64,000 bases of DNA from Sulfurospirillum sp. Its GTDB lineage: Bacteria; Campylobacterota; Campylobacteria; Campylobacterales; Arcobacteraceae. The DNA lies in assembly GCA_030491005.1 (NCBI GenBank), contig JAKZMJ010000023.1:17029-81028 (forward strand), in the 5' to 3' direction. This document shows positions 1 to 64,000 of this stretch, piece by piece. The position numbers were made by a program, and so were the translations under genes. A model generated the notes under the pieces. That model was not told the origin of the DNA. It did not search any database and saw only the letters and a list, made by a program, of their open reading frames with translations. Each line of letters begins with the position of its first letter. The stretch's first letter is position 1.

Positions 1-24
1 GTTCGATTCTCACCATTCGCACCA
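1..24 (+). tRNA. 3' end of a tRNA cut by the window edge
   Basis: 'GTTCGATTCTCACCATTCGCACCA': TTCGATT T-loop, T-stem 3' strand, 7-nt acceptor strand, discriminator A, encoded CCA. The anticodon is outside the window, so identity is unknown. Confidence 0.6.
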
Positions 25-57
25 CTATTACATATAATATTTATCATTTATACTTTC

Positions 58-146
58 AGAGAGTTGACAGAGTTGGTCGAATGTACCGGTTTTGAAAACC
101 GGCGAGGGTCACACCTCCGGGGGTTCGAATCCCCCACTCTCTGCCA
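58..146 (+). tRNA. tRNA-Ser (anticodon UGA)
   Basis: 89-nt cloverleaf. Acceptor AGAGAGT/ACTCTCT. Anticodon stem CCGGT/ACCGG with loop TTTGAAA (UGA). Long variable arm. T-arm GGGGG-TTCGAAT-CCCCC, discriminator G, encoded CCA. Confidence 0.9.
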
Positions 147-227
147 CTTTTAAAAGATATACAAATACCTTAACAATCGACTTTAAAAGACTAAATAATG
201 TCTTGTTACTAGTTTTGTTCATAAAAT

Positions 228-350
228 GTTCGACTTAATGAAACTTTCGGGTGCCTAAAAACTTAAGTCAATATAGGTACTATAACGGTTTAAAAGGTTT
301 ATTTACAAATGGCTGTAAAAAAACACTAAAACTTGTCCAAACTGCTCACA
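228..350 (+). repeat. Copy 1 of a ~120-bp repeat (5' end of a transposase-like relic)
   Basis: 'GTTCGACTTAATGAAAC...AAAAAAACACTAAAACTTGTCCAAACTGCTCA' recurs at 661-782, roughly 70 percent identical by eye. Confidence 0.6.
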
Positions 351-480
351 ACATAACACAAGAAAAAGAGGTATCCGAAGAGGAATTACTAGATACTTTT
401 GTAATGATTGTAACACTTCATTTAGTTCAAAAAGAGAAGGGAACTGGAATGATAAAGGAGATCTTGTGTTTTTCCTGTGA
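309..480 (+). pseudogene. Degenerate 5' part of a zinc-ribbon transposase-like gene
   Basis: ATG 309 (MAVKK) is out of frame with a following C-x2-C-x17-C-x2-C ribbon 'KNTKTCPNCSQHNTRKRGIRRGITRYFCNDCNTSFSSKREG' (frame 319-480). One A fewer in the A7 run at 317-323 would join them. Track ORF 251-511 is another frame over the same DNA. Confidence 0.4.
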
Positions 481-660
481 TTCTAAAGCTATGATTAATA
501 ACCTTTTATAGTTCCTATTGCTATATAACTTCCATTTTGTAATCCATCTTTACCTCTAAGTAAAACTTCCATCCATATTTGACCATTTCCATAGCTTATT
601 TTTCTTTGAAAAAAATAGTTTGGAAGTAATTCATAGCTCCAAGTCTCACCTTTATCTAAA

Positions 661-782
661 GTCCGACTTAATGAAACAAACGGGGGTTTAAAAATAGCTC
701 TTAACTACGATACAATAGTATAAAACAAAGGATTTTTTATAATGGATTATAAAAAAGCACTAAAAAGTGTCCAAAATGCTCA
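661..782 (+). repeat. Copy 2 of the ~120-bp repeat
   Basis: 'GTCCGACTTAATGAAAC...AAAAAAGCACTAAAAAGTGTCCAAAATGCTCA', matching 228-350. Confidence 0.6.
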
Positions 783-1016
783 TCTAACAATATAATAAAA
801 ATTTACCATGGATTAGAAAGCAAATATATGAATATGATTCAGGAGAAAAGATTCATAATCCAAGAGCAATAAATTTAGTTTGTGATGCTACTTTTTATGG
901 TAAAAGAAAAGATAAATTAGGAACGTTAGTTTTTAAAGATGTTGAATCAAAAGAGATAGTAATTTCGAAGCACATTGAGAGTGAAACTATAAATGATTAT
1001 AAGTATCTTAAAGATT
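742..1016 (+). pseudogene. Second degenerate copy of the zinc-ribbon transposase-like gene, truncated by the IS5-family element
   Basis: ATG 742 (MDYKK) is followed by an A6 run. A half ribbon 'KSTKKCPKCSSNN' lies in a shifted frame. Frame 788-1016 then reads 'LPWIRKQIYEYDSGEKIHNPRAINLVCDATFYGKRKDKLGTLVFKDVESKEIV..DYKYLKDY', like the start of a DDE core. The reading ends at the IS end at 1017. Confidence 0.35.
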
Positions 1017-2514
1017 ATGAGACCACTGCACAGTATAATCCAACAAAGCAACCTATTTAAAGGTATTAAAAGCACTTTTCAGCTAAAATAACTTCACTAA
1101 GAAGAGGTAAAAATGGCATTTAAAGATACAAACAATACATTTTCAGATATAGCAGTAACATCAAGATTAGAAAAAGTAAATTCATTTCTTAAAGAGTTGG
1201 ACTCTATTATAGACTTTGATAAATTACGACCAGTACTAAATAGAAATGGAATTGCTAAAAGTAATGTAGCTGGAGCACCTGCTTATGATAATGTACTGAT
1301 GTTTAGAGTACTGTTACTCCAGAAGTATTACAATCTCTTTGATCAAGCCACTCAAGATGCACTCTATGTAAACCTACTCTTTATTAGATTTGTAGGACTT
1401 AGCCTAGAGGATAGTGTACCAGACGAGAGTACAATCTGTAGATTTAGAAATTCCCTACTCAAGAACCGACTTTATGATAAATTATTTAACTCTGTAAATA
1501 AACAATTAGAGAGTAAAAACCTGATAGCGAAAAAAGGAAAATCTGTTTTAATTGATGCTACTCTCATTAGAAGTGATAACACGCAAATAAAAAATAAGAC
1601 TAAAGAAGTATACAAAGAAGACAAGAAAGGTATTCAAACAATAAATGCTGAGTTAAATATAAAACTTGAAGTAGAGCTTCAATCCAAAAAGCCTTCAAAA
1701 AAGAAGATTCAAAGAATTCTTAATGCTAAAGCCTATAACTCCAAGACATACAAGAATGCACAACTTGATACACTACAAGGTATTGATACTAAAGATATAA
1801 AGACTTCTCAAATTATTATAAAGAATGAAGAAGATAGCTATAATCATCAAGATAAAATAGATAGTGAAGTAAGGATAGGCTTTCACGCATCAAAGAAACA
1901 ATATACACAAGGCTATAAAGTACATATAGCAGTAGATGAGCAAAGTGGTATTATTATCTCCCAACAAACCACCTTCGCAAATACTCACGATATAGACACA
2001 GTAAAAACATTTGTAAAAGATATAGATGGAATGAAAGCTCTTTATGCTGATAAAGCATATAACTCAAAAGATATAGATACTTTTTTAGAAAGTGAAAATA
2101 TAGAAAATATGGTATGTCTCAAAGAGAAACAAACTCTAAGGCAAGAACAGATTAAGCAGCAAAGAAAAGATGAAAAACCTAAACATAAGATTAGAGCTAA
2201 AGTTGAACATAGGTTTGCAGATATAAAAACTCAGATGAAAGGCTCAACTACAAAATTTATAGGACTCGTTAGAAATAATATGAATTTTACCCTTACCTGC
2301 ATAGCTACTAATCTTAGATTATTAGGACAAAGACAAATAAGACAAATAAGACAAAGATTATAAGTAGTTAGATGAATAATATAGAGTTAAAGAGCTTTAA
2401 TAGACTAAAAAAGCTCCTAAAAATGACTGAATCTAATTTTATTGAAGATGGATTTTTTTAAATATTTGAAAAAATAGGATATATGAGTACTTTTTAATTA
2501 TGCAGTCGGCTCAT
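1017..2514 (+). mobile_element. IS5-family insertion sequence (~1.5 kb)
   Basis: Imperfect terminal inverted repeats: ATGAGACCACTGCA (1017-1030) versus the reverse complement of TGCAGTCGGCTCAT (2501-2514). Single transposase ORF. The two flanks are unrelated (transposase relic on the left, intI fragment on the right) and no target duplication is visible. Confidence 0.7.
1113..2363 (+). CDS. IS5-family DDE transposase
   Basis: N-terminal 'YDNVLMFRVLLLQKYYNL..ALYVNLLFIRFVGLSLEDSVPDESTICRFRN' (DUF772-type). C-terminal 'ADKAYNSKDI..KIRAKVEHRFADIKTQM', typical of IS4/IS5 DDE transposases. Confidence 0.85.
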   Translation: MAFKDTNNTFSDIAVTSRLEKVNSFLKELDSIIDFDKLRPVLNRNGIAKSNVAGAPAYDNVLMFRVLLLQKYYNLFDQATQDALYVNLLFIRFVGLSLEDSVPDESTICRFRNSLLKNRLYDKLFNSVNKQLESKNLIAKKGKSVLIDATLIRSDNTQIKNKTKEVYKEDKKGIQTINAELNIKLEVELQSKKPSKKKIQRILNAKAYNSKTYKNAQLDTLQGIDTKDIKTSQIIIKNEEDSYNHQDKIDSEVRIGFHASKKQYTQGYKVHIAVDEQSGIIISQQTTFANTHDIDTVKTFVKDIDGMKALYADKAYNSKDIDTFLESENIENMVCLKEKQTLRQEQIKQQRKDEKPKHKIRAKVEHRFADIKTQMKGSTTKFIGLVRNNMNFTLTCIATNLRLLGQRQIRQIRQRL

Positions 2515-2661
2515 CAGGTAAGTCCTGCTACTTAGAATCAAGCTTTTAATGCTATATTATTTTTATATGAACAAGTATTAAGTATCTCCCTTAAAAATGA
2601 GAATATTCAGGCTTTACGAGCAAAGCAAAAAAAGCATATTCCTGTTGTTTTATCTATGGAA
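2514..2661 (+). pseudogene. intI: Internal fragment of the integron integrase gene (copy C)
   Basis: About 148 bp matching 12582-12729 and 9546-9693, including the same in-frame TAG (2533-2535). Bounded by the IS5 end on the left and a MITE on the right. Confidence 0.8.
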
Positions 2662-2663
2662 TA

Positions 2664-2858
2664 ACACCCCTGTGATTGAATATCCACCTTTATGATATAC
2701 TTCGACTTTATGAAACCGATACTAAGATAAAAGAGATTTAGCTATACTTAGTGCTTATAAAGATGGATATACACAAGTCAAGATAGCAACACATCTGAAA
2801 TTATCAACCTCAATGATTAGTAAGATTATCAAGAGTGGATATTCAATCACAGGGGTGT
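2664..2858 (+). mobile_element. 195-bp MITE (internal-deletion derivative of the 4330-5186 element), copy 1
   Basis: Perfect 24-bp terminal inverted repeats ACACCCCTGTGATTGAATATCCAC / GTGGATATTCAATCACAGGGGTGT. The interior equals the left ~45 bp plus the right ~150 bp of the full-length element. Confidence 0.85.
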
Positions 2859-2863
2859 AGTTT

Positions 2864-3067
2864 CTATTACAAGATAGAGTTGAAAAGAAATATTTAGGTA
2901 GAGTTATTTCTTATAATGATATGATTTTTATGTTAAGCAATGTTCTTACAACACTCTTTATAGGTATTATGGCTTCATATGTGTCCTTACAAACTATTAC
3001 AATAAGTATTGGAATGATGTTTTTTATAGTAGTATTTTATTACTCAAGGATTAAAAAATGGATATAG
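2864..3067 (+). pseudogene. 3' remnant of a membrane-transporter (MFS-like) gene truncated by the MITE
   Basis: Open frame 'LQDRVEKKYLGRVISYNDMIFMLSNVLTTLFIGIMASYVSLQTITISIGMMFFIVVFYYSRIKKWI*' has no start codon and begins at the MITE end. The hydrophobic C-terminal helices resemble MFS tails. Confidence 0.3.
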
Positions 3068-3282
3068 AAAAAAAAGTTTTACTTTTGGCTATTTTTAAAA
3101 AAAATGATAAAGAAAGTATAAATGATATTTTAATATCACTAGAAGAAGCAAAAGTATTTACTTTTAAAAAAGGTAAAACTTATATAAAAGAGTTAAAAAG
3201 TGATGCTTTTTTAGTAAATAATCTCTTATCATTTAAAGGTCTTACAAAAGCTAAAGAAATTGACACAGAATTTAAAATATAA
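3058..3282 (+). CDS. Hypothetical protein (74 aa)
   Basis: Track ORF. The ATG overlaps the stop of the preceding remnant by 10 nt. No recognisable motif. Confidence 0.35.
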   Translation: MDIEKKVLLLAIFKKNDKESINDILISLEEAKVFTFKKGKTYIKELKSDAFLVNNLLSFKGLTKAKEIDTEFKI

Positions 3283-3508
3283 TATTTATCATTATAAATG
3301 TGTTTTTAACAATAATTTACTAGTAATTATAACATTTTAGAACTTATGAAATTATTTTTAGATATTAAAATTCAATTTTGTTGAGTTCGTATAATATATT
3401 ATGATAATTAGGTTATAATGTTTGATAATAAATAGTTATGTATTAGATTAATATTAATTCGAAACTTTTTAGATATAATTAAAAGAAATACAAGCGAGAT
3501 AACCGTCT

Positions 3509-3963
3509 ATGGAACAAAATGATTTATTTACCTTTTTTGCTAGTTTGTCATCAATTATTTCACTTGTTTTAGCTTTATTAACTTTTTTTTTATTAATTCA
3601 TATTAGAGGTAAATTTCTCTTTAGATCTAATATTAAGAATTACAAAAATGATTTATTAAAAATAAGTAATGATATGAATATTTTACTAAACAATTTTCAA
3701 AAAATATTTATAATATTAATGAAATAATTGCAATTTCTGATGTACAATTAAGAACAATAGAAAAACATGCCACAAATAATCTTCTTGGTGATGTCAAAAA
3801 AACACGAAATAAAATTAAAGATTACAATCAAGAGAAATTATTTTTTGTAAAAAAAAAGAATTATAGAACAGAATCTGTTGCAAGAGAAATAAAACTACTA
3901 ATTGTAACAATTATTAATGAATTGGACATTGTAAAAAAAGAAATAACTGTTGGAGTACAATAA
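3509..3963 (+). pseudogene. Hypothetical membrane-anchored protein, apparently frameshifted
   Basis: Track ORF 3509-3727 has an N-terminal TM helix 'LFTFFASLSSIISLVLALLTFFLLI' and stops at 3727. Another frame stays open from ~3673 to the TAA at 3961-3963 ('...IIAISDVQLRTIEKHATNNLLGDVKKTRNKIKDY...KKEITVGVQ'). The switch lies near the A-run at ~3692. Confidence 0.3.
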
Positions 3964-4322
3964 TGACACAAACTGAAACTATTAAAATAATTGAAAAATT
4001 AATTGAATTAACACAACACAAAAATGTAATTTGGTTAAACTATAATGGTAATATGACACTAGCATCTCATGAAAAATGTGAGTCTGCATATTCTACTGAA
4101 TACCTAAATAAAAGTATACGAGTTTATAAATATTCATATCAGTATTGGACTGATGAAGATACTTATCATTGGATAGATGATACACGTTTTGAATTTTATG
4201 ATAAAACTTATGGTACTACATTATATATATTCCCAAAAGTTACAAATACCGATGAACTATTAACAACTATTATGTATCAAAATTCAGGAGTAGATAGTTT
4301 TTATTCTCAAATGTTTAAATAA
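3963..4322 (+). CDS. Hypothetical protein (119 aa)
   Basis: Track ORF. The ATG overlaps the upstream stop (TAATG at 3961-3965). No recognisable motif. Confidence 0.45.
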   Translation: MTQTETIKIIEKLIELTQHKNVIWLNYNGNMTLASHEKCESAYSTEYLNKSIRVYKYSYQYWTDEDTYHWIDDTRFEFYDKTYGTTLYIFPKVTNTDELLTTIMYQNSGVDSFYSQMFK

Positions 4323-4329
4323 TAAATAA

Positions 4330-5186
4330 ACACCCCTGTGATTGAATATCCACCTTTATGATATACTTCTAAATTAATACAAGTAAGGATATTAGATGCC
4401 AACAAGATTAAGAGTAGATTTAGCAGGATATCATCACATAATAAATCGAGGGGTAAACCGTTGCGATATTTTTAATAGTACTGATGACAAAGAGATGTTT
4501 TTACAAATTTTAAATAAGAGTGCTACTATGCATAAAGCTATTGTTCATGATTACTGCTTGATGGATAATCATTATCATATACTTTTAGAGACTAGTAAAG
4601 ATAATCTATCTTTGTTAATGAGAGTGATAAACGCTAACTATGCAAAATATTTTAATAAAAAATACAAAAGAAGTGGGCATCTCTGGCAAGATAGATATAA
4701 ATCAAAATATATCATATCAGATAATTATCTCTACACTCTTTTACGATACATAGAAAACAACCCACTTGAAGCATCTATGGCTACTAAAGTATGTGAATAT
4801 CCATATACACTTTCCTATGTATTGTTTAATGCTAAAACATACTATCCATGCTGTAATGACTCCATACTAATAAAAGAGTTTGATATAAAAACATTAAATG
4901 AGTTTTTAGGAGAACCAATAAGTGAAGATGAATTAGAGTATTTAAAAACTAAAGAAAAACAAAAAATATACAAAAAAGATAATAAAATAGAGATTAATCA
5001 ATGATAAATAAACAAAAGAATTTTTAGAATATTTTTATGAAACCGATACTAAGATAAAAAGAGATTTAGCTATACTTAGTGCTTATAAAGATGGATATAC
5101 ACAAGTCAAGATAGCAACACATCTGAAATTATCAACCTCAATGATTAGTAAGATTATCAAGAGTGGATATTCAATCACAGGGGTGT
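4330..5186 (+). mobile_element. Full-length Y1-transposase element with 24-bp terminal inverted repeats (parent of the MITEs)
   Basis: Same TIRs as the MITEs at 4330-4353 and 5163-5186. Carries the Y1 transposase ORF plus a downstream HTH-coding segment. Confidence 0.75.
4396..5004 (+). CDS. IS200-like / REP-associated (RAYT-like) Y1 tyrosine transposase domain protein
   Basis: 'YHHIINRGVNR', HUH motif in 'DYCLMDNHYHILLET', and 'SGHLWQDRYKSKYIISDNYLYTLLRYIENNPLEA' with the catalytic Tyr region. This is the Y1_Tnp (PF01797) pattern. Confidence 0.8.
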   Translation: MPTRLRVDLAGYHHIINRGVNRCDIFNSTDDKEMFLQILNKSATMHKAIVHDYCLMDNHYHILLETSKDNLSLLMRVINANYAKYFNKKYKRSGHLWQDRYKSKYIISDNYLYTLLRYIENNPLEASMATKVCEYPYTLSYVLFNAKTYYPCCNDSILIKEFDIKTLNEFLGEPISEDELEYLKTKEKQKIYKKDNKIEINQ

Positions 5187-5188
5187 AG
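5012..5188 (+). pseudogene. HTH (DnaA-C-terminal-like) segment detached from the Y1 transposase by stops and a frame change
   Basis: Frame open from 5012: 'TKEFLEYFYETDTKIKRDLAILSAYKDGYTQVKIATHLKLSTSMISKIIKSGYSITGV*'. No start codon. It is in a different frame from 4396-5004. The TAG lies at the element tip. Confidence 0.5.
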
Positions 5189-5977
5189 TTTTAAACTATT
5201 TAAGTTTTTTGGTGTATATCCATGATATTTTTTAAATATTTTAATCATATATGACTGATCATTAAATCCACATTCATATGCTATTTGTGCTAATGGTATT
5301 TTTTTTTCTATCATTTGCTTAGCCCAATTTACTCTTTTTATTTGAATATATTGACTAGGTGTAATACCCAAACAGTTTTTAAATATTTTTTGAAAATAAA
5401 ATTTTGATAAATTTATTTGTAAAGATATATCATCTAATGATAAATTATCTTTCATATCTATATTATTCATATATTCTAATGCTTTTTTTATATTTTTTTT
5501 TGGAGAAGTAATATTTGCTATGGTATAACAATTTTTTATTGTGTGATGCTCTAACATATACTCAAAGAACTCCATTACAGATAAATTAATTTCAAGTTGA
5601 TTTATAGCTTTATCAATAAAGGAGTAGTACATTGCATAGAATAGTTTAGTTGCTTTTTCATCATTAACTATTGTTTTAAACTCTATCTTGTTTTTTATAT
5701 TAGACTGTATCATATCTCCTAATATAGAATCAACAAAATCAATGCTAGGCATAATATTTATACAAGACCAAGTACTATCTAATGTTGTATGAAATTCATA
5801 AGGATTTACAACTTGTAGAATACCAGAAGACAGACAATATTTCTCATTTTCATTTTTGTAAAGTAATTTACCTTTATATATTAAGCTAAAATAATAATAA
5901 TCATGAAAATGCTTATTAAAATTAATATTTGTAAATTTATTGTTAATAAATGATAAATGTTCTGTATAGTTTAACAA
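5171..5977 (-). CDS. AraC-family transcriptional regulator
   Basis: N-terminal cupin-like half. C-terminal double HTH 'LSLDDISLQINLSKFYFQKIFKNCLGITPSQYIQIKRVNWAKQMIE..IAYECGFNDQSYMIKIFKKYHGYTP'. The last 5 codons and the stop lie inside the transposon TIR. Confidence 0.85.
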   Translation of the reverse strand: MLNYTEHLSFINNKFTNINFNKHFHDYYYFSLIYKGKLLYKNENEKYCLSSGILQVVNPYEFHTTLDSTWSCINIMPSIDFVDSILGDMIQSNIKNKIEFKTIVNDEKATKLFYAMYYSFIDKAINQLEINLSVMEFFEYMLEHHTIKNCYTIANITSPKKNIKKALEYMNNIDMKDNLSLDDISLQINLSKFYFQKIFKNCLGITPSQYIQIKRVNWAKQMIEKKIPLAQIAYECGFNDQSYMIKIFKKYHGYTPKNLNSLKLHPCD

Positions 5978-5994
5978 ACTAAATCCTTTACTTA

Positions 5995-6879
5995 TTATAA
6001 CTGATTATCTTCTTTTATTCCTAATAAAGTAGCAACAAATATCAATAATCCTCCAAAAATAATATTTAATGTTAAAGTTTCACCAATTAATATTATAGCA
6101 AATAGTACTCCAAATAATGGCTCAGTTCCCATTAAGAAACTTGCTCTAGTTGGTGTAGAATATTTTACTCCATAATTTTGAGCAAAAAATGCAAATATTG
6201 TACAAAATACTATAATAAATATCATAGGAATCCAAAATTCAAATGCAAGAGGTATTAAAATATCTGTATTTATTTGCAATAATAACAATAAACTAATAAA
6301 AAATATAATACCCATTTGTACTTGTGTTAGAATTAATGAATTAATACTAAATTTGTTAGTAAATACTTTTGTAGAAGTAAGCATAGTTGCTCGTAAAATA
6401 GCTGCAATTAATATCAAAATATCTCCAATATTAATAGTAAAAGTTTTATTATAAGTTAATATAAAAATGCCAAAGACAGACGTTATTGCTGCAATAATTA
6501 GCTTACTACTTGGTTTATTTTTTGTTCTAATTATATCAATAAATGGAGTGAAAATTATAGACAAAGATATTAAAATTGCTGCATTTGTAGCTGTTGTATA
6601 TTTAATTCCATACACTTCAGCTACAAAAATTCCACTTAATATTAATCCTAAAAAAGAGCCATATAGAACTACTATTTTGGGAGTATTAATTAAACTTTTA
6701 ATTGTAAAAGGTAGTAATATTAAAAATGTGATTCCAAATCTTATTACTAAAAATAATAATACTGGAGTATAGTCTAACAATCCTTTTGTTAAACTATAGC
6801 TTAATCCCCATATTACAGCAACACTTAATAGTAATATATCACTTAAATAGTTTTTATAAATTATACTAAAAATTTTCAA
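5995..6879 (-). CDS. EamA/DMT-family transporter
   Basis: About 10 TM helices in two EamA-like halves (294 aa). The start overlaps the upstream gene by 14 nt. Confidence 0.8.
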   Translation of the reverse strand: MKIFSIIYKNYLSDILLLSVAVIWGLSYSLTKGLLDYTPVLLFLVIRFGITFLILLPFTIKSLINTPKIVVLYGSFLGLILSGIFVAEVYGIKYTTATNAAILISLSIIFTPFIDIIRTKNKPSSKLIIAAITSVFGIFILTYNKTFTINIGDILILIAAILRATMLTSTKVFTNKFSINSLILTQVQMGIIFFISLLLLLQINTDILIPLAFEFWIPMIFIIVFCTIFAFFAQNYGVKYSTPTRASFLMGTEPLFGVLFAIILIGETLTLNIIFGGLLIFVATLLGIKEDNQL

Positions 6880-8638
6880 ACATTACTACTAATACATCTC
6901 TAAATGAGTCTATATTATTATTTATAGCGTTAATTTCAGATACACCATGTTTAATATAAGGATCATTTAGTAGGCATAAATCACATTTATCTTCCATATT
7001 AAAATTTGAAATAAAATTTTCATCTAAATCAGTTATCGTACTCATACCTCCAGATACATTATATTTATTAACCAATAATACTGATGTAAAGTCATCACCA
7101 TCTCTATGTAGTCCTTCAGGTGTTGGCTTACCCACATTTCCATTTGAAATAATTCTATTTGCAAATATTTTTATTTTCCAAGTTTTACACATTAAAGTAT
7201 TACTAAATAAGTTACCTAACCACTTTATATATTCATTAAAAAATAAAGTATTTGTCATTTCTTTTTCTAGTGGTTCATAGTATCTTTCAATATCACCATT
7301 TAATGAATTTATATGAGATGATTGCATGTATGGCACATGTGGCAATAATTCTAATTTTGATACCTCTATATTGAATTTGTATTCACTATAGCGTCTATAT
7401 CTATATAACCCACCATCTGCCATGTAAGTATCTTGCTTTAAATTATTCCAAAAACTACTAAATCTTTCCCAGTCAGCTAATTCAAAAAAGTCCCAATTTT
7501 TAATAAATTGTTTACCATTATTACACAAAAATTTATTTTTCTTTAAATTGTATATTATATTATCATTGAAATTATCATTTACTATAATATTTTTTTGAGA
7601 TTCTGATTTTGCTTTACTACTTTCCCAATTATCTCTATCTGTTAAATATAATGGATTATCTGCAACGATAGATATAGGAGCAAATTGTCCTTTCAATAAT
7701 TTATAAGTTACAGTTCCAGAAATTTTATGACTTAATTGCGATATAAAAGAATAAGCAGATTCTGCAACTTCATCATACCATCTGCCTTCAACTGCTTCTT
7801 GTGTCCATACTTGCCCCATGTATTGTTTTTTTATTAATAATGGTGTTGTTAGTATTGCCATTTCTAAATGTTTGTAAGCATTCATCAAGATAGATGCAGC
7901 TGGCATTTCTCTTACTTCTAAAACTTTTTCTTGATTGTATAAATGTTCTAAACCAATATATCTACCTGCACCAGACAATCCTACTCTAATGTTTAGTGTT
8001 TCAATTAACGATACAATATCAATTGTTTTATTATCAACAGAACTTGGTATTCCTTTTTCAAATGTAATTTTAATTTCATCTTGATAATTATTTTTTGGAA
8101 GAATAGACCATTTATACACATCTTCATCTAAATTAAAATTCTCTGGATTATCTAATGGACCAGACTCATACTCTCTACACCATAAATTAGCATCCCCACT
8201 TAATTTTCTTTCACTTAAAAAAGAAAATCCATGTTCTCCAAGAAATAAAGCTTTTTCTTTTCTTGATATTGCAGTATATTCATAAGGAGAACCATAATAG
8301 CCATTGAATTTTAATGATTTAATCGAACCATTTAATCGTCTTAAACTATTTTGGGATTGATTTGCTGTATGTATTACTATATCGCAATTATTTTCTATAG
8401 CTACTTCAAGAGCTTTTTTTGCAATAATAGGTCTACTTAAAGAAGAACTTACGGGAAACATTTCTAAATATTTTGCTTGAGCTTGTATTGCTGGGATAAC
8501 TGAATCTTGTACAAATTCTTCTTTCGCATCAATAATTTTTAATTCAATTGATAATTTATCTGTAATTATAGATAGTTGATCTTTATCAATTTCTTCTCCT
8601 AAATCTACTGCTACTGCTATAATCTTTTTAAAATTCAT
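6866..8638 (-). CDS. Fusion protein: argininosuccinate-synthase-like domain + PF10014 2OG-Fe(II) oxygenase domain
   Basis: N-terminal half is ArgG-like ('IIAVAVDLGEE', 'SSSLSRPIIAKKALEVA', 'LSGDANLWCREYESGPLDNPE'). C-terminal half is like L-isoleucine dioxygenase IDO ('YRYRRYSEY', 'PTPEGLHRDGDD', 'IKHGVSEI', 'FRDVLVVMF'). Confidence 0.75.
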   Translation of the reverse strand: MNFKKIIAVAVDLGEEIDKDQLSIITDKLSIELKIIDAKEEFVQDSVIPAIQAQAKYLEMFPVSSSLSRPIIAKKALEVAIENNCDIVIHTANQSQNSLRRLNGSIKSLKFNGYYGSPYEYTAISRKEKALFLGEHGFSFLSERKLSGDANLWCREYESGPLDNPENFNLDEDVYKWSILPKNNYQDEIKITFEKGIPSSVDNKTIDIVSLIETLNIRVGLSGAGRYIGLEHLYNQEKVLEVREMPAASILMNAYKHLEMAILTTPLLIKKQYMGQVWTQEAVEGRWYDEVAESAYSFISQLSHKISGTVTYKLLKGQFAPISIVADNPLYLTDRDNWESSKAKSESQKNIIVNDNFNDNIIYNLKKNKFLCNNGKQFIKNWDFFELADWERFSSFWNNLKQDTYMADGGLYRYRRYSEYKFNIEVSKLELLPHVPYMQSSHINSLNGDIERYYEPLEKEMTNTLFFNEYIKWLGNLFSNTLMCKTWKIKIFANRIISNGNVGKPTPEGLHRDGDDFTSVLLVNKYNVSGGMSTITDLDENFISNFNMEDKCDLCLLNDPYIKHGVSEINAINNNIDSFRDVLVVMFENF

Positions 8639-8639
8639 T

Positions 8640-8762
8640 TTACTTAATTTTACTAAATAAGTATGAACTATCTAATCCACCACTAAATAAAGTTACAATA
8701 CTTTTATTGCGATGCTCCAATTCTTGAATATCTTCAAAACTTCTTATTCTTTTACTATACAT
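8640..8762 (-). CDS. 40-codon ORF encoding the PP-loop (SGGxDS) that belongs to the ArgG-like enzyme (split or frameshifted N-terminus)
   Basis: 'MYSKRIRSFEDIQELEHRNKSIVTLFSGGLDSSYLFSKIK*'. Its stop TAA (8642-8640) lies 1 nt before the ATG at 8638 of the main ORF (TAAAATG). Confidence 0.55.
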   Translation of the reverse strand: MYSKRIRSFEDIQELEHRNKSIVTLFSGGLDSSYLFSKIK

Positions 8763-9104
8763 ATAATTGCCTTTTTCTTCTATATTACTAAATAAAAGGA
8801 ATTATAAATAGCATAATCTTGTCATTACTGCTATTTAAATAATTTTGTTAAAATTTATAAGTTTACTTGTTCTTTTTTAGACTATATACAAACTTTAAAA
8901 GTTTTTATAACTTATATATCATTTGGTTTATAAACTAAGAATAGTTTATAATGATAATATAATAAAACTCTAATATCGTTTATCAAAAGATATTTTGATA
9001 ACTTATTTAATGAATGCTTTTTATAAATAATATTTATTTTGTAAGTTTATTTAGAAATCTAGTTTTAATAGACTTGGATAACTTTTTTGTTGTACGAACT
9101 TTAG

Positions 9105-9693
9105 CTAACTATTTATTAAACATACATTATAGTCATTAAGCACTTAAATGTACTAATAACTAACATTCACATAATACTGATAAACACTACCTCAAATGAG
9201 GAAACATTACAAAATGACATCTTTTTTATGTATATTACTTTTTTTAGATAAGCTTTTAATGTATGTTTTATGTCTGTATTTCGGTGTAAATAGTACATTA
9301 TGTATGTTAAATAGGTATAAATCGTGATAAAACTGCATTTATTAAGTTTGAGAGGAGTAACAAATGGCTAAAAAATTATTGGAAGTGATGAGGGATAAAA
9401 TTAGATTTAAGCATTATAGTATCAAAACAGAAAGAGTTTATTTATATTGGGTTAAGAAATATATTTTGTTTCATAATAAAAAGCATCCTAAAAATATGGG
9501 CAAGATAGAGATAGAAGAATATTTGACAAATTTGGCTATTTATAATCAGGTAAGTCCTGCTACTTAGAATCAAGCTTTTAATGCTATATTATTTTTATAT
9601 GAACAAGTATTAAGTATCTCCCTTAAAAATGAGAATATTCAGGCTTTACGAGCAAAGCAAAAAAAGCATATTCCTGTTGTTTTATCTATGGAA
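9105..9693 (+). repeat. Segmental duplicate A (intI upstream region + first 330 bp of intI)
   Basis: Matches 12170-12729 almost base for base, apart from a ~30-bp indel near 9235-9265. Ends at a MITE junction. Confidence 0.85.
9364..9693 (+). pseudogene. intI: 5' third of the integron integrase gene (copy A), truncated by a MITE
   Basis: Same 67-aa ORF as 12400-12603 with the same TAG stop. Identity continues to 'CTATGGAA', then the MITE left end begins. Confidence 0.85.
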
Positions 9694-9715
9694 TAACACC
9701 CCTGTGATTGGAATA

Positions 9716-9910
9716 ACACCCCTGTGATTGAATATCCACCTTTATGATATACTTCGACTTTATGAAACCGATACTAAGATAAAAGAGATTTAGCTATACT
9801 TAGTGCTTATAAAGATGGATATACACAAGTCAAGATAGCAACACATCTGAAATTATCAACCTCAATGATTAGTAAGATTATCAAGAGTGGATATTCAATC
9901 ACAGGGGTGT
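9716..9910 (+). mobile_element. 195-bp MITE, copy 2
   Basis: Same TIRs and interior as 2664-2858. Preceded by a 20-bp tandem duplication 'GAATAACACCCCTGTGATTG' (9691-9710 / 9711-9730). Confidence 0.85.
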
Positions 9911-10030
9911 AGTTTTTAAAAAACGATATTTTTATTAATTATTTGAAGAAAAGATGACAATATGCAATCTTTTTGAAGTATTTTGATAAACTTTGATAGT
10001 ATAGTATAAGAAGGAAAATATTTTGGAATA

Positions 10031-10225
10031 ACACCCCTGTGATTGAATATCCACCTTTATGATATACTTCGACTTTATGAAACCGATACTAAGATAAAAG
10101 AGATTTAGCTATACTTAGTGCTTATAAAGATGGATATACACAAGTCAAGATAGCAACACATCTGAAATTATCAACCTCAATGATTAGTAAGATTATCAAG
10201 AGTGGATATTCAATCACAGGGGTGT
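10031..10225 (+). mobile_element. 195-bp MITE, copy 3
   Basis: Same TIRs and interior. Its right end 'AAGAGTGGATATTCAATCACAGGGGTGTAATTT' is tandemly duplicated (second copy 10231-10263). Confidence 0.85.
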
Positions 10226-10350
10226 AATTTAAGAGTGGATATTCAATCACAGGGGTGTAATTTGTGAAGTATTTTGATAAACTTTGATAGTATAGTATAA
10301 GAAGGAAAATATTTTGAATAATGATAAAAAACTTTTAGACTTACTAGTAG

Positions 10351-10483
10351 ATAAAAAGAGATTTAGCTATACTTAGTGCTTATACAGATGGATATACTCA
10401 AGTCAAGATAGCAACACATCTGAAATTATCAACCTCAATGATTAGTAAGATTATCAAGAGTGGATATTCAATCACAGGGGTGT
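10351..10483 (+). mobile_element. Right-end fragment of a variant of the same element
   Basis: HTH-coding segment plus right TIR with a few substitutions (..SAYTDGYTQ..). Preceded by a 51-bp sequence (10266-10316) that also occurs at 9975-10025. Confidence 0.7.
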
Positions 10484-10502
10484 AGTTTAAATGGTTTAAT
10501 TT

Positions 10503-11678
10503 TTAGAAACATCCATTATAATTATTTTTTGATATTGCTATACAATATTTTTGTAATTTATTATCATTAATCTGATAACAATTAGTTGATGATTTAGTTA
10601 TACCAATACAAAAATTTTGCATATTTTTATCTTTAATACTATAGCAATCAACTTGATTGACAGTTTTAGCAGTACAAACTTTTCGTAAATCACTATTTCT
10701 AATTTTATAACAATTAGTTGGAAATTTTGTTACTCCTAAGCAAAAGTTTTGCATATCTTTATCTTTAATATTCCAACAAGATGTTTCGGTATGCTTTGTT
10801 ATGGCAATACATGTATGCTTTAAATCTGATATACTATAACTCAATGAACTTACTTTAGGACGATTAGTCATTGTACTGATTGGTTTTAATAGTTTGGCAA
10901 TTTTATTAAAACCTTGTCTTTCTGCTGATAAATAAGCATTTTCAAAACCTTTTTGGTGCATATTTGGATTTGCTCCATTATCAAGCATAAACTTAACCAT
11001 ATTAAAATAGCCATTTGCGGAAGCATATATTAAAGGTGTTTGTTTATTTTTGGAATCCATCACATTAATATTATAATCATATGAAATATAATCTTTTATA
11101 CATTGTAAATTATTGTTAATTGCACAGTTAAAAATTTTATCTTTAATTTCTAAATAATATGTATAATTTTCTTCTGTTCGTAATTCTTCATAATAATTCT
11201 CAAATTGATGCTTTTTCATATAACTATATAATTTATTAGTATGCTTTTGTGAATAGTTTATTTTAAAACCATTTTTTCTTATGCTTATAGTATAAATCTT
11301 TGCCTTTGCAAATAATTTTCTTAACGGATATAATATTTCTTTATCATTAGGATTGTTGGAAATGTAACCATTATCATTAAATTGTCTATTTTTAATTTTT
11401 TCAAGAGTATTTTTGTCAAATATCATAATCATTTTTTCATATGAATTTGAATGTGATACAATAGCTAATCCAACATCTGCTATAAAATTATATTGTTTAA
11501 AAAGATAACTATATACATCAATTAGTATTTGATAAGCCTTTTCATCTTTATTATTTATATTTTTATTATACGAATAGTTTTTCCCACTTAATCCTAAAAA
11601 CATTAAATTAAATTGAGCATCTATGTCTTTAATTATTTTTAATTTTGCATTAGGATTATTAATGGTTATAAAATCCAT
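10503..11678 (-). CDS. Ankyrin-repeat protein with C-terminal Cys-rich 22-aa tandem repeats
   Basis: ANK motif 'NKQTPLIYASANGYFNMVKFMLDNGANPNMH'. The C-terminus has 4.5 units of C-x(9,10)-C-[YW]-x-I-x-[DN]-x2-[LM]-[QR]-[NK]-[FVY]. The repeat is also visible at DNA level. Confidence 0.7.
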   Translation of the reverse strand: MDFITINNPNAKLKIIKDIDAQFNLMFLGLSGKNYSYNKNINNKDEKAYQILIDVYSYLFKQYNFIADVGLAIVSHSNSYEKMIMIFDKNTLEKIKNRQFNDNGYISNNPNDKEILYPLRKLFAKAKIYTISIRKNGFKINYSQKHTNKLYSYMKKHQFENYYEELRTEENYTYYLEIKDKIFNCAINNNLQCIKDYISYDYNINVMDSKNKQTPLIYASANGYFNMVKFMLDNGANPNMHQKGFENAYLSAERQGFNKIAKLLKPISTMTNRPKVSSLSYSISDLKHTCIAITKHTETSCWNIKDKDMQNFCLGVTKFPTNCYKIRNSDLRKVCTAKTVNQVDCYSIKDKNMQNFCIGITKSSTNCYQINDNKLQKYCIAISKNNYNGCF

Positions 11679-11750
11679 TGTTGATATATTAACATTTTCT
11701 TTTGAAAAAGAAAAAATGTTACAAATAATAGAATTATTAATAATTTCATA

Positions 11751-12089
11751 TTATAGTTGTTTTTGTATATTCTTCATTAAATCAGCGAACCATAAATCTA
11801 AATTTGTTTCTTCACCTTTATTATTTAAAACTTTTAAATAATAATACATAACACTTCCTTTTCTAAAAGGAACCTCTTCTTTCTTTAATACTTTAAATGT
11901 TACACCTGTTGTTGAATTTATATAGTAACACTTATCTTTGTCTTTGTATTCTTTAGTAAATTCATTGGGTGAACTAACAGATACAACCAAAGCCAAAAAT
12001 GCATCACTTTTCTTATAACATCCAACAATAGTATCTCCATTATATTTAAATATTTGCCCAGCAAATACTAAACTACTTAATATAATCAT
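11751..12089 (-). CDS. Small hypothetical protein, probably exported
   Basis: Track ORF with hydrophobic N-terminus 'MIILSSLVFAGQ'. The in-frame upstream codons (..KKIVLG) lack a canonical start. No known motif. Confidence 0.45.
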   Translation of the reverse strand: MIILSSLVFAGQIFKYNGDTIVGCYKKSDAFLALVVSVSSPNEFTKEYKDKDKCYYINSTTGVTFKVLKKEEVPFRKGSVMYYYLKVLNNKGEETNLDLWFADLMKNIQKQL

Positions 12090-12169
12090 TCCTAAAACTA
12101 TTTTTTTGTAATAATAACCTCCATTATTAATTTATACATAAATAGTTCATTGAAATCGGATATTTTAAC

Positions 12170-12729
12170 CTAACTATTTATTAAACATACATTATAGTCA
12201 TTAAGCACTTAAATGTACTAATAACTAACATTCACATAATACTGATAAACACTACTTTAATGAGGAAACATTACAAAATGACATCTTTTTTGTATGTATG
12301 TTTTTTATGTCTGTATTTCGGTGTAAATAGTACATTATGTATGTTAAATAGGTAAAATTGTGATAAAACTGCATTTATTAAGTTTGAGAGGAGTAACAAA
12401 TGGCTAAAAAATTATTGGAAGTGATGAGGGATAAAATTAGATTTAAGCATTATAGTATCAAAACAGAAAGAGTTTATTTATATTGGGTTAAGAAGTATAT
12501 TTTGTTTCATAATAAAAAGCATCCTAAAAATATGGGCAAGATAGAGATAGAAGAATATTTGACAAATTTGGCTATTTATAATCAGGTAAGTCCTGCTACT
12601 TAGAATCAAGCTTTTAATGCTATATTATTTTTATATGAACAAGTATTAAGTATCTCCCTTAAAAATGAGAATATTCAGGCTTTACGAGCAAAGCAAAAAA
12701 AGCATATTCCTGTTGTTTTATCTATGGAA
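12170..12729 (+). repeat. Segmental duplicate B (intI upstream region + 5' intI)
   Basis: Counterpart of 9105-9693. Here the gene continues uninterrupted. Confidence 0.85.
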
Positions 12730-13350
12730 GAAGTGAAACAAGTTATTTTATGCACAAATGGTATCTATCAACTTATGTTAAAACTTATGTATGGTTGTGG
12801 TCTTCGAATGAGTGAGCTTTTAAGTCTTCGTATAAAAGATATAGATTTTTCTTATGAGAAAGTTTATATTTGGGATAGTAAATCACAAAAAGACAGAACA
12901 GTTCCCATACCTCTATTGATAAAAGAAGAACTTTTAATACAAGTTAAAAAAGTAAAAGAGATACATACAATAGATTTAAAAAATGGCTACGGAACAGTTT
13001 TTCTTCCTTTTGGATTTGATAAAAAATCACCTAAAACAAAATGACAATATCTTTTTCCTATGGATAAAGTTTCAAAAGACCCTAGAAGTAATATAATACG
13101 ACGACATCATACTTTAGATGTTACTTTTAGTAGAAACATTAAACGAGCAGTTCAAAAATGTGATATTGATAAAAAGATTTCTGCCCATATTTTTAGATAC
13201 TCTTATGCTACTCATTTACTACAAAATGGGACTGATATACGCTCTATTCAAGAGTTGTTGGGTCATAAATCTATAGAAACAACTATGATTTATACTCATG
13301 TTATAAAAGAGTTAAATCAAAATGAGATAAAATCACCTTTAGATTTTTAG
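12400..13350 (+). pseudogene. intI: Integron integrase, full length in one frame but with two premature stops
   Basis: Single frame of 316 codons. IntI hallmarks: 'YSIKTERVYLYWVKKYILFH', 'GCGLRMSELLSLRIKDID', the IntI-specific insert '..[30 protein letters not shown]', '[12 protein letters not shown]', '[16 protein letters not shown]'. TAG at 12601-12603 and TGA at 13042-13044. Confidence 0.85.
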
Positions 13351-13552
13351 TATGATTTTATATTAAGATTTATTTATTTTCTAAATTAGCATATTCTTCA
13401 TCGGAAAATATTCTTGAAACTGTAATAAACTGGTAACCTAAGTCTATTTCAAGTGAAAAAGAGTTACCAAATGCAGAACTTTCTTTTTTAACATATCGTA
13501 TCTCTTAAATGAAGGTGCATATCCAAAGGATTATTTATAATAAATTCTTGCA

Positions 13553-13903
<351 letters not shown>

Positions 13904-13932
13904 TTAATCTTAATACTTTAACAATTTTTTAT

Positions 13933-15120
13933 TTAAAATGCTCGTTTAAACTCAGGATATGCTTCTAGTCCACACTCTTCCACATCTAAACCTTGTAATT
14001 CTTCATCATTATGAGCCCTTAAAGGCATAAGTTTATTTATTAGGTATAATACAATAAATGAGCTAGTAAAGACGAATACACCGATTACTAATATACCTTT
14101 TACTTGTCCCAAAAGAGTAATATCAACTCCATTTGAAGCAAAAATACCTACAGCTAATGTTCCCCAAATACCATTTAACAAATGCACAGATAAAGCACCA
14201 ACTGGATCATCAAGTTTAAGTTTATCAAAAAAACTTACTCCAAAGACGACAATAGCTCCACCAATAGCTCCTATTAAAATAGGAGTGTACATATCATATA
14301 AATTTGGAGCTGCTGTAATTGAAACCAAGCCACCTAAAGCTCCATTTAACACCATAGTAATATCTAGTTTTTTATATTTAAAATACATAAAAATACCAAC
14401 ACATATTGCACCTGCTAGTCCTGCTGTATTTGTATTTAAAATAGTTAAAGCAACTGCATTGGCACTTTCCTTACTAGCAATTGAACCAATAGATCCTCCA
14501 TTAAATCCAAACCAACCAATCCATAATAAAAATGCTCCTAAGGTAACTAAAGGAATATTTGAAGCTGGTATTACTCTAATAGCACCATTTTTGGTATATC
14601 TTCCACGCCTGCTTCCAATTATTAAAATAGCAGCTAATAAAGCCCAACCACCAGTACTATGAATTACAGTTGAACCTGCTAAGTCATACATTGAGAGATT
14701 AAAAATAGTATCTTTTAATAGATTTGTACCCCATGTAATATTTACAACTAAAGGATAAAGTATACAAGCCATAATAATAGTAAAAAAAGCAAGAGGTAAT
14801 ACTTTAGCCCTCTCAGATACTCCCCCACTCATTATATTTATAACCTTACCTACAAAAGCCATTTGAAATAAAAGCAAAGCATACTTACTCATAGAATTAC
14901 TAGCTAATTCTCCAAAAGCTAAATTGTATCCAAAGAGCAAAAAACACAAAGATGCAAGTGCATAAATCATAGTATTTATCATAAGTACAGAAGAAACATT
15001 TTTAGTTCTTACAATTCCAGCCTCTAGCATAGCAAAACCTGGAACCATCAAAATAATCAACACCATAGAAAATATTGCAAAAAATGTATCAAGTACATAA
15101 GAAACTGACTCAATATCCAT
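13933..15120 (-). CDS. amt: Ammonium transporter
   Basis: 11-TM Amt pattern: 'AGSTVIHSTGGWALLAAILIIGSRRGRY', 'GALSVHLLNGIWGTLAVGIF'. Confidence 0.9.
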   Translation of the reverse strand: MDIESVSYVLDTFFAIFSMVLIILMVPGFAMLEAGIVRTKNVSSVLMINTMIYALASLCFLLFGYNLAFGELASNSMSKYALLLFQMAFVGKVINIMSGGVSERAKVLPLAFFTIIMACILYPLVVNITWGTNLLKDTIFNLSMYDLAGSTVIHSTGGWALLAAILIIGSRRGRYTKNGAIRVIPASNIPLVTLGAFLLWIGWFGFNGGSIGSIASKESANAVALTILNTNTAGLAGAICVGIFMYFKYKKLDITMVLNGALGGLVSITAAPNLYDMYTPILIGAIGGAIVVFGVSFFDKLKLDDPVGALSVHLLNGIWGTLAVGIFASNGVDITLLGQVKGILVIGVFVFTSSFIVLYLINKLMPLRAHNDEELQGLDVEECGLEAYPEFKRAF

Positions 15121-15264
15121 ATTAATCCTTAATTTTTGTATGAATTATTATAATAGTATTTAAGTATTACAGTATAAAATATATGTATATTTTTTATACA
15201 ATTTTATATTTATTGTTGTAGAATATAATTTAGATGTAATTTAAAATTATAAAAGGTATATATT

Positions 15265-16017
15265 GTGGATGATTTTATAGCACTTTCAAAAAACTCAAAA
15301 GAAATATATAATATTGCTTATTCTTTAAAAGAGAGAGTTAAGATTAATGCCTTAATTAAAGGTCAAGTAGGAGTTGGGAAAAAAACTCTAGCACAATATA
15401 TTTTAGCAAAAGCTAAAATCTATGATGCAAGAAGTTTGCAAGAAGATATCAAAGATAATATACTAAATATTAAAAATTCATCTATTATTATAAATAAAAT
15501 CGAAGATATAACTAATATTGATTTATTGATTTCTTGGATTAATAAAAACAATATTAGAATAATAGCTACAACACTAAGTAAGCAATTAAATAAAAAATTA
15601 GAAAATTTATTTCCTATTATTCTTGAGATATTACCTTTAGATAAACGAAAAGAAGATTTAGATTTTTTAATTAAAAAGTTTTCGCTAGAAGCTAGTAAAA
15701 CATTTAAAATAGAAGAAATACCATCATCCAAACTTATAATTAATATATCGCAAAATGCTCATAGTTTAAAAAAATCAATTTATTTTTCTTATTTATCTTT
15801 AAATATAAAAGAAGATGAGATAATGATGTTTATGGAAAATTTTATAACTTTAAATATGAATTCTAGTCATTTATATAAAGATTTCTTGTATTTATTTGAA
15901 ATACCTTTATTAAAAGTAGCTAGTACAAAATATAAATCTCAAGTAAAAATGGCAGAAGCTTTAGGATTAAATCGAATAACACTGCGAAAAAAACTTGACT
16001 TGTATTCAAAGTTATAA
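15265..16017 (+). CDS. Short enhancer-binding-protein-like regulator (degenerate AAA+ core + Fis-type HTH)
   Basis: GTG start. Walker-A-like 'GQVGVGKKTLAQYI'. C-terminal 'QVKMAEALGLNRITLRKKLDLY'. No receiver domain and no recognisable GAFTGA loop. Confidence 0.55.
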   Translation: MDDFIALSKNSKEIYNIAYSLKERVKINALIKGQVGVGKKTLAQYILAKAKIYDARSLQEDIKDNILNIKNSSIIINKIEDITNIDLLISWINKNNIRIIATTLSKQLNKKLENLFPIILEILPLDKRKEDLDFLIKKFSLEASKTFKIEEIPSSKLIINISQNAHSLKKSIYFSYLSLNIKEDEIMMFMENFITLNMNSSHLYKDFLYLFEIPLLKVASTKYKSQVKMAEALGLNRITLRKKLDLYSKL

Positions 16018-16094
16018 GAATATATTACACTAGCCTATAACAAACAATCATTTTAGAAAAAGTAAATTCTAATATTATTTTAAACTTAAAAAAA

Positions 16095-16108
16095 TTGATT
16101 AATATCAA
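16095..16108 (+). promoter_or_regulatory. FNR/CRP-family binding site
   Basis: Perfect palindrome TTGAT-TAAT-ATCAA. Its centre is 29.5 bp upstream of the first base of the TATAAT at 16131, i.e. a class II (-41.5) geometry. Confidence 0.55.
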
Positions 16109-16127
16109 ACTTTATGTAAGATTAAAA

Positions 16128-16136
16128 TGTTATAAT
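16128..16136 (+). promoter_or_regulatory. Extended -10 promoter element of the nap operon
   Basis: TGTTATAAT (TGnTATAAT), 29 bp upstream of the napA ATG. RBS AAGGAG at 16153-16158. Confidence 0.5.
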
Positions 16137-16164
16137 TAATAAATTTAAACATAAGGAGAATTAT

Positions 16165-18960
16165 ATGACACTTTCAAGAAGAGATTTTCTTAAAAGTTCT
16201 GCTGCTGCTTCTGCTGCAACTGCAATTGGAATGGCGATACCTTCAAAACTTCATGCTGAGGCTAAAAAAGCCGAGGGAAATTGGAGATGGGACAAGGCTG
16301 CATGTAGATTTTGTGGTACTGGTTGTGGAATTATGTTGGCTACAAAAAATGGCAAAATCGTTGCAGTTAAAGGTGATCCTGCTGCTCCTGTTAACAGAGG
16401 ACTTAATTGTATTAAAGGTTATTTTAATGCAAAAATTATGTATGGTGCAGATAGACTAAAACAACCACTTTTAAGAATAGGAAAAGATGGTAAATTTGAT
16501 AAAAATGGTAAATTTCAAGTTGTTTCTTGGAAAAGAGCTTTTGATGAGATGGAATTTCATGCTAAAAAAGCGTTAAAACTCTCTGGTCCTGAAGGTGTTG
16601 CTGTTTTTGCATCTGGACAATATACAGTTCAAGAAGGATATGCTGCATTAAAAATGATGAAAGCAGGATTTAGATCAAATGCTATTGATCCAAATGCACG
16701 TCATTGTATGGCTTCTGCTGTTGTTGGTTTTTATCAAACTTTTGGTATTGATGAACCATCTGGATGTTATGATGATATTGAACTTACTGATACTATTGTT
16801 TCATGGGGTTCAAATATGGCAGAGATGCACCCAATTTTATGGTCAAGAGTAACAGATAGAAAATTATCAGATCCTAAAAAAGTGAAAATAATAAATTTAT
16901 CTACATATAGACATAGAACTTCTGATTTAGCTGATACGGAAATTATCTTTAAACCAAATTCAGATTTAGCTTTATGGAATTATATAGCTAGAGAAATTGT
17001 GTTTAATCATCCTTCTTCAATTGATTGGGATTTTGTTAATAAGCATATTGTATTTGCAGCTGCAAATACTAATATTGGTTATGGTATGAAAAAATCAAAT
17101 GAAAAATCAATGGATAAATATACGGCAAAAGAAAAAGAAATTATGGCTAAAGAAATGAGTAAAATCGTTTCTGAAGATGAAGCACCTGCTTTAGCACCAT
17201 ATGGTTATAAAGCTGGTGATACTATGATTATGGATAAACCAGGACTTCCACATTGGCAAATTCCTTTTGAAGAATATAAAAAATCTTTAGCACCATACAC
17301 AGCTGAATATGTTACAAAGATTTCAAAAGGTAACCCTGATGAATCTGATAAAGATTTTATGAAAAAGATTAAAGATTTAGCTGATTTATATATAGAAAAA
17401 GGAAGAAAAGTAGTATCTTTTTGGACTATGGGTATGAACCAACATACACGTGGAACTTGGGTAAATACTTTAGCTTATAATGTACACTTTTTACTTAACA
17501 AACAAGCAAAACCAGGTTCTGGTGCTTTTTCATTAACAGGACAACCAAGTGCTTGTGGAACTGCTAGAGAAGTTGGAACATTTTGTCACAGGTTACCTGC
17601 TGATATGATGGTTAAGAATCCAAAACACAGAGCAATTTGTGAAAAAGCTTGGGATATTCCTTCTAAAACTTTAAATAAAGTAGGAACTCAACATATGATG
17701 AAAATTCACAGAGATATAGAAGATGGTCTTGTGAAGTTTGCATGGATTAATGTTTGTAATCCTTATCAAGATACAGCATCTGCCTCACACTGGTTAAAAG
17801 CTGCACGAGAAATGGATAACTTTATAGTTTGTTCAGATGGTTATCCTGGAATTTCAGCTAAGGTTTCTGATCTAATTTTACCAACTGCTATGATTTATGA
17901 AAAATGGGGAGCTTATGGTAATGCTGAGAGACGAACACAGCATTGGAGACAACAAGTTATACCAATGGGTGATTCTATGTCTGATACTTGGCAATGGTTA
18001 GAATTTTCTAAAAGATTTACTGTAGCTGATTTATGGGGAAAATCTACTGTTAAAGGTGGAAAAGTAACTTTAAAAAATGTTATACCAGAAGCACTTAAAA
18101 TGGGATATAAAGAAGATACAACTATGTTTGATATATTATTTGCAAATGAAAAAGCAAAAGCATATAAACTAGATGATAATGACCCTATTCAAAAAGGTTA
18201 TGATAATACTGATGGTTTTGGAGATGCAAGAAAAGTTGTAGGTTCTGATGATAAAGTATTTGATGGTTATGGTTTTTTCATACAAAAATATCTTTTTGAA
18301 GAATATGCAGACTTTGGACGTGGACATGGGCATGATTTAGCTGACTTTGATACTTATCATAGAGTTAGAGGTTTAAAATGGCCAGTTGTTGATGGTAAAG
18401 AAACTCAATGGAGATTTAATGCTAAATATGACCCTTATGCTAAAAAAGCAAATACTGGTGAATTTGCATTTTATGGAACATTCTTAAAAGCTCAACCTAC
18501 AGGAACTTTAAGAGGTGTGACAAATAAAAAGAAAAATCCAATTCCAAATAAAGCAAAAATATTTGCTCGACCTTATATGGATGCACCAGAAATGCCTGAT
18601 AAAGAATATCCTGTATGGTTATCAACTGGTAGAGTTTTAGAACATTGGCATAGTGGAACTATGACTATGAGAGTTCCTGAATTATATAGAGCAGTTCCTG
18701 AAGCTTTATGTTATATACACCCAGATGATGCAAAACGTTACGATGTTAAACAAGGTGCTTTATGTTGGATTGAATCACGAAGAGGAAAAGTAAAAGCTAG
18801 AGTTGAAACAAGAGGAAGAAATAGACCTTCAAAAGGTTTAGTATTTGTACCTTGGTTTGATGAAAAAGTATTTATAAATAAAGTATGTTTAGATGCAACT
18901 TGTCCTTTATCAAAACAAACAGACTTTAAAAAATGTGCTGTAAAAATTTATAAAGCTTAG
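16165..18960 (+). CDS. napA: Periplasmic nitrate reductase catalytic subunit
   Basis: Tat signal '[17 protein letters not shown]'. 4Fe-4S motif 'CRFCGTGCG'. Molybdopterin oxidoreductase length and motifs (931 aa). Confidence 0.95.
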
Positions 18961-18968
18961 TATCTATA

Positions 18969-19766
18969 ATGTCACATAAAACACAAAACACATTAAACAG
19001 AAGAGAATTCTTTCTAAATGGTGCAAGAACTATAGGACTTGCATCACTTGGTGGTTTAATGTGGAGTGCATATGTGCATGAAGTTACAGCATCACCTTTG
19101 ATCCTAAGACCACCTGGAGCATTAGAAGAAAAGTCATTCTTATCTACATGCATTAAATGTGGTATGTGTGTGGAAGCCTGTCCTTTTGATACTTTAAAAT
19201 TAGCACAAGCAGGAGATAATAAACCTTTAGGTACTCCTTATTTTATACCAAGAGACACTCCTTGTTATATGTGTCCTGATATTCCTTGTGTGCCAGTTTG
19301 TCCAAGTGATGCTTTAGATATATTAAGTTTAACAAAAGATAATAAACTTGATATTAATACTGCTGATATGGGTGTTGCTGTTATTGATAGTGAAAACTGT
19401 ATTGCTTTTTGGGGTATTCAATGTGATGCTTGTTATAGAGCCTGTCCGATTTTAGGTGAAGCTATAACTGTTGAGTATACAAAAAATGAAAGAACAGGTA
19501 AACATGCTTTTATGAAACCAGTTGTACATTCAAATGTTTGTACTGGTTGTGGTTTATGCGAAAAAGCTTGTGTTACACAAAAAGCATCTATATTTGTACT
19601 TCCAAGACAAATAGCATTAGGTAAAGCTGGTGGTCATTATATTAAAGGCTGGGATGAAAGTGATGAAAAAAGATTAGAAGATACTAATACGATAAATACA
19701 ACTGATATTAGTAAAAGAAAAGCAGTTGATTCGTTAAATGATTTAGGTGGACTATTAGATGATTAA
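18969..19766 (+). CDS. napG: Ferredoxin-type protein NapG
   Basis: Tat-like 'NRREFFLNGART' and four CxxCxxCxxxCP-type clusters. Position after napA. Confidence 0.9.
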   Translation: MSHKTQNTLNRREFFLNGARTIGLASLGGLMWSAYVHEVTASPLILRPPGALEEKSFLSTCIKCGMCVEACPFDTLKLAQAGDNKPLGTPYFIPRDTPCYMCPDIPCVPVCPSDALDILSLTKDNKLDINTADMGVAVIDSENCIAFWGIQCDACYRACPILGEAITVEYTKNERTGKHAFMKPVVHSNVCTGCGLCEKACVTQKASIFVLPRQIALGKAGGHYIKGWDESDEKRLEDTNTINTTDISKRKAVDSLNDLGGLLDD

Positions 19767-20580
19767 AAAATATAGATATCTTATTGCTAGAAGATTTACT
19801 CAAGTATTTATTATGTTTTTATACATTATCGCAAATATTTGGGGTATTAATATCTTAACTGGTAATTTAAGTTCATCTCTTTTTTTAGGATTTGTTCCAT
19901 TAAGTGACCCTTTTGCGGCACTTCAAATGTTCGTAGCAGGGGCAATTATTTCAAGTGATATAATTATTGGTATTGTATTAATTATTATATTTTATGCCGT
20001 TTTAGGTGGTAGGACATTTTGTTCTTGGGTTTGCCCTGTGAATTTAATTACAGATTTGGCTAATTATATAAGAAGAAAAGCAGGTTTTAATAGTATACAA
20101 AAGAAACAACCAGCATCAAGAAACATAAGGTATTGGGTTATAGTTATGAGTTTAATAATTTCATATGTATTAGGTATAACTGCATTTGAGTTTATATCTC
20201 CTATATCTATTATTCATAGAGGTATAATATTTGGCTTAGGGCTTTCTTGGGCTGCTATGCTTATAATATTTTTCTTTGATTTATTTGTTTTAAAAAATGG
20301 TTGGTGTGGTTATATATGCCCTCTTGGTGGATTTTATTCAATAATTTCTAAATATAGTTTAATAAGAGTACATCATAATGTTGACAATTGTACAGAATGT
20401 ATGAAATGTAAAGAAGTTTGTCCTGAAATGCAAGTTTTACATATGATAACAAAAGAATCTCTTCCTGTTTTAGGAGGAGAGTGTACAAATTGTGCTAGGT
20501 GTATTGAGGTTTGTGATGATGAATCTTTATATTTTTCAATAAAGAATTTAAAAAAGGAAAGTAAAAATGAAAATAAGTAA
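19759..20580 (+). CDS. napH: Membrane quinol dehydrogenase subunit NapH
   Basis: TM helices, 'CSWVCP' and 'CGYICPLG', C-terminal 2x[4Fe-4S] motifs. Confidence 0.9.
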   Translation: MIKKYRYLIARRFTQVFIMFLYIIANIWGINILTGNLSSSLFLGFVPLSDPFAALQMFVAGAIISSDIIIGIVLIIIFYAVLGGRTFCSWVCPVNLITDLANYIRRKAGFNSIQKKQPASRNIRYWVIVMSLIISYVLGITAFEFISPISIIHRGIIFGLGLSWAAMLIIFFFDLFVLKNGWCGYICPLGGFYSIISKYSLIRVHHNVDNCTECMKCKEVCPEMQVLHMITKESLPVLGGECTNCARCIEVCDDESLYFSIKNLKKESKNENK

Positions 20581-21169
20581 AATAATCTTAAGTACAGTTA
20601 TAATAGCTTTGGTTTTTATTGTTGGTTGTTCTACACAGCAAAGTATAAGCGAAGAATCTTTAGGTTTAAGAAAAACTGATATATATACAGAAAATACTAC
20701 CCAAGGTGATAAAACTATGTATGGTAAAAGTCCTGCAGGTACGTCAAAGACATTTAAAAGAGCCTTTGAAAACTCACCTCCTATGATACCTCATGATACA
20801 GAAGGTATGATGCCAATTACTATATCTTATAATGCGTGTACAGGGTGTCATGATCCAGCAGTTGCACCTTCTATGAATGCAACTCCTATTCCAAAAACTC
20901 ACTTTACAGATTATAGACCAAGCACTTCATTAGCAAATGATGGACGAATAGTTAAGAATGGCAAAATTATAATTAATTCAGCAGATATAATTACTAGTTC
21001 AAAGAAATTAGGTCATTTATCAGGTTCAAGATTTAATTGTACACAATGTCATGCTCCACAATCAACAGGAAAATTAGTCGTTGAAAATGAATTTGAAGGA
21101 GACTTTAGAAAAAAAGGTGCTAATAAAACTTCTAATTTAATGGATAATATTAATGAGGGTGTAAAATAA
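20567..21169 (+). CDS. napB: Dihaem cytochrome c NapB
   Basis: Signal/lipobox 'FIVGC' and two haem motifs, CTGCH and CTQCH. Confidence 0.85.
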   Translation: MKISKIILSTVIIALVFIVGCSTQQSISEESLGLRKTDIYTENTTQGDKTMYGKSPAGTSKTFKRAFENSPPMIPHDTEGMMPITISYNACTGCHDPAVAPSMNATPIPKTHFTDYRPSTSLANDGRIVKNGKIIINSADIITSSKKLGHLSGSRFNCTQCHAPQSTGKLVVENEFEGDFRKKGANKTSNLMDNINEGVK

Positions 21170-21174
21170 AGCAG

Positions 21175-21654
21175 ATGAAAAGAAGAGATTTTTTTTCTTC
21201 TTTTTCTTTATCTTCTAGTGAAGATAAAAATAAAGAAAATCTTATAAGACCTCCTTATTTTAAAGATGAAAATGATTTTTCAAAACAATGTATAAGCTGT
21301 GATGCTAGATGTGTTTCTTCTTGTGATGAAAATATCATTTTTCTATCTAAAAATAAAACACCCTATCTTGATTTTTCAAATGGTGGCTGTACATATTGTG
21401 ATGAATGTGCAAATATTTGTCATAAGAATGTACTAAACTTAGAGTTTAAAAAACATATTTCTTCTAGTATTACTCTTGATATAACAAAGTGTTTAAGCTG
21501 GAATGATGTCATGTGCTTTTCATGTAAAGACCCTTGCTTAGATGATGCAATTTCGTTCTTAACTATGTTTAAACCAGAGATTTTAGATAATTGTACTTTA
21601 TGTGGCTTTTGTATTAGTAGATGTCCAAGTAATGCTATAAGTATTAATGCTTAG
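21175..21654 (+). CDS. napF: Ferredoxin-type protein NapF
   Basis: N-terminal 'KRRDFF' and four Cys clusters (e.g. CTYCDECANIC, CTLCGFCISRCP), 159 aa. Confidence 0.8.
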   Translation: MKRRDFFSSFSLSSSEDKNKENLIRPPYFKDENDFSKQCISCDARCVSSCDENIIFLSKNKTPYLDFSNGGCTYCDECANICHKNVLNLEFKKHISSSITLDITKCLSWNDVMCFSCKDPCLDDAISFLTMFKPEILDNCTLCGFCISRCPSNAISINA

Positions 21655-21802
21655 AAGATAAATATATAACATTTATGTAAAAGTTGCTAAATATGCTTAG
21701 CTAAATATTTGTAGCTTACAAGCTTTTTTATTTTTAGTATAAATAAACTATTATTTAATATAAAATTAGAGTAATTAACCTAAATTATGTCATAATACTT
21801 TT

Positions 21803-22468
21803 ATGAAAATATATAAACCTAAAACAAAAGAGAAAATAAAAAATTCTGCCATTGAACTATTTAACAATAATGATACATTATCCATTACAACAAATCATAT
21901 AGCTAAAAATATCGGGATATCTTCTGGAAATCTTTATTATCATTATAAAAACAAAGAAGAAATCATACGAGAAATATATCAAGATGTATCAAAAATATTT
22001 GAATCATATAATTTTTTTGAAACTATATTAATTTGTAATAACCCAATTCAAGGACTTTTACATATGCATGATACCTATGTAGAATTATTTTTAAAATATA
22101 AATTCTTGATGAGAGATTCAGCTGTGTTGATGGCAGTTGACCCATTATTAAAACTTATGTATGCAGATAAACAAAATAAAAGAATTATTCAAATTGAAGG
22201 AATTTTAAAATATTTAATTAGCCAAGAAATTTTAGTAGGCATACCTATTCACGAGATACCAATTAGGGCAAAACTTCATTGGTTTGTTTCTGCATATTGG
22301 CAAGTATTTTCAACTACAACCAATGATGTTAGCAAAAAATCAATTTTAGAAACAAAAGAAGTGATATTTAACATACATATTTATCCTTTTTTATCAGTAA
22401 AAGGTGAAAAAATGCTAGAAGAATATATGAAATTTACAGAAGGAAAATTAAAATGGATAATGAAATAA
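21803..22468 (+). CDS. TetR-family transcriptional regulator
   Basis: 'IKNSAIELFNNN..LSITTNHIAKNIGISSGNLYYHYKNKEEII'. Confidence 0.85.
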   Translation: MKIYKPKTKEKIKNSAIELFNNNDTLSITTNHIAKNIGISSGNLYYHYKNKEEIIREIYQDVSKIFESYNFFETILICNNPIQGLLHMHDTYVELFLKYKFLMRDSAVLMAVDPLLKLMYADKQNKRIIQIEGILKYLISQEILVGIPIHEIPIRAKLHWFVSAYWQVFSTTTNDVSKKSILETKEVIFNIHIYPFLSVKGEKMLEEYMKFTEGKLKWIMK

Positions 22469-22944
22469 TAATTAGAACAAACTTCAAATCTGGTGATTTA
22501 GGTGCCATTATATCTTTACATGGCAATTTATATTCAAAAGAATATGCTTATGATTATACATTTGAAGCATATGTTGGAGAAGAAATGTCAAAATTTGCAA
22601 AAAGAAAAAATCCAAGAGAACAAATATGGATTGTTGAATATAAAAATGAAATAGTTGGTTCAATATCAATTTGTGAATCCTCAGACATAGAAGCACAATT
22701 GAGATGGTTTTTAATTAGCCCAAAATTAAGAGGAAAAGGTATAGGGCAAAACCTTATATCACAAGCATTAAAATTTGTTCAAGAACAATCATATCAACAG
22801 GTGCAACTTTGGACTGTAAAAGGTTTAGAGTCAGCAAAAAAATTGTATTTAAAAGAAAATTTTATTTTAGAAAAAGAAATTACACACAATATTTGGGGTT
22901 CTAATCAAACAGAACAAAAATATACAAAAAAATTACAAGTTTGA
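22453..22944 (+). CDS. GNAT-family N-acetyltransferase
   Basis: 'QLRWFLISPKLRGKGIGQNLISQALKF' (acetyl-CoA motif A). Overlaps the TetR gene end. Confidence 0.8.
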   Translation: MDNEIIIRTNFKSGDLGAIISLHGNLYSKEYAYDYTFEAYVGEEMSKFAKRKNPREQIWIVEYKNEIVGSISICESSDIEAQLRWFLISPKLRGKGIGQNLISQALKFVQEQSYQQVQLWTVKGLESAKKLYLKENFILEKEITHNIWGSNQTEQKYTKKLQV

Positions 22945-23222
22945 AATGAAGTTCAAATAGGCTTGGAGAGAGATATTTAAATCTTGGCTAGACAAATATT
23001 CATTCAGTAAATTAATGTAATAATGATTTAGTTAAAAACTAGCTTATATAATCATATGAAAATTATATGAGGATTAAAAATAAGATTTTAGAAAAAGATT
23101 TTTTAATTGCTATTATTTATTATGCACTTGTAGTTATATGATACAATGTCAAATAAATTAAGAAAAATAAGCTATAAAATTTACTTAAACATATAGTTTT
23201 TTTTAGGAATTATAGGAAATCA

Positions 23223-25166
23223 ATGGCACTAATAGATTTACAAAATATATCCAAGCAATATGACACAAAAATTATTTTAAAAGATATCAATTTTACTATT
23301 CAAGAAGGTCAAAGAATTGCTATTTTAGGTCAAAATGGTCAAGGTAAATCTACTTTAATGAAGATAATTACAGGTGATGTTAAAGAAGATTCAGGCATTC
23401 GCTCTATTGGTAAATCTATTAAAATAGAGATGTTAGATCAAAGGGTGCAATTTAAAGAAAACCTAAGTGTAAGAGATGCAATTTTATCACAATTAACTTC
23501 GCTACAAGATGCAAAAAAGCAATATGATGACTTACTTATTAAACTAGCTTCAAATTATGAAGATAAAGAACTTTTAAACAAACAAAGTGAACTAGCTTCA
23601 TATTTAGATTATCATAATGCTTGGGATTTAGACAATATGATTGAAAGAGTTTTACAAGAATTTGCTCTAAAAGAATATGAACATAAGAATGTAAATATTC
23701 TAAGTGGAGGTGAGCAACGCCGTGTTGCTCTTGCGGGATTAATTTTGAAAAAACCTGATATCTTACTTTTAGATGAACCTACTAATCATCTTGATGTTTA
23801 TATGGTGGAATTTTTAGAAGAATTGTTAGTTAAAAATAAATTTACACTTATATTTATATCTCATGATAGATATTTTATAAATAATCTTGCAAGTAATATA
23901 GTGGAGATTAGTGATGGTAATTTAAGAAAATTTCATGGAGGATATTCTGCATATTTAGAACAAAAACAAGAACTTTTAGCAAATATGCAAAAAGACCAAA
24001 AAAATCTAATAAGACTTTTTAAAGCAGAAGCACATTGGATGCAAAGAGGTGTAACAGCTAGGCGAAAAAGAAATGAAAGAAGAAAAGCACAATACTTGGA
24101 ACTTAAACAACAAGTAAAATCAAACCCATCACAAATAAACAAAATGTCACTTGATTTACAAAGAGAACAAAAATCATTTAATAGTGAAAATACAAGAACA
24201 ATAAATAAGAAAAAAATGCTTTTTGAATTAAAAGATATCACAAAAAGTTTAGGGGATAAACTTCTTATTAAAAACTTTTCAACAAGAATATTACAAAAAG
24301 ACACCATAGCAATAGTTGGTCCAAATGGTACAGGAAAATCTACTTTATTAAAAATATTTATAGAAAAACTAAAAGTTGATAAGGGTTTATTTAAAAAAGG
24401 TGAGTTTAAAGTAGGATATTTTGATCAACAAAGAGAAATGTTAAGTGATGATGCTACTATTATGGATATGTTTTGTCCTATGGGTGGAGATAGAATTGAG
24501 CTAAATGATGGAAGAGAGATGCACGTTTACGGGTATTTAAAGAACTTTCTTTTTCCAAAAGAATATTTAAATAAAAAAATAGGTTTATTAAGTGGTGGTG
24601 AAAAAAATAGAGTTGCACTTGCACTTTTATTTACTAAAAAAATAGATTGTTTAGTACTTGATGAACCTACAAATGACTTAGATATACCTACTATTAATAT
24701 ACTTGAAGAATATTTACAAAGTTTTCAAGGTGCTTTGATATTCGTATCTCATGATAGATATTTTGTAGATAAAATTGCTAAGAAACTTTTTGTTTTTCAA
24801 GGAAAAGATGGACAAATAATGGAAAGTTTTCAAAAGTATACCCAATACTTAGAAATAGAAAAAGAATTAAGTACTTTAGATGACTTAAATAAAGAATATA
24901 CTCCTGTAAAAGAAAAAAAGATTACAAATAATAACAATAAATTATCATATAAAGATAAAAGAGAATATGAACTTTTACCAAAACAACTTGAAGATCTTGA
25001 AAAACAAATAGCAGATATTAATATCTGCCTTAGCGATCCTGCTTGTTATGAGGAAAAAGGCTTAATTAAACTTTCAGGTGAACTGCAAAACTTAGAAAAT
25101 ATTTATGAAACAAAAGTTGAAAGTTTTTTAAAATTAGAAGAATTACTAGAAAGTTTTAATTTATAA
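23223..25166 (+). CDS. ABC-F family ATPase (Uup-like)
   Basis: Two ABC cassettes ('GQNGQGKST', 'LSGGEQRR', 'GPNGTGKST', 'LSGGEKNR'), a charged linker, a C-terminal coiled-coil, and no TM domain. Confidence 0.9.
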   Translation: MALIDLQNISKQYDTKIILKDINFTIQEGQRIAILGQNGQGKSTLMKIITGDVKEDSGIRSIGKSIKIEMLDQRVQFKENLSVRDAILSQLTSLQDAKKQYDDLLIKLASNYEDKELLNKQSELASYLDYHNAWDLDNMIERVLQEFALKEYEHKNVNILSGGEQRRVALAGLILKKPDILLLDEPTNHLDVYMVEFLEELLVKNKFTLIFISHDRYFINNLASNIVEISDGNLRKFHGGYSAYLEQKQELLANMQKDQKNLIRLFKAEAHWMQRGVTARRKRNERRKAQYLELKQQVKSNPSQINKMSLDLQREQKSFNSENTRTINKKKMLFELKDITKSLGDKLLIKNFSTRILQKDTIAIVGPNGTGKSTLLKIFIEKLKVDKGLFKKGEFKVGYFDQQREMLSDDATIMDMFCPMGGDRIELNDGREMHVYGYLKNFLFPKEYLNKKIGLLSGGEKNRVALALLFTKKIDCLVLDEPTNDLDIPTINILEEYLQSFQGALIFVSHDRYFVDKIAKKLFVFQGKDGQIMESFQKYTQYLEIEKELSTLDDLNKEYTPVKEKKITNNNNKLSYKDKREYELLPKQLEDLEKQIADINICLSDPACYEEKGLIKLSGELQNLENIYETKVESFLKLEELLESFNL

Positions 25167-25208
25167 TTAGTTACAATTAAGAATTAATAATATTTTATAA
25201 GGGAAACT

Positions 25209-25652
25209 ATGACACTAAAAGAACAATTAAAAATAGATTTAAAAAATTCTATGAGAAATAAAGAAATAGTAAAAAGAGATTGTATAAGAGCTATTAATAC
25301 TATGATTAAACAAGTTGAAGTTGATGAAAGAATAGAATTAGATGATAAGGCTATTGTAAAACTTATTCAAAAAGGTATTAAACAAAGGCTAGAAGCTATT
25401 GTACAGTATGAAAAAGCATCAAGAGAAGATTTAGTACAAAAAGAGCAAGAACAAATAGATGTTTTTAGCTTATATTTACCAAAACAATTAAATGAAGAAG
25501 AATTAAAAGCTAAATTAGAAGAAATTATGAAAAAAAATGATATTACTTCTAAAAAAGAAATTGGAAAAATAATGGGCATTGCGAGTAAAGAACTAGCTGG
25601 AACTGTAGACGGAAAAAGAATAAGTGAGATGGTTAAAAATTTATTAGTTTAA
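25209..25652 (+). CDS. yqeY: GatB/YqeY domain protein
   Basis: 'LKEQLKIDLKNSMRNKE..RDCIRAINTMIKQVEVDE', 147 aa. Confidence 0.8.
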   Translation: MTLKEQLKIDLKNSMRNKEIVKRDCIRAINTMIKQVEVDERIELDDKAIVKLIQKGIKQRLEAIVQYEKASREDLVQKEQEQIDVFSLYLPKQLNEEELKAKLEEIMKKNDITSKKEIGKIMGIASKELAGTVDGKRISEMVKNLLV

Positions 25653-25742
25653 TTTTTCACTAAAGGATATATAATAGAAAATCAAATTAAATCTATATCA
25701 AATGAAGAACTTATAGCTTTATATAAAGACAAGATATTATCT

Positions 25743-26933
25743 ATGCCTGAAGAATTGAAAAAAGAGTTTGATGAAATATCTAAAACATATGATTTAAATT
25801 TTATAGAATCTAATAAATTAAAAGAATTAATTCCAAAATTAAACAAACATGAACAAGATGAATTAAAAGAAAATACTCAAATAGATTTACAAAAAATACT
25901 TGATATATTATTTAAAAGAGTAAATATAAACAATCTTAGAAGTTTAAATATACTATTTTCAAAAGCACTTACTCCCTCTATTGATGTGGGGTTTAATCCT
26001 GAGATAGAAAAAATTTCAAAAGAATTAAATATCCGTCCTGAACTACTTTTTAATATTGCTATGCAAGAGAAAATGTCAAATTGTATTAATAGTCGTTTTA
26101 TTAATGATAAGAAAATAATTAATAAAATAAGTTCTAATATTTCAGATCTTTTAAGTTTAGTTGAGCAGCGATTTGAAAATACTCTTAAAAATACAGGAGA
26201 TGGTTCAATTGCTATTTCAAATATTAAAACAAAAATTAAATCAATAAAAATTAATAATGTTGGATTAGAACAATTGGTTTTTTTACAAAACGAACTAATT
26301 AATTCAGCATTAAGCATTGAAAATGAGATTGATAATGTAGGAAAAACAATACTAAGTTCAAAGTCAGAAATCTCTATCCTACAAAATAAAATAAGCAAGC
26401 TTGAAAATGAATTAGAAAAAACAAAAGAAGAAAGTTCAAGAGATGATTTAACCGAATTATTAAATAGAAAAGCATATGAAAAAGAAGCTTCCAAACTTGA
26501 AAGTTTATATTCAAGAAGCCAAAATAATTATGCAATTGTTTTTATAGACCTCGATAATTTTAAAAAAGTTAATGATACATATGGGCATAGTGCGGGGGAT
26601 ATGGTACTTGTTAAATTTTCAAAATTTTTAAAAAAAGAAACTAGAGGTTTGGATATAATAGCTAGATATGGTGGAGAAGAGTTCGTTGCAATATTAAATT
26701 TTACTATCATTGAAGAGTTAGTGAGATATTTAAAAAGAATAAAAAATATAATAAATGAAAATGTATTTTTGTATAAAGAAAAGAAAATAACAGTTACATT
26801 TTCAGCAGGTGTAGCAATAAGAAATAATCATTCTTCTTATAAGGATACGATACACAAAGCTGATACATTATTATATAGGGCAAAAGATCAAGGTAAGAAT
26901 AAAATTATTCTTGAAAATGGACTCGTTTTGTAA
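25743..26933 (+). CDS. Diguanylate cyclase (GGDEF) with coiled-coil N-terminal region
   Basis: 'DDLTELLNRKAY', 'FIDLDNFKKVNDTYGHSAGD', 'RYGGEEF', 'ADTLLYRAKDQGKN'. Confidence 0.9.
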   Translation: MPEELKKEFDEISKTYDLNFIESNKLKELIPKLNKHEQDELKENTQIDLQKILDILFKRVNINNLRSLNILFSKALTPSIDVGFNPEIEKISKELNIRPELLFNIAMQEKMSNCINSRFINDKKIINKISSNISDLLSLVEQRFENTLKNTGDGSIAISNIKTKIKSIKINNVGLEQLVFLQNELINSALSIENEIDNVGKTILSSKSEISILQNKISKLENELEKTKEESSRDDLTELLNRKAYEKEASKLESLYSRSQNNYAIVFIDLDNFKKVNDTYGHSAGDMVLVKFSKFLKKETRGLDIIARYGGEEFVAILNFTIIEELVRYLKRIKNIINENVFLYKEKKITVTFSAGVAIRNNHSSYKDTIHKADTLLYRAKDQGKNKIILENGLVL

Positions 26934-26956
26934 AGAATATATAAGATAGGGGAAAT

Positions 26957-27286
26957 ATGAAAAAGTTAGTATGCAGTTTTTTATTATTAACAAGTATTTG
27001 TTTTGCACAAGAAAATAAGATAAATCAAGTAGATTGCTTAATTTTAAAAGACGAAGATTCTATTATATGTAAATATTCTATTGAACGCTTAGAGTATGAA
27101 AAAGAAATAGAAATTCAATGGATAGACCCAGATAATGAGCTTTCAAGAAATAGAAAAATAATTATACCACTTGGTCATAGTTCAATTTATGATTTTAGGT
27201 ATATAACAGGTAGGCAAAAAGGTGTGTGGATATTTAAAGTTATTGATGATAAAAAAGAATATACTACTAGTTTTAAATTAGAATAA
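26957..27286 (+). CDS. Small exported hypothetical protein
   Basis: Signal peptide 'MKKLVCSFLLLTSICFAQ'. No known motif. Confidence 0.55.
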   Translation: MKKLVCSFLLLTSICFAQENKINQVDCLILKDEDSIICKYSIERLEYEKEIEIQWIDPDNELSRNRKIIIPLGHSSIYDFRYITGRQKGVWIFKVIDDKKEYTTSFKLE

Positions 27287-27366
27287 AGTATATTTATTAA
27301 ATTTTAATTGATATTTAGTTAACATAATTGTCTTAAATATAAGTAAATTACAAGGTATAAACTCTA

Positions 27367-29577
27367 ATGCAAACATTTAATAATATAGAAGAATTAGCTT
27401 TAGCACACTCTTTAAGTATAGAAGAGTTGGATAATATTAAAAAAATATTAAAAAGAGATCCCAATTATCTTGAAATAGGAATTTTCTCAGCTATGTGGAG
27501 TGAGCATTGTTCATATAAATCTAGTAAAAAATACTTAAATGCTTTTCCTACAACTGCCCCTTGGGTTATTCAAGGTCCTGGTGAAAATGCTGGAGTTATT
27601 GATATAGGTGATGGATATGCAGCTGTTTTTAAAATGGAATCGCATAATCATCCATCTTTTATAGAACCTTATCAAGGAGCAGCTACTGGTGTTGGTGGTA
27701 TTTTAAGAGATGTTTTTACTATGGGGGCACGTCCTATTGCAAATATGAACTCAATTAGATTTGCAAGTATACAAGGAAATAGCCAAACTGCACAAAAACA
27801 TAGGTATTTATTAAAAGGTGTAGTATCTGGTATTGGTGGATATGGTAACTGTATGGGAGTTCCAACTATTGGAGGAGAAACCACTTTTGAGGAATGTTAT
27901 GCTGGAAATAATCTTGTAAATGCTTTCACGCTTGGAATTGCTAAAAAAGATGAGATATTTTTAGGCTTAGCTGAGGGTATTGGAAATCCTGTTATGTATG
28001 TAGGAAGTAAAACAGGTCGTGATGGTTTAGGTGGTGCTGTTATGAGTTCTGCTTCTTTTACGCAAGATAGTGAAAGTAAACGCCCAACCGTTCAAGTAGG
28101 AGACCCTTTTACTGAAAAACTTTTACTTGAAGCTTGTTTAGAACTATTTAAACATGATTATATTATAGGTATTCAAGATATGGGAGCAGCAGGGCTAACA
28201 TCTTCTTCTTTTGAAATGGCAGGGCGAAGTGGTTCTGGTATGAGAATGGATTTAGATAAAGTTCCATCAAGAGAAGAGGGTATGACTCCTTATGATTTTA
28301 TGTTAAGTGAATCACAAGAGCGTATGCTAATTTGTGCTAAAAAAGGCTGTGAAGATAAAATCATAGAGATTTTTGAAAAATGGGAATTAGATGTGGCAGT
28401 TATTGGCGAAGTTACAAATACTGGAAATATGGAATTATTCTGGAACAATGAATTATGTGCCAATATTCCAATTCAGCCTTTAAGTGAACAAGCTCCCATT
28501 TTAGATAGACCCGTTAAAAAACCTGCATATTTAGATGAAATTAAAAATTTTGTAATGGATAAAGAATTTTCTAATCAAATAGTTTTTGATAAATTATTTT
28601 GCGATATTGAAGTTGTAGATAAATCGTGGATTTATAATCAATATGATTCAACAGTACAAACAAATACTATAAAAGGTCCTGGAACTCTTGATGCTTCAAG
28701 TGTTAGAATTAAGGAAACAGGAAAAGCCTTATCTATGAGTGCTGATTGTAATACTAGATTTTGTTATATAAACCCTGAACTAGGAGCAGCAGCTGCTGTT
28801 ATGGAAAGTGGTAGAAATGTTGCTATGAGTGGAGCAGTTCCAAAGGCAATAACTGATTGTCTTAATTTTGGAAATCCAGAAAAAGAAGAAGTTATGTGGC
28901 AATTTGCTTCTTCTTGTGAAGGAATAAAACAAGCTTGTAAAGCTTTAAATACTCCTGTAGTTAGTGGAAATGTATCTTTATATAATGAAACAAATAAAAT
29001 AGGAATATTCCCTACTCCATCAATTGTAACAGTAGGAGTTAATGAAGATGCAAATAAAATCTTACCCTCATATTTACAAGAAGATGATAATATTTTATAT
29101 CTCTTAGGAGAAACTAAAGAAGAATTTGGTGGCTCATTATATATGAAAAAAATGTACGATACCATCTCTGGAGTTCATCCTGAAGTAGATTTTACTAAAG
29201 AATTACAACTATGGAATACAGTAATAAAAGCAAATGAATTAAACCTTTTAAAGTCTGCTAAAGATGTTAATGTAGGTGGTATCGCTATTGCTTTAGCAAA
29301 AATGGCAGTTAAGGGAAATAAAGGTTTAGAAGCTAATATTTCTTTAGAAAACTCAAATGAGATTTTTTCTGAAACTTTAAGTAGAGCTATTGTCGAAGTA
29401 GATAAAAACAAGTGCCAAGAATTTTCTAATTTTATGGAAAAAAGAGAAATTATTTGTGTTAAAATTGGATATGTAAGTGGAGATAAAGTCATTATAAATG
29501 ATATTTATAAAAACTTGAATAGCTTAAAAGATATTTATTTTAATACTTTTCAAACTATTATTGAACAAGATTTATAA
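27367..29577 (+). CDS. purL: Phosphoribosylformylglycinamidine synthase subunit II
   Basis: 'SAMWSEHCSYKSSK', 'FKMESHNHPSFIEPYQGAATGVGGILRD', 736 aa. Confidence 0.95.
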   Translation: MQTFNNIEELALAHSLSIEELDNIKKILKRDPNYLEIGIFSAMWSEHCSYKSSKKYLNAFPTTAPWVIQGPGENAGVIDIGDGYAAVFKMESHNHPSFIEPYQGAATGVGGILRDVFTMGARPIANMNSIRFASIQGNSQTAQKHRYLLKGVVSGIGGYGNCMGVPTIGGETTFEECYAGNNLVNAFTLGIAKKDEIFLGLAEGIGNPVMYVGSKTGRDGLGGAVMSSASFTQDSESKRPTVQVGDPFTEKLLLEACLELFKHDYIIGIQDMGAAGLTSSSFEMAGRSGSGMRMDLDKVPSREEGMTPYDFMLSESQERMLICAKKGCEDKIIEIFEKWELDVAVIGEVTNTGNMELFWNNELCANIPIQPLSEQAPILDRPVKKPAYLDEIKNFVMDKEFSNQIVFDKLFCDIEVVDKSWIYNQYDSTVQTNTIKGPGTLDASSVRIKETGKALSMSADCNTRFCYINPELGAAAAVMESGRNVAMSGAVPKAITDCLNFGNPEKEEVMWQFASSCEGIKQACKALNTPVVSGNVSLYNETNKIGIFPTPSIVTVGVNEDANKILPSYLQEDDNILYLLGETKEEFGGSLYMKKMYDTISGVHPEVDFTKELQLWNTVIKANELNLLKSAKDVNVGGIAIALAKMAVKGNKGLEANISLENSNEIFSETLSRAIVEVDKNKCQEFSNFMEKREIICVKIGYVSGDKVIINDIYKNLNSLKDIYFNTFQTIIEQDL

Positions 29578-29840
29578 ATAAATCCTATTGTTCTAATGTT
29601 CTAAACATTCCAACATATTATATACTTCTTGTATATAAATAATTTTTTTCAGGTCTAGCTCTTCTATATCATTCTATTACATTTTATTCCTAAAAATAGC
29701 TAGGCATAATTTATACTTTTTTTTATATCTCTCTTGATTTTTAATACATTAAATGAATATATGATTTAAGTTACTTTTAATTAAAAAACAAATACAATCT
29801 TTTATATATAAAATTTTATTTTATATAAGAAAGGGTATAT

Positions 29841-30836
29841 ATGTTAAATGATCAGCAGTCTATATTAAATTTTAATTTAGCTTGTGGTACTGCATCATTT
29901 GGAAATTTGTATAAGAGTATGAATTCAAAAGAAGTTTTTGATACCTTAAACAATGTTTGGGACTTAGGATATAGATATTTTGATACAGCACCTTTTTATG
30001 GTTTTGGATTAAGTGAAAGAAGATTAGGAGATTTTTTAAGAAATAAACAATCTTCAGAATATGTACTTTCTACTAAAGTTGGAAGAATTCTTAATCCTGA
30101 TGGTTCATATCATAAGGATAGGGATTTTTATAAAAATGCTTTACCTTTTAAACCTGAATATGATTATTCTTATGATGGAATAATGAAATCTTTCGATCAT
30201 AGTCTTCAACGCTTAGGTTTAGAAAAAATTGATATATTATATATGCATGATTTAGGTAAAGTAACACATTCTTCAAATCATAAAAAACATATGAAAATAG
30301 CAATGAATGGTGGATATAAAGCTTTAGAAAAATTGAAATCATTAAAATTAATCAAAGGTTTTGGTCTTGGTGTTAATGAATATGAAGTATGTGAAGAAGC
30401 ACTTGAATATGGTGACTGGGATTACTTTTTACTAGCTGGAAGATATACTCTTTTAGAACAAAATGCAGTAAAAACATTTATCCCTAAATGTATAAAAAGA
30501 AAATCAAAAATCATTTTAGGAGGTATATTTAATTCTGGTATATTAGCTACAGGTTCACAAGATGGTGCGAAATATAATTATAAAACTGCACCAGAAGAAA
30601 TAGTGATAAAAGTAAAAAGAATAGAAGATATATGTTTGAAATTTGATGTAAAACTATCACAAGCTGCTTTGCAGTTTCCATTTTTAAAAAAGAATATAGA
30701 TTCTATATTAATAGGAAGTTCAAATTTAAAACATTATAAGTCAGCATTTTTTGATTTAAAAGCCAAAATACCAAAAGAGTTTTGGCAAGAGTTACTTAAT
30801 CAAAATCTTATTTTAGAAGAATGCGTAGATTTTTAA
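29841..30836 (+). CDS. Aldo/keto reductase (candidate L-fucose / D-threo-aldose 1-dehydrogenase)
   Basis: 'GYRYFDTAPFYGFGLSERRLGDFL', 'LSTKVGR', 'IDILYMHD'. Context of a 6-deoxyhexose pathway. Confidence 0.7.
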   Translation: MLNDQQSILNFNLACGTASFGNLYKSMNSKEVFDTLNNVWDLGYRYFDTAPFYGFGLSERRLGDFLRNKQSSEYVLSTKVGRILNPDGSYHKDRDFYKNALPFKPEYDYSYDGIMKSFDHSLQRLGLEKIDILYMHDLGKVTHSSNHKKHMKIAMNGGYKALEKLKSLKLIKGFGLGVNEYEVCEEALEYGDWDYFLLAGRYTLLEQNAVKTFIPKCIKRKSKIILGGIFNSGILATGSQDGAKYNYKTAPEEIVIKVKRIEDICLKFDVKLSQAALQFPFLKKNIDSILIGSSNLKHYKSAFFDLKAKIPKEFWQELLNQNLILEECVDF

Positions 30837-30856
30837 AAAATTAATAAGGAGATAAA

Positions 30857-32164
30857 ATGAGTATAAAAAGAATAAGCAAAATGGGATTAGCAGCAGCCGT
30901 ACTTTTACCAAGTATTGTGCTTGCTTCAAACTTTGATGGTGTTACAATTGAAGCAAAATTTATTGGAGGGCAACAATATGAAAGATTGTACTCTAAAATA
31001 AAAGATTGGGAAAAGCAAACAGGTGCTAAAGTTAAAATCATTTCAAAAAAAAGTCATTTTGAACTTGATAAAGAAATCAAATCTGATATAGCTGCTGGTA
31101 CGACTTCATGGTGTGTAGGTTCTAATCACACAAGTTTTGTACCTCAATATACTTCTATTTATGTTAATTTAGAACCTTTAATATCTAAAGATCATCAAGA
31201 TGGATATGTTCAAGCATTATTAAAAGCTGGAATTCTTAAAGGTAATATGCAGATGGTTCCAAGAGCACAATTTGATGTAAGAGCTTTATATTATCAAAAA
31301 TCCTTATATAAAAGTAAAAAAAATCAAGATGATTTTAAAAAAGAACATGGTTATGCTTTAACATTACCAAAAACTTGGAAAGAAGTAAAAATTCATGCTA
31401 TTTTCTTTTCAAAATTAACTAATATTTTTGGTCATCAATTCGCTGGAAAAGATGAAGCTTTAGTAGGAACATTTTATGAATTCTTGATATCAGAAGGTGG
31501 TTCGATGTTCGATAAGAATGATAGACCCGCATTTAATTCTAAAGCAGGTGAGCAAGCTTTACAATGGTTTAGAGACTTATATAAGGCAAAAGCAGTTCCA
31601 GCTGGTACTATTCAATATGTTTGGGATGAGTTAGGTGCTGGTTTTGCATCTGGTACTATTGCACTTAATTTTGATTGGCCAGGTTGGTCTGGATATTTTA
31701 ATGATCCAAAGAATTCAAAAATCTCTGGAGATGTAGGTATCTTACCACCACCAATGGGATCTGTAAAACAAACTGGTTGGTCAGGTTCTCATGGTTTTTC
31801 AATTACAAAAAAATGTAAGAATAAAAAAGCTGCTGTATCTTTAATCGAATTTATGACAAATGATAAAGCACAGTTATTTGAAAGTGAAAAAGGTTCATTA
31901 CCAACACGAACAAAAACATGGAAAGATTTAAAAGCAAAAGTTGCTAAAACAAATGATGTTTATGCAAAAGAAAAACTAGTTGCTTTTGAAAATGCCGCAA
32001 AAGCAGCATTTGCAGTACCTAAGTATCCTGAATGGGGTGAAGTTGTAAATGCAATTTATCCTTTATTACAAAAAGCTATTCTTGGTGATTTAAGTGTCAA
32101 AGAAGCATTAAGTAAGGCAGAAAAATTAGCAGATGAAATTATGAAAGAAAATTCTTATTACTAG
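30857..32164 (+). CDS. ABC sugar transporter, periplasmic substrate-binding protein
   Basis: Signal peptide. Family-1 solute-binding layout (435 aa). Followed by two permeases and an ATPase. Confidence 0.85.
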   Translation: MSIKRISKMGLAAAVLLPSIVLASNFDGVTIEAKFIGGQQYERLYSKIKDWEKQTGAKVKIISKKSHFELDKEIKSDIAAGTTSWCVGSNHTSFVPQYTSIYVNLEPLISKDHQDGYVQALLKAGILKGNMQMVPRAQFDVRALYYQKSLYKSKKNQDDFKKEHGYALTLPKTWKEVKIHAIFFSKLTNIFGHQFAGKDEALVGTFYEFLISEGGSMFDKNDRPAFNSKAGEQALQWFRDLYKAKAVPAGTIQYVWDELGAGFASGTIALNFDWPGWSGYFNDPKNSKISGDVGILPPPMGSVKQTGWSGSHGFSITKKCKNKKAAVSLIEFMTNDKAQLFESEKGSLPTRTKTWKDLKAKVAKTNDVYAKEKLVAFENAAKAAFAVPKYPEWGEVVNAIYPLLQKAILGDLSVKEALSKAEKLADEIMKENSYY

Positions 32165-32185
32165 AATTTATTTACTATAAAAATT

Positions 32186-32213
32186 AAACAAACATATTTT
32201 AATATGTTTGTTT
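32186..32213 (+). terminator. Intra-operon hairpin (possible attenuator or mRNA stabiliser)
   Basis: Perfect 12-bp stem AAACAAACATAT / ATATGTTTGTTT with loop TTTA, 22 nt after the binding-protein stop. No long T-tract follows. Confidence 0.35.
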
Positions 32214-32238
32214 ATAATTCACAAGGAAAGAATAAAAA

Positions 32239-33135
32239 ATGAAAAAAAGCTTTTTTTCTGTACCAATGTTACTATTATTACCTTCTTTTATTATTTTAAT
32301 TTTAATAATAGTTTTTCCACTTATATTTTCTTTATATTCTAGTTTTACACCTTATAAGTTAATTAAGCCTGACTCTTTGTATGTGTTTATTGGTTTTGCT
32401 AATTATATAAAACTATTATCTAGTTGGGATTTTTGGGAAGGATTTGGAAGAACTATTTTAGTATTAACCTTAGCTATTAATATAGAGTTTGTTTTAGGTT
32501 TAGGTATAGCTTTATTGATTAATAAAGTTACATATAATGCAAGAATGTTAAGAACAATTATGATGTTTCCCATGATGTTTTCACCCATATTAGTGGGTTT
32601 TCAATTTAAGTTTATGTTCAATGATAATATTGGAGTTGTTAATAATCTTTTAAGAGAATTTAATATTATTTCTTCAGATATACCGTGGTTAATAGATTCA
32701 AGCTTAGCACTTTTTTCTATTTTATCAGCTGAGATATGGTCTTCAACATCAGTATTTGCTATATTATTATTAGCTGGATTAATGGCTGTTCCAAAAGAGC
32801 CAATAGAAGCTTCAAAAATAGATGGCTGTACAGCAATTCAAACATTTAGGTATATTACTTTACCTTATTTAATGCCATTTATTTATATAGCTATGACTAT
32901 TAGATCTTTAGATATAGCAAGAGCTTATGATATTATAAGAATAATGACAAATGGAGGACCAGCTGGAAGAACAGAACTGATATGGACCATGATAGGAAAA
33001 ACAGGTTTTAATGATTCTAAGATGGGACTAGCAAATGCGATGGCATATATTTCAATAATATTATCAATAGCTGTTACTTATTATTTTTTTAATAAATTAA
33101 ATAAAATCAAACAAGATACAATGGGAATAGTATAA
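32239..33135 (+). CDS. ABC sugar transporter permease
   Basis: 6 TM helices and the EAA-type loop 'IEASKIDGCTAIQTFRYITLP'. Confidence 0.9.
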   Translation: MKKSFFSVPMLLLLPSFIILILIIVFPLIFSLYSSFTPYKLIKPDSLYVFIGFANYIKLLSSWDFWEGFGRTILVLTLAINIEFVLGLGIALLINKVTYNARMLRTIMMFPMMFSPILVGFQFKFMFNDNIGVVNNLLREFNIISSDIPWLIDSSLALFSILSAEIWSSTSVFAILLLAGLMAVPKEPIEASKIDGCTAIQTFRYITLPYLMPFIYIAMTIRSLDIARAYDIIRIMTNGGPAGRTELIWTMIGKTGFNDSKMGLANAMAYISIILSIAVTYYFFNKLNKIKQDTMGIV

Positions 33136-33995
33136 TGAATAATACAATTAATAAATTAAATAAGTCGGTATTAGAAGTAGCAAGATTAGTTTTAACATTT
33201 CTTGTAATGTTAGTTATTGTAGCACCTGGAGGGTGGATTTTTTATAATGCTTTTAGACATAATGTTGATATTCAATCAAGACCAGCAGTTTGGGCACCTA
33301 ATTTTACTTTAGATAATTTTGCGGCAATTTTTGGAGAAGTTGGTGAAGGTTTTGTGCCAATTATGCAATATTTATCAAATTCATTAATTATATCTATTAC
33401 TAGTACAGTTATTGCTTTAATAATTGGTATTTCTGGTGGCTACGCATTTGCAAGATATAAATTTAAATATAAGAAAAAACTTTTTTTATATTTAATGTTA
33501 ACAAGGACAGTTCCTGGTGTTGCCATGAGTTTACCAATTTTTATTATGTTTGCAAAAGTAGGAATAATTGATACAAAAATCGGAATAATATTGTTTTATG
33601 TAGCATTAAATATACCCTTTACGATTTGGTTAGTCGAAGGATTTTTTCTACAAATTCCTAAAGACTTATATGAAGCAGCAATCATTGATGGCTGTACAAG
33701 GTGGGAAGCATTTTGGAAAATCGAATTTCCACTTGCTAAATCAGGAATAGCATCAGCTGCTATTTTTGCTTTTTTAATCGCATGGAATGAGTTTGCAATA
33801 GTGTCACAGTTATCAAGGTCAATAGATTCAAAAACTTTACCAGTTGGACTATTAGATTTTACAAGTGAATTTACTATTAATTGGGCAGGAATGTGTGCAT
33901 TTTCTGTGATTATGATTGTACCAGCAGTTGTTTTGACTTTTATTGTTCAAAAACATTTGGTAGCTGGTCTAACATTTGGTGGAGTTAAAGGATAA
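33135..33995 (+). CDS. ABC sugar transporter permease
   Basis: '[21 protein letters not shown]'. ATG overlaps the upstream stop. Confidence 0.9.
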
Positions 33996-33997
33996 TA

Positions 33998-35089
33998 ATG
34001 GGAAAAATTAGTATTAGAAATATTGTAAAAGAATATAATAAAGATTCTTTAGCAGTAAAAGGAATTAATCTTGAAATAAAAGATAAAGAATTTGTAGTCT
34101 TAGTTGGACCTTCTGGTTGTGGTAAATCTACCACTCTTAGGATGTTAGCAGGTTTAGAAGATATTTCTTCTGGAGAAATATTATTTGATGATGTTTTGAT
34201 AAATGATTTACCTCCAAGGTTAAGAGATATTTCTATGGTTTTTCAATCTTATGCCTTATATCCTCATTTAAGCATAAAAGAAAATTTAGAATTTGGTTTA
34301 AAGATTTCAAAAGTAAATCCAATTGAAATTGAAAAAAGAGTTAAAGAAGTGTCAGAAATGTTAGAGATAAACGAATACTTAGATAGAAAACCTGCATTTC
34401 TTTCAGGAGGACAAAGACAACGAGTTGCAATGGGAAGAGCAATAGTTAGACATCCAAATATTTTTTTATTTGATGAACCTTTATCTAATCTTGATGCAAA
34501 GCTTAGAACAAAAATGAGATTTGAAATTAAACAGTTACACAAAAAATTAAAAAAAACAATTGTTTATGTAACTCATGATCAAATTGAAGCTATGACACTA
34601 GCTGATCGTATTGTAGTTATGAGAGATGGGCAAATAGAACAAGAAGGTAAACCTTTAGATGTTTTTAATAAACCAATTAATAAATTTGTGGCAACTTTCT
34701 TAGGTAGTCCTCCTATGAATTTAGCAAATGGGGTGATTTATAAAAACTTTATTAAATTAGAAGATGGTAAATTAATTGATATTCCTTTAAGATATAAAAA
34801 CCATCTTAGTGAAAAACAAAAAGTTATTTTTGGTGTTCGAGCTGATAGTATAGTTCCAAATCATTATGCAAATATTGTAAATTATGTTTCTTTTGAAGAA
34901 ACGGTGATAGAAGAAGAACCCTTAGGTATTGAAAGTAATTTGTATATTAATGTTGGAAATTCACAATTTATATCAAGAATGAACCACGCAGAAACTGTAC
35001 CTGTTGGTACTAAAATGAATTTTTTTATAAACTTAGATAAAGCATATTTATTTGATAGAGCAACAAACTTGACAATAAAAGAAAATTAG
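33998..35089 (+). CDS. ABC sugar transporter ATP-binding protein (MalK/UgpC type)
   Basis: '[18 protein letters not shown]', '[14 protein letters not shown]', '[11 protein letters not shown]', C-terminal regulatory domain. Confidence 0.9.
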
Positions 35090-35114
35090 CTAGCTTTGTT
35101 TTTGTTTTAAGGAG

Positions 35115-35453
35115 ATGATTAAGATGAAAAAGATGGGCATGTGTATAAAATTGAAAAAAGACAAAGTTAAAGATTATAAAATATTACATAAGAATTGTCC
35201 AAAGGAAATTAAAAAATTATTAAAAAAAATTAATATTAATAATTTTTCTATTTTTTTGAAAGAACCAGAAAATATACTTTTTTCTTATTGGGAGTATGTT
35301 GGAACTGATTTTGAAAAAGATATGAAGATTATGTCAGAAGATGTAAACAATAAGCAATGGTGGGAACTTTGTGGTCCATGTCAAACACCTTTTAAAATAA
35401 GAAAAAAAGGTGAATGGTGGTCAAGTATGGAAAGTATTTTTTATAATGAATAA
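35115..35453 (+). CDS. Rhamnose-mutarotase-family (DUF718) protein, candidate L-fucose mutarotase
   Basis: 'MCIKLKKDKVKDYKILHKNCPKEIKKLLKKININNFSIFL..LFSYWEYVG'. The start could instead be the ATG at 35124. Confidence 0.65.
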   Translation: MIKMKKMGMCIKLKKDKVKDYKILHKNCPKEIKKLLKKININNFSIFLKEPENILFSYWEYVGTDFEKDMKIMSEDVNNKQWWELCGPCQTPFKIRKKGEWWSSMESIFYNE

Positions 35454-35460
35454 GGATTAA

Positions 35461-36198
<738 letters not shown>

Positions 36199-36209
36199 AA
36201 GGAAAATAA

Positions 36210-37040
36210 ATGAAATTTTTAAGATATACAAATAATAACGAAACAAAACCAGCAGTGGAAGTTGATGGTGTTATATATGATATTAGTTCACTAGTATATG
36301 ATATTAATAATAAAACAATTGAAAAGTTATTACAAATGAATATAGATATTTCTACTTTAAAAAAAGTAGAAAAATATGAAAAACTAGAATCACCTATTGA
36401 TGGTGTTGGTAAAATAATTTGTATTGGTTTAAACTATGTTGACCATGCAAAAGAAAGTGGAATGGAAATACCCAGTGAACCAGTAGTTTTTATGAAAGCT
36501 ACATCATCTATTATTGGACCAAATGATGATGTTGAAATTCCAAGAAATTCGATTAAAACTGATTGGGAAGTAGAATTAGGTGTTGTTATTGGAAAAAAAG
36601 CTAAATATATACAAGAAAAAGATGCTTATGATTATATAGCTGGTTTTACTATAATAAATGATATCTCAGAAAGAGAATTTCAATTAGAGCGTGAGGGACA
36701 ATGGACTAAAGGAAAAAGTCATGATACCTTTTCTCCAATTGGACCATATATAGTCACAAAAGATGAAGTTGGAAATGAAGATAATTTAAAAATGACATTA
36801 AGTGTTGATGGTAAATTATTTCAAAATGGAAGTACAAATACTATGTATTATAAAGTTCCATTTATTGTTTCTTATTTGTCAAATTTTATGACACTTCTTC
36901 CAGGGGACATTATCTCAACAGGAACACCTCCTGGTGTTGGATTTGGTCAAAAACCTCAAATATATTTAAAAAAGAATCAAACGATGGAATTAAGTATTGA
37001 AAAACTTGGTTCTCAAAGACAAATAACAGTTGCTTTATAA
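36210..37040 (+). CDS. Fumarylacetoacetate-hydrolase-family protein (candidate 2,4-diketo-3-deoxy-L-fuconate hydrolase)
   Basis: 'KIICIGLNYVDHAKESG', 'DWEVELGVVIGKKAK', 'LLPGDIISTGTPPGVG'. Confidence 0.8.
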   Translation: MKFLRYTNNNETKPAVEVDGVIYDISSLVYDINNKTIEKLLQMNIDISTLKKVEKYEKLESPIDGVGKIICIGLNYVDHAKESGMEIPSEPVVFMKATSSIIGPNDDVEIPRNSIKTDWEVELGVVIGKKAKYIQEKDAYDYIAGFTIINDISEREFQLEREGQWTKGKSHDTFSPIGPYIVTKDEVGNEDNLKMTLSVDGKLFQNGSTNTMYYKVPFIVSYLSNFMTLLPGDIISTGTPPGVGFGQKPQIYLKKNQTMELSIEKLGSQRQITVAL

Positions 37041-37052
37041 AAAGTCAAGATA

Positions 37053-37334
37053 ATGAAAAATAATATAAATAAAATAGCTATTCACTTGCATGATGATGAT
37101 AATATTGCAGTTGCTTGTGATGATTTATTGAAAAATGAAAAAGTAATAATTGAAGATAAAGAGATATGTTTATTAGATGATGTTGGCTTAGCACATAAAT
37201 TGGCATTTGTTGATATAAAAAAAGGCGATAAAGTTATCAAATTTGGGGCATATATAGGATCTGCATTAAAAGATATAAAAGTAGGTGAACATGTGCATTT
37301 ACATAATATTAAAAGTGATTATATAATCATATAA
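37053..37334 (+). CDS. UxaA-family dehydratase, small SAF-domain subunit
   Basis: 93 aa, 'DDNIAVA...GDKVIKFGAYIGSALKDIKVGEHVHLHN'. Split N-terminal part, as in the Campylobacter jejuni cj0482/cj0483 pair. Confidence 0.75.
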   Translation: MKNNINKIAIHLHDDDNIAVACDDLLKNEKVIIEDKEICLLDDVGLAHKLAFVDIKKGDKVIKFGAYIGSALKDIKVGEHVHLHNIKSDYIII

Positions 37335-37377
37335 TAAAAAAAATATTTATATTTTTTTAAAAAGAAGAAGGTTTATT

Positions 37378-38571
37378 ATGAGTAAAATAACAGGGTATTT
37401 AAGATCAGATGGAAAAAAAGGCATTAGAAATTCAATTCTTGTTTGTTACTTAGTAGAATGTGCAAAATTTGTAGCACAAAAAATTGTAAATAAATTTGAT
37501 GATGATGTTCAATTAGTAGGCTTTTCAGGATGTTATCCAAATGATTACTCACAAAGAATTTTAGAAGCTATAACAACCCATACAAATGTAGGAGCAGTTA
37601 TCTTAGTTTCTTTAGGATGTGAAAGTTTTGATAAAAATAGTTTATTTAAATATATAAAAGAAAGCAAAAGAGAAGTTGAACTTTTAACAATCCAAGAAAA
37701 CGGAGGTACTTTATCTAGTATTGAATTTGGGCAAAGTTGGGTTGAACAAACAAAAGCCAAACTAGCATTGATGAAAACAGTAGATATGAATATCAGTGAA
37801 TTAGTTGTAGGGACTATTTGTGGTGGCTCAGATGGAACAAGTGGAATGAGTGGAAATCCAGCTGTTGGAAAAACTTTTGATACTCTTCTTAAAAATGATG
37901 CTATTTGTATTTTTGAAGAAACTGGTGAATTAATTGGTTGTGAATATATTATGGCAAACAGAGCAGATAATAAAAAAGTAGCAAAAGATTTGATTACTTC
38001 TGTGAAAAAAGCTTCTACTTATTATAAAGTGATGGGACATGGTAGTTTTGCCTTAGGTAATGCAGAAGGTGGTCTAAGCACACAAGAAGAAAAATCAATG
38101 GGTGCATATGCAAAAAGTGGTTCTTCAAAAATTACAGGTGTTATAAAACCAGGAATGTATCCTAGTAAAAAAGGTCTTTTTTTATTAGATGTTGTACCAG
38201 ATGGGCAAGAGTTATGGGGTTTTCCAAACATAAATGATAATGCTGAGATAGTTGAGCTAATATCAAGTGGCGCACATATTATATTATTTGTCACAGGAAG
38301 AGGTTCGGTTGTAGGTTCAGCAATTTCACCAGTAATTAAAATATGCGCTAATCCAAATACATATATTAATTTAAAAGATGATATGGATATAAATGCTGGA
38401 AAGATTATAGAAGGTACTTCTAGCATAGATGAAATTGGAGATGAAATTTATCAAAAAATAATATCTGTTTGTAATGGAGAGTTAAGTAAATCTGAGGCAT
38501 TAGGACATAGAGAATTTGTATTAGGATATAAATATTTTGATAATAATACAAATTGTGGTATAAAGTTGTAA
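37378..38571 (+). CDS. UxaA-family dehydratase, large subunit (candidate L-fuconate dehydratase)
   Basis: 'GYLRSDGKKGIRNSILV', 'GGSDGTSG', 'HIILFVTGRGS' (altronate-dehydratase-like C-terminal domain). Confidence 0.75.
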   Translation: MSKITGYLRSDGKKGIRNSILVCYLVECAKFVAQKIVNKFDDDVQLVGFSGCYPNDYSQRILEAITTHTNVGAVILVSLGCESFDKNSLFKYIKESKREVELLTIQENGGTLSSIEFGQSWVEQTKAKLALMKTVDMNISELVVGTICGGSDGTSGMSGNPAVGKTFDTLLKNDAICIFEETGELIGCEYIMANRADNKKVAKDLITSVKKASTYYKVMGHGSFALGNAEGGLSTQEEKSMGAYAKSGSSKITGVIKPGMYPSKKGLFLLDVVPDGQELWGFPNINDNAEIVELISSGAHIILFVTGRGSVVGSAISPVIKICANPNTYINLKDDMDINAGKIIEGTSSIDEIGDEIYQKIISVCNGELSKSEALGHREFVLGYKYFDNNTNCGIKL

Positions 38572-38604
38572 AATAAACTTAATTTTGTAAAAGGTTAACA
38601 ATAA

Positions 38605-39345
38605 ATGAAATATCAGGCACCAGCATTATCAAGAGGTTTAGATATCTTAGAGGTTTTATCTAATCAACAAAAACCATTAACATTAAATCAAATTGCAAGT
38701 GAATTAAATTTAAATACTAATCAAGTTTTTAGATTACTTTATGTGTTAGTAGATAAAGAATATATAACTAAACAAAATTCAGATATGTTTGAAATAAATG
38801 GCAAATTATTTTCTTTAGGTTTACAGTATATTAAAAATTATTCTTTTTTAGATATTGTTTATCCTATATTAAGAGAAATATCTTCCAAAACAAATCAATC
38901 TTGTCATTGTACAATTAAAGTGAATGATAAAATGGTTGTTGTAGCAAGAACAGATAGCCCTAGTAGATTTGGTTTTTCTGTTAAAGTTGGTTATTCTAAA
39001 GATATTGAAGATTCATCTTCTGGTAAAATCATTTTGGCAAATTTACCAAAAGATGAACTTGACTTATGTTTAGAAAAAATGGAAAAAAAACACAATAAAA
39101 TTTTTATGAAAGAACTTAAAAAAACAATAGAATTAATTAAAAAACAAAATTATATTATTAGTAAATCTACTTATGTAGAGGGCATTGCAGATATTGTAGT
39201 ACCAGTGGTTGCTTTAAATAGTCATGTAGGGCCTTTTGGTATAGTAATTCCATTTATGAGTAGTTCTGATAATGATTGTACTATTGAATTTGCCTTAAAA
39301 ACTTTGCAAAAAAGCTCAAATAAAATTTTGCAATTAATGCTTTAA
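38605..39345 (+). CDS. IclR-family transcriptional regulator
   Basis: 'APALSRGLDILEVLSNQQKPLTLNQIASELNLNTNQVFRLLYVL'. Confidence 0.85.
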   Translation: MKYQAPALSRGLDILEVLSNQQKPLTLNQIASELNLNTNQVFRLLYVLVDKEYITKQNSDMFEINGKLFSLGLQYIKNYSFLDIVYPILREISSKTNQSCHCTIKVNDKMVVVARTDSPSRFGFSVKVGYSKDIEDSSSGKIILANLPKDELDLCLEKMEKKHNKIFMKELKKTIELIKKQNYIISKSTYVEGIADIVVPVVALNSHVGPFGIVIPFMSSSDNDCTIEFALKTLQKSSNKILQLML

Positions 39346-39350
39346 ATATT

Positions 39351-40190
39351 ATGATTGATAGTCATTTTCATATTTGGGATATAAAACAAAAATATTATAA
39401 ATGGCTAAGCCCAGATTTAAAAGAATTGTATAGAACTTTTACTTTTAAAGATTATGAAAATGCAAGTTTAGATTTAAATGTTAATTCTTGTATAGTTGTA
39501 CAAGCTGCCAATAATCTTAATGAAAGTATAGTTTTATTGGAAATAGCAAATAAAACCCCAACGATTAAAGGTGTTATTGCTTGGTTTGATTTTGAATCAA
39601 ATAATGCCTTAAAAGACTTAGAACTTTTATATGAATACAAATATTTAAAAGGTATTCGTCCTATGCTACAAGATATTGCTAATGTGAATTGGATAAATAA
39701 TCCTAAATTTGATTTAATTTTTAAAGCTTTATGTAAAAAAGATTTAATTTTTGAAGCTTTGATTAAACAAGAACATATTGATAATATTGTTATAATTGCA
39801 AAAAAATATCCTAAGCTAACAATAGTTATCAATCATTTAGCAAAACCAGTTGTTGATGGAGATTTTGAAAGTTCTTATTTTTTAGAATGGTCAAGACTAA
39901 TAAAAGAGCTTTCTTTATATAAAAATGTTTATTGTAAATTCTCAGGCATTATTACTGAGTGTACAAAAGAATATTCTTATGAAATAATTGAACCTTATTT
40001 AAATCATATATTGAAGTGTTTTTCATCACGAAGGATTATTTGGGGTAGTGATTGGCCAGTTATTAATTTAAAATCCAATTATCAAAAATGGTTTAATTTA
40101 AGTCAAAAATTTCTTCATAAATTAGATATAAATGAACAAAATAATATCTTAGAAAATAATGCTAAGTTAATATATAAAATTGATTTTTAA
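39351..40190 (+). CDS. Amidohydrolase-2-family lactonase (candidate L-fucono-1,5-lactonase)
   Basis: 'IDSHFHIWD', '..VINHLAKP', 'IIWGSDWPV'. Confidence 0.75.
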   Translation: MIDSHFHIWDIKQKYYKWLSPDLKELYRTFTFKDYENASLDLNVNSCIVVQAANNLNESIVLLEIANKTPTIKGVIAWFDFESNNALKDLELLYEYKYLKGIRPMLQDIANVNWINNPKFDLIFKALCKKDLIFEALIKQEHIDNIVIIAKKYPKLTIVINHLAKPVVDGDFESSYFLEWSRLIKELSLYKNVYCKFSGIITECTKEYSYEIIEPYLNHILKCFSSRRIIWGSDWPVINLKSNYQKWFNLSQKFLHKLDINEQNNILENNAKLIYKIDF

Positions 40191-40195
40191 TCATT

Positions 40196-40900
40196 TTATT
40201 CTTTTTTATTTATCATAATAAGTTTTATTATTTCAGAAACTCTTGAAAGATGAATAGACATTTGAGTTTTTGCAAGATTAATATTTTTTTGTTTTAGGGC
40301 TTTTAATATATTTTTATGTTCAATTAAAACATCTTTATTCCATTTATAATCATTTGTTGTTATATATCTGATTCTGCTAATATGAATATTAATCTTTTCA
40401 AGTATATCCCAAGCATCTGATAATTTTGCTATTTTTGCTATTTGAAAATGAAAAGCATTATCATATTCAAAAAATGAATCAAAATTATCATTTTTAAGTG
40501 CTAATTCTTGTTTTTCAATTATAGAATAAAAAATTTTTAAATCGTCATTTTTAATTTTTTTGATGGCTTCTTCTATCAACAATAATTCTAAAGCTTCTCT
40601 AATTTTATAATAACTAATTACTTTTTCTAAATTAATGGGCAAAACATAAGTTTTGCTTTGAGGTAAAATTTTAAGCAAGTTATCATTTTCTAATTTTTTT
40701 AAAGCTTCCCTAACTGGAGTCTTACTTACATTCAGTATTAAAGAAATTTTATATTCTAAAATTAAAGTATTTGATTTTAGAATATCTTTTGTTATTAATT
40801 TTAAGAGAACTTTATATATTTGTTTTGATAAATTTTTATTTTTAATCAACTTAAAATCTTTGATATATTCTAAATATGTATTATCTTTTAGAAATTTCAT
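40196..40900 (-). CDS. GntR/FadR-family transcriptional regulator
   Basis: 'LNVSKTPVREALKKLENDNLLKILPQSKTYV' plus an all-helical C-terminal domain. Confidence 0.8.
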   Translation of the reverse strand: MKFLKDNTYLEYIKDFKLIKNKNLSKQIYKVLLKLITKDILKSNTLILEYKISLILNVSKTPVREALKKLENDNLLKILPQSKTYVLPINLEKVISYYKIREALELLLIEEAIKKIKNDDLKIFYSIIEKQELALKNDNFDSFFEYDNAFHFQIAKIAKLSDAWDILEKINIHISRIRYITTNDYKWNKDVLIEHKNILKALKQKNINLAKTQMSIHLSRVSEIIKLIMINKKE

Positions 40901-41334
40901 ATTTAATCCTTGTTCTTAATCTTCAATCAAAAAACATTTGTAAATGTTTTTTAAATTCATAGATACTTATAAACTACAATGTATAGTTTTTTATACTTTT
41001 TATTTAAATATTTTGGATTAAATAAGTGTATTTTAGATTTTTTAAATCATTTTTCTATTACACAAATTTCATAAGAACCTGGGTTTTCCCCTCCACCCAT
41101 ATCCAAACAAATATCATTATATTCAAATTTACACCACAAAATACCACAATAAAATGATAGTAAGATAAAAAATATATTTATAATTCCTTTTTTCATTATA
41201 TTAATTAGCCTTCCTTTTTTTAAAGATATTCTATCTGAATTTTATCACAATTAAAGACTTAATGAAAAAAATAACTTTTAAAATGATTACAAAATTAGCT
41301 TATTTAGGACTATTTTCACAGTCTGTAAGATTTG

Positions 41335-41613
41335 TTATGTGTTCGATTGCAGGGGAAATCTTTCTGGATGTTCTATCATATCTAAACTCAAATCTACATC
41401 TAAATTCTCCCAATATAAATGTCCTTGTCCAAAACTTTCAACTTTTGTAATATCATTTATTGTTTTATCTTTAAACCATGGAAAATTATCATAAGATAGA
41501 AAAAATTCTTTTCCATTTGATAATATCCATAATCCATGACTTGATATATTAGTTACTTCTGTTTCCAAAATGTTCCTCCCATGCTTTTCTAAATTCATCA
41601 TAATGTTCTTCAA
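41335..41613 (-). CDS. DUF2442 protein
   Basis: 'VTNISSHGLWILSNGKEFFLSYDNFPWFKDKTINDI..VESFGQGHLYWENLDVDLSLDMIEHPERFPL'. The true start is probably one of the internal ATGs (41601/41598). Confidence 0.7.
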   Translation of the reverse strand: MKNIMMNLEKHGRNILETEVTNISSHGLWILSNGKEFFLSYDNFPWFKDKTINDITKVESFGQGHLYWENLDVDLSLDMIEHPERFPLQSNT

Positions 41614-41794
41614 TTATTTTCTCAATTTCATTGAGTTCTCTTCTTGATAATTTATAATTTTTTGCTAACTCAATTTCTGGGACTAGCCAAAATTTAGCTT
41701 CACCTTTTTGACATTGTATATGAATATGTTGTCTTAATTCTTCTCTTGAAAAGAAAAAGAAGCGATAACCTTTAACTTTCAATACTGTTGGCAC
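41549..41794 (-). CDS. DUF4160 protein
   Basis: 'MPTVLKVKGYRFFFFSREELRQHIHIQCQKGEAKFWL'. Confidence 0.75.
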   Translation of the reverse strand: MPTVLKVKGYRFFFFSREELRQHIHIQCQKGEAKFWLVPEIELAKNYKLSRRELNEIEKIIEEHYDEFRKAWEEHFGNRSN

Positions 41795-41976
41795 TTATAT
41801 CTCCTAGTTATTTTTATTACTTTATTTTAACATATTTTGCTAGTCTAATGCCTTTACTGATTTCTTCATGATAATTTATTCCAATTTATCATCCTAAAAT
41901 CTCTTATTATTTTTATAGTTTCAAAGTATAAATTAATTATTGTTTCGTTAGACTTTAAAAAATAAAAAGGTCATAG

Positions 41977-42168
41977 ATGAAAAAAATAATATTTACAATT
42001 CTATTTTTGGTAAATTTTGCACAAGCTGACTATATAGATGATGGGCATAAAGCATACAATGCTGGAGATAAACAAAAAGCAAGTAAACTTTATAAAAAAG
42101 CTTGTGATGGTGGTTATGCAGGTGGATGTAAAGTATACAGAATATTAAATGAAGAATGTGTTAGATAA
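41977..42168 (+). CDS. Small exported Sel1-like (Hcp-like cysteine-rich) repeat protein
   Basis: Signal peptide, then a single SLR-type unit 'AYNAGDKQKASKLYKKACDGGYAGGC'. Confidence 0.55.
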   Translation: MKKIIFTILFLVNFAQADYIDDGHKAYNAGDKQKASKLYKKACDGGYAGGCKVYRILNEECVR

Positions 42169-42426
42169 TAAAAGTGGGACTAAATATAAATAAGAAATAG
42201 TCCTATCCTCTAATTCACATTTAAAGTGCAAGAACAATAGCTAAAATTCTGCCACCATTATTCTTGAAACTTCTTTTAAAAATATTTCATTTGGTTTGAA
42301 TATTTTAGAACTTTTCTAGCTCTATTGTATGGCATATTGTAAATACTCTAGTAATATTATATGTTTTAACAAGTTATTGTTTTTAGGTGCCTATTGATAA
42401 TAATTTTATAAACCATATTAAATAAC

Positions 42427-42455
42427 TTGACAATTAATAAAAAATATTATACAAT
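42427..42455 (+). promoter_or_regulatory. Sigma-70-type promoter upstream of metY
   Basis: TTGACA - 17 nt - TACAAT, ending 31 nt before the metY ATG. RBS AAGGA at 42474-42478. Confidence 0.45.
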
Positions 42456-42486
42456 TCTTTAAGTAAAAAATAAAAGGATAAAAATA

Positions 42487-43755
42487 ATGCAAAATGAAAC
42501 CATTGCTATACATTCAGGTTATGATAAAACAGAAGCTTATGGTTCAATGAGCATACCAATAGTTCAAACAACAGCCTATGCTTTTAGAGATGCCCAACAT
42601 GCTGCAAATTTATTTGCACTTAAAGAATTAGGATCAATTTATACAAGATTAAATAATCCTACGACTGATGTTTTAGAACAAAGGTATGCTTTATTAGAAA
42701 AAGGAGCAGGAGCTTTGTGTGTTTCTTCTGGACAAGCTGCCATTTTCTACTCTATTGTTAATGTAGCTAGTGTGGGTGATAATATATTAATCTCTGATAA
42801 ATTATATGGAGGTGCTGTTACTCTTTTAACTCATACTCTTAAAAAATTTGGAATTACTGCTCATATTTTTAAAAGTGTAGATGCTTCAAATTTGGAGGAT
42901 AAGATAAATGATAAAACAAAAGCTATATTTTTTGAAAGTCTTTCAAATCCCCAAGTATCAATTGCTGATATTGAAGGTATTGTAAAAATAGCTAAAAAAT
43001 ATGGTGTTATAAGTATTTGTGATAATACAGTTGCAAGTGCTGCACTTTTTAATCCTATATCATGGGGTGTTGATATTGTAGTTCATTCTACAAGTAAATA
43101 TACTTCAGGACAAGGTACGGTTATTGGTGGAATTATAATTGAAAGAGATGGTATGGCAGAATTTTTCAAAAAAAATGCCCTTAGATATCCTGATTTTAAC
43201 GAACCTGATGTTTCATATCATGGTTTAATTTATACAGATGTACCACTTCCAAACTTTACACTAAGAGCTAGATTATCCCTTGCAAGAGATATAGGAGCAG
43301 TGCAATCTCCTCATAATTCTTGGTTATTATTACAAAGTTTAGAAACACTATCTTTAAGAGTGGATAAGCACTCTAGCAATGCTTTAAAAGTTGCAAAGTT
43401 TTTAGAATCTCATCCTAAAGTAAAAAGTGTAAATTATCCTGCTTTAGAATCTAATGAAAGTTATAACAAAGCTAAAAAATACTTTAAAGATGGTAAATCT
43501 TCTGGACTTTTATCTTTTGAAGTAAACTCTTTTGAGGAAGCTAAAAAGGTAATAGATAGTACGAAATTATTTTCAATAGTTGTAAATATTGGAGATTCAA
43601 AATCACTAATCGTTCATCCAGCTTCAACAACACATTCACAAATGAATGAAGAAGAATTAAAAAATGCAGGAATTAATGCTACAACTGTGCGATTATCAAT
43701 TGGTTTGGAAAATCCTATTGATTTAATAGATGATTTAACTTTGGCATTAAAGTAA
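42487..43755 (+). CDS. metY: O-acetylhomoserine sulfhydrylase
   Basis: 'IPIVQTTAYAF', 'YTRLNNPTTDVLE', 'VHSTSKYTSGQG' (PLP lysine), 422 aa. Confidence 0.9.
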   Translation: MQNETIAIHSGYDKTEAYGSMSIPIVQTTAYAFRDAQHAANLFALKELGSIYTRLNNPTTDVLEQRYALLEKGAGALCVSSGQAAIFYSIVNVASVGDNILISDKLYGGAVTLLTHTLKKFGITAHIFKSVDASNLEDKINDKTKAIFFESLSNPQVSIADIEGIVKIAKKYGVISICDNTVASAALFNPISWGVDIVVHSTSKYTSGQGTVIGGIIIERDGMAEFFKKNALRYPDFNEPDVSYHGLIYTDVPLPNFTLRARLSLARDIGAVQSPHNSWLLLQSLETLSLRVDKHSSNALKVAKFLESHPKVKSVNYPALESNESYNKAKKYFKDGKSSGLLSFEVNSFEEAKKVIDSTKLFSIVVNIGDSKSLIVHPASTTHSQMNEEELKNAGINATTVRLSIGLENPIDLIDDLTLALK

Positions 43756-43759
43756 GATT

Positions 43760-44173
43760 ATGCCCTTAATTTCAACAAAAGGTATTTATGGTTTAACAGC
43801 AATGTTTGAATTGTGTAAAAATAATACAAATATGCCCATGCAAATAAAAGAAATATCTAAAAATACTTCTATTCCTAAGAATTATCTTGAACAGTTATTA
43901 AACAAATTAAGAAAAGCAGGATATATTACTAGTATTAGAGGGTCAAAAGGTGGATATCTTTTAAATAAAGACCCAAAAAGTATTTTAATAAAAGATATCA
44001 TCATAACACTAGAAGGTGATTTGAAGATTATTGATGATAAGTGCTTAAGCCCTGTTTTAAATATATTTTTCTTAGAAATGAAAGAGAAAACACAAAAAAT
44101 ATTTGAACTTAGTTTAGATGACTTATATCAATATCAAGACAAATTTAATAAATATATAAATTATACTATATAA
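43760..44173 (+). CDS. Rrf2-family transcriptional regulator
   Basis: 'STKGIYGLTAMFELC..MPMQIKEISKNTSIPKNYLEQLLNKLRKAGYITSIRGSKGGY'. Confidence 0.85.
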   Translation: MPLISTKGIYGLTAMFELCKNNTNMPMQIKEISKNTSIPKNYLEQLLNKLRKAGYITSIRGSKGGYLLNKDPKSILIKDIIITLEGDLKIIDDKCLSPVLNIFFLEMKEKTQKIFELSLDDLYQYQDKFNKYINYTI

Positions 44174-44186
44174 AAGGAAAATAATT

Positions 44187-45110
44187 ATGAAATATGCAAA
44201 AAATGTAACAGGCTTAATAGGTAATACTCCACTTGTACAATTACAAAATGCAAGTGTAAATGATACAATTGTTTTAGGAAAATGTGAATTTATGAACCCA
44301 ACTCATTCAGTCAAAGATAGAATTGGTAATAATATGATAAATGATTCTTTAAAAAAAGGTTTAATTAATACTAATACTACAGTTATTGAACCAACATCAG
44401 GAAATACAGGGATAGCACTTGCTTGTGTTTGTGCTGCATTAAAAATAAAACTAGTACTTACTATGCCATCTTCAATGAGCTTAGAGCGACGACAGTTGTT
44501 AAAAGCTATGGGTGCAAACTTAGTATTAACTGAACCAGCAAAAGGAATGAAAGGTGCTGTTGATAAAGCTATTGAATTAGCAAAGCAAACTGAAAATTCT
44601 TTTATCCCTCAGCAATTTGTAAATAAAGCAAATCCTGAAATTCATAAACTTACAACAGCACAAGAAATTTTAGCAGATACAAATGGTAAGGTTGATATCT
44701 TAGTTTGTGCTATTGGTACGGGTGGATCTATTACTGGAATTGGAGAAGTTTTAAAAGAACATAATAAAGATATTCAAATAATAGCCGTTGAACCAGAAGC
44801 TTCGCCTATATTAAGTGGTGGAAATCCAGGTCCTCATAAAATCCAAGGTATTGGCGCTGGTTTTATTCCTGATGTTTTAAATACTGATATATATGATGAA
44901 GTTGTACAAGTTAGCAATGTAAATGCACTTATAACTTCAAGAGCATTAGCTAAAAATGAAGGTTTACTTGTAGGTATTTCTTCAGGAGCAAATGTTTTTG
45001 TATCAACACAAGTAGCACAAAGAGAAGAAAATAAAGGTAAAGTCATTGTTACTCTTTTATGTGATACAGGTGAAAGATATCTTAGTTCAGGATTATATGA
45101 AGATGCATAA
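44187..45110 (+). CDS. cysK: Cysteine synthase A
   Basis: 'GNTPLVQL', 'NPTHSVKDRIG', 'EPTSGNTGIALA', 'GTGGSITG'. Confidence 0.95.
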   Translation: MKYAKNVTGLIGNTPLVQLQNASVNDTIVLGKCEFMNPTHSVKDRIGNNMINDSLKKGLINTNTTVIEPTSGNTGIALACVCAALKIKLVLTMPSSMSLERRQLLKAMGANLVLTEPAKGMKGAVDKAIELAKQTENSFIPQQFVNKANPEIHKLTTAQEILADTNGKVDILVCAIGTGGSITGIGEVLKEHNKDIQIIAVEPEASPILSGGNPGPHKIQGIGAGFIPDVLNTDIYDEVVQVSNVNALITSRALAKNEGLLVGISSGANVFVSTQVAQREENKGKVIVTLLCDTGERYLSSGLYEDA

Positions 45111-45137
45111 AAGCTATTCTTATATTATAAATATATA

Positions 45138-45356
45138 ATGAAAGAAAAAGCTTCTAGGTCATTTGTTAAAGCAGTATCGTGGAGAACGGTAGGTACCCTT
45201 GATACTGTTATTATTTCGTATTTTATTACAGGGAATTTAACAATGGCAGCATCAATTGGTTCAATTGAGATATTTACAAAAATGTTTTTATATTATGTTC
45301 ATGAGCGAGCATGGAATAAGATATCTTTAGGTAAAGAACCTGATTATCATATTTAG
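45138..45356 (+). CDS. DUF2061 membrane protein
   Basis: 'SFVKAVSWRTVGTLDTVIISYFITG...YYVHERAWN'. Confidence 0.75.
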   Translation: MKEKASRSFVKAVSWRTVGTLDTVIISYFITGNLTMAASIGSIEIFTKMFLYYVHERAWNKISLGKEPDYHI

Positions 45357-45364
45357 GATATAAA

Positions 45365-46099
45365 ATGAATAATATTGAAAACGATATTGAAAACGATATT
45401 GAAAATAAGATAAAAGAATTAAATAAAAAATTTGAAAATAAAACAACGCAAGAAATATTAGAATATATCTTGGAGCAATATAAAAATAAAGTTGGATTTT
45501 CTTCATCTTTAGGTGCTGAGGATCAAGTTTTAACTCATATGATTTTAAATATAGATAAAAATGCTAATATTTTTACACTTGATACTGGACGATTGCCCGA
45601 TGAAACTTATGCTTTAATGGATGAAACAAATTTAAAATATGATACAAAACTAAATGTTTTTTTCCCACAAGGAAAAAATGTTGAAGACTTATATAAGATA
45701 CAAGGAATAAATGGCTTTTATGAAAGCATAGAAAAACGAAAAGCCTGTTGTTTTGTAAGAAAAATTGAACCTTTACAAAGGGCTTTAAAGTGCATAGATA
45801 TTTGGATAACTGGATTAAGAGCATCTCAAAGTATAACAAGAGAAAATCTTAACATAGTAGAATATGATAAGCTTAATAAAATAATAAAAGTAAACCCTTT
45901 GTTATTTTGGAGTGAGCATAATGTGTGGAAATTTATAAAAGAAAATAAAATCCCTTATAATAAACTTCACGATAAAGGTTTTCCTTCTCTTGGTTGCGCC
46001 CCTTGTACAAGAGCTATAAAAGATGGTGAAGATTTACGAAGTGGAAGATGGTGGTGGGAAAATCCTGAACATAAAGAATGTGGTTTACACATAAAATAA
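45365..46099 (+). CDS. cysH: Assimilatory adenylyl-sulfate (APS) / PAPS reductase
   Basis: 'SSSLGAEDQVLTHM', Cys pairs 'ACCFVRK' and 'CAPCT' (Fe-S type, favouring APS), 'KECGLH'. Confidence 0.85.
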   Translation: MNNIENDIENDIENKIKELNKKFENKTTQEILEYILEQYKNKVGFSSSLGAEDQVLTHMILNIDKNANIFTLDTGRLPDETYALMDETNLKYDTKLNVFFPQGKNVEDLYKIQGINGFYESIEKRKACCFVRKIEPLQRALKCIDIWITGLRASQSITRENLNIVEYDKLNKIIKVNPLLFWSEHNVWKFIKENKIPYNKLHDKGFPSLGCAPCTRAIKDGEDLRSGRWWWENPEHKECGLHIK

Positions 46100-46140
46100 A
46101 TATATAATTTAAATTGATATAAAGAAATGAGATAAATACT

Positions 46141-47052
46141 ATGATAGATACACAAAAATTAACACATTTAAGACAATTAGAAGCCGAGTCATTACATATT
46201 ATGAGAGAAGTAATAGCTGAATTTGATAATCCTGCTATGCTTTATTCAGTCGGAAAAGACTCAGCTGTAATGTTACACTTAGCACAAAAAGCTTTTTATC
46301 CAGCAAAGTTGCCTTTTCCTTTAGTTCATGTTGATACTACTTGGAAATTTAAAGAAATGATTGAATTTCGTGATAAAAGAGCTAATGAAGTTGGCTTTGA
46401 GCTTTTAGTGCATATTAATGAAGAAGGAGTAAATCAAGGAATTGGCCCTTTTTCACATGGAAGTGAAGTTCATACAGATATCATGAAAACACAAGCTTTG
46501 AAACAAGCATTAAATAAATGGAAATTTGATGCTGTTTTTGGAGGTGCAAGAAGAGATGAAGAGAAATCAAGAGCAAAAGAGAGAATATATTCTTTTAGAG
46601 ATGAAAAACATAGATGGGATCCAAAAAATCAAAGACCAGAACTTTGGAATTTATACAATGCACGAGTAAAAAAAGGTGAATCTATTAGAGTATTTCCTCT
46701 TTCAAATTGGACTGAATTAGATATTTGGCAATATATTTATCTTGAAGATATTCCTATTGTGCCTTTATATTTAGCTAAAAAAAGACCTGTTGTAATGCGC
46801 GATGGTGTTAAAATAATGGTAGATGATGATAGATTACCCTTAGAAAAAGGTGAAGTTCCTAAAATGGAAAGTGTAAGATTTAGAACATTAGGATGTTACC
46901 CATTAACAGGAGCAGTTAACTCAACTGCTTCCACATTACCTGAAATTATTCAAGAAATGTTATTAACAAAAACAAGTGAGCGACAAGGTAGAGTTATAGA
47001 CAATGATTCTGCTGGTTCAATGGAAAAGAAAAAAATACAAGGATACTTTTAA
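46141..47052 (+). CDS. cysD: Sulfate adenylyltransferase subunit 2
   Basis: '[15 protein letters not shown]', '[13 protein letters not shown]', '[16 protein letters not shown]'. Confidence 0.95.
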
Positions 47053-47053
47053 A

Positions 47054-48466
47054 ATGAGCATTCAAGAAACAAAAATAGCCTCTGATATAGAAAGTTATTT
47101 AAAGGAACATGAAAACAAACAATTACTTAGGTTTATTACTTGTGGAAGTGTTGATGATGGTAAAAGTACTTTAATTGGAAGATTATTGCATGATTCAAAA
47201 ATGATTTTTGAAGATCAATTAGCAGCAATTAAAAAAGATTCTATTAAAAGTGGAACTACTGATGGTGAATTTGATTTAGCACTTCTTGTTGATGGTTTAC
47301 AATCTGAGAGGGAACAAGGCATTACTATTGATGTAGCATATAGATACTTTGCAACGGATAAGCGAAAATTTATAATAGCAGATACCCCTGGACATGAACA
47401 ATATACAAGAAATATGGCTACAGGAGCTTCAACGGCTGATTTGGCAATTATCTTAATAGATGCTAGATATGGTGTTCAAACACAAACAAGACGGCATAGT
47501 TTTATAACTAAACTCTTAGGAATTAAACACTTAATTATTGCTATTAATAAAATGGATTTAGTTGATTTTAGTGAAGATAAATATAATGAGATTGTTGCTA
47601 ATTATGAAGAATTTGCAGATGAAATAAATCTAAGCACTGATATAACATTTATTCCTCTATCAGCTTTAAATGGTGATAATGTAGTTAATCTTAGTTCAAA
47701 ATCACCTTGGTATAAAGGTGCTACTTTAATGAATACTTTAGAAACTATTGAAATAGAAAGTGATAGAGATTTAGCACATTTTAGAATGCCAGTTCAATAT
47801 GTTAATCGTCCTAATTTAAACTTTAGAGCTTATTGTGGAACTATTGCTTCAGGAATTATAAGTGTAGGAGATTCAGTCACAGTTTTACCATCAGGAAAAA
47901 GTTCAACAGTTAAAGAAATAGTAACTTATGATGGAAATTTACCGTATGCTTATGCACAAATGGCAATAAGTATTACGTTAAATGATGAAATTGATATAAG
48001 CAGAGGTGATATAATAGTTAAAAGCGACGAACAAGCTGATATGGCTGATAGCTTAGATGTAAATATCGTATGGATGGACGAAAAACCACTAACTAAAGGT
48101 ACAACTTATTATATAAAACGAGCTTCAACTCTTACAACTGGAAGCTTTGATAGCTTTTATTATAAAACAGATGTTAATACTTTAGAGCAAAAAGAATGTA
48201 ATACTTTAAACTTAAATGAAATAGCACATGCAAAACTTGAATTAAATCAAAGTATTGCTTATGATGCCTATGATCATATTAAAGCTATGGGTTCTTTTAT
48301 TGTAATTGATAAAATTACAAATAATACTGTTGGTGCGGGAATGATTGTAAAGAAATCCGAATCTTCTGTAAAAACCAAAATTAATGAACATAGTGAATTC
48401 GAAATAGAATTAAATGCTTTAGTAAGAAAACATTTTCCACATTGGGAAAGTAAAACAATATCTTAA
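47054..48466 (+). CDS. cysN: Sulfate adenylyltransferase subunit 1 (GTPase), no APS-kinase domain
   Basis: Start moved to the ATG at 47054 ('[28 protein letters not shown]', 'DTPGHEQY', 'NKMD'). The track start at 47003 overlaps cysD. Confidence 0.9.
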
Positions 48467-48529
48467 AGCTTATTAACTTTTTATATGCTACTATTCACTC
48501 ATATTAATATCTAAAATAGGATTTATATT

Positions 48530-49840
48530 ATGAGTGATTTGTTTCGTCGTTTTTTTAACCAAAGAACTGATACTTTAGGGTATATAAAGTATAATACCAT
48601 TGGGGAACATAAAGATTTATATTTTGATTATATTGCCTCTGGTTTAGCTTTTAGACAAATTGAAAACAGATTATTTGATGTATTAAAAACTTATGCAAAT
48701 ACTCATTCAAAAGAAGCTTCTATGGCATCAAAAACGAATGATTATTATAATGAAGCATATAATAATTTGCATCAATGTTTAGAATTAAATGATGACTTTA
48801 TAATACTTCCTTGTGGTTTTGGTGCAACTTGGGCTATAAAAAAATTTCAAGAATTATTAGGACTTTATATACCTCCTGTTACATTAAAACGTTTAAATAT
48901 AAAAGTTGATAAGAAAAAACTCCCCTTAGTAATAATAGGTCCTTATGAACATCATTCAAATGAAGTATCATATAGAGAAGCATTATGTGAACTGCAAAGA
49001 GTTAGCTTAGATGATGATGGTTTATTAGATTTGCTTCATCTTGAAAATATTTTAAAAGAAAATCAACACAGAGAAATAATAGGCAGTTTTTGTGTAGCTT
49101 CTAATGTAACAGGAATAATAACTCCTTATAAAAAAATATCACTATTATTAAGAAAATATAAGGCATTAGTGTGTTTTGATGCAGCTGCTTGTTCTTCTTA
49201 TATGAATATTGATTGTTCTTATTATGACGTTATGTTTACTTCAGCTCATAAACTCTTAGGTGGACCTGGTTCTTGTGGTTTATTAATAATAAAAAAAGAT
49301 TTAATTGACACTTCTTTGCCCCCTACATTTGCAGGAGGAGGAACAGTTACTTATGTTAGCCAATCTTCACAAAGCTATAACGATGACCCTGTTATAAGAG
49401 AAACAGCTGGAACTCCTGGAATTTTGCAATTTATTAAAGCTTCTTTATCTTATAGCTTAAGAAATGAAATAGGTTTTGATTTTATTGCAAAAAGAAAAAA
49501 TGAAAATATGACTTATTTTATAAAAGAGTTAAATAAAATTCCAAACTGTACAATATATGGAAACAAGAGTTCAAAAAATATAGGAATAGTATCTTTTAAT
49601 ATAGGAGATGACGACCCTTATATTTTATGTGATAGTATATCAAAAAATTCAGGTATTCAAACAAGGGCAGGATGTTCTTGTGCTGGACCTTATGGTCACG
49701 ACTTATTAGATTTAAAAGATGGTGTTGATATGAGTGATAAACCAGGTTGGTTAAGAGTTTCTATTCACTTTTCTCAAACTAAAGAAGATATTGATAAACT
49801 TTTAGCTTCTATTAAAAAATCTCTTCTTAAAAAGGTTTAA
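48530..49840 (+). CDS. Class V aminotransferase-fold PLP enzyme (cysteine-desulfurase/lyase-like)
   Basis: 'FTSAHKLLGGPGSCGLL' (PLP lysine), 'QTRAGCSCAGPYGH'. Confidence 0.7.
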   Translation: MSDLFRRFFNQRTDTLGYIKYNTIGEHKDLYFDYIASGLAFRQIENRLFDVLKTYANTHSKEASMASKTNDYYNEAYNNLHQCLELNDDFIILPCGFGATWAIKKFQELLGLYIPPVTLKRLNIKVDKKKLPLVIIGPYEHHSNEVSYREALCELQRVSLDDDGLLDLLHLENILKENQHREIIGSFCVASNVTGIITPYKKISLLLRKYKALVCFDAAACSSYMNIDCSYYDVMFTSAHKLLGGPGSCGLLIIKKDLIDTSLPPTFAGGGTVTYVSQSSQSYNDDPVIRETAGTPGILQFIKASLSYSLRNEIGFDFIAKRKNENMTYFIKELNKIPNCTIYGNKSSKNIGIVSFNIGDDDPYILCDSISKNSGIQTRAGCSCAGPYGHDLLDLKDGVDMSDKPGWLRVSIHFSQTKEDIDKLLASIKKSLLKKV

Positions 49841-49925
49841 TAATTCTTGGCATTAAGTGTGAATATAGCCTAATATGGTAGGTGTTTTTATTATTTTTTT
49901 AAAATTTCATAGCTTATTTCTAATA

Positions 49926-51137
49926 TTAAATCATAATTTTTTTGCCCATTAAAGTACTTGGAATAGTGCTAACGATTTTCAAATTAATAGAAAATTTTAT
50001 ATTTGATAATTCATCTTGAAGTATTTTTTTTATATCTTTTAATAAAAAATCTTTTTTACTTTCAATGATTATATTTAAGCACTCTCCCCTTAGTTCATTT
50101 GTTTGTGAGCTAACTGTAACCAAGGCTTTTTTTATATCTTTTACATTTTCTAATATATTTTCTATTTGAACAGTTGAATATCTCTTACCTGCAAGTTTAA
50201 ATATCTGTGAGCTTCTACCTAAGAGCTTAAATTTATTTTTAAATAATTCTACATAATCAAAAGTTTGAATCAAGCCTTTGGTATGTACAAACTCTTCTTC
50301 ATAAAGTGTATGCGATACAAATTTTGATTGAACTTTTAGCTCATTTTTTTTATTGACATTCACTTTTACACTATCAAGTATGCTCCATAATGTATCGTCA
50401 TTATATTTATAAGCAATTCCTCCTGTTTCTGTTGAGCCAAATAATTGTATAATAGAAGTAGAAAATTTACCTCTAAACTCTCTTATCACATCTAAGGATA
50501 AAGGAGCAGTTGAACTTAGAAAAATAGATTTACTTAAGTTTTTACTTGTATTTATTCTATTAAGTGATTTTATATAAAGTGGAGTAGTGATAACTAAAGA
50601 ATAATCATCAATTAAATTTAATAAATCATTTGGCAAAAAATGCTCTTTAAGTACAATATCTATATCGTTTATTAAAGGATACATCAAGCCCAATAAAAAA
50701 CCATAAAAATGTATAAAAGGCACAGTTGTGATAATTCTTTTTATTTTATGTTTTGAAAATAGCTTACTTAATGTAGATATCTCACTTAGAATATTTTCTT
50801 TGGTTTTTAATGCTCCAAGGGGATTGCCTGTCGTTCCAGATGTAAATAAAAGAAAAGAAAAATCATAATCATTAAAAATATTATCATCATTTTTTTTCTC
50901 TTCAAAAGCTTTAATATTAAGTGAAGTCAATTTTTTACTTATTGATTTATTTGTGCCATCAAAAAGTATTAATTTTGAATTTGAATAATATGAAGTAAAA
51001 ATATTCAAAGCATTATTTTCTTTATTTGATGAATTTATATATGATATTTTATTTACATAGTTTTTATCATAAAATAATGCCTTATTAATAACATATTGAC
51101 TAATAGTTTGATTATCATTATAAATTTTTAATATCAT
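49926..51137 (-). CDS. Short AMP-dependent synthetase/ligase (403 aa)
   Basis: 'LLFTSGTTGNPLG', 'FGSTETGG', 'LGRSSQIFKLAGKRYS'. Confidence 0.8.
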   Translation of the reverse strand: MILKIYNDNQTISQYVINKALFYDKNYVNKISYINSSNKENNALNIFTSYYSNSKLILFDGTNKSISKKLTSLNIKAFEEKKNDDNIFNDYDFSFLLFTSGTTGNPLGALKTKENILSEISTLSKLFSKHKIKRIITTVPFIHFYGFLLGLMYPLINDIDIVLKEHFLPNDLLNLIDDYSLVITTPLYIKSLNRINTSKNLSKSIFLSSTAPLSLDVIREFRGKFSTSIIQLFGSTETGGIAYKYNDDTLWSILDSVKVNVNKKNELKVQSKFVSHTLYEEEFVHTKGLIQTFDYVELFKNKFKLLGRSSQIFKLAGKRYSTVQIENILENVKDIKKALVTVSSQTNELRGECLNIIIESKKDFLLKDIKKILQDELSNIKFSINLKIVSTIPSTLMGKKIMI

Positions 51138-51165
51138 TTATATCATCTTTTTAAATATACTAAAT

Positions 51166-51831
51166 TTATTGATGAGAAGGTCGCTCAACCATATACCCAA
51201 TACCTCTTACATTTAAGATAAAATCTTCTTTTAATACTTTTTTTACACGATTAACTTCTGCTCTTATTGTCGCATTATCTATATCATCATCATTCCATAC
51301 ATAATCTCTAAACATATTATAATTACATATTAAGCTTCTATTATTTGTTAATAATTCGATAATTTGAACTTGCCTTTTTGGAATAATTTGAGGTTCATTA
51401 TTAAAGTATAAAGTTAGTTCTTCACAATTAAAACTATAAGATTTTGATAATCTTTTATGATTCATTTTTACTTGTCTAGTTTTTAGAACCTTATCAATTC
51501 GTAAATTAAGTTCTTTTAAATGAAAAGGTTTTTTTAGATAATCATGACAGCCAATATCAAATGCTCTTGTAATATCTTCAATATCAATAAGTGCAGAAAT
51601 AAAAATCGTAGGTACCATTTTCTTTTCTTTGTGTAATTTCTCTAAGATACTTAACCCATCTATTTTGGGTACGTTAATATCTAAAATAAGAAAATCAAAA
51701 TTTGTATTATCTAAAATATCAACACATTTTTGTCCATCTTTTACAGAAGTTATGCTATGTCCTACTTTTTCTAAAAATTGCTGTATAGCTTCATTTAACA
51801 TCATATCATCTTCTAAAAGTAAAATTTTCAC
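51166..51831 (-). CDS. OmpR/PhoB-type response regulator
   Basis: 'KILLLEDD', 'DFLILDINVPKIDG', winged-helix C-terminus '..VRGIGYMV'. Confidence 0.9.
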   Translation of the reverse strand: MKILLLEDDMMLNEAIQQFLEKVGHSITSVKDGQKCVDILDNTNFDFLILDINVPKIDGLSILEKLHKEKKMVPTIFISALIDIEDITRAFDIGCHDYLKKPFHLKELNLRIDKVLKTRQVKMNHKRLSKSYSFNCEELTLYFNNEPQIIPKRQVQIIELLTNNRSLICNYNMFRDYVWNDDDIDNATIRAEVNRVKKVLKEDFILNVRGIGYMVERPSHQ

Positions 51832-53735
51832 TGTAAATACTCCTTAAATATATAAGTAAATGAAGTTATGTTTTTATTTGTTTCTAAGACAATCTCAACA
51901 TTTTCTTCATCACATATTCTTTTTACAAGATTAAGCCCTAAGCCAAAACCATCTTTAGCTTTAGCTTCTCTATAATATTCTTCAAATATTCTTTCTGGAT
52001 ATTGTATTTGCTTTGAATAACTAGAAATAATTAATTTACATGTATTGTCTTCTTTTTCTAATGAAATTAAAATATTTTTGTTTTCTAAGGTATATTTAAT
52101 AGCATTTGTTAGATTATTATCTATTATTCTTTGTAATTTAGAAGTATTAAAATAAATAAAAAGTTCGTTTTCCTTATGCTCAAAAATAAATCTTGTATTA
52201 AATTTATTTGCAACTTGAAGAAAAAAATCAATTCTACTTCTTATAAAATCAACTAAATCAACTTCTAATTTTGGATATGAAATTTGATCTTTTTTAACCA
52301 AATAAGACAAATCATCATAAATAGAAAATATATTTTTTAATGCAACTTCAATATTAGACAAGTATTTATTTTTTCCATTTTCCATTTCATATAGTTCAAT
52401 ATTACTCATAATCACAGCTAAGGGAGTATTTGTTTCATGTACTGCATATCTTAAAAATTCTTTTTGAGATTTTAGAAGATTATTTGAATAATTTTTTTCT
52501 TCTTCTAATTTTTTTGATTGTTCTTGATAATCAATTACACTTCTTTGAATAAGATGAGTTAATGACTGTACAGTTTTAACATAAGAAATTTTATTGTGTC
52601 CTATTTGTTTATTTGTTATTTCTATATTTTTAGTATTTGTATTAGTATTTTCGCTTAAACTAACAAATGTTAATGTTTGATTTAATAATTCATTACGATC
52701 AACATTGTGATAAAACTCAGCATAAGTAAAAAATCCAACACTAGTAGCTATATTAGCAAAGGGTTCTATTTCTACTTTTATTAGATTTTGCATATATCTT
52801 CTTCTTGCCATACAAGAATAAATAAAAAATGTCTCAGTATTTAGACTATGTATATTTTCAATATATTTTATAGGATTTTCCATAAGCATTTGAGCATTTG
52901 CAAAACCTAGTTTAACTATATCACCTTTAAATAAATTTCCACCACAACTAAGTGATCCATCATCATACTTAGTTAAAACTGCCCTTGCTACATAAATGTT
53001 ATTTTTCTTAACTATTAAAGGATATTCAGCTTGAACAAAAGATGTACCTAGATATTTTTCATAAAATTCTTGAGCACTCATACCTGAGATTTTATATATT
53101 CTATTTCCTACAACTTCATCAATCGTATGCCCAACACCAATAGGAAGCCAATCAAATTTTTGAGCATTGCTTACTTTTAAAATATCAGAATTTAAAGATA
53201 TAGCAACGGCACCTTTAGAAATGACATTATTACTTAAAGATATATATGTTTGTTTAAACATTCCATTATCTCCTGCCATTCCTCCACAAACCATAATTTT
53301 ATTATTATACTTTTCTATGCCTTTTAGATATTCTTCTGCATTTGTAGATGTGCCATCTGTAAAAGTAATAATTAATTTAGTATTAGAAGTTATGACATTT
53401 TTTGCCATTTCATAACCACTAGAAAAAGGATCCTTGTCTTCTATGATATGTGATTTTAAAAATGTAAATTGAAAAACAGAAATCGCTATTATTGTTTTAA
53501 GCGTTGAAACTTTTTCATTATTAATCTCACCATCAGTTGTAGTGCCTATACAAAAAGCTTCTGGAAGTTGTTTTTGTATCTCATTTGATATAAATGCTAA
53601 AGTACTTTGATTATGTCCACAAAAAATCTGAACAAGAATATTCTTTTCATTGATAAATAAGTGATATTCAATTTTTTTTTTGAAATTATTATTATGAAAT
53701 GTATAGGTATATGTTTTCATTAGAAATTGTATCAT
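51828..53735 (-). CDS. Sensor histidine kinase with N-terminal FIST sensor domains
   Basis: FIST-like N-terminal ~370 aa ('CIGTTTDGEI', 'GGMAGD', 'FFTYAEF'). HisKA 'AVHETNTPLAVI'. HATPase 'DGFGLGLNLVK'. No TM helix is evident. Confidence 0.8.
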   Translation of the reverse strand: MIQFLMKTYTYTFHNNNFKKKIEYHLFINEKNILVQIFCGHNQSTLAFISNEIQKQLPEAFCIGTTTDGEINNEKVSTLKTIIAISVFQFTFLKSHIIEDKDPFSSGYEMAKNVITSNTKLIITFTDGTSTNAEEYLKGIEKYNNKIMVCGGMAGDNGMFKQTYISLSNNVISKGAVAISLNSDILKVSNAQKFDWLPIGVGHTIDEVVGNRIYKISGMSAQEFYEKYLGTSFVQAEYPLIVKKNNIYVARAVLTKYDDGSLSCGGNLFKGDIVKLGFANAQMLMENPIKYIENIHSLNTETFFIYSCMARRRYMQNLIKVEIEPFANIATSVGFFTYAEFYHNVDRNELLNQTLTFVSLSENTNTNTKNIEITNKQIGHNKISYVKTVQSLTHLIQRSVIDYQEQSKKLEEEKNYSNNLLKSQKEFLRYAVHETNTPLAVIMSNIELYEMENGKNKYLSNIEVALKNIFSIYDDLSYLVKKDQISYPKLEVDLVDFIRSRIDFFLQVANKFNTRFIFEHKENELFIYFNTSKLQRIIDNNLTNAIKYTLENKNILISLEKEDNTCKLIISSYSKQIQYPERIFEEYYREAKAKDGFGLGLNLVKRICDEENVEIVLETNKNITSFTYIFKEYLQ

Positions 53736-53920
53736 AAAAGAATAGACTTAAACTTTTTTAAGCACTTCTTGTCATTATTTTTAATATATTTACTTTTTTT
53801 TACAAAGCATATAAGCTCAGAAATATATTAGGGGCTATATAGTACAATACTTGAACTTTATACAAATGGGAGTGCTAAGTTAATAAGATTATAAGAAACT
53901 ATCAAACAAAGGCAAAGAAG

Positions 53921-54370
53921 ATGAAACCAAAGTTGTTTATATTAATAATAATTACATTCCTATTTACAGGATGTTTTAAAGGGGAAGAACAAATATACCA
54001 TGGAAAACGAAGCTACAGTAAAGATGGTAAAAATACAGTAAAAGATAATCTTACTGGTTTAATATGGCAAAAAACTGGAAGTAAAAATAGTATGAACTTA
54101 AATGATGCAAAAAAATATTGTTCAAGCCTAAGCTTAGATACTTATACAAATTGGCGATTAGCATCTTTTAATGAGTTATATTATTTAGCAGATAGAACAA
54201 AAATAAATCCAGCTATAGATGAAAAATATTTTGAAGAAAGTGGTGACTGGTACTGGAGCAGTACTACAAAAAGTTCAGATTCTTCTAAGGCTTGGGTCGT
54301 GAATTTTGATAGTGGTTTCTCTAATAACATAAGTATATTAAGTAATTATTCTGTTCGTTGTGTGCGTTAG
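53921..54370 (+). CDS. DUF1566 (Lcl C-terminal-like) lipoprotein
   Basis: Lipobox 'LFTGC', 'TGLIWQKTG', 'NWRLASFNEL', 'YWSSTT', 'AWVVNFDSG', C-terminal 'VRCVR'. Confidence 0.8.
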   Translation: MKPKLFILIIITFLFTGCFKGEEQIYHGKRSYSKDGKNTVKDNLTGLIWQKTGSKNSMNLNDAKKYCSSLSLDTYTNWRLASFNELYYLADRTKINPAIDEKYFEESGDWYWSSTTKSSDSSKAWVVNFDSGFSNNISILSNYSVRCVR

Positions 54371-54502
54371 GTTTTGATAGCTTTTTTTGATTTTAAAAGT
54401 TCTTTCAATAAGTTTGATGAGCTATAATCTAAGTTGTGTAGAAGATAGTAAAACAATCTTAAAATGCTTCTAGTTATAAGCTAATAAAAATTTAAATATG
54501 GA

Positions 54503-54904
54503 GTGTCGGAGATGACAAAAAAAATATGTTTAGGCTTGTTTCTTTTAGTAAATGTATATGCAAGTGATATAGTAATAGATAAAGACACAGATATGATGTG
54601 GCAAGATAGTAGTAAGATAGTAGAAAAGAACTATAATGATGCTGTAAAATACTGTAAAAATTTATCATTAGGTGGTTATGATAATTGGAAACTTCCAAAT
54701 ATAGATGAACTTATGAGTATAAGTGATAAGAGTAGGAATAATCCTGCTATTAAAAAGATATTTCAAAATACCAAAAATTCTTTTTATTGGTCAAGTAGTA
54801 AATATAAAGGCGATTCTTCGGATGCTTGGCTTGTGAATTTCGATTTTGGAAGTGATCACTACTTCGGTATGTCAGATAAGCTTTATGTTCGTTGTATGCG
54901 TTAG
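54503..54904 (+). CDS. DUF1566 secreted protein (paralogue)
   Basis: Signal peptide, 'DMMWQDSS', 'NWKLPNIDEL', 'YWSSS', 'AWLVNFDFG', 'VRCMR'. Confidence 0.8.
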   Translation: MSEMTKKICLGLFLLVNVYASDIVIDKDTDMMWQDSSKIVEKNYNDAVKYCKNLSLGGYDNWKLPNIDELMSISDKSRNNPAIKKIFQNTKNSFYWSSSKYKGDSSDAWLVNFDFGSDHYFGMSDKLYVRCMR

Positions 54905-55491
54905 ATTTGGACAGTTTTTTTAAAAATATAACTTTTGATATAAATGCTGATTTTGTAAATAAATGTGAAGTATTTATTGAGCTTCTTCAAAAGTGGGGCA
55001 AAGTACATAATTTAAGTGCGCAGTTAAAAACAAATGAGATTGAAGACAATATCATTGATTGTATTTATCCTTTGAATTTTGTTCATACTTTTAAAAGTCT
55101 TGCAGATGTAGGTACGGGAGCTGGTTACCCTGGTTTGATACTAGCAATGGCGAAGTCAAATGTAAAAGTGTATTTAATAGAACCAAGAATAAAAAGAGTG
55201 GCATTTTTGAATTTTGTTAAAAATACTTTAAAGCTTGATAATGTAGAAATATTATGTAATAAAGTTGAAGATATACAAAATATAAAAGTAGATTTAATAA
55301 GCTCACGAGCAGTTACAAATACACAAATGCTTTTAAAACTTACAAAAAATATTTCTAAAAGTGATACTTCATATTTATTTTATAAAGGAAGTATGCTAAC
55401 AAATGAGCTAGAAGAAGCTAAAATCAAAAACTATAAAATAGTAAACAAAGATAAAAGAAATTATTTATATATAAAGGCAGAGCAGTTATGA
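54892..55491 (+). CDS. rsmG: 16S rRNA (guanine527-N7)-methyltransferase
   Basis: 'LADVGTGAGYPGLILAM', 'YLIEPRIKRVAFL'. Non-ATG start (TTG at 54892 or 54907), position uncertain. Confidence 0.85.
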   Translation: MYALDLDSFFKNITFDINADFVNKCEVFIELLQKWGKVHNLSAQLKTNEIEDNIIDCIYPLNFVHTFKSLADVGTGAGYPGLILAMAKSNVKVYLIEPRIKRVAFLNFVKNTLKLDNVEILCNKVEDIQNIKVDLISSRAVTNTQMLLKLTKNISKSDTSYLFYKGSMLTNELEEAKIKNYKIVNKDKRNYLYIKAEQL

Positions 55492-55745
55492 TTAAAATTT
55501 TAGTAGTTATAGGAGTTTTATTTTTGCTTTATAAAGTGTTATTTAAAAAACCAAATAACAATAGATCTAATAATGCATCTAATAATCCATCTTTTAAAGA
55601 AGATGAACTGAAAGAAGAAATAATGCTAGAGTGTTTTACTTGTAATATCTTAGTTTCACAAAATGAAGCTATTTTAGATAATAAAGCATATTTTTGCTCA
55701 CAAGAATGTATAGATAAAAGGAATGAAGATGTTAATAATAGGTGA
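55488..55745 (+). CDS. Small membrane-anchored protein with C-terminal zinc-ribbon-like Cys motif
   Basis: N-terminal TM helix. 'CFTCNILV...YFCSQEC'. Confidence 0.5.
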   Translation: MIKILVVIGVLFLLYKVLFKKPNNNRSNNASNNPSFKEDELKEEIMLECFTCNILVSQNEAILDNKAYFCSQECIDKRNEDVNNR

Positions 55746-56100
55746 TGAAAATATACCTTATGAAACTTTTACAAAAATTACTAATATAAACGATATTACA
55801 AATACTAAGTCTAATAGTACAGTGCTTTTTACTTATGATATTAGCTTAATAAAATATACAAAAAAGAATGATATTAATACTGCTGTGCTTATAAAAGATG
55901 TAAAAGAAGCTATTTATTGTAATGCTTTAGATGTTAGATATATAATTTGTGAAAAAAACATAGCCCAAGAAATACAAAACTTAGCAGATAATTATATCTT
56001 TGATTCTAAAATTTTAGCTCTTATAACTTCTAATAATGAATTTGAAGATATAGCCCAAAAAGAAATTGACGGAGTTATTTATGAAAGTGTAGTAGAATGA
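55723..56100 (+). CDS. Hypothetical protein (125 aa)
   Basis: Track ORF, co-directional and overlapping its neighbours. No motif recognised. Confidence 0.45.
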   Translation: MKMLIIGDENIPYETFTKITNINDITNTKSNSTVLFTYDISLIKYTKKNDINTAVLIKDVKEAIYCNALDVRYIICEKNIAQEIQNLADNYIFDSKILALITSNNEFEDIAQKEIDGVIYESVVE

Positions 56101-56279
56101 AAACTATCTTAGATATTTTTGTATTATTATTATTTGTATTTATGATTTTCATGTTCATTGTTGGATTTAATAAACAACAAATTAATAAACGCAAAGATAA
56201 GATGAAAGACTTGCACATTAAAAATGATAGAAGTGACAGAAATAATATAAATGATAAAAAGGAAACAAAAGATGAATAA
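56097..56279 (+). CDS. Small membrane protein (60 aa)
   Basis: One TM helix plus a charged tail. Overlaps the glyS start. Confidence 0.35.
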   Translation: MKTILDIFVLLLFVFMIFMFIVGFNKQQINKRKDKMKDLHIKNDRSDRNNINDKKETKDE

Positions 56280-58287
56280 ACCACTATTAATAGAAATAGG
56301 AGTAGAAGAGCTTCCTGCAATTCCTTTTTTAAAAGAATTAAAAAATATCAAAAAAAAGTGGTCAGATATTTTAGATAAAAACAAACTATCTTGTGAATTT
56401 GAATTTTTTTATACTCCAAGAAAGTTAGTACTTTGGCATAAAACATTTACTTTATCACAAGAAGACACTTGTGTAGAAATGTTTGGAGCTCCTATTAGCA
56501 TAGCTTATAAAGATGGTAAAGCTACAGGTGCAGCTTTAGGTTTTGCTAAAAAATGTGGTGTTGATTTGAATGCTTTAGAAACAAAAAAGATGCCAAAAGG
56601 TGAAGTCTTATATTTTAAGCAAGAAAAAAAAGGTCTTTTATCTAAAGATTTATTAAATGATATGATAAATGAATTTATATCGTCTTTAAATTTTGGTAAA
56701 ACTATGAGATGGGCTAATAGAAAAGATAGCTTTATAAGACCTATTAGAAACTTGGCTATACTTTTAGGTGATGAGGTGATTAATGCCACATTATTTGGAG
56801 TAAAATCATCAAATAATACGTATGTGCATAGAATGGTTTCATTTAAGCCTTTGTCTATTAATGATGGAAATGATTATTTTAAGATATTAGAAGATGGTGC
56901 TATTATCTTAAATCAAACACAAAGAAAAGAACTGATTTTAGAACAAATAAAACAAATTGAAAATAAGCACAATATTACTGTTGAATTAGATAAAACTTTA
57001 TTAGATGAGATTGTTTGTATCACAGAATACCCAACAGCTTTAGTGGGTTCTTTTGATGAAGCATTTTTAGAACTTCCAAAAGAAGTTATTATAACTTCTA
57101 TGAAAGAACATCAAAGGTATTTTGCAGTTTATAAAAATGATATTTTAACGAATAATTTTATAGTAGTATCAAATGCAAAGACACAAGACTTTTCACTAAT
57201 TATTGCAGGTAATGAAAAAGTTTTAAAACCAAGATTAGCAGATGCTATGTTTTTTTATAAGAATGATTTAAAAACTGGACTTAATAATGAAGGTCTTAAA
57301 AAAGTATTATTTGTCGATGGTTTAGGAAGTATGTATGAAAAGCTTCAAAGAGAAGATAAAATAGCACAATATTTAGCAAAAATATACAAAATAGAAAATA
57401 GCATTTTATTAAGCAAAGCAGTGTTTTTATCAAAAGCTGATCTTATGTCTGAAATGGTATATGAATTTACGGAACTTCAAGGACTTATGGCTTATTATTA
57501 TGCTAAAGGTGCAGGTGAAGAAAAAGAAGTATATATAGCTTTAAAAGAACAATACTTACCAGATGCAAAAGATGCACAATTACCCACATCTGTATTTTCA
57601 AGTATAGTTGCACTTTCATATAAATTAGATACATTAATGGGTTTATTTAGTATAAACAAAATACCAACAGGTTCAAAAGACCCATTTGCTTTAAGACGAG
57701 CTGCCTTAGGAATTGTTAAAATTTGTATTGCTCATAATTTAGAATTTAATTTATCAAATCTTATTGATACTTTAGGATCTTCTTACAAAGGCTTAGATAA
57801 AAAACTATTATTAGACTTTTTTAATGAAAGATTATTTACTATATTTGATGTAAATCCTTCAGTTTTAAAAGCAGTTTTAAAAAGTGGTGAATTAGATATA
57901 TTAAATATATCAAAGAAAATAAATGCACTTAATCCTGTAGTTTTAGACCCTTTGTTTAAAAAGTATTCTTCTACATTTAAAAGACTTGCAAATATTATAA
58001 AAGATATAAATACAAATGAACATCTAACATTAGATGAAAATTTATTTGAAGATGAAGCTGAAAAAACTTTATATAAAAAATATACTCAAATTACAAATAT
58101 GAAGTTTAAAACATATGAAGAAGAATTAGAAGCTCTTTTTGCATTAAAACCTTATTTGGATGATTTTTTTGATAAAGTATTTGTAAATCATGAAAATCAA
58201 GAAATCAAAATAAATAGAAAAAATCTAATTGCTATGATATACAATGCTTTTAGAAATATAGCTGATATTAAAGAAATCACGGTATAA
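56272..58287 (+). CDS. glyS: Glycine--tRNA ligase beta subunit
   Basis: Start set at 'MNKPLLIEIGVEELPA' (ATG 56272, RBS AAGGA upstream). 671 aa. Confidence 0.9.
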   Translation: MNKPLLIEIGVEELPAIPFLKELKNIKKKWSDILDKNKLSCEFEFFYTPRKLVLWHKTFTLSQEDTCVEMFGAPISIAYKDGKATGAALGFAKKCGVDLNALETKKMPKGEVLYFKQEKKGLLSKDLLNDMINEFISSLNFGKTMRWANRKDSFIRPIRNLAILLGDEVINATLFGVKSSNNTYVHRMVSFKPLSINDGNDYFKILEDGAIILNQTQRKELILEQIKQIENKHNITVELDKTLLDEIVCITEYPTALVGSFDEAFLELPKEVIITSMKEHQRYFAVYKNDILTNNFIVVSNAKTQDFSLIIAGNEKVLKPRLADAMFFYKNDLKTGLNNEGLKKVLFVDGLGSMYEKLQREDKIAQYLAKIYKIENSILLSKAVFLSKADLMSEMVYEFTELQGLMAYYYAKGAGEEKEVYIALKEQYLPDAKDAQLPTSVFSSIVALSYKLDTLMGLFSINKIPTGSKDPFALRRAALGIVKICIAHNLEFNLSNLIDTLGSSYKGLDKKLLLDFFNERLFTIFDVNPSVLKAVLKSGELDILNISKKINALNPVVLDPLFKKYSSTFKRLANIIKDINTNEHLTLDENLFEDEAEKTLYKKYTQITNMKFKTYEEELEALFALKPYLDDFFDKVFVNHENQEIKINRKNLIAMIYNAFRNIADIKEITV

Positions 58288-58482
58288 ACTTTGTTTAAAA
58301 AGAGATAATATTATGTATGAGGAATGGTCAAGAAGTTTATATTATTCATTTCTCAAATTTGTTTCACTTAAAAAATATTTCTTAAAATATAAATTATTAC
58401 AGATTTGGTGTTCTATCACATAACTTATTAATTGGTCTAATTTAGCTAAAATATCTAATATTAAATTATTAAGGATAATATT

Positions 58483-61353
58483 ATTAAGTTTACTCAATAC
58501 CACTCAAAATATTATGCTGAAATATTAACACTTCAAAACAGTGCTAATTCTATTGATAGATTATCTCAGTCAATTTTCAATGCTCAAATAGACTTGAACC
58601 CTCATCAAGTTGAAGCAGCTCTATTTGCTTTTAAGTCGCCTTTGTCAAGTGGTGTTATATTAGCTGATGAAGTTGGTCTTGGTAAAACTATTGAAGCTGG
58701 TCTTGTTCTTACTCAGTATTGGAGTGAGGGAAAAAGGAAGATACTTATCATCGCACCATCAAGTCTTAGAAAACAGTGGTCTATGGAGTTAAAGGAGAAG
58801 TTCTTTTTAGATAGTTTTATTTTAGATGGGAAGAGTTACAAAGAAGAAATCAAAAGGGGTAATAAAAATCCATTTGAGCAAAAAGGTAAAATAGTTATCA
58901 CTTCTTATCAGTTTGCTTCAAGATATAGTGAAGCTATGTTTTTAGTTGATTTTCACTTGTCAGTCATAGATGAAGCTCACAAGATGAGAAACTTCCACAA
59001 AGGTGAAAAAGCAAAAATGTCATTTGCTATTGCTAATGCTCTAAGAGAAACTAAAAAGATTTTACTTACAGCAACTCCACTTCAAAACTCTTTACTTGAA
59101 ATCTTTGGTCTTGTAAGTGTTATAGATGATTTTGTATTTGGAGATAAGAAGTCTTTTCAAAAACAGTTCTCATCAACTACCTTAACTACAAGTGATATGA
59201 ACGACCTCAAAGAGAGACTAAAACCAATAGTAAAAAGAACTCTTAGAAAAGATGTTATTGAGTATATTAACTACACTAAAAGAATACCAATAGTTGAAGA
59301 ATTTACACCATCAACAGATGAAATTGCTCTTTATGATTTAATCTCTGATTTTATGCTAAATGAAGATTTATACTCTATCCCCAAAGCTCAAAGAATACTT
59401 ATCACTTTAGTGCTTAGGAAGCTACTTGCTTCATCTACAAGTGCCATAATGGGAACTCTAGGAACACTTATTAAACGACTAAAAAAAATGGTCGTTCTAA
59501 AAAGAATAACTAGGGAAGATTTAGAACTTATAATTGATGATGAAGATGAGTTAATAGAAGATTATCTTGAAGAAGAAAATGATACACCAAGCGATACACC
59601 ATTTCAAGAAGTTAGATTATTAGATGATGATATTGAAGCTATTGAAAGGGAAATAGGAGAGCTTGAAATATTTATAGAGTTAGCAAAAACCATAGAGATA
59701 GATACTAAAGCTTCATCACTTTTAAGTGCTTTAACTAAAGGTTTTGAACAACAAATTAAGTTAGGGGTAAAAGACCAAAAGGCTATTATATTTACAGAGA
59801 GTAGAAGAACACAACAGTTTCTATTTGACTACCTTAGCGATAATGGATTTCTTGATAAAGTTGTATTGTTCAATGGAACAAACACAGACCCAAAATCAAA
59901 AGAGATATATAAAGCTTGGGCAGAACTGTATAAAGATAGCAATAGAGCAACTGGAGCTAAAAGTGCTGATATGAAACAAGCCATAGTAGATTATTTCGCT
60001 AGAGATGCTTCTATTATGATAGCGACTGAAGCAGGAAGTGAGGGTATAAATTTACAGTTTTGTAATATGCTTATCAACTATGACCTACCTTGGAACCCAC
60101 AACGAATAGAGCAAAGAATAGGTAGAGTTCATAGATATGGACAAAAGTTTGATGTAGTAGTTATCAACTTCTTAAATAAGAAAAATGCCGCGGATAGAAG
60201 AGTATATGAGCTTTTATCAAGTAAGTTCAATCTATTTGAGGGTGTATTTGGTGCTTCTGATGAAGTGCTTGGAAGCATAGAAAGTGGTGTTGATTTTGAG
60301 AAGCGAATACTTGACATATACCAAACTTGTAGAGATGATAAAAGCATAGAAGAAGCATTTAATGATTTACAAGAAGAGTTTAGTGAGAAGATAAAAGAAA
60401 CAACTATTAGGACAAGACAATCACTCTTAGATAACTTTGATGAAGATGTTCATTTAAGACTAAAAGATACGGCACTAAGAAGCAATAAAACAGTAGATAG
60501 ATTTTCAAGTGTATTTTGGGATATAACAAAAGCAGAATTAAATGATAAAGCTATATTTGATGATGATAAAAAAGAGTTTGATTATCAAGGTAATCACTAC
60601 CAACTTATATCAGCTTCAAAAACAAATCCAAATCAAAAGGCTCATACTTATAGACTAAATAGCCAACTTGGAGAAGAAGTCATTAATAGAGCTAAACAAA
60701 GAGAGCTAAAGCAAACTAAACTTATCTTTGACCTTACACACAACAAATACAAAATATCGCTTCTTGATGACTACAAAGGTAAAAGAGGTTTTCTAAAAGC
60801 TACTAAAGTATCTATCAAGTCTTATGATTTAGAAGAGTATGTAATCATTACAGCACTTACAAGCGATTATAAACTACTTAATGAAGAAGTTGCTTCAAAG
60901 CTACTATCTCTTGAAGCTACACTCAACACTAAGGTTAATATTGACACTAACGATACTGAAAAGTTAGAGTATGAATACCTTAAGCAAAAAGATATAATAC
61001 TTAGAGAAAATGAAACTACAAATCAATCTCACTTCTTAAATCAAAGTATAAAATTAGAGAAGTGGTCAGAAGATAAATCAGCAAGTGCGAACAAAGAACT
61101 AAAAGATACAAACTCAAAAATAAAAGAGCTTAATCGCCAAAGTCGTGCTATTACAAACATAGCAGAACAAACAGACATACAACTTCAAATACAAGCTCAA
61201 GAGAGAAAGAAAAGAAAACTACAAAGAAGTATTTTTGATATTTTAGATGAGATAGATGAGCAAAGAGATAAGTTGATAGAAGAACTGAAAAAAGCAAAAG
61301 AACAGAAGATTACAACAAATGAATTATTTACAATACAATGGGAAATTATATAA
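58483..61353 (+). CDS. SNF2/Rad54-family helicase (DrmD-like) with long C-terminal extension
   Basis: 'LADEVGLGKTIEAG', 'DEAHKMRN', 'TATPLQNS', 'QRIGRVHRYGQ'. The frame is open from 58465 and the conserved-looking 'KFTQYHSKYYAEILT' precedes the track's TTG start, so the start is proposed at ATT 58483 (see findings). Confidence 0.85.
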   Translation: MKFTQYHSKYYAEILTLQNSANSIDRLSQSIFNAQIDLNPHQVEAALFAFKSPLSSGVILADEVGLGKTIEAGLVLTQYWSEGKRKILIIAPSSLRKQWSMELKEKFFLDSFILDGKSYKEEIKRGNKNPFEQKGKIVITSYQFASRYSEAMFLVDFHLSVIDEAHKMRNFHKGEKAKMSFAIANALRETKKILLTATPLQNSLLEIFGLVSVIDDFVFGDKKSFQKQFSSTTLTTSDMNDLKERLKPIVKRTLRKDVIEYINYTKRIPIVEEFTPSTDEIALYDLISDFMLNEDLYSIPKAQRILITLVLRKLLASSTSAIMGTLGTLIKRLKKMVVLKRITREDLELIIDDEDELIEDYLEEENDTPSDTPFQEVRLLDDDIEAIEREIGELEIFIELAKTIEIDTKASSLLSALTKGFEQQIKLGVKDQKAIIFTESRRTQQFLFDYLSDNGFLDKVVLFNGTNTDPKSKEIYKAWAELYKDSNRATGAKSADMKQAIVDYFARDASIMIATEAGSEGINLQFCNMLINYDLPWNPQRIEQRIGRVHRYGQKFDVVVINFLNKKNAADRRVYELLSSKFNLFEGVFGASDEVLGSIESGVDFEKRILDIYQTCRDDKSIEEAFNDLQEEFSEKIKETTIRTRQSLLDNFDEDVHLRLKDTALRSNKTVDRFSSVFWDITKAELNDKAIFDDDKKEFDYQGNHYQLISASKTNPNQKAHTYRLNSQLGEEVINRAKQRELKQTKLIFDLTHNKYKISLLDDYKGKRGFLKATKVSIKSYDLEEYVIITALTSDYKLLNEEVASKLLSLEATLNTKVNIDTNDTEKLEYEYLKQKDIILRENETTNQSHFLNQSIKLEKWSEDKSASANKELKDTNSKIKELNRQSRAITNIAEQTDIQLQIQAQERKKRKLQRSIFDILDEIDEQRDKLIEELKKAKEQKITTNELFTIQWEII

Positions 61354-61760
61354 TGCAAAAATTTGATGACTGGAATGAAGTTAAGAAAGTAGCTCACACA
61401 AAAGAAAGAAGATTAGACATTAAACCACGAGAGGTATTTTGGGTAAAAATAGGTCAAAATATTGGAGATGAAGAGTATGGAAAGGGTCAAAACTTCACAC
61501 GACCCGTTATAGTTATACGACAACTAAGCAGAGACTTATTTCTTGGTGTTCCTACCACAACAACACTCAAAGATAATGACTATTTTCATCTGTTTGAATA
61601 TACTAATAAACAAAGAGGCGATATTCAAAATAGTGCTATGATTTTACAACTAAAAGTTTTTAGCAAAAAAAGACTTATGAATAAAATCGGAACTATAAAC
61701 AAAAATGATTTTGAAGAAGTATTAACAAAGGCAAGAAAATTGTTGATTAGCCCCATCTGA
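61353..61760 (+). CDS. PemK/MazF-fold toxin-like protein
   Basis: 'FDDWNEVKK..REVFWVKIGQNIGDEEYGKGQNFTRPVIVIRQ..FLGVPTTT..SAMILQLKVFSKKRL'. The ATG overlaps the helicase stop (TAATG). Confidence 0.65.
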   Translation: MQKFDDWNEVKKVAHTKERRLDIKPREVFWVKIGQNIGDEEYGKGQNFTRPVIVIRQLSRDLFLGVPTTTTLKDNDYFHLFEYTNKQRGDIQNSAMILQLKVFSKKRLMNKIGTINKNDFEEVLTKARKLLISPI

Positions 61761-61833
61761 AAGATGGGTGTTCCCGAAGGATAATTGTAAGAGCATTATA
61801 CAATAAAATGAATAAAACATCAAGAGGCAAAAA

Positions 61834-64000
61834 ATGAGTAAAACTGAAAATCAAAAAAAACTACTAAAAATACTTAACGAAATATTTCAACTTGACCAAA
61901 GTGATTTAGACTTTGGTATCTACCGTATTATGAATACTAAGAACCAAGAGATAAATGAGTTCTTAGATAAAGACCTAATATCAAGTGTAGCAAAAGCTTT
62001 TTCTAAAAGTGAAAATGAAGCAGAACAAAATGAATTAGATGAGTTAAAATCCAAGGACACCGTGTTAGGATATATCAATGGAGATGAAAGCACTAAAAAA
62101 GCATTTGAAAATCTTGATGATGTTAAAAGGTATATATTACTAAATGAAAAACTCTCTACAGCTACAACTTCTTCTAATCTTGAAAACGATGTATTTTCAC
62201 ACTTAGCTAACTTCTTTAAGAGATACTATAAAGATGGAGATTTTGTAAGTCTTAGAAGATATAAAAAAGATACTTATGCCATACCTTACGAGGGAGAAGA
62301 GGTAAAACTTCACTGGGCGAACAGCGACCAATACTATATAAAAAGTGGAGAGTATTTTAGAGATTATACTTTTACGGTAAATGACAAAACTATACACCTA
62401 AAACTTAGTGATGCTCAAACACAGAGTAATAATAACAAAGATACAAGTGATAAAGAGAGAAGATTTGTAATCTTAGAAAGTAACCCTTGTGAAGTAATAG
62501 AAGATGAGCTATATATAAACTTTGAGTATAAAGCCATAGGCAAAGAGAAGCAAGACAAACTAAATGAAGAAGCGATAGCTAAAGCACTTGAGAGCATAGA
62601 AGATTTAGAATTTCTAACAGCACTGAATGACTTAGCACCAACAGAAAAAAATAAAAAAAGAACCATATTTGAAAAGCACTTAAAAAGTTATACAAGTAGA
62701 AACTCTTTTGACTACTTTATACATAAAGATTTAGGTGGATTTTTAGGTAGAGAATTAGACTTCTATATCAAAAATGAAATACTATTTTTAGATGATATTA
62801 TGGATAGTCCTATCAAATATGATGAGGTGATGGGTAAGATTAAAATCTTTAAAGAAGTGGCTCAAAAAATTATTGATTTTGTAACTCAACTTGAAGAACT
62901 TCAAAAGAAACTATGGGAGAAGAAAAAGTTTATCATAGAAACTAACTACTGTATTACTCTTGATAGAATTGATGAAAATTACTATGAAGAAATTTTTGCT
63001 TGTGATGAGCAAAAAGCAGAGTGGAAAACTCTTTTTGATGTAGATGTTCAAAGTGTTGATGACTTAAAAGAAGAAAAGTATTTAATTTTAGATACTAAAT
63101 TTTTTGATATGAAATTTAAGTATAAACTTTTAAGTGAATTTGATAACCTTGATGAAAATATAGATGGAGTGCTTATTAACAGTGAAAACTTTGGAGCATT
63201 AAATCTTCTTCAAAGTAGATATAAAGAGCAAATTAAAACTGTATATATTGATCCACCATACAACACAGGAAACGATGGTTTTTTATATAATGATAATTAT
63301 CAGCATAGTTCTTGGATGAGTTTTATGTATGATAGAGCCGACATTACAAAAAATTTATTAACAGATAATAGTATTATATTTAATAGTATTAATGACAATG
63401 AAGTAAATAATTTAACCTTATTAAATAAAGGTATATATGGTTCAGATAATTATGTATCAACATTTATATGGAATTCATCTACAGCAGGTGGTATTAGACC
63501 TAAGTTTGTAAGCCAAACACACGAATATACATTATGTTTTGCTAAAAACATATTAACATTAGATACATTCTATGTACCACTAAGTAAAGCTGCCATCAAA
63601 CAATATAATAAGAAAGATGAGAATGGAATATATAGGGAAAAAGATTTTGCTTGGAAGAATAATTCAAATGGTGAAAATCAAAAATATTTAATAGAGTGTC
63701 CTAACGGTGACTTTGTAATGCCTAAAAAAGGTTACTTATTTAGATTTATTAGAGAAACTTTTAGTAAAAATTTAGCTGAAAATTATGTTGTTTTCAAAGA
63801 GACAAAAACAAGTCCATTAGTAGATAAAGAAGGCAATCAAGCTAAATGGAATATATATATAAAAAAATACTTAGGTAGTGGATTAGGGGCACCTTCTTCT
63901 CTTTTGCCAAAAGATGATGTTGGAATTTCAAATCAGGGAACTGCTTTAATACAAGATATGTTCAATGATAGAGTGTTCCAAAATCCAAAATCTATTAATT
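61834..64000 (+). CDS. Large N6-adenine (beta-class, DPPY) DNA methyltransferase, 3' end outside the window
   Basis: I translated this frame by hand: it is open from ATG 61834 to the window end (>722 codons). N-terminal 'LDFGIYRIMN'. Motif IV 'KTVYIDPPYNTGNDGFLYND'. Absent from the ORF track because there is no stop in the window. Confidence 0.8.
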   Translation, partial: MSKTENQKKLLKILNEIFQLDQSDLDFGIYRIMNTKNQEINEFLDKDLISSVAKAFSKSENEAEQNELDELKSKDTVLGYINGDESTKKAFENLDDVKRYILLNEKLSTATTSSNLENDVFSHLANFFKRYYKDGDFVSLRRYKKDTYAIPYEGEEVKLHWANSDQYYIKSGEYFRDYTFTVNDKTIHLKLSDAQTQSNNNKDTSDKERRFVILESNPCEVIEDELYINFEYKAIGKEKQDKLNEEAIAKALESIEDLEFLTALNDLAPTEKNKKRTIFEKHLKSYTSRNSFDYFIHKDLGGFLGRELDFYIKNEILFLDDIMDSPIKYDEVMGKIKIFKEVAQKIIDFVTQLEELQKKLWEKKKFIIETNYCITLDRIDENYYEEIFACDEQKAEWKTLFDVDVQSVDDLKEEKYLILDTKFFDMKFKYKLLSEFDNLDENIDGVLINSENFGALNLLQSRYKEQIKTVYIDPPYNTGNDGFLYNDNYQHSSWMSFMYDRADITKNLLTDNSIIFNSINDNEVNNLTLLNKGIYGSDNYVSTFIWNSSTAGGIRPKFVSQTHEYTLCFAKNILTLDTFYVPLSKAAIKQYNKKDENGIYREKDFAWKNNSNGENQKYLIECPNGDFVMPKKGYLFRFIRETFSKNLAENYVVFKETKTSPLVDKEGNQAKWNIYIKKYLGSGLGAPSSLLPKDDVGISNQGTALIQDMFNDRVFQNPKSIN

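Follow-up and report, generated by a model that had tools for sequence, protein, structure and literature searches.

The window analyzed in this study (a 64,000-nt stretch of Sulfurospirillum sp. DNA) carries an operon in which a relative of argininosuccinate synthase (argG_rel) is fused to a PF10014 dioxygenase and is accompanied by genes for an EamA exporter and an AraC regulator. On balance, these genes appear to constitute a small-molecule module that has been inactivated in this strain by one extra T near the 5' end of the fusion gene. This frameshift was overlooked in the earlier note on this DNA.

The fusion gene and its two domains

The fusion ORF (590 aa; 6866..8638, minus strand) encodes an ArgG-like body devoid of the PP-loop, a linker and a PF10014 dioxygenase. 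A Pfam profile search bore out both of the domains previously assigned to it: Arginosuc_synth was matched by aa 5–133 (6.9e-21), Arginosuc_syn_C by aa 147–341 (2.4e-28), and PF10014 by residues 395–585 (6884..7456, minus strand; 6.3e-53, 179.8 bits vs. a gathering cutoff of 23.1). All of the motifs quoted in the earlier note (HTANQSQNSLRRLN, YRYRRYSEY, LHRDGDD, KHGVSEI and FRDVLVVMF) were also found.

The ArgG-like, or nitrile-synthetase-like, body (residues 2–343; 7610..8635, minus strand) matches the curated model NF038212 (argG_rel, argininosuccinate synthase-related protein) with 501.5 bits against a cutoff of 425. The alignment spans profile positions 38–380, and the ORF enters the Pfam ArgG profile only at position 26. 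The likeness to ArgG had been described as extending along the whole length, which does not hold: profile positions ~1–37 are encoded elsewhere, by a 40-aa ORF that is read in a different frame. The family signature HTANQSQNSLRRLN (8330..8371, minus strand), found in place of ArgG's HGATGKGNDQVRFE, is kept in 98 of the 108 stand-alone argG_rel relatives as well as in ArtA.

In the dioxygenase domain, the catalytic residues H511 and D513 (7100–7108), H564 (6947–6949) and the 2-oxoglutarate (2OG)-binding R580 (6899–6901; all on the minus strand) are present, and the four corresponding columns are invariant (100%) among 120 relatives. Structure comparison revealed that the fold matches those of 3PL0, 8W8H, HrmJ, IDO, BelL and TqaL. 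The assignment to the Fe(II)/2OG-dependent, free-amino-acid type of PF10014 enzymes, with an intact H-x-D...H...R site, is thus upheld. Known PF10014 members vary in the reaction that they catalyze (hydroxylation, cyclopropanation by HrmJ and BelL, or aziridination by TqaL). The IDO/HilB equivalog NF042428 gave only 18.5 bits vs. a cutoff of 350, and the identity to IDO in the fold alignment was 14–16%.

The interdomain linker (residues 344–394; 7457..7609, minus strand) is weakly constrained (dN/dS = 0.15–1.3) and was modeled with low confidence (pLDDT < 50 at residues 349–353). The AlphaFold2 model of the 590-aa ORF as a whole had a mean pLDDT of 91.4 and a pTM of 0.61, and leaves the relative orientation of the domains unpredicted.

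A frameshift separates the PP-loop from the remainder of the enzyme

The true N-terminus of the fusion gene lies in the 40-aa ORF (8640..8762, minus strand; MYSKRIRSFEDIQELEHRNKSIVTLFSGGLDSSYLFSKIK followed by a stop), upstream of which a Shine-Dalgarno-like AAAAAGG is found. The stop codon TAA (8642–8640) precedes the ATG of the 590-aa ORF by 1 nt. Comparison with the syntenic locus L090, which carries an intact 631-aa allele (P0242), revealed that the 40-aa ORF is identical to residues 1–35 of this allele, and that the sole difference over the 3.8-kb operon is the extra T, located in a TTT run (8655..8657, minus strand; TT in the intact allele) and shifting the frame at codon 36. The PP-loop ATP-pyrophosphatase motif SGGLDS (8667..8684, minus strand), present in 106 of the 108 stand-alone relatives, is thereby cut off from the rest of the enzyme. 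P0242 covers the full NF038212 profile (positions 1–380; 561 bits) with the PP-loop in one reading frame, whereas the 590-aa ORF gives no single-frame, full-length match, since SGGLDS is encoded in another frame. With the PP-loop detached from the 590-aa remainder by the extra T, the presumed nitrile-forming half is most likely inactive in this strain.

The AT-rich fused copies related to the window gene are mostly broken as well, each by a different recent lesion, and this bears on how the extra T is to be read. It is rather unlikely that the gene is intact and functional and that the additional base arose as an error of sequencing or assembly within a short homopolymer. Such an error would be consistent with one base in a T run being the only change across the operon, and with the strong purifying selection acting on the N-terminal 41 codons (dN/dS 0.04–0.07). 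However, the window differs from L090 by five further indels (+10, +4, +2, +2 and −1 nt), all of them within the island; those of +10, +4 and +2 nt are not homopolymer errors, and one truncates the neighboring transposase gene. This suggests that the extra T is probably real, and independent lesions are, moreover, the rule in the related copies. Could the loss of the PP-loop have been selected? The 590-aa product would then arise by termination-reinitiation (TAA-A-ATG, the window stop and start being 1 nt apart) and retain dioxygenase activity alone, its ArgG-like body serving as a scaffold. This would account for lesions being clustered in the first 55 codons with the remaining ~575 codons open: five alleles carry exactly one lesion each, at about codons 20, 28, 36, 47 and 55 of 631, for which a uniform distribution gives a probability of (55/631)^5, i.e. 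about 5e-6, although the 55-codon threshold was set after the data were seen. The intact dioxygenase site, and a Met in the window clade (MNFKK/MNFKE/MEFRK) directly after the PP-loop helix, point the same way. In N-type ATP pyrophosphatases, however, the PP-loop is preceded by the first strand, the central one of the Rossmann-like sheet, and the truncated domain might therefore fail to fold; restarts in L003 and L007 would delete even more of it, additional lesions occur downstream in L006, L011 and L091, and early lesions are equally expected from the silencing of a costly operon through polarity. We regard selected loss, too, as rather unlikely.

The coexistence of intact and broken alleles in two lineages (window/L090 and L001/L010) might also be seen as the mark of a phase-variable contingency locus, switched on and off by slippage near the 5' end. 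In the L003/L011 lineage it is a poly-G tract that breaks the frame; its length varies from sample to sample (G7 vs. G6, whereas G5 or G8 would restore the reading frame), and the lesions of L007 and L009 are A-run slips (A6->A5 and A7->A8, respectively). Against this, there is no shared repeat tract, the variable poly-G being restricted to that one lineage; the window lesion lies in a run of just 2–3 T; the lesions of L001 (14-nt deletion), L002 (GGA->TGA) and L006 (5' truncation) would not easily revert; and the RNA structure of the 5' region is not unusual (z = −0.01). Phase variation is therefore quite improbable.

Operon neighbors and mobile flanks

The other genes of the operon were described correctly in the earlier note. 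The EamA/DMT-family transporter (294 aa; 5995..6879, minus strand), a presumed exporter, contains two EamA repeats (PF00892, two matched stretches, 2.9e-33), and its gene shares 14 nt with the fusion ORF. The AraC-family regulator (268 aa; 5171..5977, minus strand) is encoded 17 nt downstream and contains a PF02311 ligand-binding domain and a double HTH (PF00165, two stretches, and PF12833). The syntenic loci L090 and L091 also carry the regulator gene.

The proposed setting in a mobile island also agrees with our analysis, as both flanks are rich in mobile elements. The left boundary element (4323..5193, plus strand) contains a gene similar to those of REP-associated tyrosine transposases (4396..5004), which is bracketed by 31-nt inverted repeats (4323–4353 and 5163–5193) and whose product is shortened to 202 aa by an insertion of 10 nt near position 5003. 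At the right boundary, directly upstream of the operon and divergent from it, lies a pseudogene represented by the 5' fragment of an integron-integrase-like gene (9364..9567, plus strand). This gene has been duplicated (9100–9728 is similar to 12165–12764) and is fragmented (12724..13044 and 13060..13350); the top match of its C-terminal fragment is TIGR02249 ('integron integrase'). A strict scan for paired R''/R' arms, which is stringent (no hits in shuffled sequence) and may miss real sites, detected nothing resembling attC in the window, L001, L006 or L090.

Conservation of the cassette and origin of the fusion

The two enzymes joined here are, as had been stated, normally separate: stand-alone argG_rel and PF10014 genes are usual neighbors, and unfused argG_rel–PF10014–EamA cassettes are common, whereas the fused form is rare. 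Among close relatives (at least 47% identity), PF10014 adjoins argG_rel in all 33 loci and EamA is adjacent in 30 of them. Of 53 loci, 35 have a LysR gene, and no further enzyme recurs in this set; most of the other cassettes have a divergent LysR where the window operon has AraC. In Vibrio vulnificus, for example, the order is LysR|argG_rel|PF10014|EamA. The window locus represents the fused version of this widespread arrangement, a four-part cassette composed of a divergent LysR, argG_rel, PF10014 and EamA.

The family tree revealed at least 4–5 independent argG_rel–PF10014 fusion events. In addition, the nucleotide identity between the window gene and L001 falls from 88–100% to 62–84% at about codon 390 of 631, a pattern that identifies the window gene as a mosaic, recombined at the interdomain linker.

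Predicted function of the module

A genuine argininosuccinate synthase with an accessory domain, serving arginine biosynthesis, was considered and refuted; despite the matches to the Pfam ArgG domains, it retains practically no probability. The ArgG equivalogs (TIGR00032, NF001770 and NF010392) gave 184.9–192.9 bits for the 590-aa ORF and 204–213 bits for the intact allele, in both cases below the cutoffs of 268–512, and were outscored on the 590-aa ORF by the 'exception' model NF038212 (501 bits). The aspartate/ATP motif of ArgG (G-x-T-G-K-G-N-D-Q-x-R-F-E) is absent, its place at 8330–8371 being taken by the family signature, and the nearest structure to the ArgG-like half is that of ArtA, not ArgG. 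The view that ligation of aspartate and citrulline is unlikely was therefore well founded, the aspartate-binding motif being replaced family-wide.

The same cannot be said of the term 'adenylating ligase'. The only solved member of the family, ArtA, was deposited as a nitrile synthetase, and distant members adjoin nitrile-processing genes: in L080 the alpha and beta subunits of a nitrile hydratase are encoded directly downstream of argG_rel, and in L061 an amidase gene lies beside it. With ArtA as the closest solved relative, nitrile synthesis is a likelier function of the ArgG-like half than ligation. A ligase that activates a ureido, amide or carboxyl group by adenylation and joins it to an amine, so that a hydroxylated amino acid ends up as an amidine or amide conjugate, seems distinctly unlikely. 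ArgG does belong to this type of ligase, several of the motifs that we take to form its citrulline pocket persist here (R in LRRLN, S-x-D-x-N-L-W and E-V-R-E-x-P), and at only 45% identity to ArtA the reaction outcome could differ; yet the residues that bind aspartate, the second substrate, are replaced across the whole argG_rel family, and the sole characterized member bears the name of a nitrile synthetase.

We infer that a modified amino acid is the probable product of the three-gene module, which would also export it. If the ArgG-like half is a nitrile synthetase, the PP-loop domain would adenylate a common amino acid at its terminal carboxamide or carboxylate, and elimination of AMP would give the nitrile. 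The dioxygenase would oxidize the same molecule, before or after this step, and EamA would export the product, probably an antimetabolite or signal. At best, the window strain would produce a truncated protein that restarts at the ATG 1 nt past the stop and keeps the dioxygenase domain.

A broader proposal, which we put forward tentatively and consider rather unlikely as a whole, is that fused and unfused cassettes alike make an undescribed exported antimetabolite or signal (a nitrile-bearing, hydroxylated or HrmJ-like cyclized amino acid), whose synthesis would be costly or self-toxic. The PP-loop would then have been repeatedly lost, or the operon silenced by very early lesions, in AT-rich marine hosts, with dioxygenase-plus-exporter modules being swapped at the linker by recombination.

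Comparison with known systems

The operon was not recognized as a described system in the earlier note. This stands for the pairing with PF10014, as a literature search found no accessible paper on argG_rel paired with this domain, but not for the ArgG-like half, which belongs to the curated family NF038212 with a published structure. The latter is that of the nitrile synthetase ArtA (PDB 9LEH/9LEI; Zeng et al., ACS Catal 2025, as cited in PMC13060819), the closest solved relative (sequence match of 371 bits, E 1e-109), which shows 45–46% identity to the window protein over about 380 residues (TM 0.84, rmsd 1.9 A). ArtA and the argG_rel family, including the window gene, have in common the SGGLDS PP-loop and the HTANxSQNSLRRLN signature. 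In the relative set, ArtA is closest to Mesorhizobium ArgG_rel::PF10014 fusions (63%) and is nested beside them in the family tree. However, it is a stand-alone chain of 435 aa, whereas in the window protein a dioxygenase is joined to the enzyme, and the PP-loop has been lost by frameshift. ArgG (PDB 1KH1, 2NZ2 and 4U7J) is a more remote relative, with which the two-domain fold and the PP-loop superfamily are shared at 24–29% identity; its HGATGKGNDQVRFE is replaced in the window protein, whose conserved gene neighbors are a dioxygenase and an exporter rather than arginine-biosynthesis genes.

Nitrile synthetases of the preQ0 type (QueC/ToyM) are also PP-loop ATPases, and form a nitrile from a carboxylate by way of an amide (PMC13060819). 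As a further point of similarity, many argG_rel relatives give weak matches to PF06508; QueC and ToyM differ in family and fold elaboration, and their substrate is a 7-deazapurine rather than an amino acid.

The dioxygenase shares its fold with the nitrocyclopropane-forming HrmJ and BelL and the aziridine-forming TqaL (PDB 9DQ0, 9DQP, 8JMS and 7EEH; TM 0.77–0.86, normalized to the target). The identity to these enzymes is only 20–25%. The substrate of HrmJ and BelL is a free amino acid with an electron-withdrawing terminal nitro group, to which a nitrile might, speculatively, be analogous.

The idea of a compact pathway with an exporter fits both the conserved cassette and the logic of the IDO operon of Bacillus thuringiensis and the Hil operons of Pantoea/Pseudomonas, whose product is an exported amino-acid antimetabolite, AMKP (PMC3684760). 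In these operons, too, a free-amino-acid dioxygenase of the PF10014 family is found together with a single partner enzyme and an RhtA/EamA-type exporter, and in many cases with a LysR regulator (PMC3684760). The partner is a reductase, a second dioxygenase or an ATP-grasp ligase in the IDO/Hil operons, and an ArtA-like PP-loop enzyme in the window, where the dioxygenase is not an IDO/HilB equivalog and, unlike in IDO/Hil, the two enzymes are fused.

The fusion gene of the window is split by a single-nucleotide insertion

ORF calling located the three minus-strand genes described in the earlier note, i.e. a 590-aa fusion ORF (6866..8638), an EamA exporter gene overlapping it by 14 nt (5995..6879), and an AraC regulator gene (5171..5977). 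A Pfam search backed both halves of the fusion, with matches to Arginosuc_synth (aa 5-133, 6.9e-21), Arginosuc_syn_C (aa 147-341, 2.4e-28) and the dioxygenase family PF10014 (aa 395-585, 6.3e-53), and every motif quoted in that note was found in the ORF. Its statement that the protein follows ArgG along the whole length was not borne out, as the Pfam profile is matched only from position 26 onward and the best NCBIfam model from position 38. The missing N-terminus was detected just upstream, in a different frame, within a 40-aa ORF (8640..8762, minus strand) that encodes MYSKRIRSFEDIQELEHRNKSIVTLFSGGLDSSYLFSKIK up to its stop and includes the PP-loop SGGLDS. Thus, the gene is split and the 590-aa ORF is not ArgG-like over its full length.

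Clustering at 90% identity groups the window protein with P0242, whose 631 aa correspond to the window sequence minus one T and span the argG_rel profile from end to end (positions 1-380, 561 bits). P0242 is encoded in L090, a locus syntenic with the window (99.67% identity over 14.4 kb; shared genes: amtB, P-II, integrase fragments, ankyrin gene, fusion, EamA, AraC and Y1 transposase). Within the 3.8-kb operon the sole difference is TTT (8655-8657) in the window versus TT in L090, while the entire shared stretch shows 32 substitutions and 6 indels. All 6 indels lie inside the island (5003-12353); they include changes of +10, +4 and +2 nt, and one of them shortens the adjoining transposase from 260 to 202 aa (window versus L090). 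The extra T may be a sequencing error; given that it is the only difference within the operon and that the island carries six indels of various lengths, we regard the insertion as genuine and of very recent origin. The window gene has either become a pseudogene very recently or encodes a truncated product; its nitrile-forming half is probably inactive, and its annotation as an argininosuccinate synthase should be avoided.

Relationship of the two halves to characterized enzymes

The ArgG-like half scored 185-193 bits against the ArgG equivalogs, i.e. under each of their cutoffs (268-512 bits), and passed NF038212, the model for "argininosuccinate synthase-related protein" (argG_rel; 501.5 bits, cutoff 425). 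The nearest solved structure was the "nitrile synthetase ArtA" (9LEH/9LEI; E 1e-109, 45% identity, TM 0.84, rmsd 1.9 Å), with true ArgGs ranking after it (24-29% identity). ArtA and the argG_rel family have in common SGGLDS and the signature HTANxSQNSLRRLN, and 98 of 108 stand-alone relatives carry this signature. ArgG-type ATP-dependent nitrile synthetases were first described only in 2025-26. According to a preprint, such enzymes adenylate a carboxylate and then its amide, and the elimination of AMP yields the nitrile (PMC13060819).

The nitrile chemistry predicted for argG_rel is independently supported by the gene context of two members of a distant subgroup that occur without a dioxygenase: in locus L080 (438-3481) the alpha and beta subunits of nitrile hydratase are encoded directly downstream, and in L061 (3848-8852) the gene adjoins an amidase. 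An aminotransferase (L080), and a thioesterase and ABC exporter (L061), were also found in these neighbourhoods.

The metagenome contigs closest to ArtA (L066, L077 and L087; 66-68% identity) have about 50% GC and very sparse ORFs around the gene. They may be eukaryotic (fungal) DNA, and these same features raise the possibility that ArtA comes from a fungus with an acquired bacterial gene. In the literature search, neither ArtA nor the pairing of ArgG_rel with PF10014 was the subject of any open paper, and ArtA appeared as a citation only; the ArtA literature may already cover part of the cassette finding described below.

In the PF10014 half, H511-x-D513, H564 and R580 are all present, and these columns are 100% conserved among 120 relatives. 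The fold neighbours of this half were 3PL0, 8W8H, HrmJ, IDO, BelL and TqaL, all of which, to our knowledge, act on free amino acids, performing hydroxylation, cyclopropanation or aziridination. The domain is no IDO/HilB equivalog, as that model gave 18.5 bits and has a cutoff of 350. In the AlphaFold model of the fusion (pTM 0.61) the linker is disordered, and the orientation of the domains is left unset.

Unfused cassettes and independent fusions

A database search for the same domain fusion, proposed as a check in the earlier note, revealed both fusions and unfused cassettes. In Vibrio vulnificus the gene order is LysR, argG_rel (404 aa), PF10014 (250 aa) and EamA. The cassette is spread across Vibrio, Shewanella, Halomonas, rhizobia and further bacteria. 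Among 80 metagenome loci encoding argG_rel relatives only one carried a fused gene. In the close relatives (at least 47% identity to the window and at least 900 nt on each flank) the dioxygenase adjoined argG_rel in 33 of 33 cases and EamA in 30 of 33. Of the 53 cassette loci, 35 also have a divergent LysR gene; other enzymes did not recur. The conservation of a dioxygenase and an exporter, with no other recurrent enzyme, suggests a two-enzyme pathway acting on a common metabolite.

Fusions are rare: both query halves occurred in one stretch in only three representatives (P0004, P0005 and P0007) of a 1.84-billion-protein representative library. A scan of a genome collection returned a single locus (L006). 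A survey paper on PF10014 does not mention the fusion. The nearest relative of the ArgG-like part is a stand-alone protein for the clades of the window (P0010, 59%), P0006/P0007 (P0103, 58%), P0009 (P0096, 82%) and P0008 (P0081, 64%), and ArtA itself for the Mesorhizobium clade P0011/P0012 (63%). The fusion thus arose at least four to five times, which constitutes Rosetta-stone evidence that both enzymes act in the same pathway. The Mesorhizobium cluster contains many members of fragment length, possibly cut by contig ends.

Other multi-domain architectures were seen among the representative-library matches (P0286, P0308, P0382, P0390 and P0321), i.e. argG_rel with an unassigned N-terminal (about 220-240 aa) or C-terminal (about 400 aa) extension, a PF10014-NUDIX fusion, and two PF10014 domains in tandem.

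Early lesions in the fused genes

Nearly all of the AT-rich fused copies are broken (the window genome has 27% GC), and the lesion differs in each. The window carries +T at codon 36; L001 has lost 14 nt between ATCGTAA direct repeats at about codon 20; L002 has a GGA→TGA change within SGGLDS (codon 28); L003 a poly-G tract, G7 (about codon 55), which in L011, of the same lineage, is G6 accompanied by a nonsense codon; L007/L008, from two samples, A6→A5 (about codon 47); and L009 A7→A8 (about codon 117). L006 is truncated from the start at its 5' end and has internal lesions, and L091 is changed throughout. The L003 relative displays Campylobacterota-like features, e.g. a fused IspDF gene.

In the window, L001, L002, L003 and L007, undoing one lesion is enough to obtain one continuous ORF (631-648 codons). 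Within the clade, dN/dS was estimated by segment (N-terminal 41 codons, 0.04-0.07; ArgG-like body, 0.085-0.15; dioxygenase, 0.09-0.32); these low values and the one-lesion repair indicate that the lesions are recent. Intact alleles were identified in L090, P0006 and L010, the last over the part covered by the contig (from about codon 17). L010 is identical to L001 over 3,240 nt and retains the 14 nt that L001 lost, which suggests, from the sequences, that the two alleles coexist in the sampled population. The two contigs come from different archives, and the L010 contig ends exactly at the deletion site.

In the five single-lesion alleles no lesion lies beyond codon 55 of the 631, an outcome with a probability of about 5e-6 if positions were uniform; the 55-codon threshold was picked after the data were seen. 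A search with the dioxygenase half, performed as an ascertainment check, revealed no hidden copies broken in mid-gene except L006's own fragment. The early position may mean that PP-loop loss is selected, with translation restarting at the conserved Met, that early polar knock-outs are favoured because the operon is costly, or that the gene is switched in a partly reversible way. Programmed frameshifting was rejected, as there was no RNA structure signal (z = -0.01) and the kinds of lesion differ between copies. TGA recoding in L002 was considered and set aside, as none of the other copies shares its lesion. Reconstitution of a split enzyme by the 40-aa peptide was rejected, as the lesions of L001, L002, L003 and L007 give no complementary fragments.

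L091 (6001-8767; ENA ERZ26052494 ctg9842) is syntenic with window positions 5995-8762. Compared with L090, its flanking genes differ by 0-0.4%, the fusion gene by 39 substitutions and 2 indels (2.1%), and EamA by 8 substitutions. On the coding strand, 22 of the 39 are A or T to C changes, often clustered; many visibly alter amino acids (including SGGLDS to NGGLDS), and the stop codon is lost, so that the latter half of the gene reads on into EamA in a 660-aa product. Change this localised and this biased towards C goes beyond ordinary drift for an AT-rich genome, and could stem from the import of a decayed allele, from hypermutation or from a faulty assembly.

Mobile elements and mosaic structure

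The left edge of the island carries an IS-type DDE transposase gene (DUF772 + DDE_Tnp_1; 1113..2363, plus strand). A REP-associated tyrosine-transposase-like gene (4396..5004) lies left of the operon, bracketed by 31-nt inverted repeats (4323-4353 and 5163-5193), and the same repeats, as 28-nt inverted termini (ACACCCCTGTGATTGAATATCCAC...), end about five MITE-like elements of about 220 nt (2657-2876, 4985-5204, 9709-9928, 10024-10243 and 10282-10501). Together they look like a RAYT/REPIN-like or MITE system.

To the right of the operon is a divergent, duplicated and fragmented integron-integrase-like gene (12724..13350), with insertions of the 220-nt elements within and around it. Its 5' part and upstream region occur two to three times (9100-9728, 12165-12764 and 2513-2696; 96-99% identical), and the fullest copy is split into at least three ORFs, with TIGR02249, integron integrase, as the best NCBIfam match. 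The operon geometry resembles that of a first integron cassette beside attI. A strict-pattern attC scan of the window, L001, L006 and L090, which may miss real sites, detected no attC-like site, and a promoter/terminator scan of this AT-rich DNA showed no enrichment (40 sites observed, 40 expected).

The island also encodes a 391-aa ankyrin-repeat protein (10503..11678, minus strand) with C-terminal Cys-containing repeats of 66-nt period (10541-10779). Its N-terminus is not the same as in the 414-aa L090 version, perhaps owing to a 2-nt indel near 11711.

Nucleotide identity between the window and L001 is 88-100% up to about codon 390 and 62-84% thereafter. The corresponding protein identities are 94.8% (ArgG-like), 58.7% (dioxygenase) and 70.5% (EamA), compared with 72.6%, 75% and 78.5% for L006. 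The breakpoint coincides with the low-confidence linker of the predicted structure (ORF residues 349-353). Since the dioxygenase and EamA both diverge past this point, they appear to have been exchanged as a unit.

Proposed pathway

In the most likely model, the PP-loop domain would adenylate a free amino acid at a terminal amide or carboxylate, giving a nitrile, the PF10014 domain would oxidise the same molecule, and EamA would export the product, with expression controlled by AraC here and by LysR elsewhere. The near-universal pairing of argG_rel with a free-amino-acid Fe/2OG oxygenase and an exporter, and the at least four to five fusions, point to a widespread two-enzyme route, whose predicted product is a nitrile-type amino acid and whose direct test needs only two or three genes. 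The cassette is therefore an easily testable lead, albeit broken in the window copy itself, and the fusion proteins, with pairs of intact and broken alleles, lend themselves to comparing function and fitness cost in naturally occurring variants. The layout of the cassette matches that of known PF10014 operons: the IDO operon combines a hydroxylase, a reductase and the RhtA exporter to yield the exported antimetabolite AMKP, and in the Hil operons a LysR regulator is present as well (PMC3684760).
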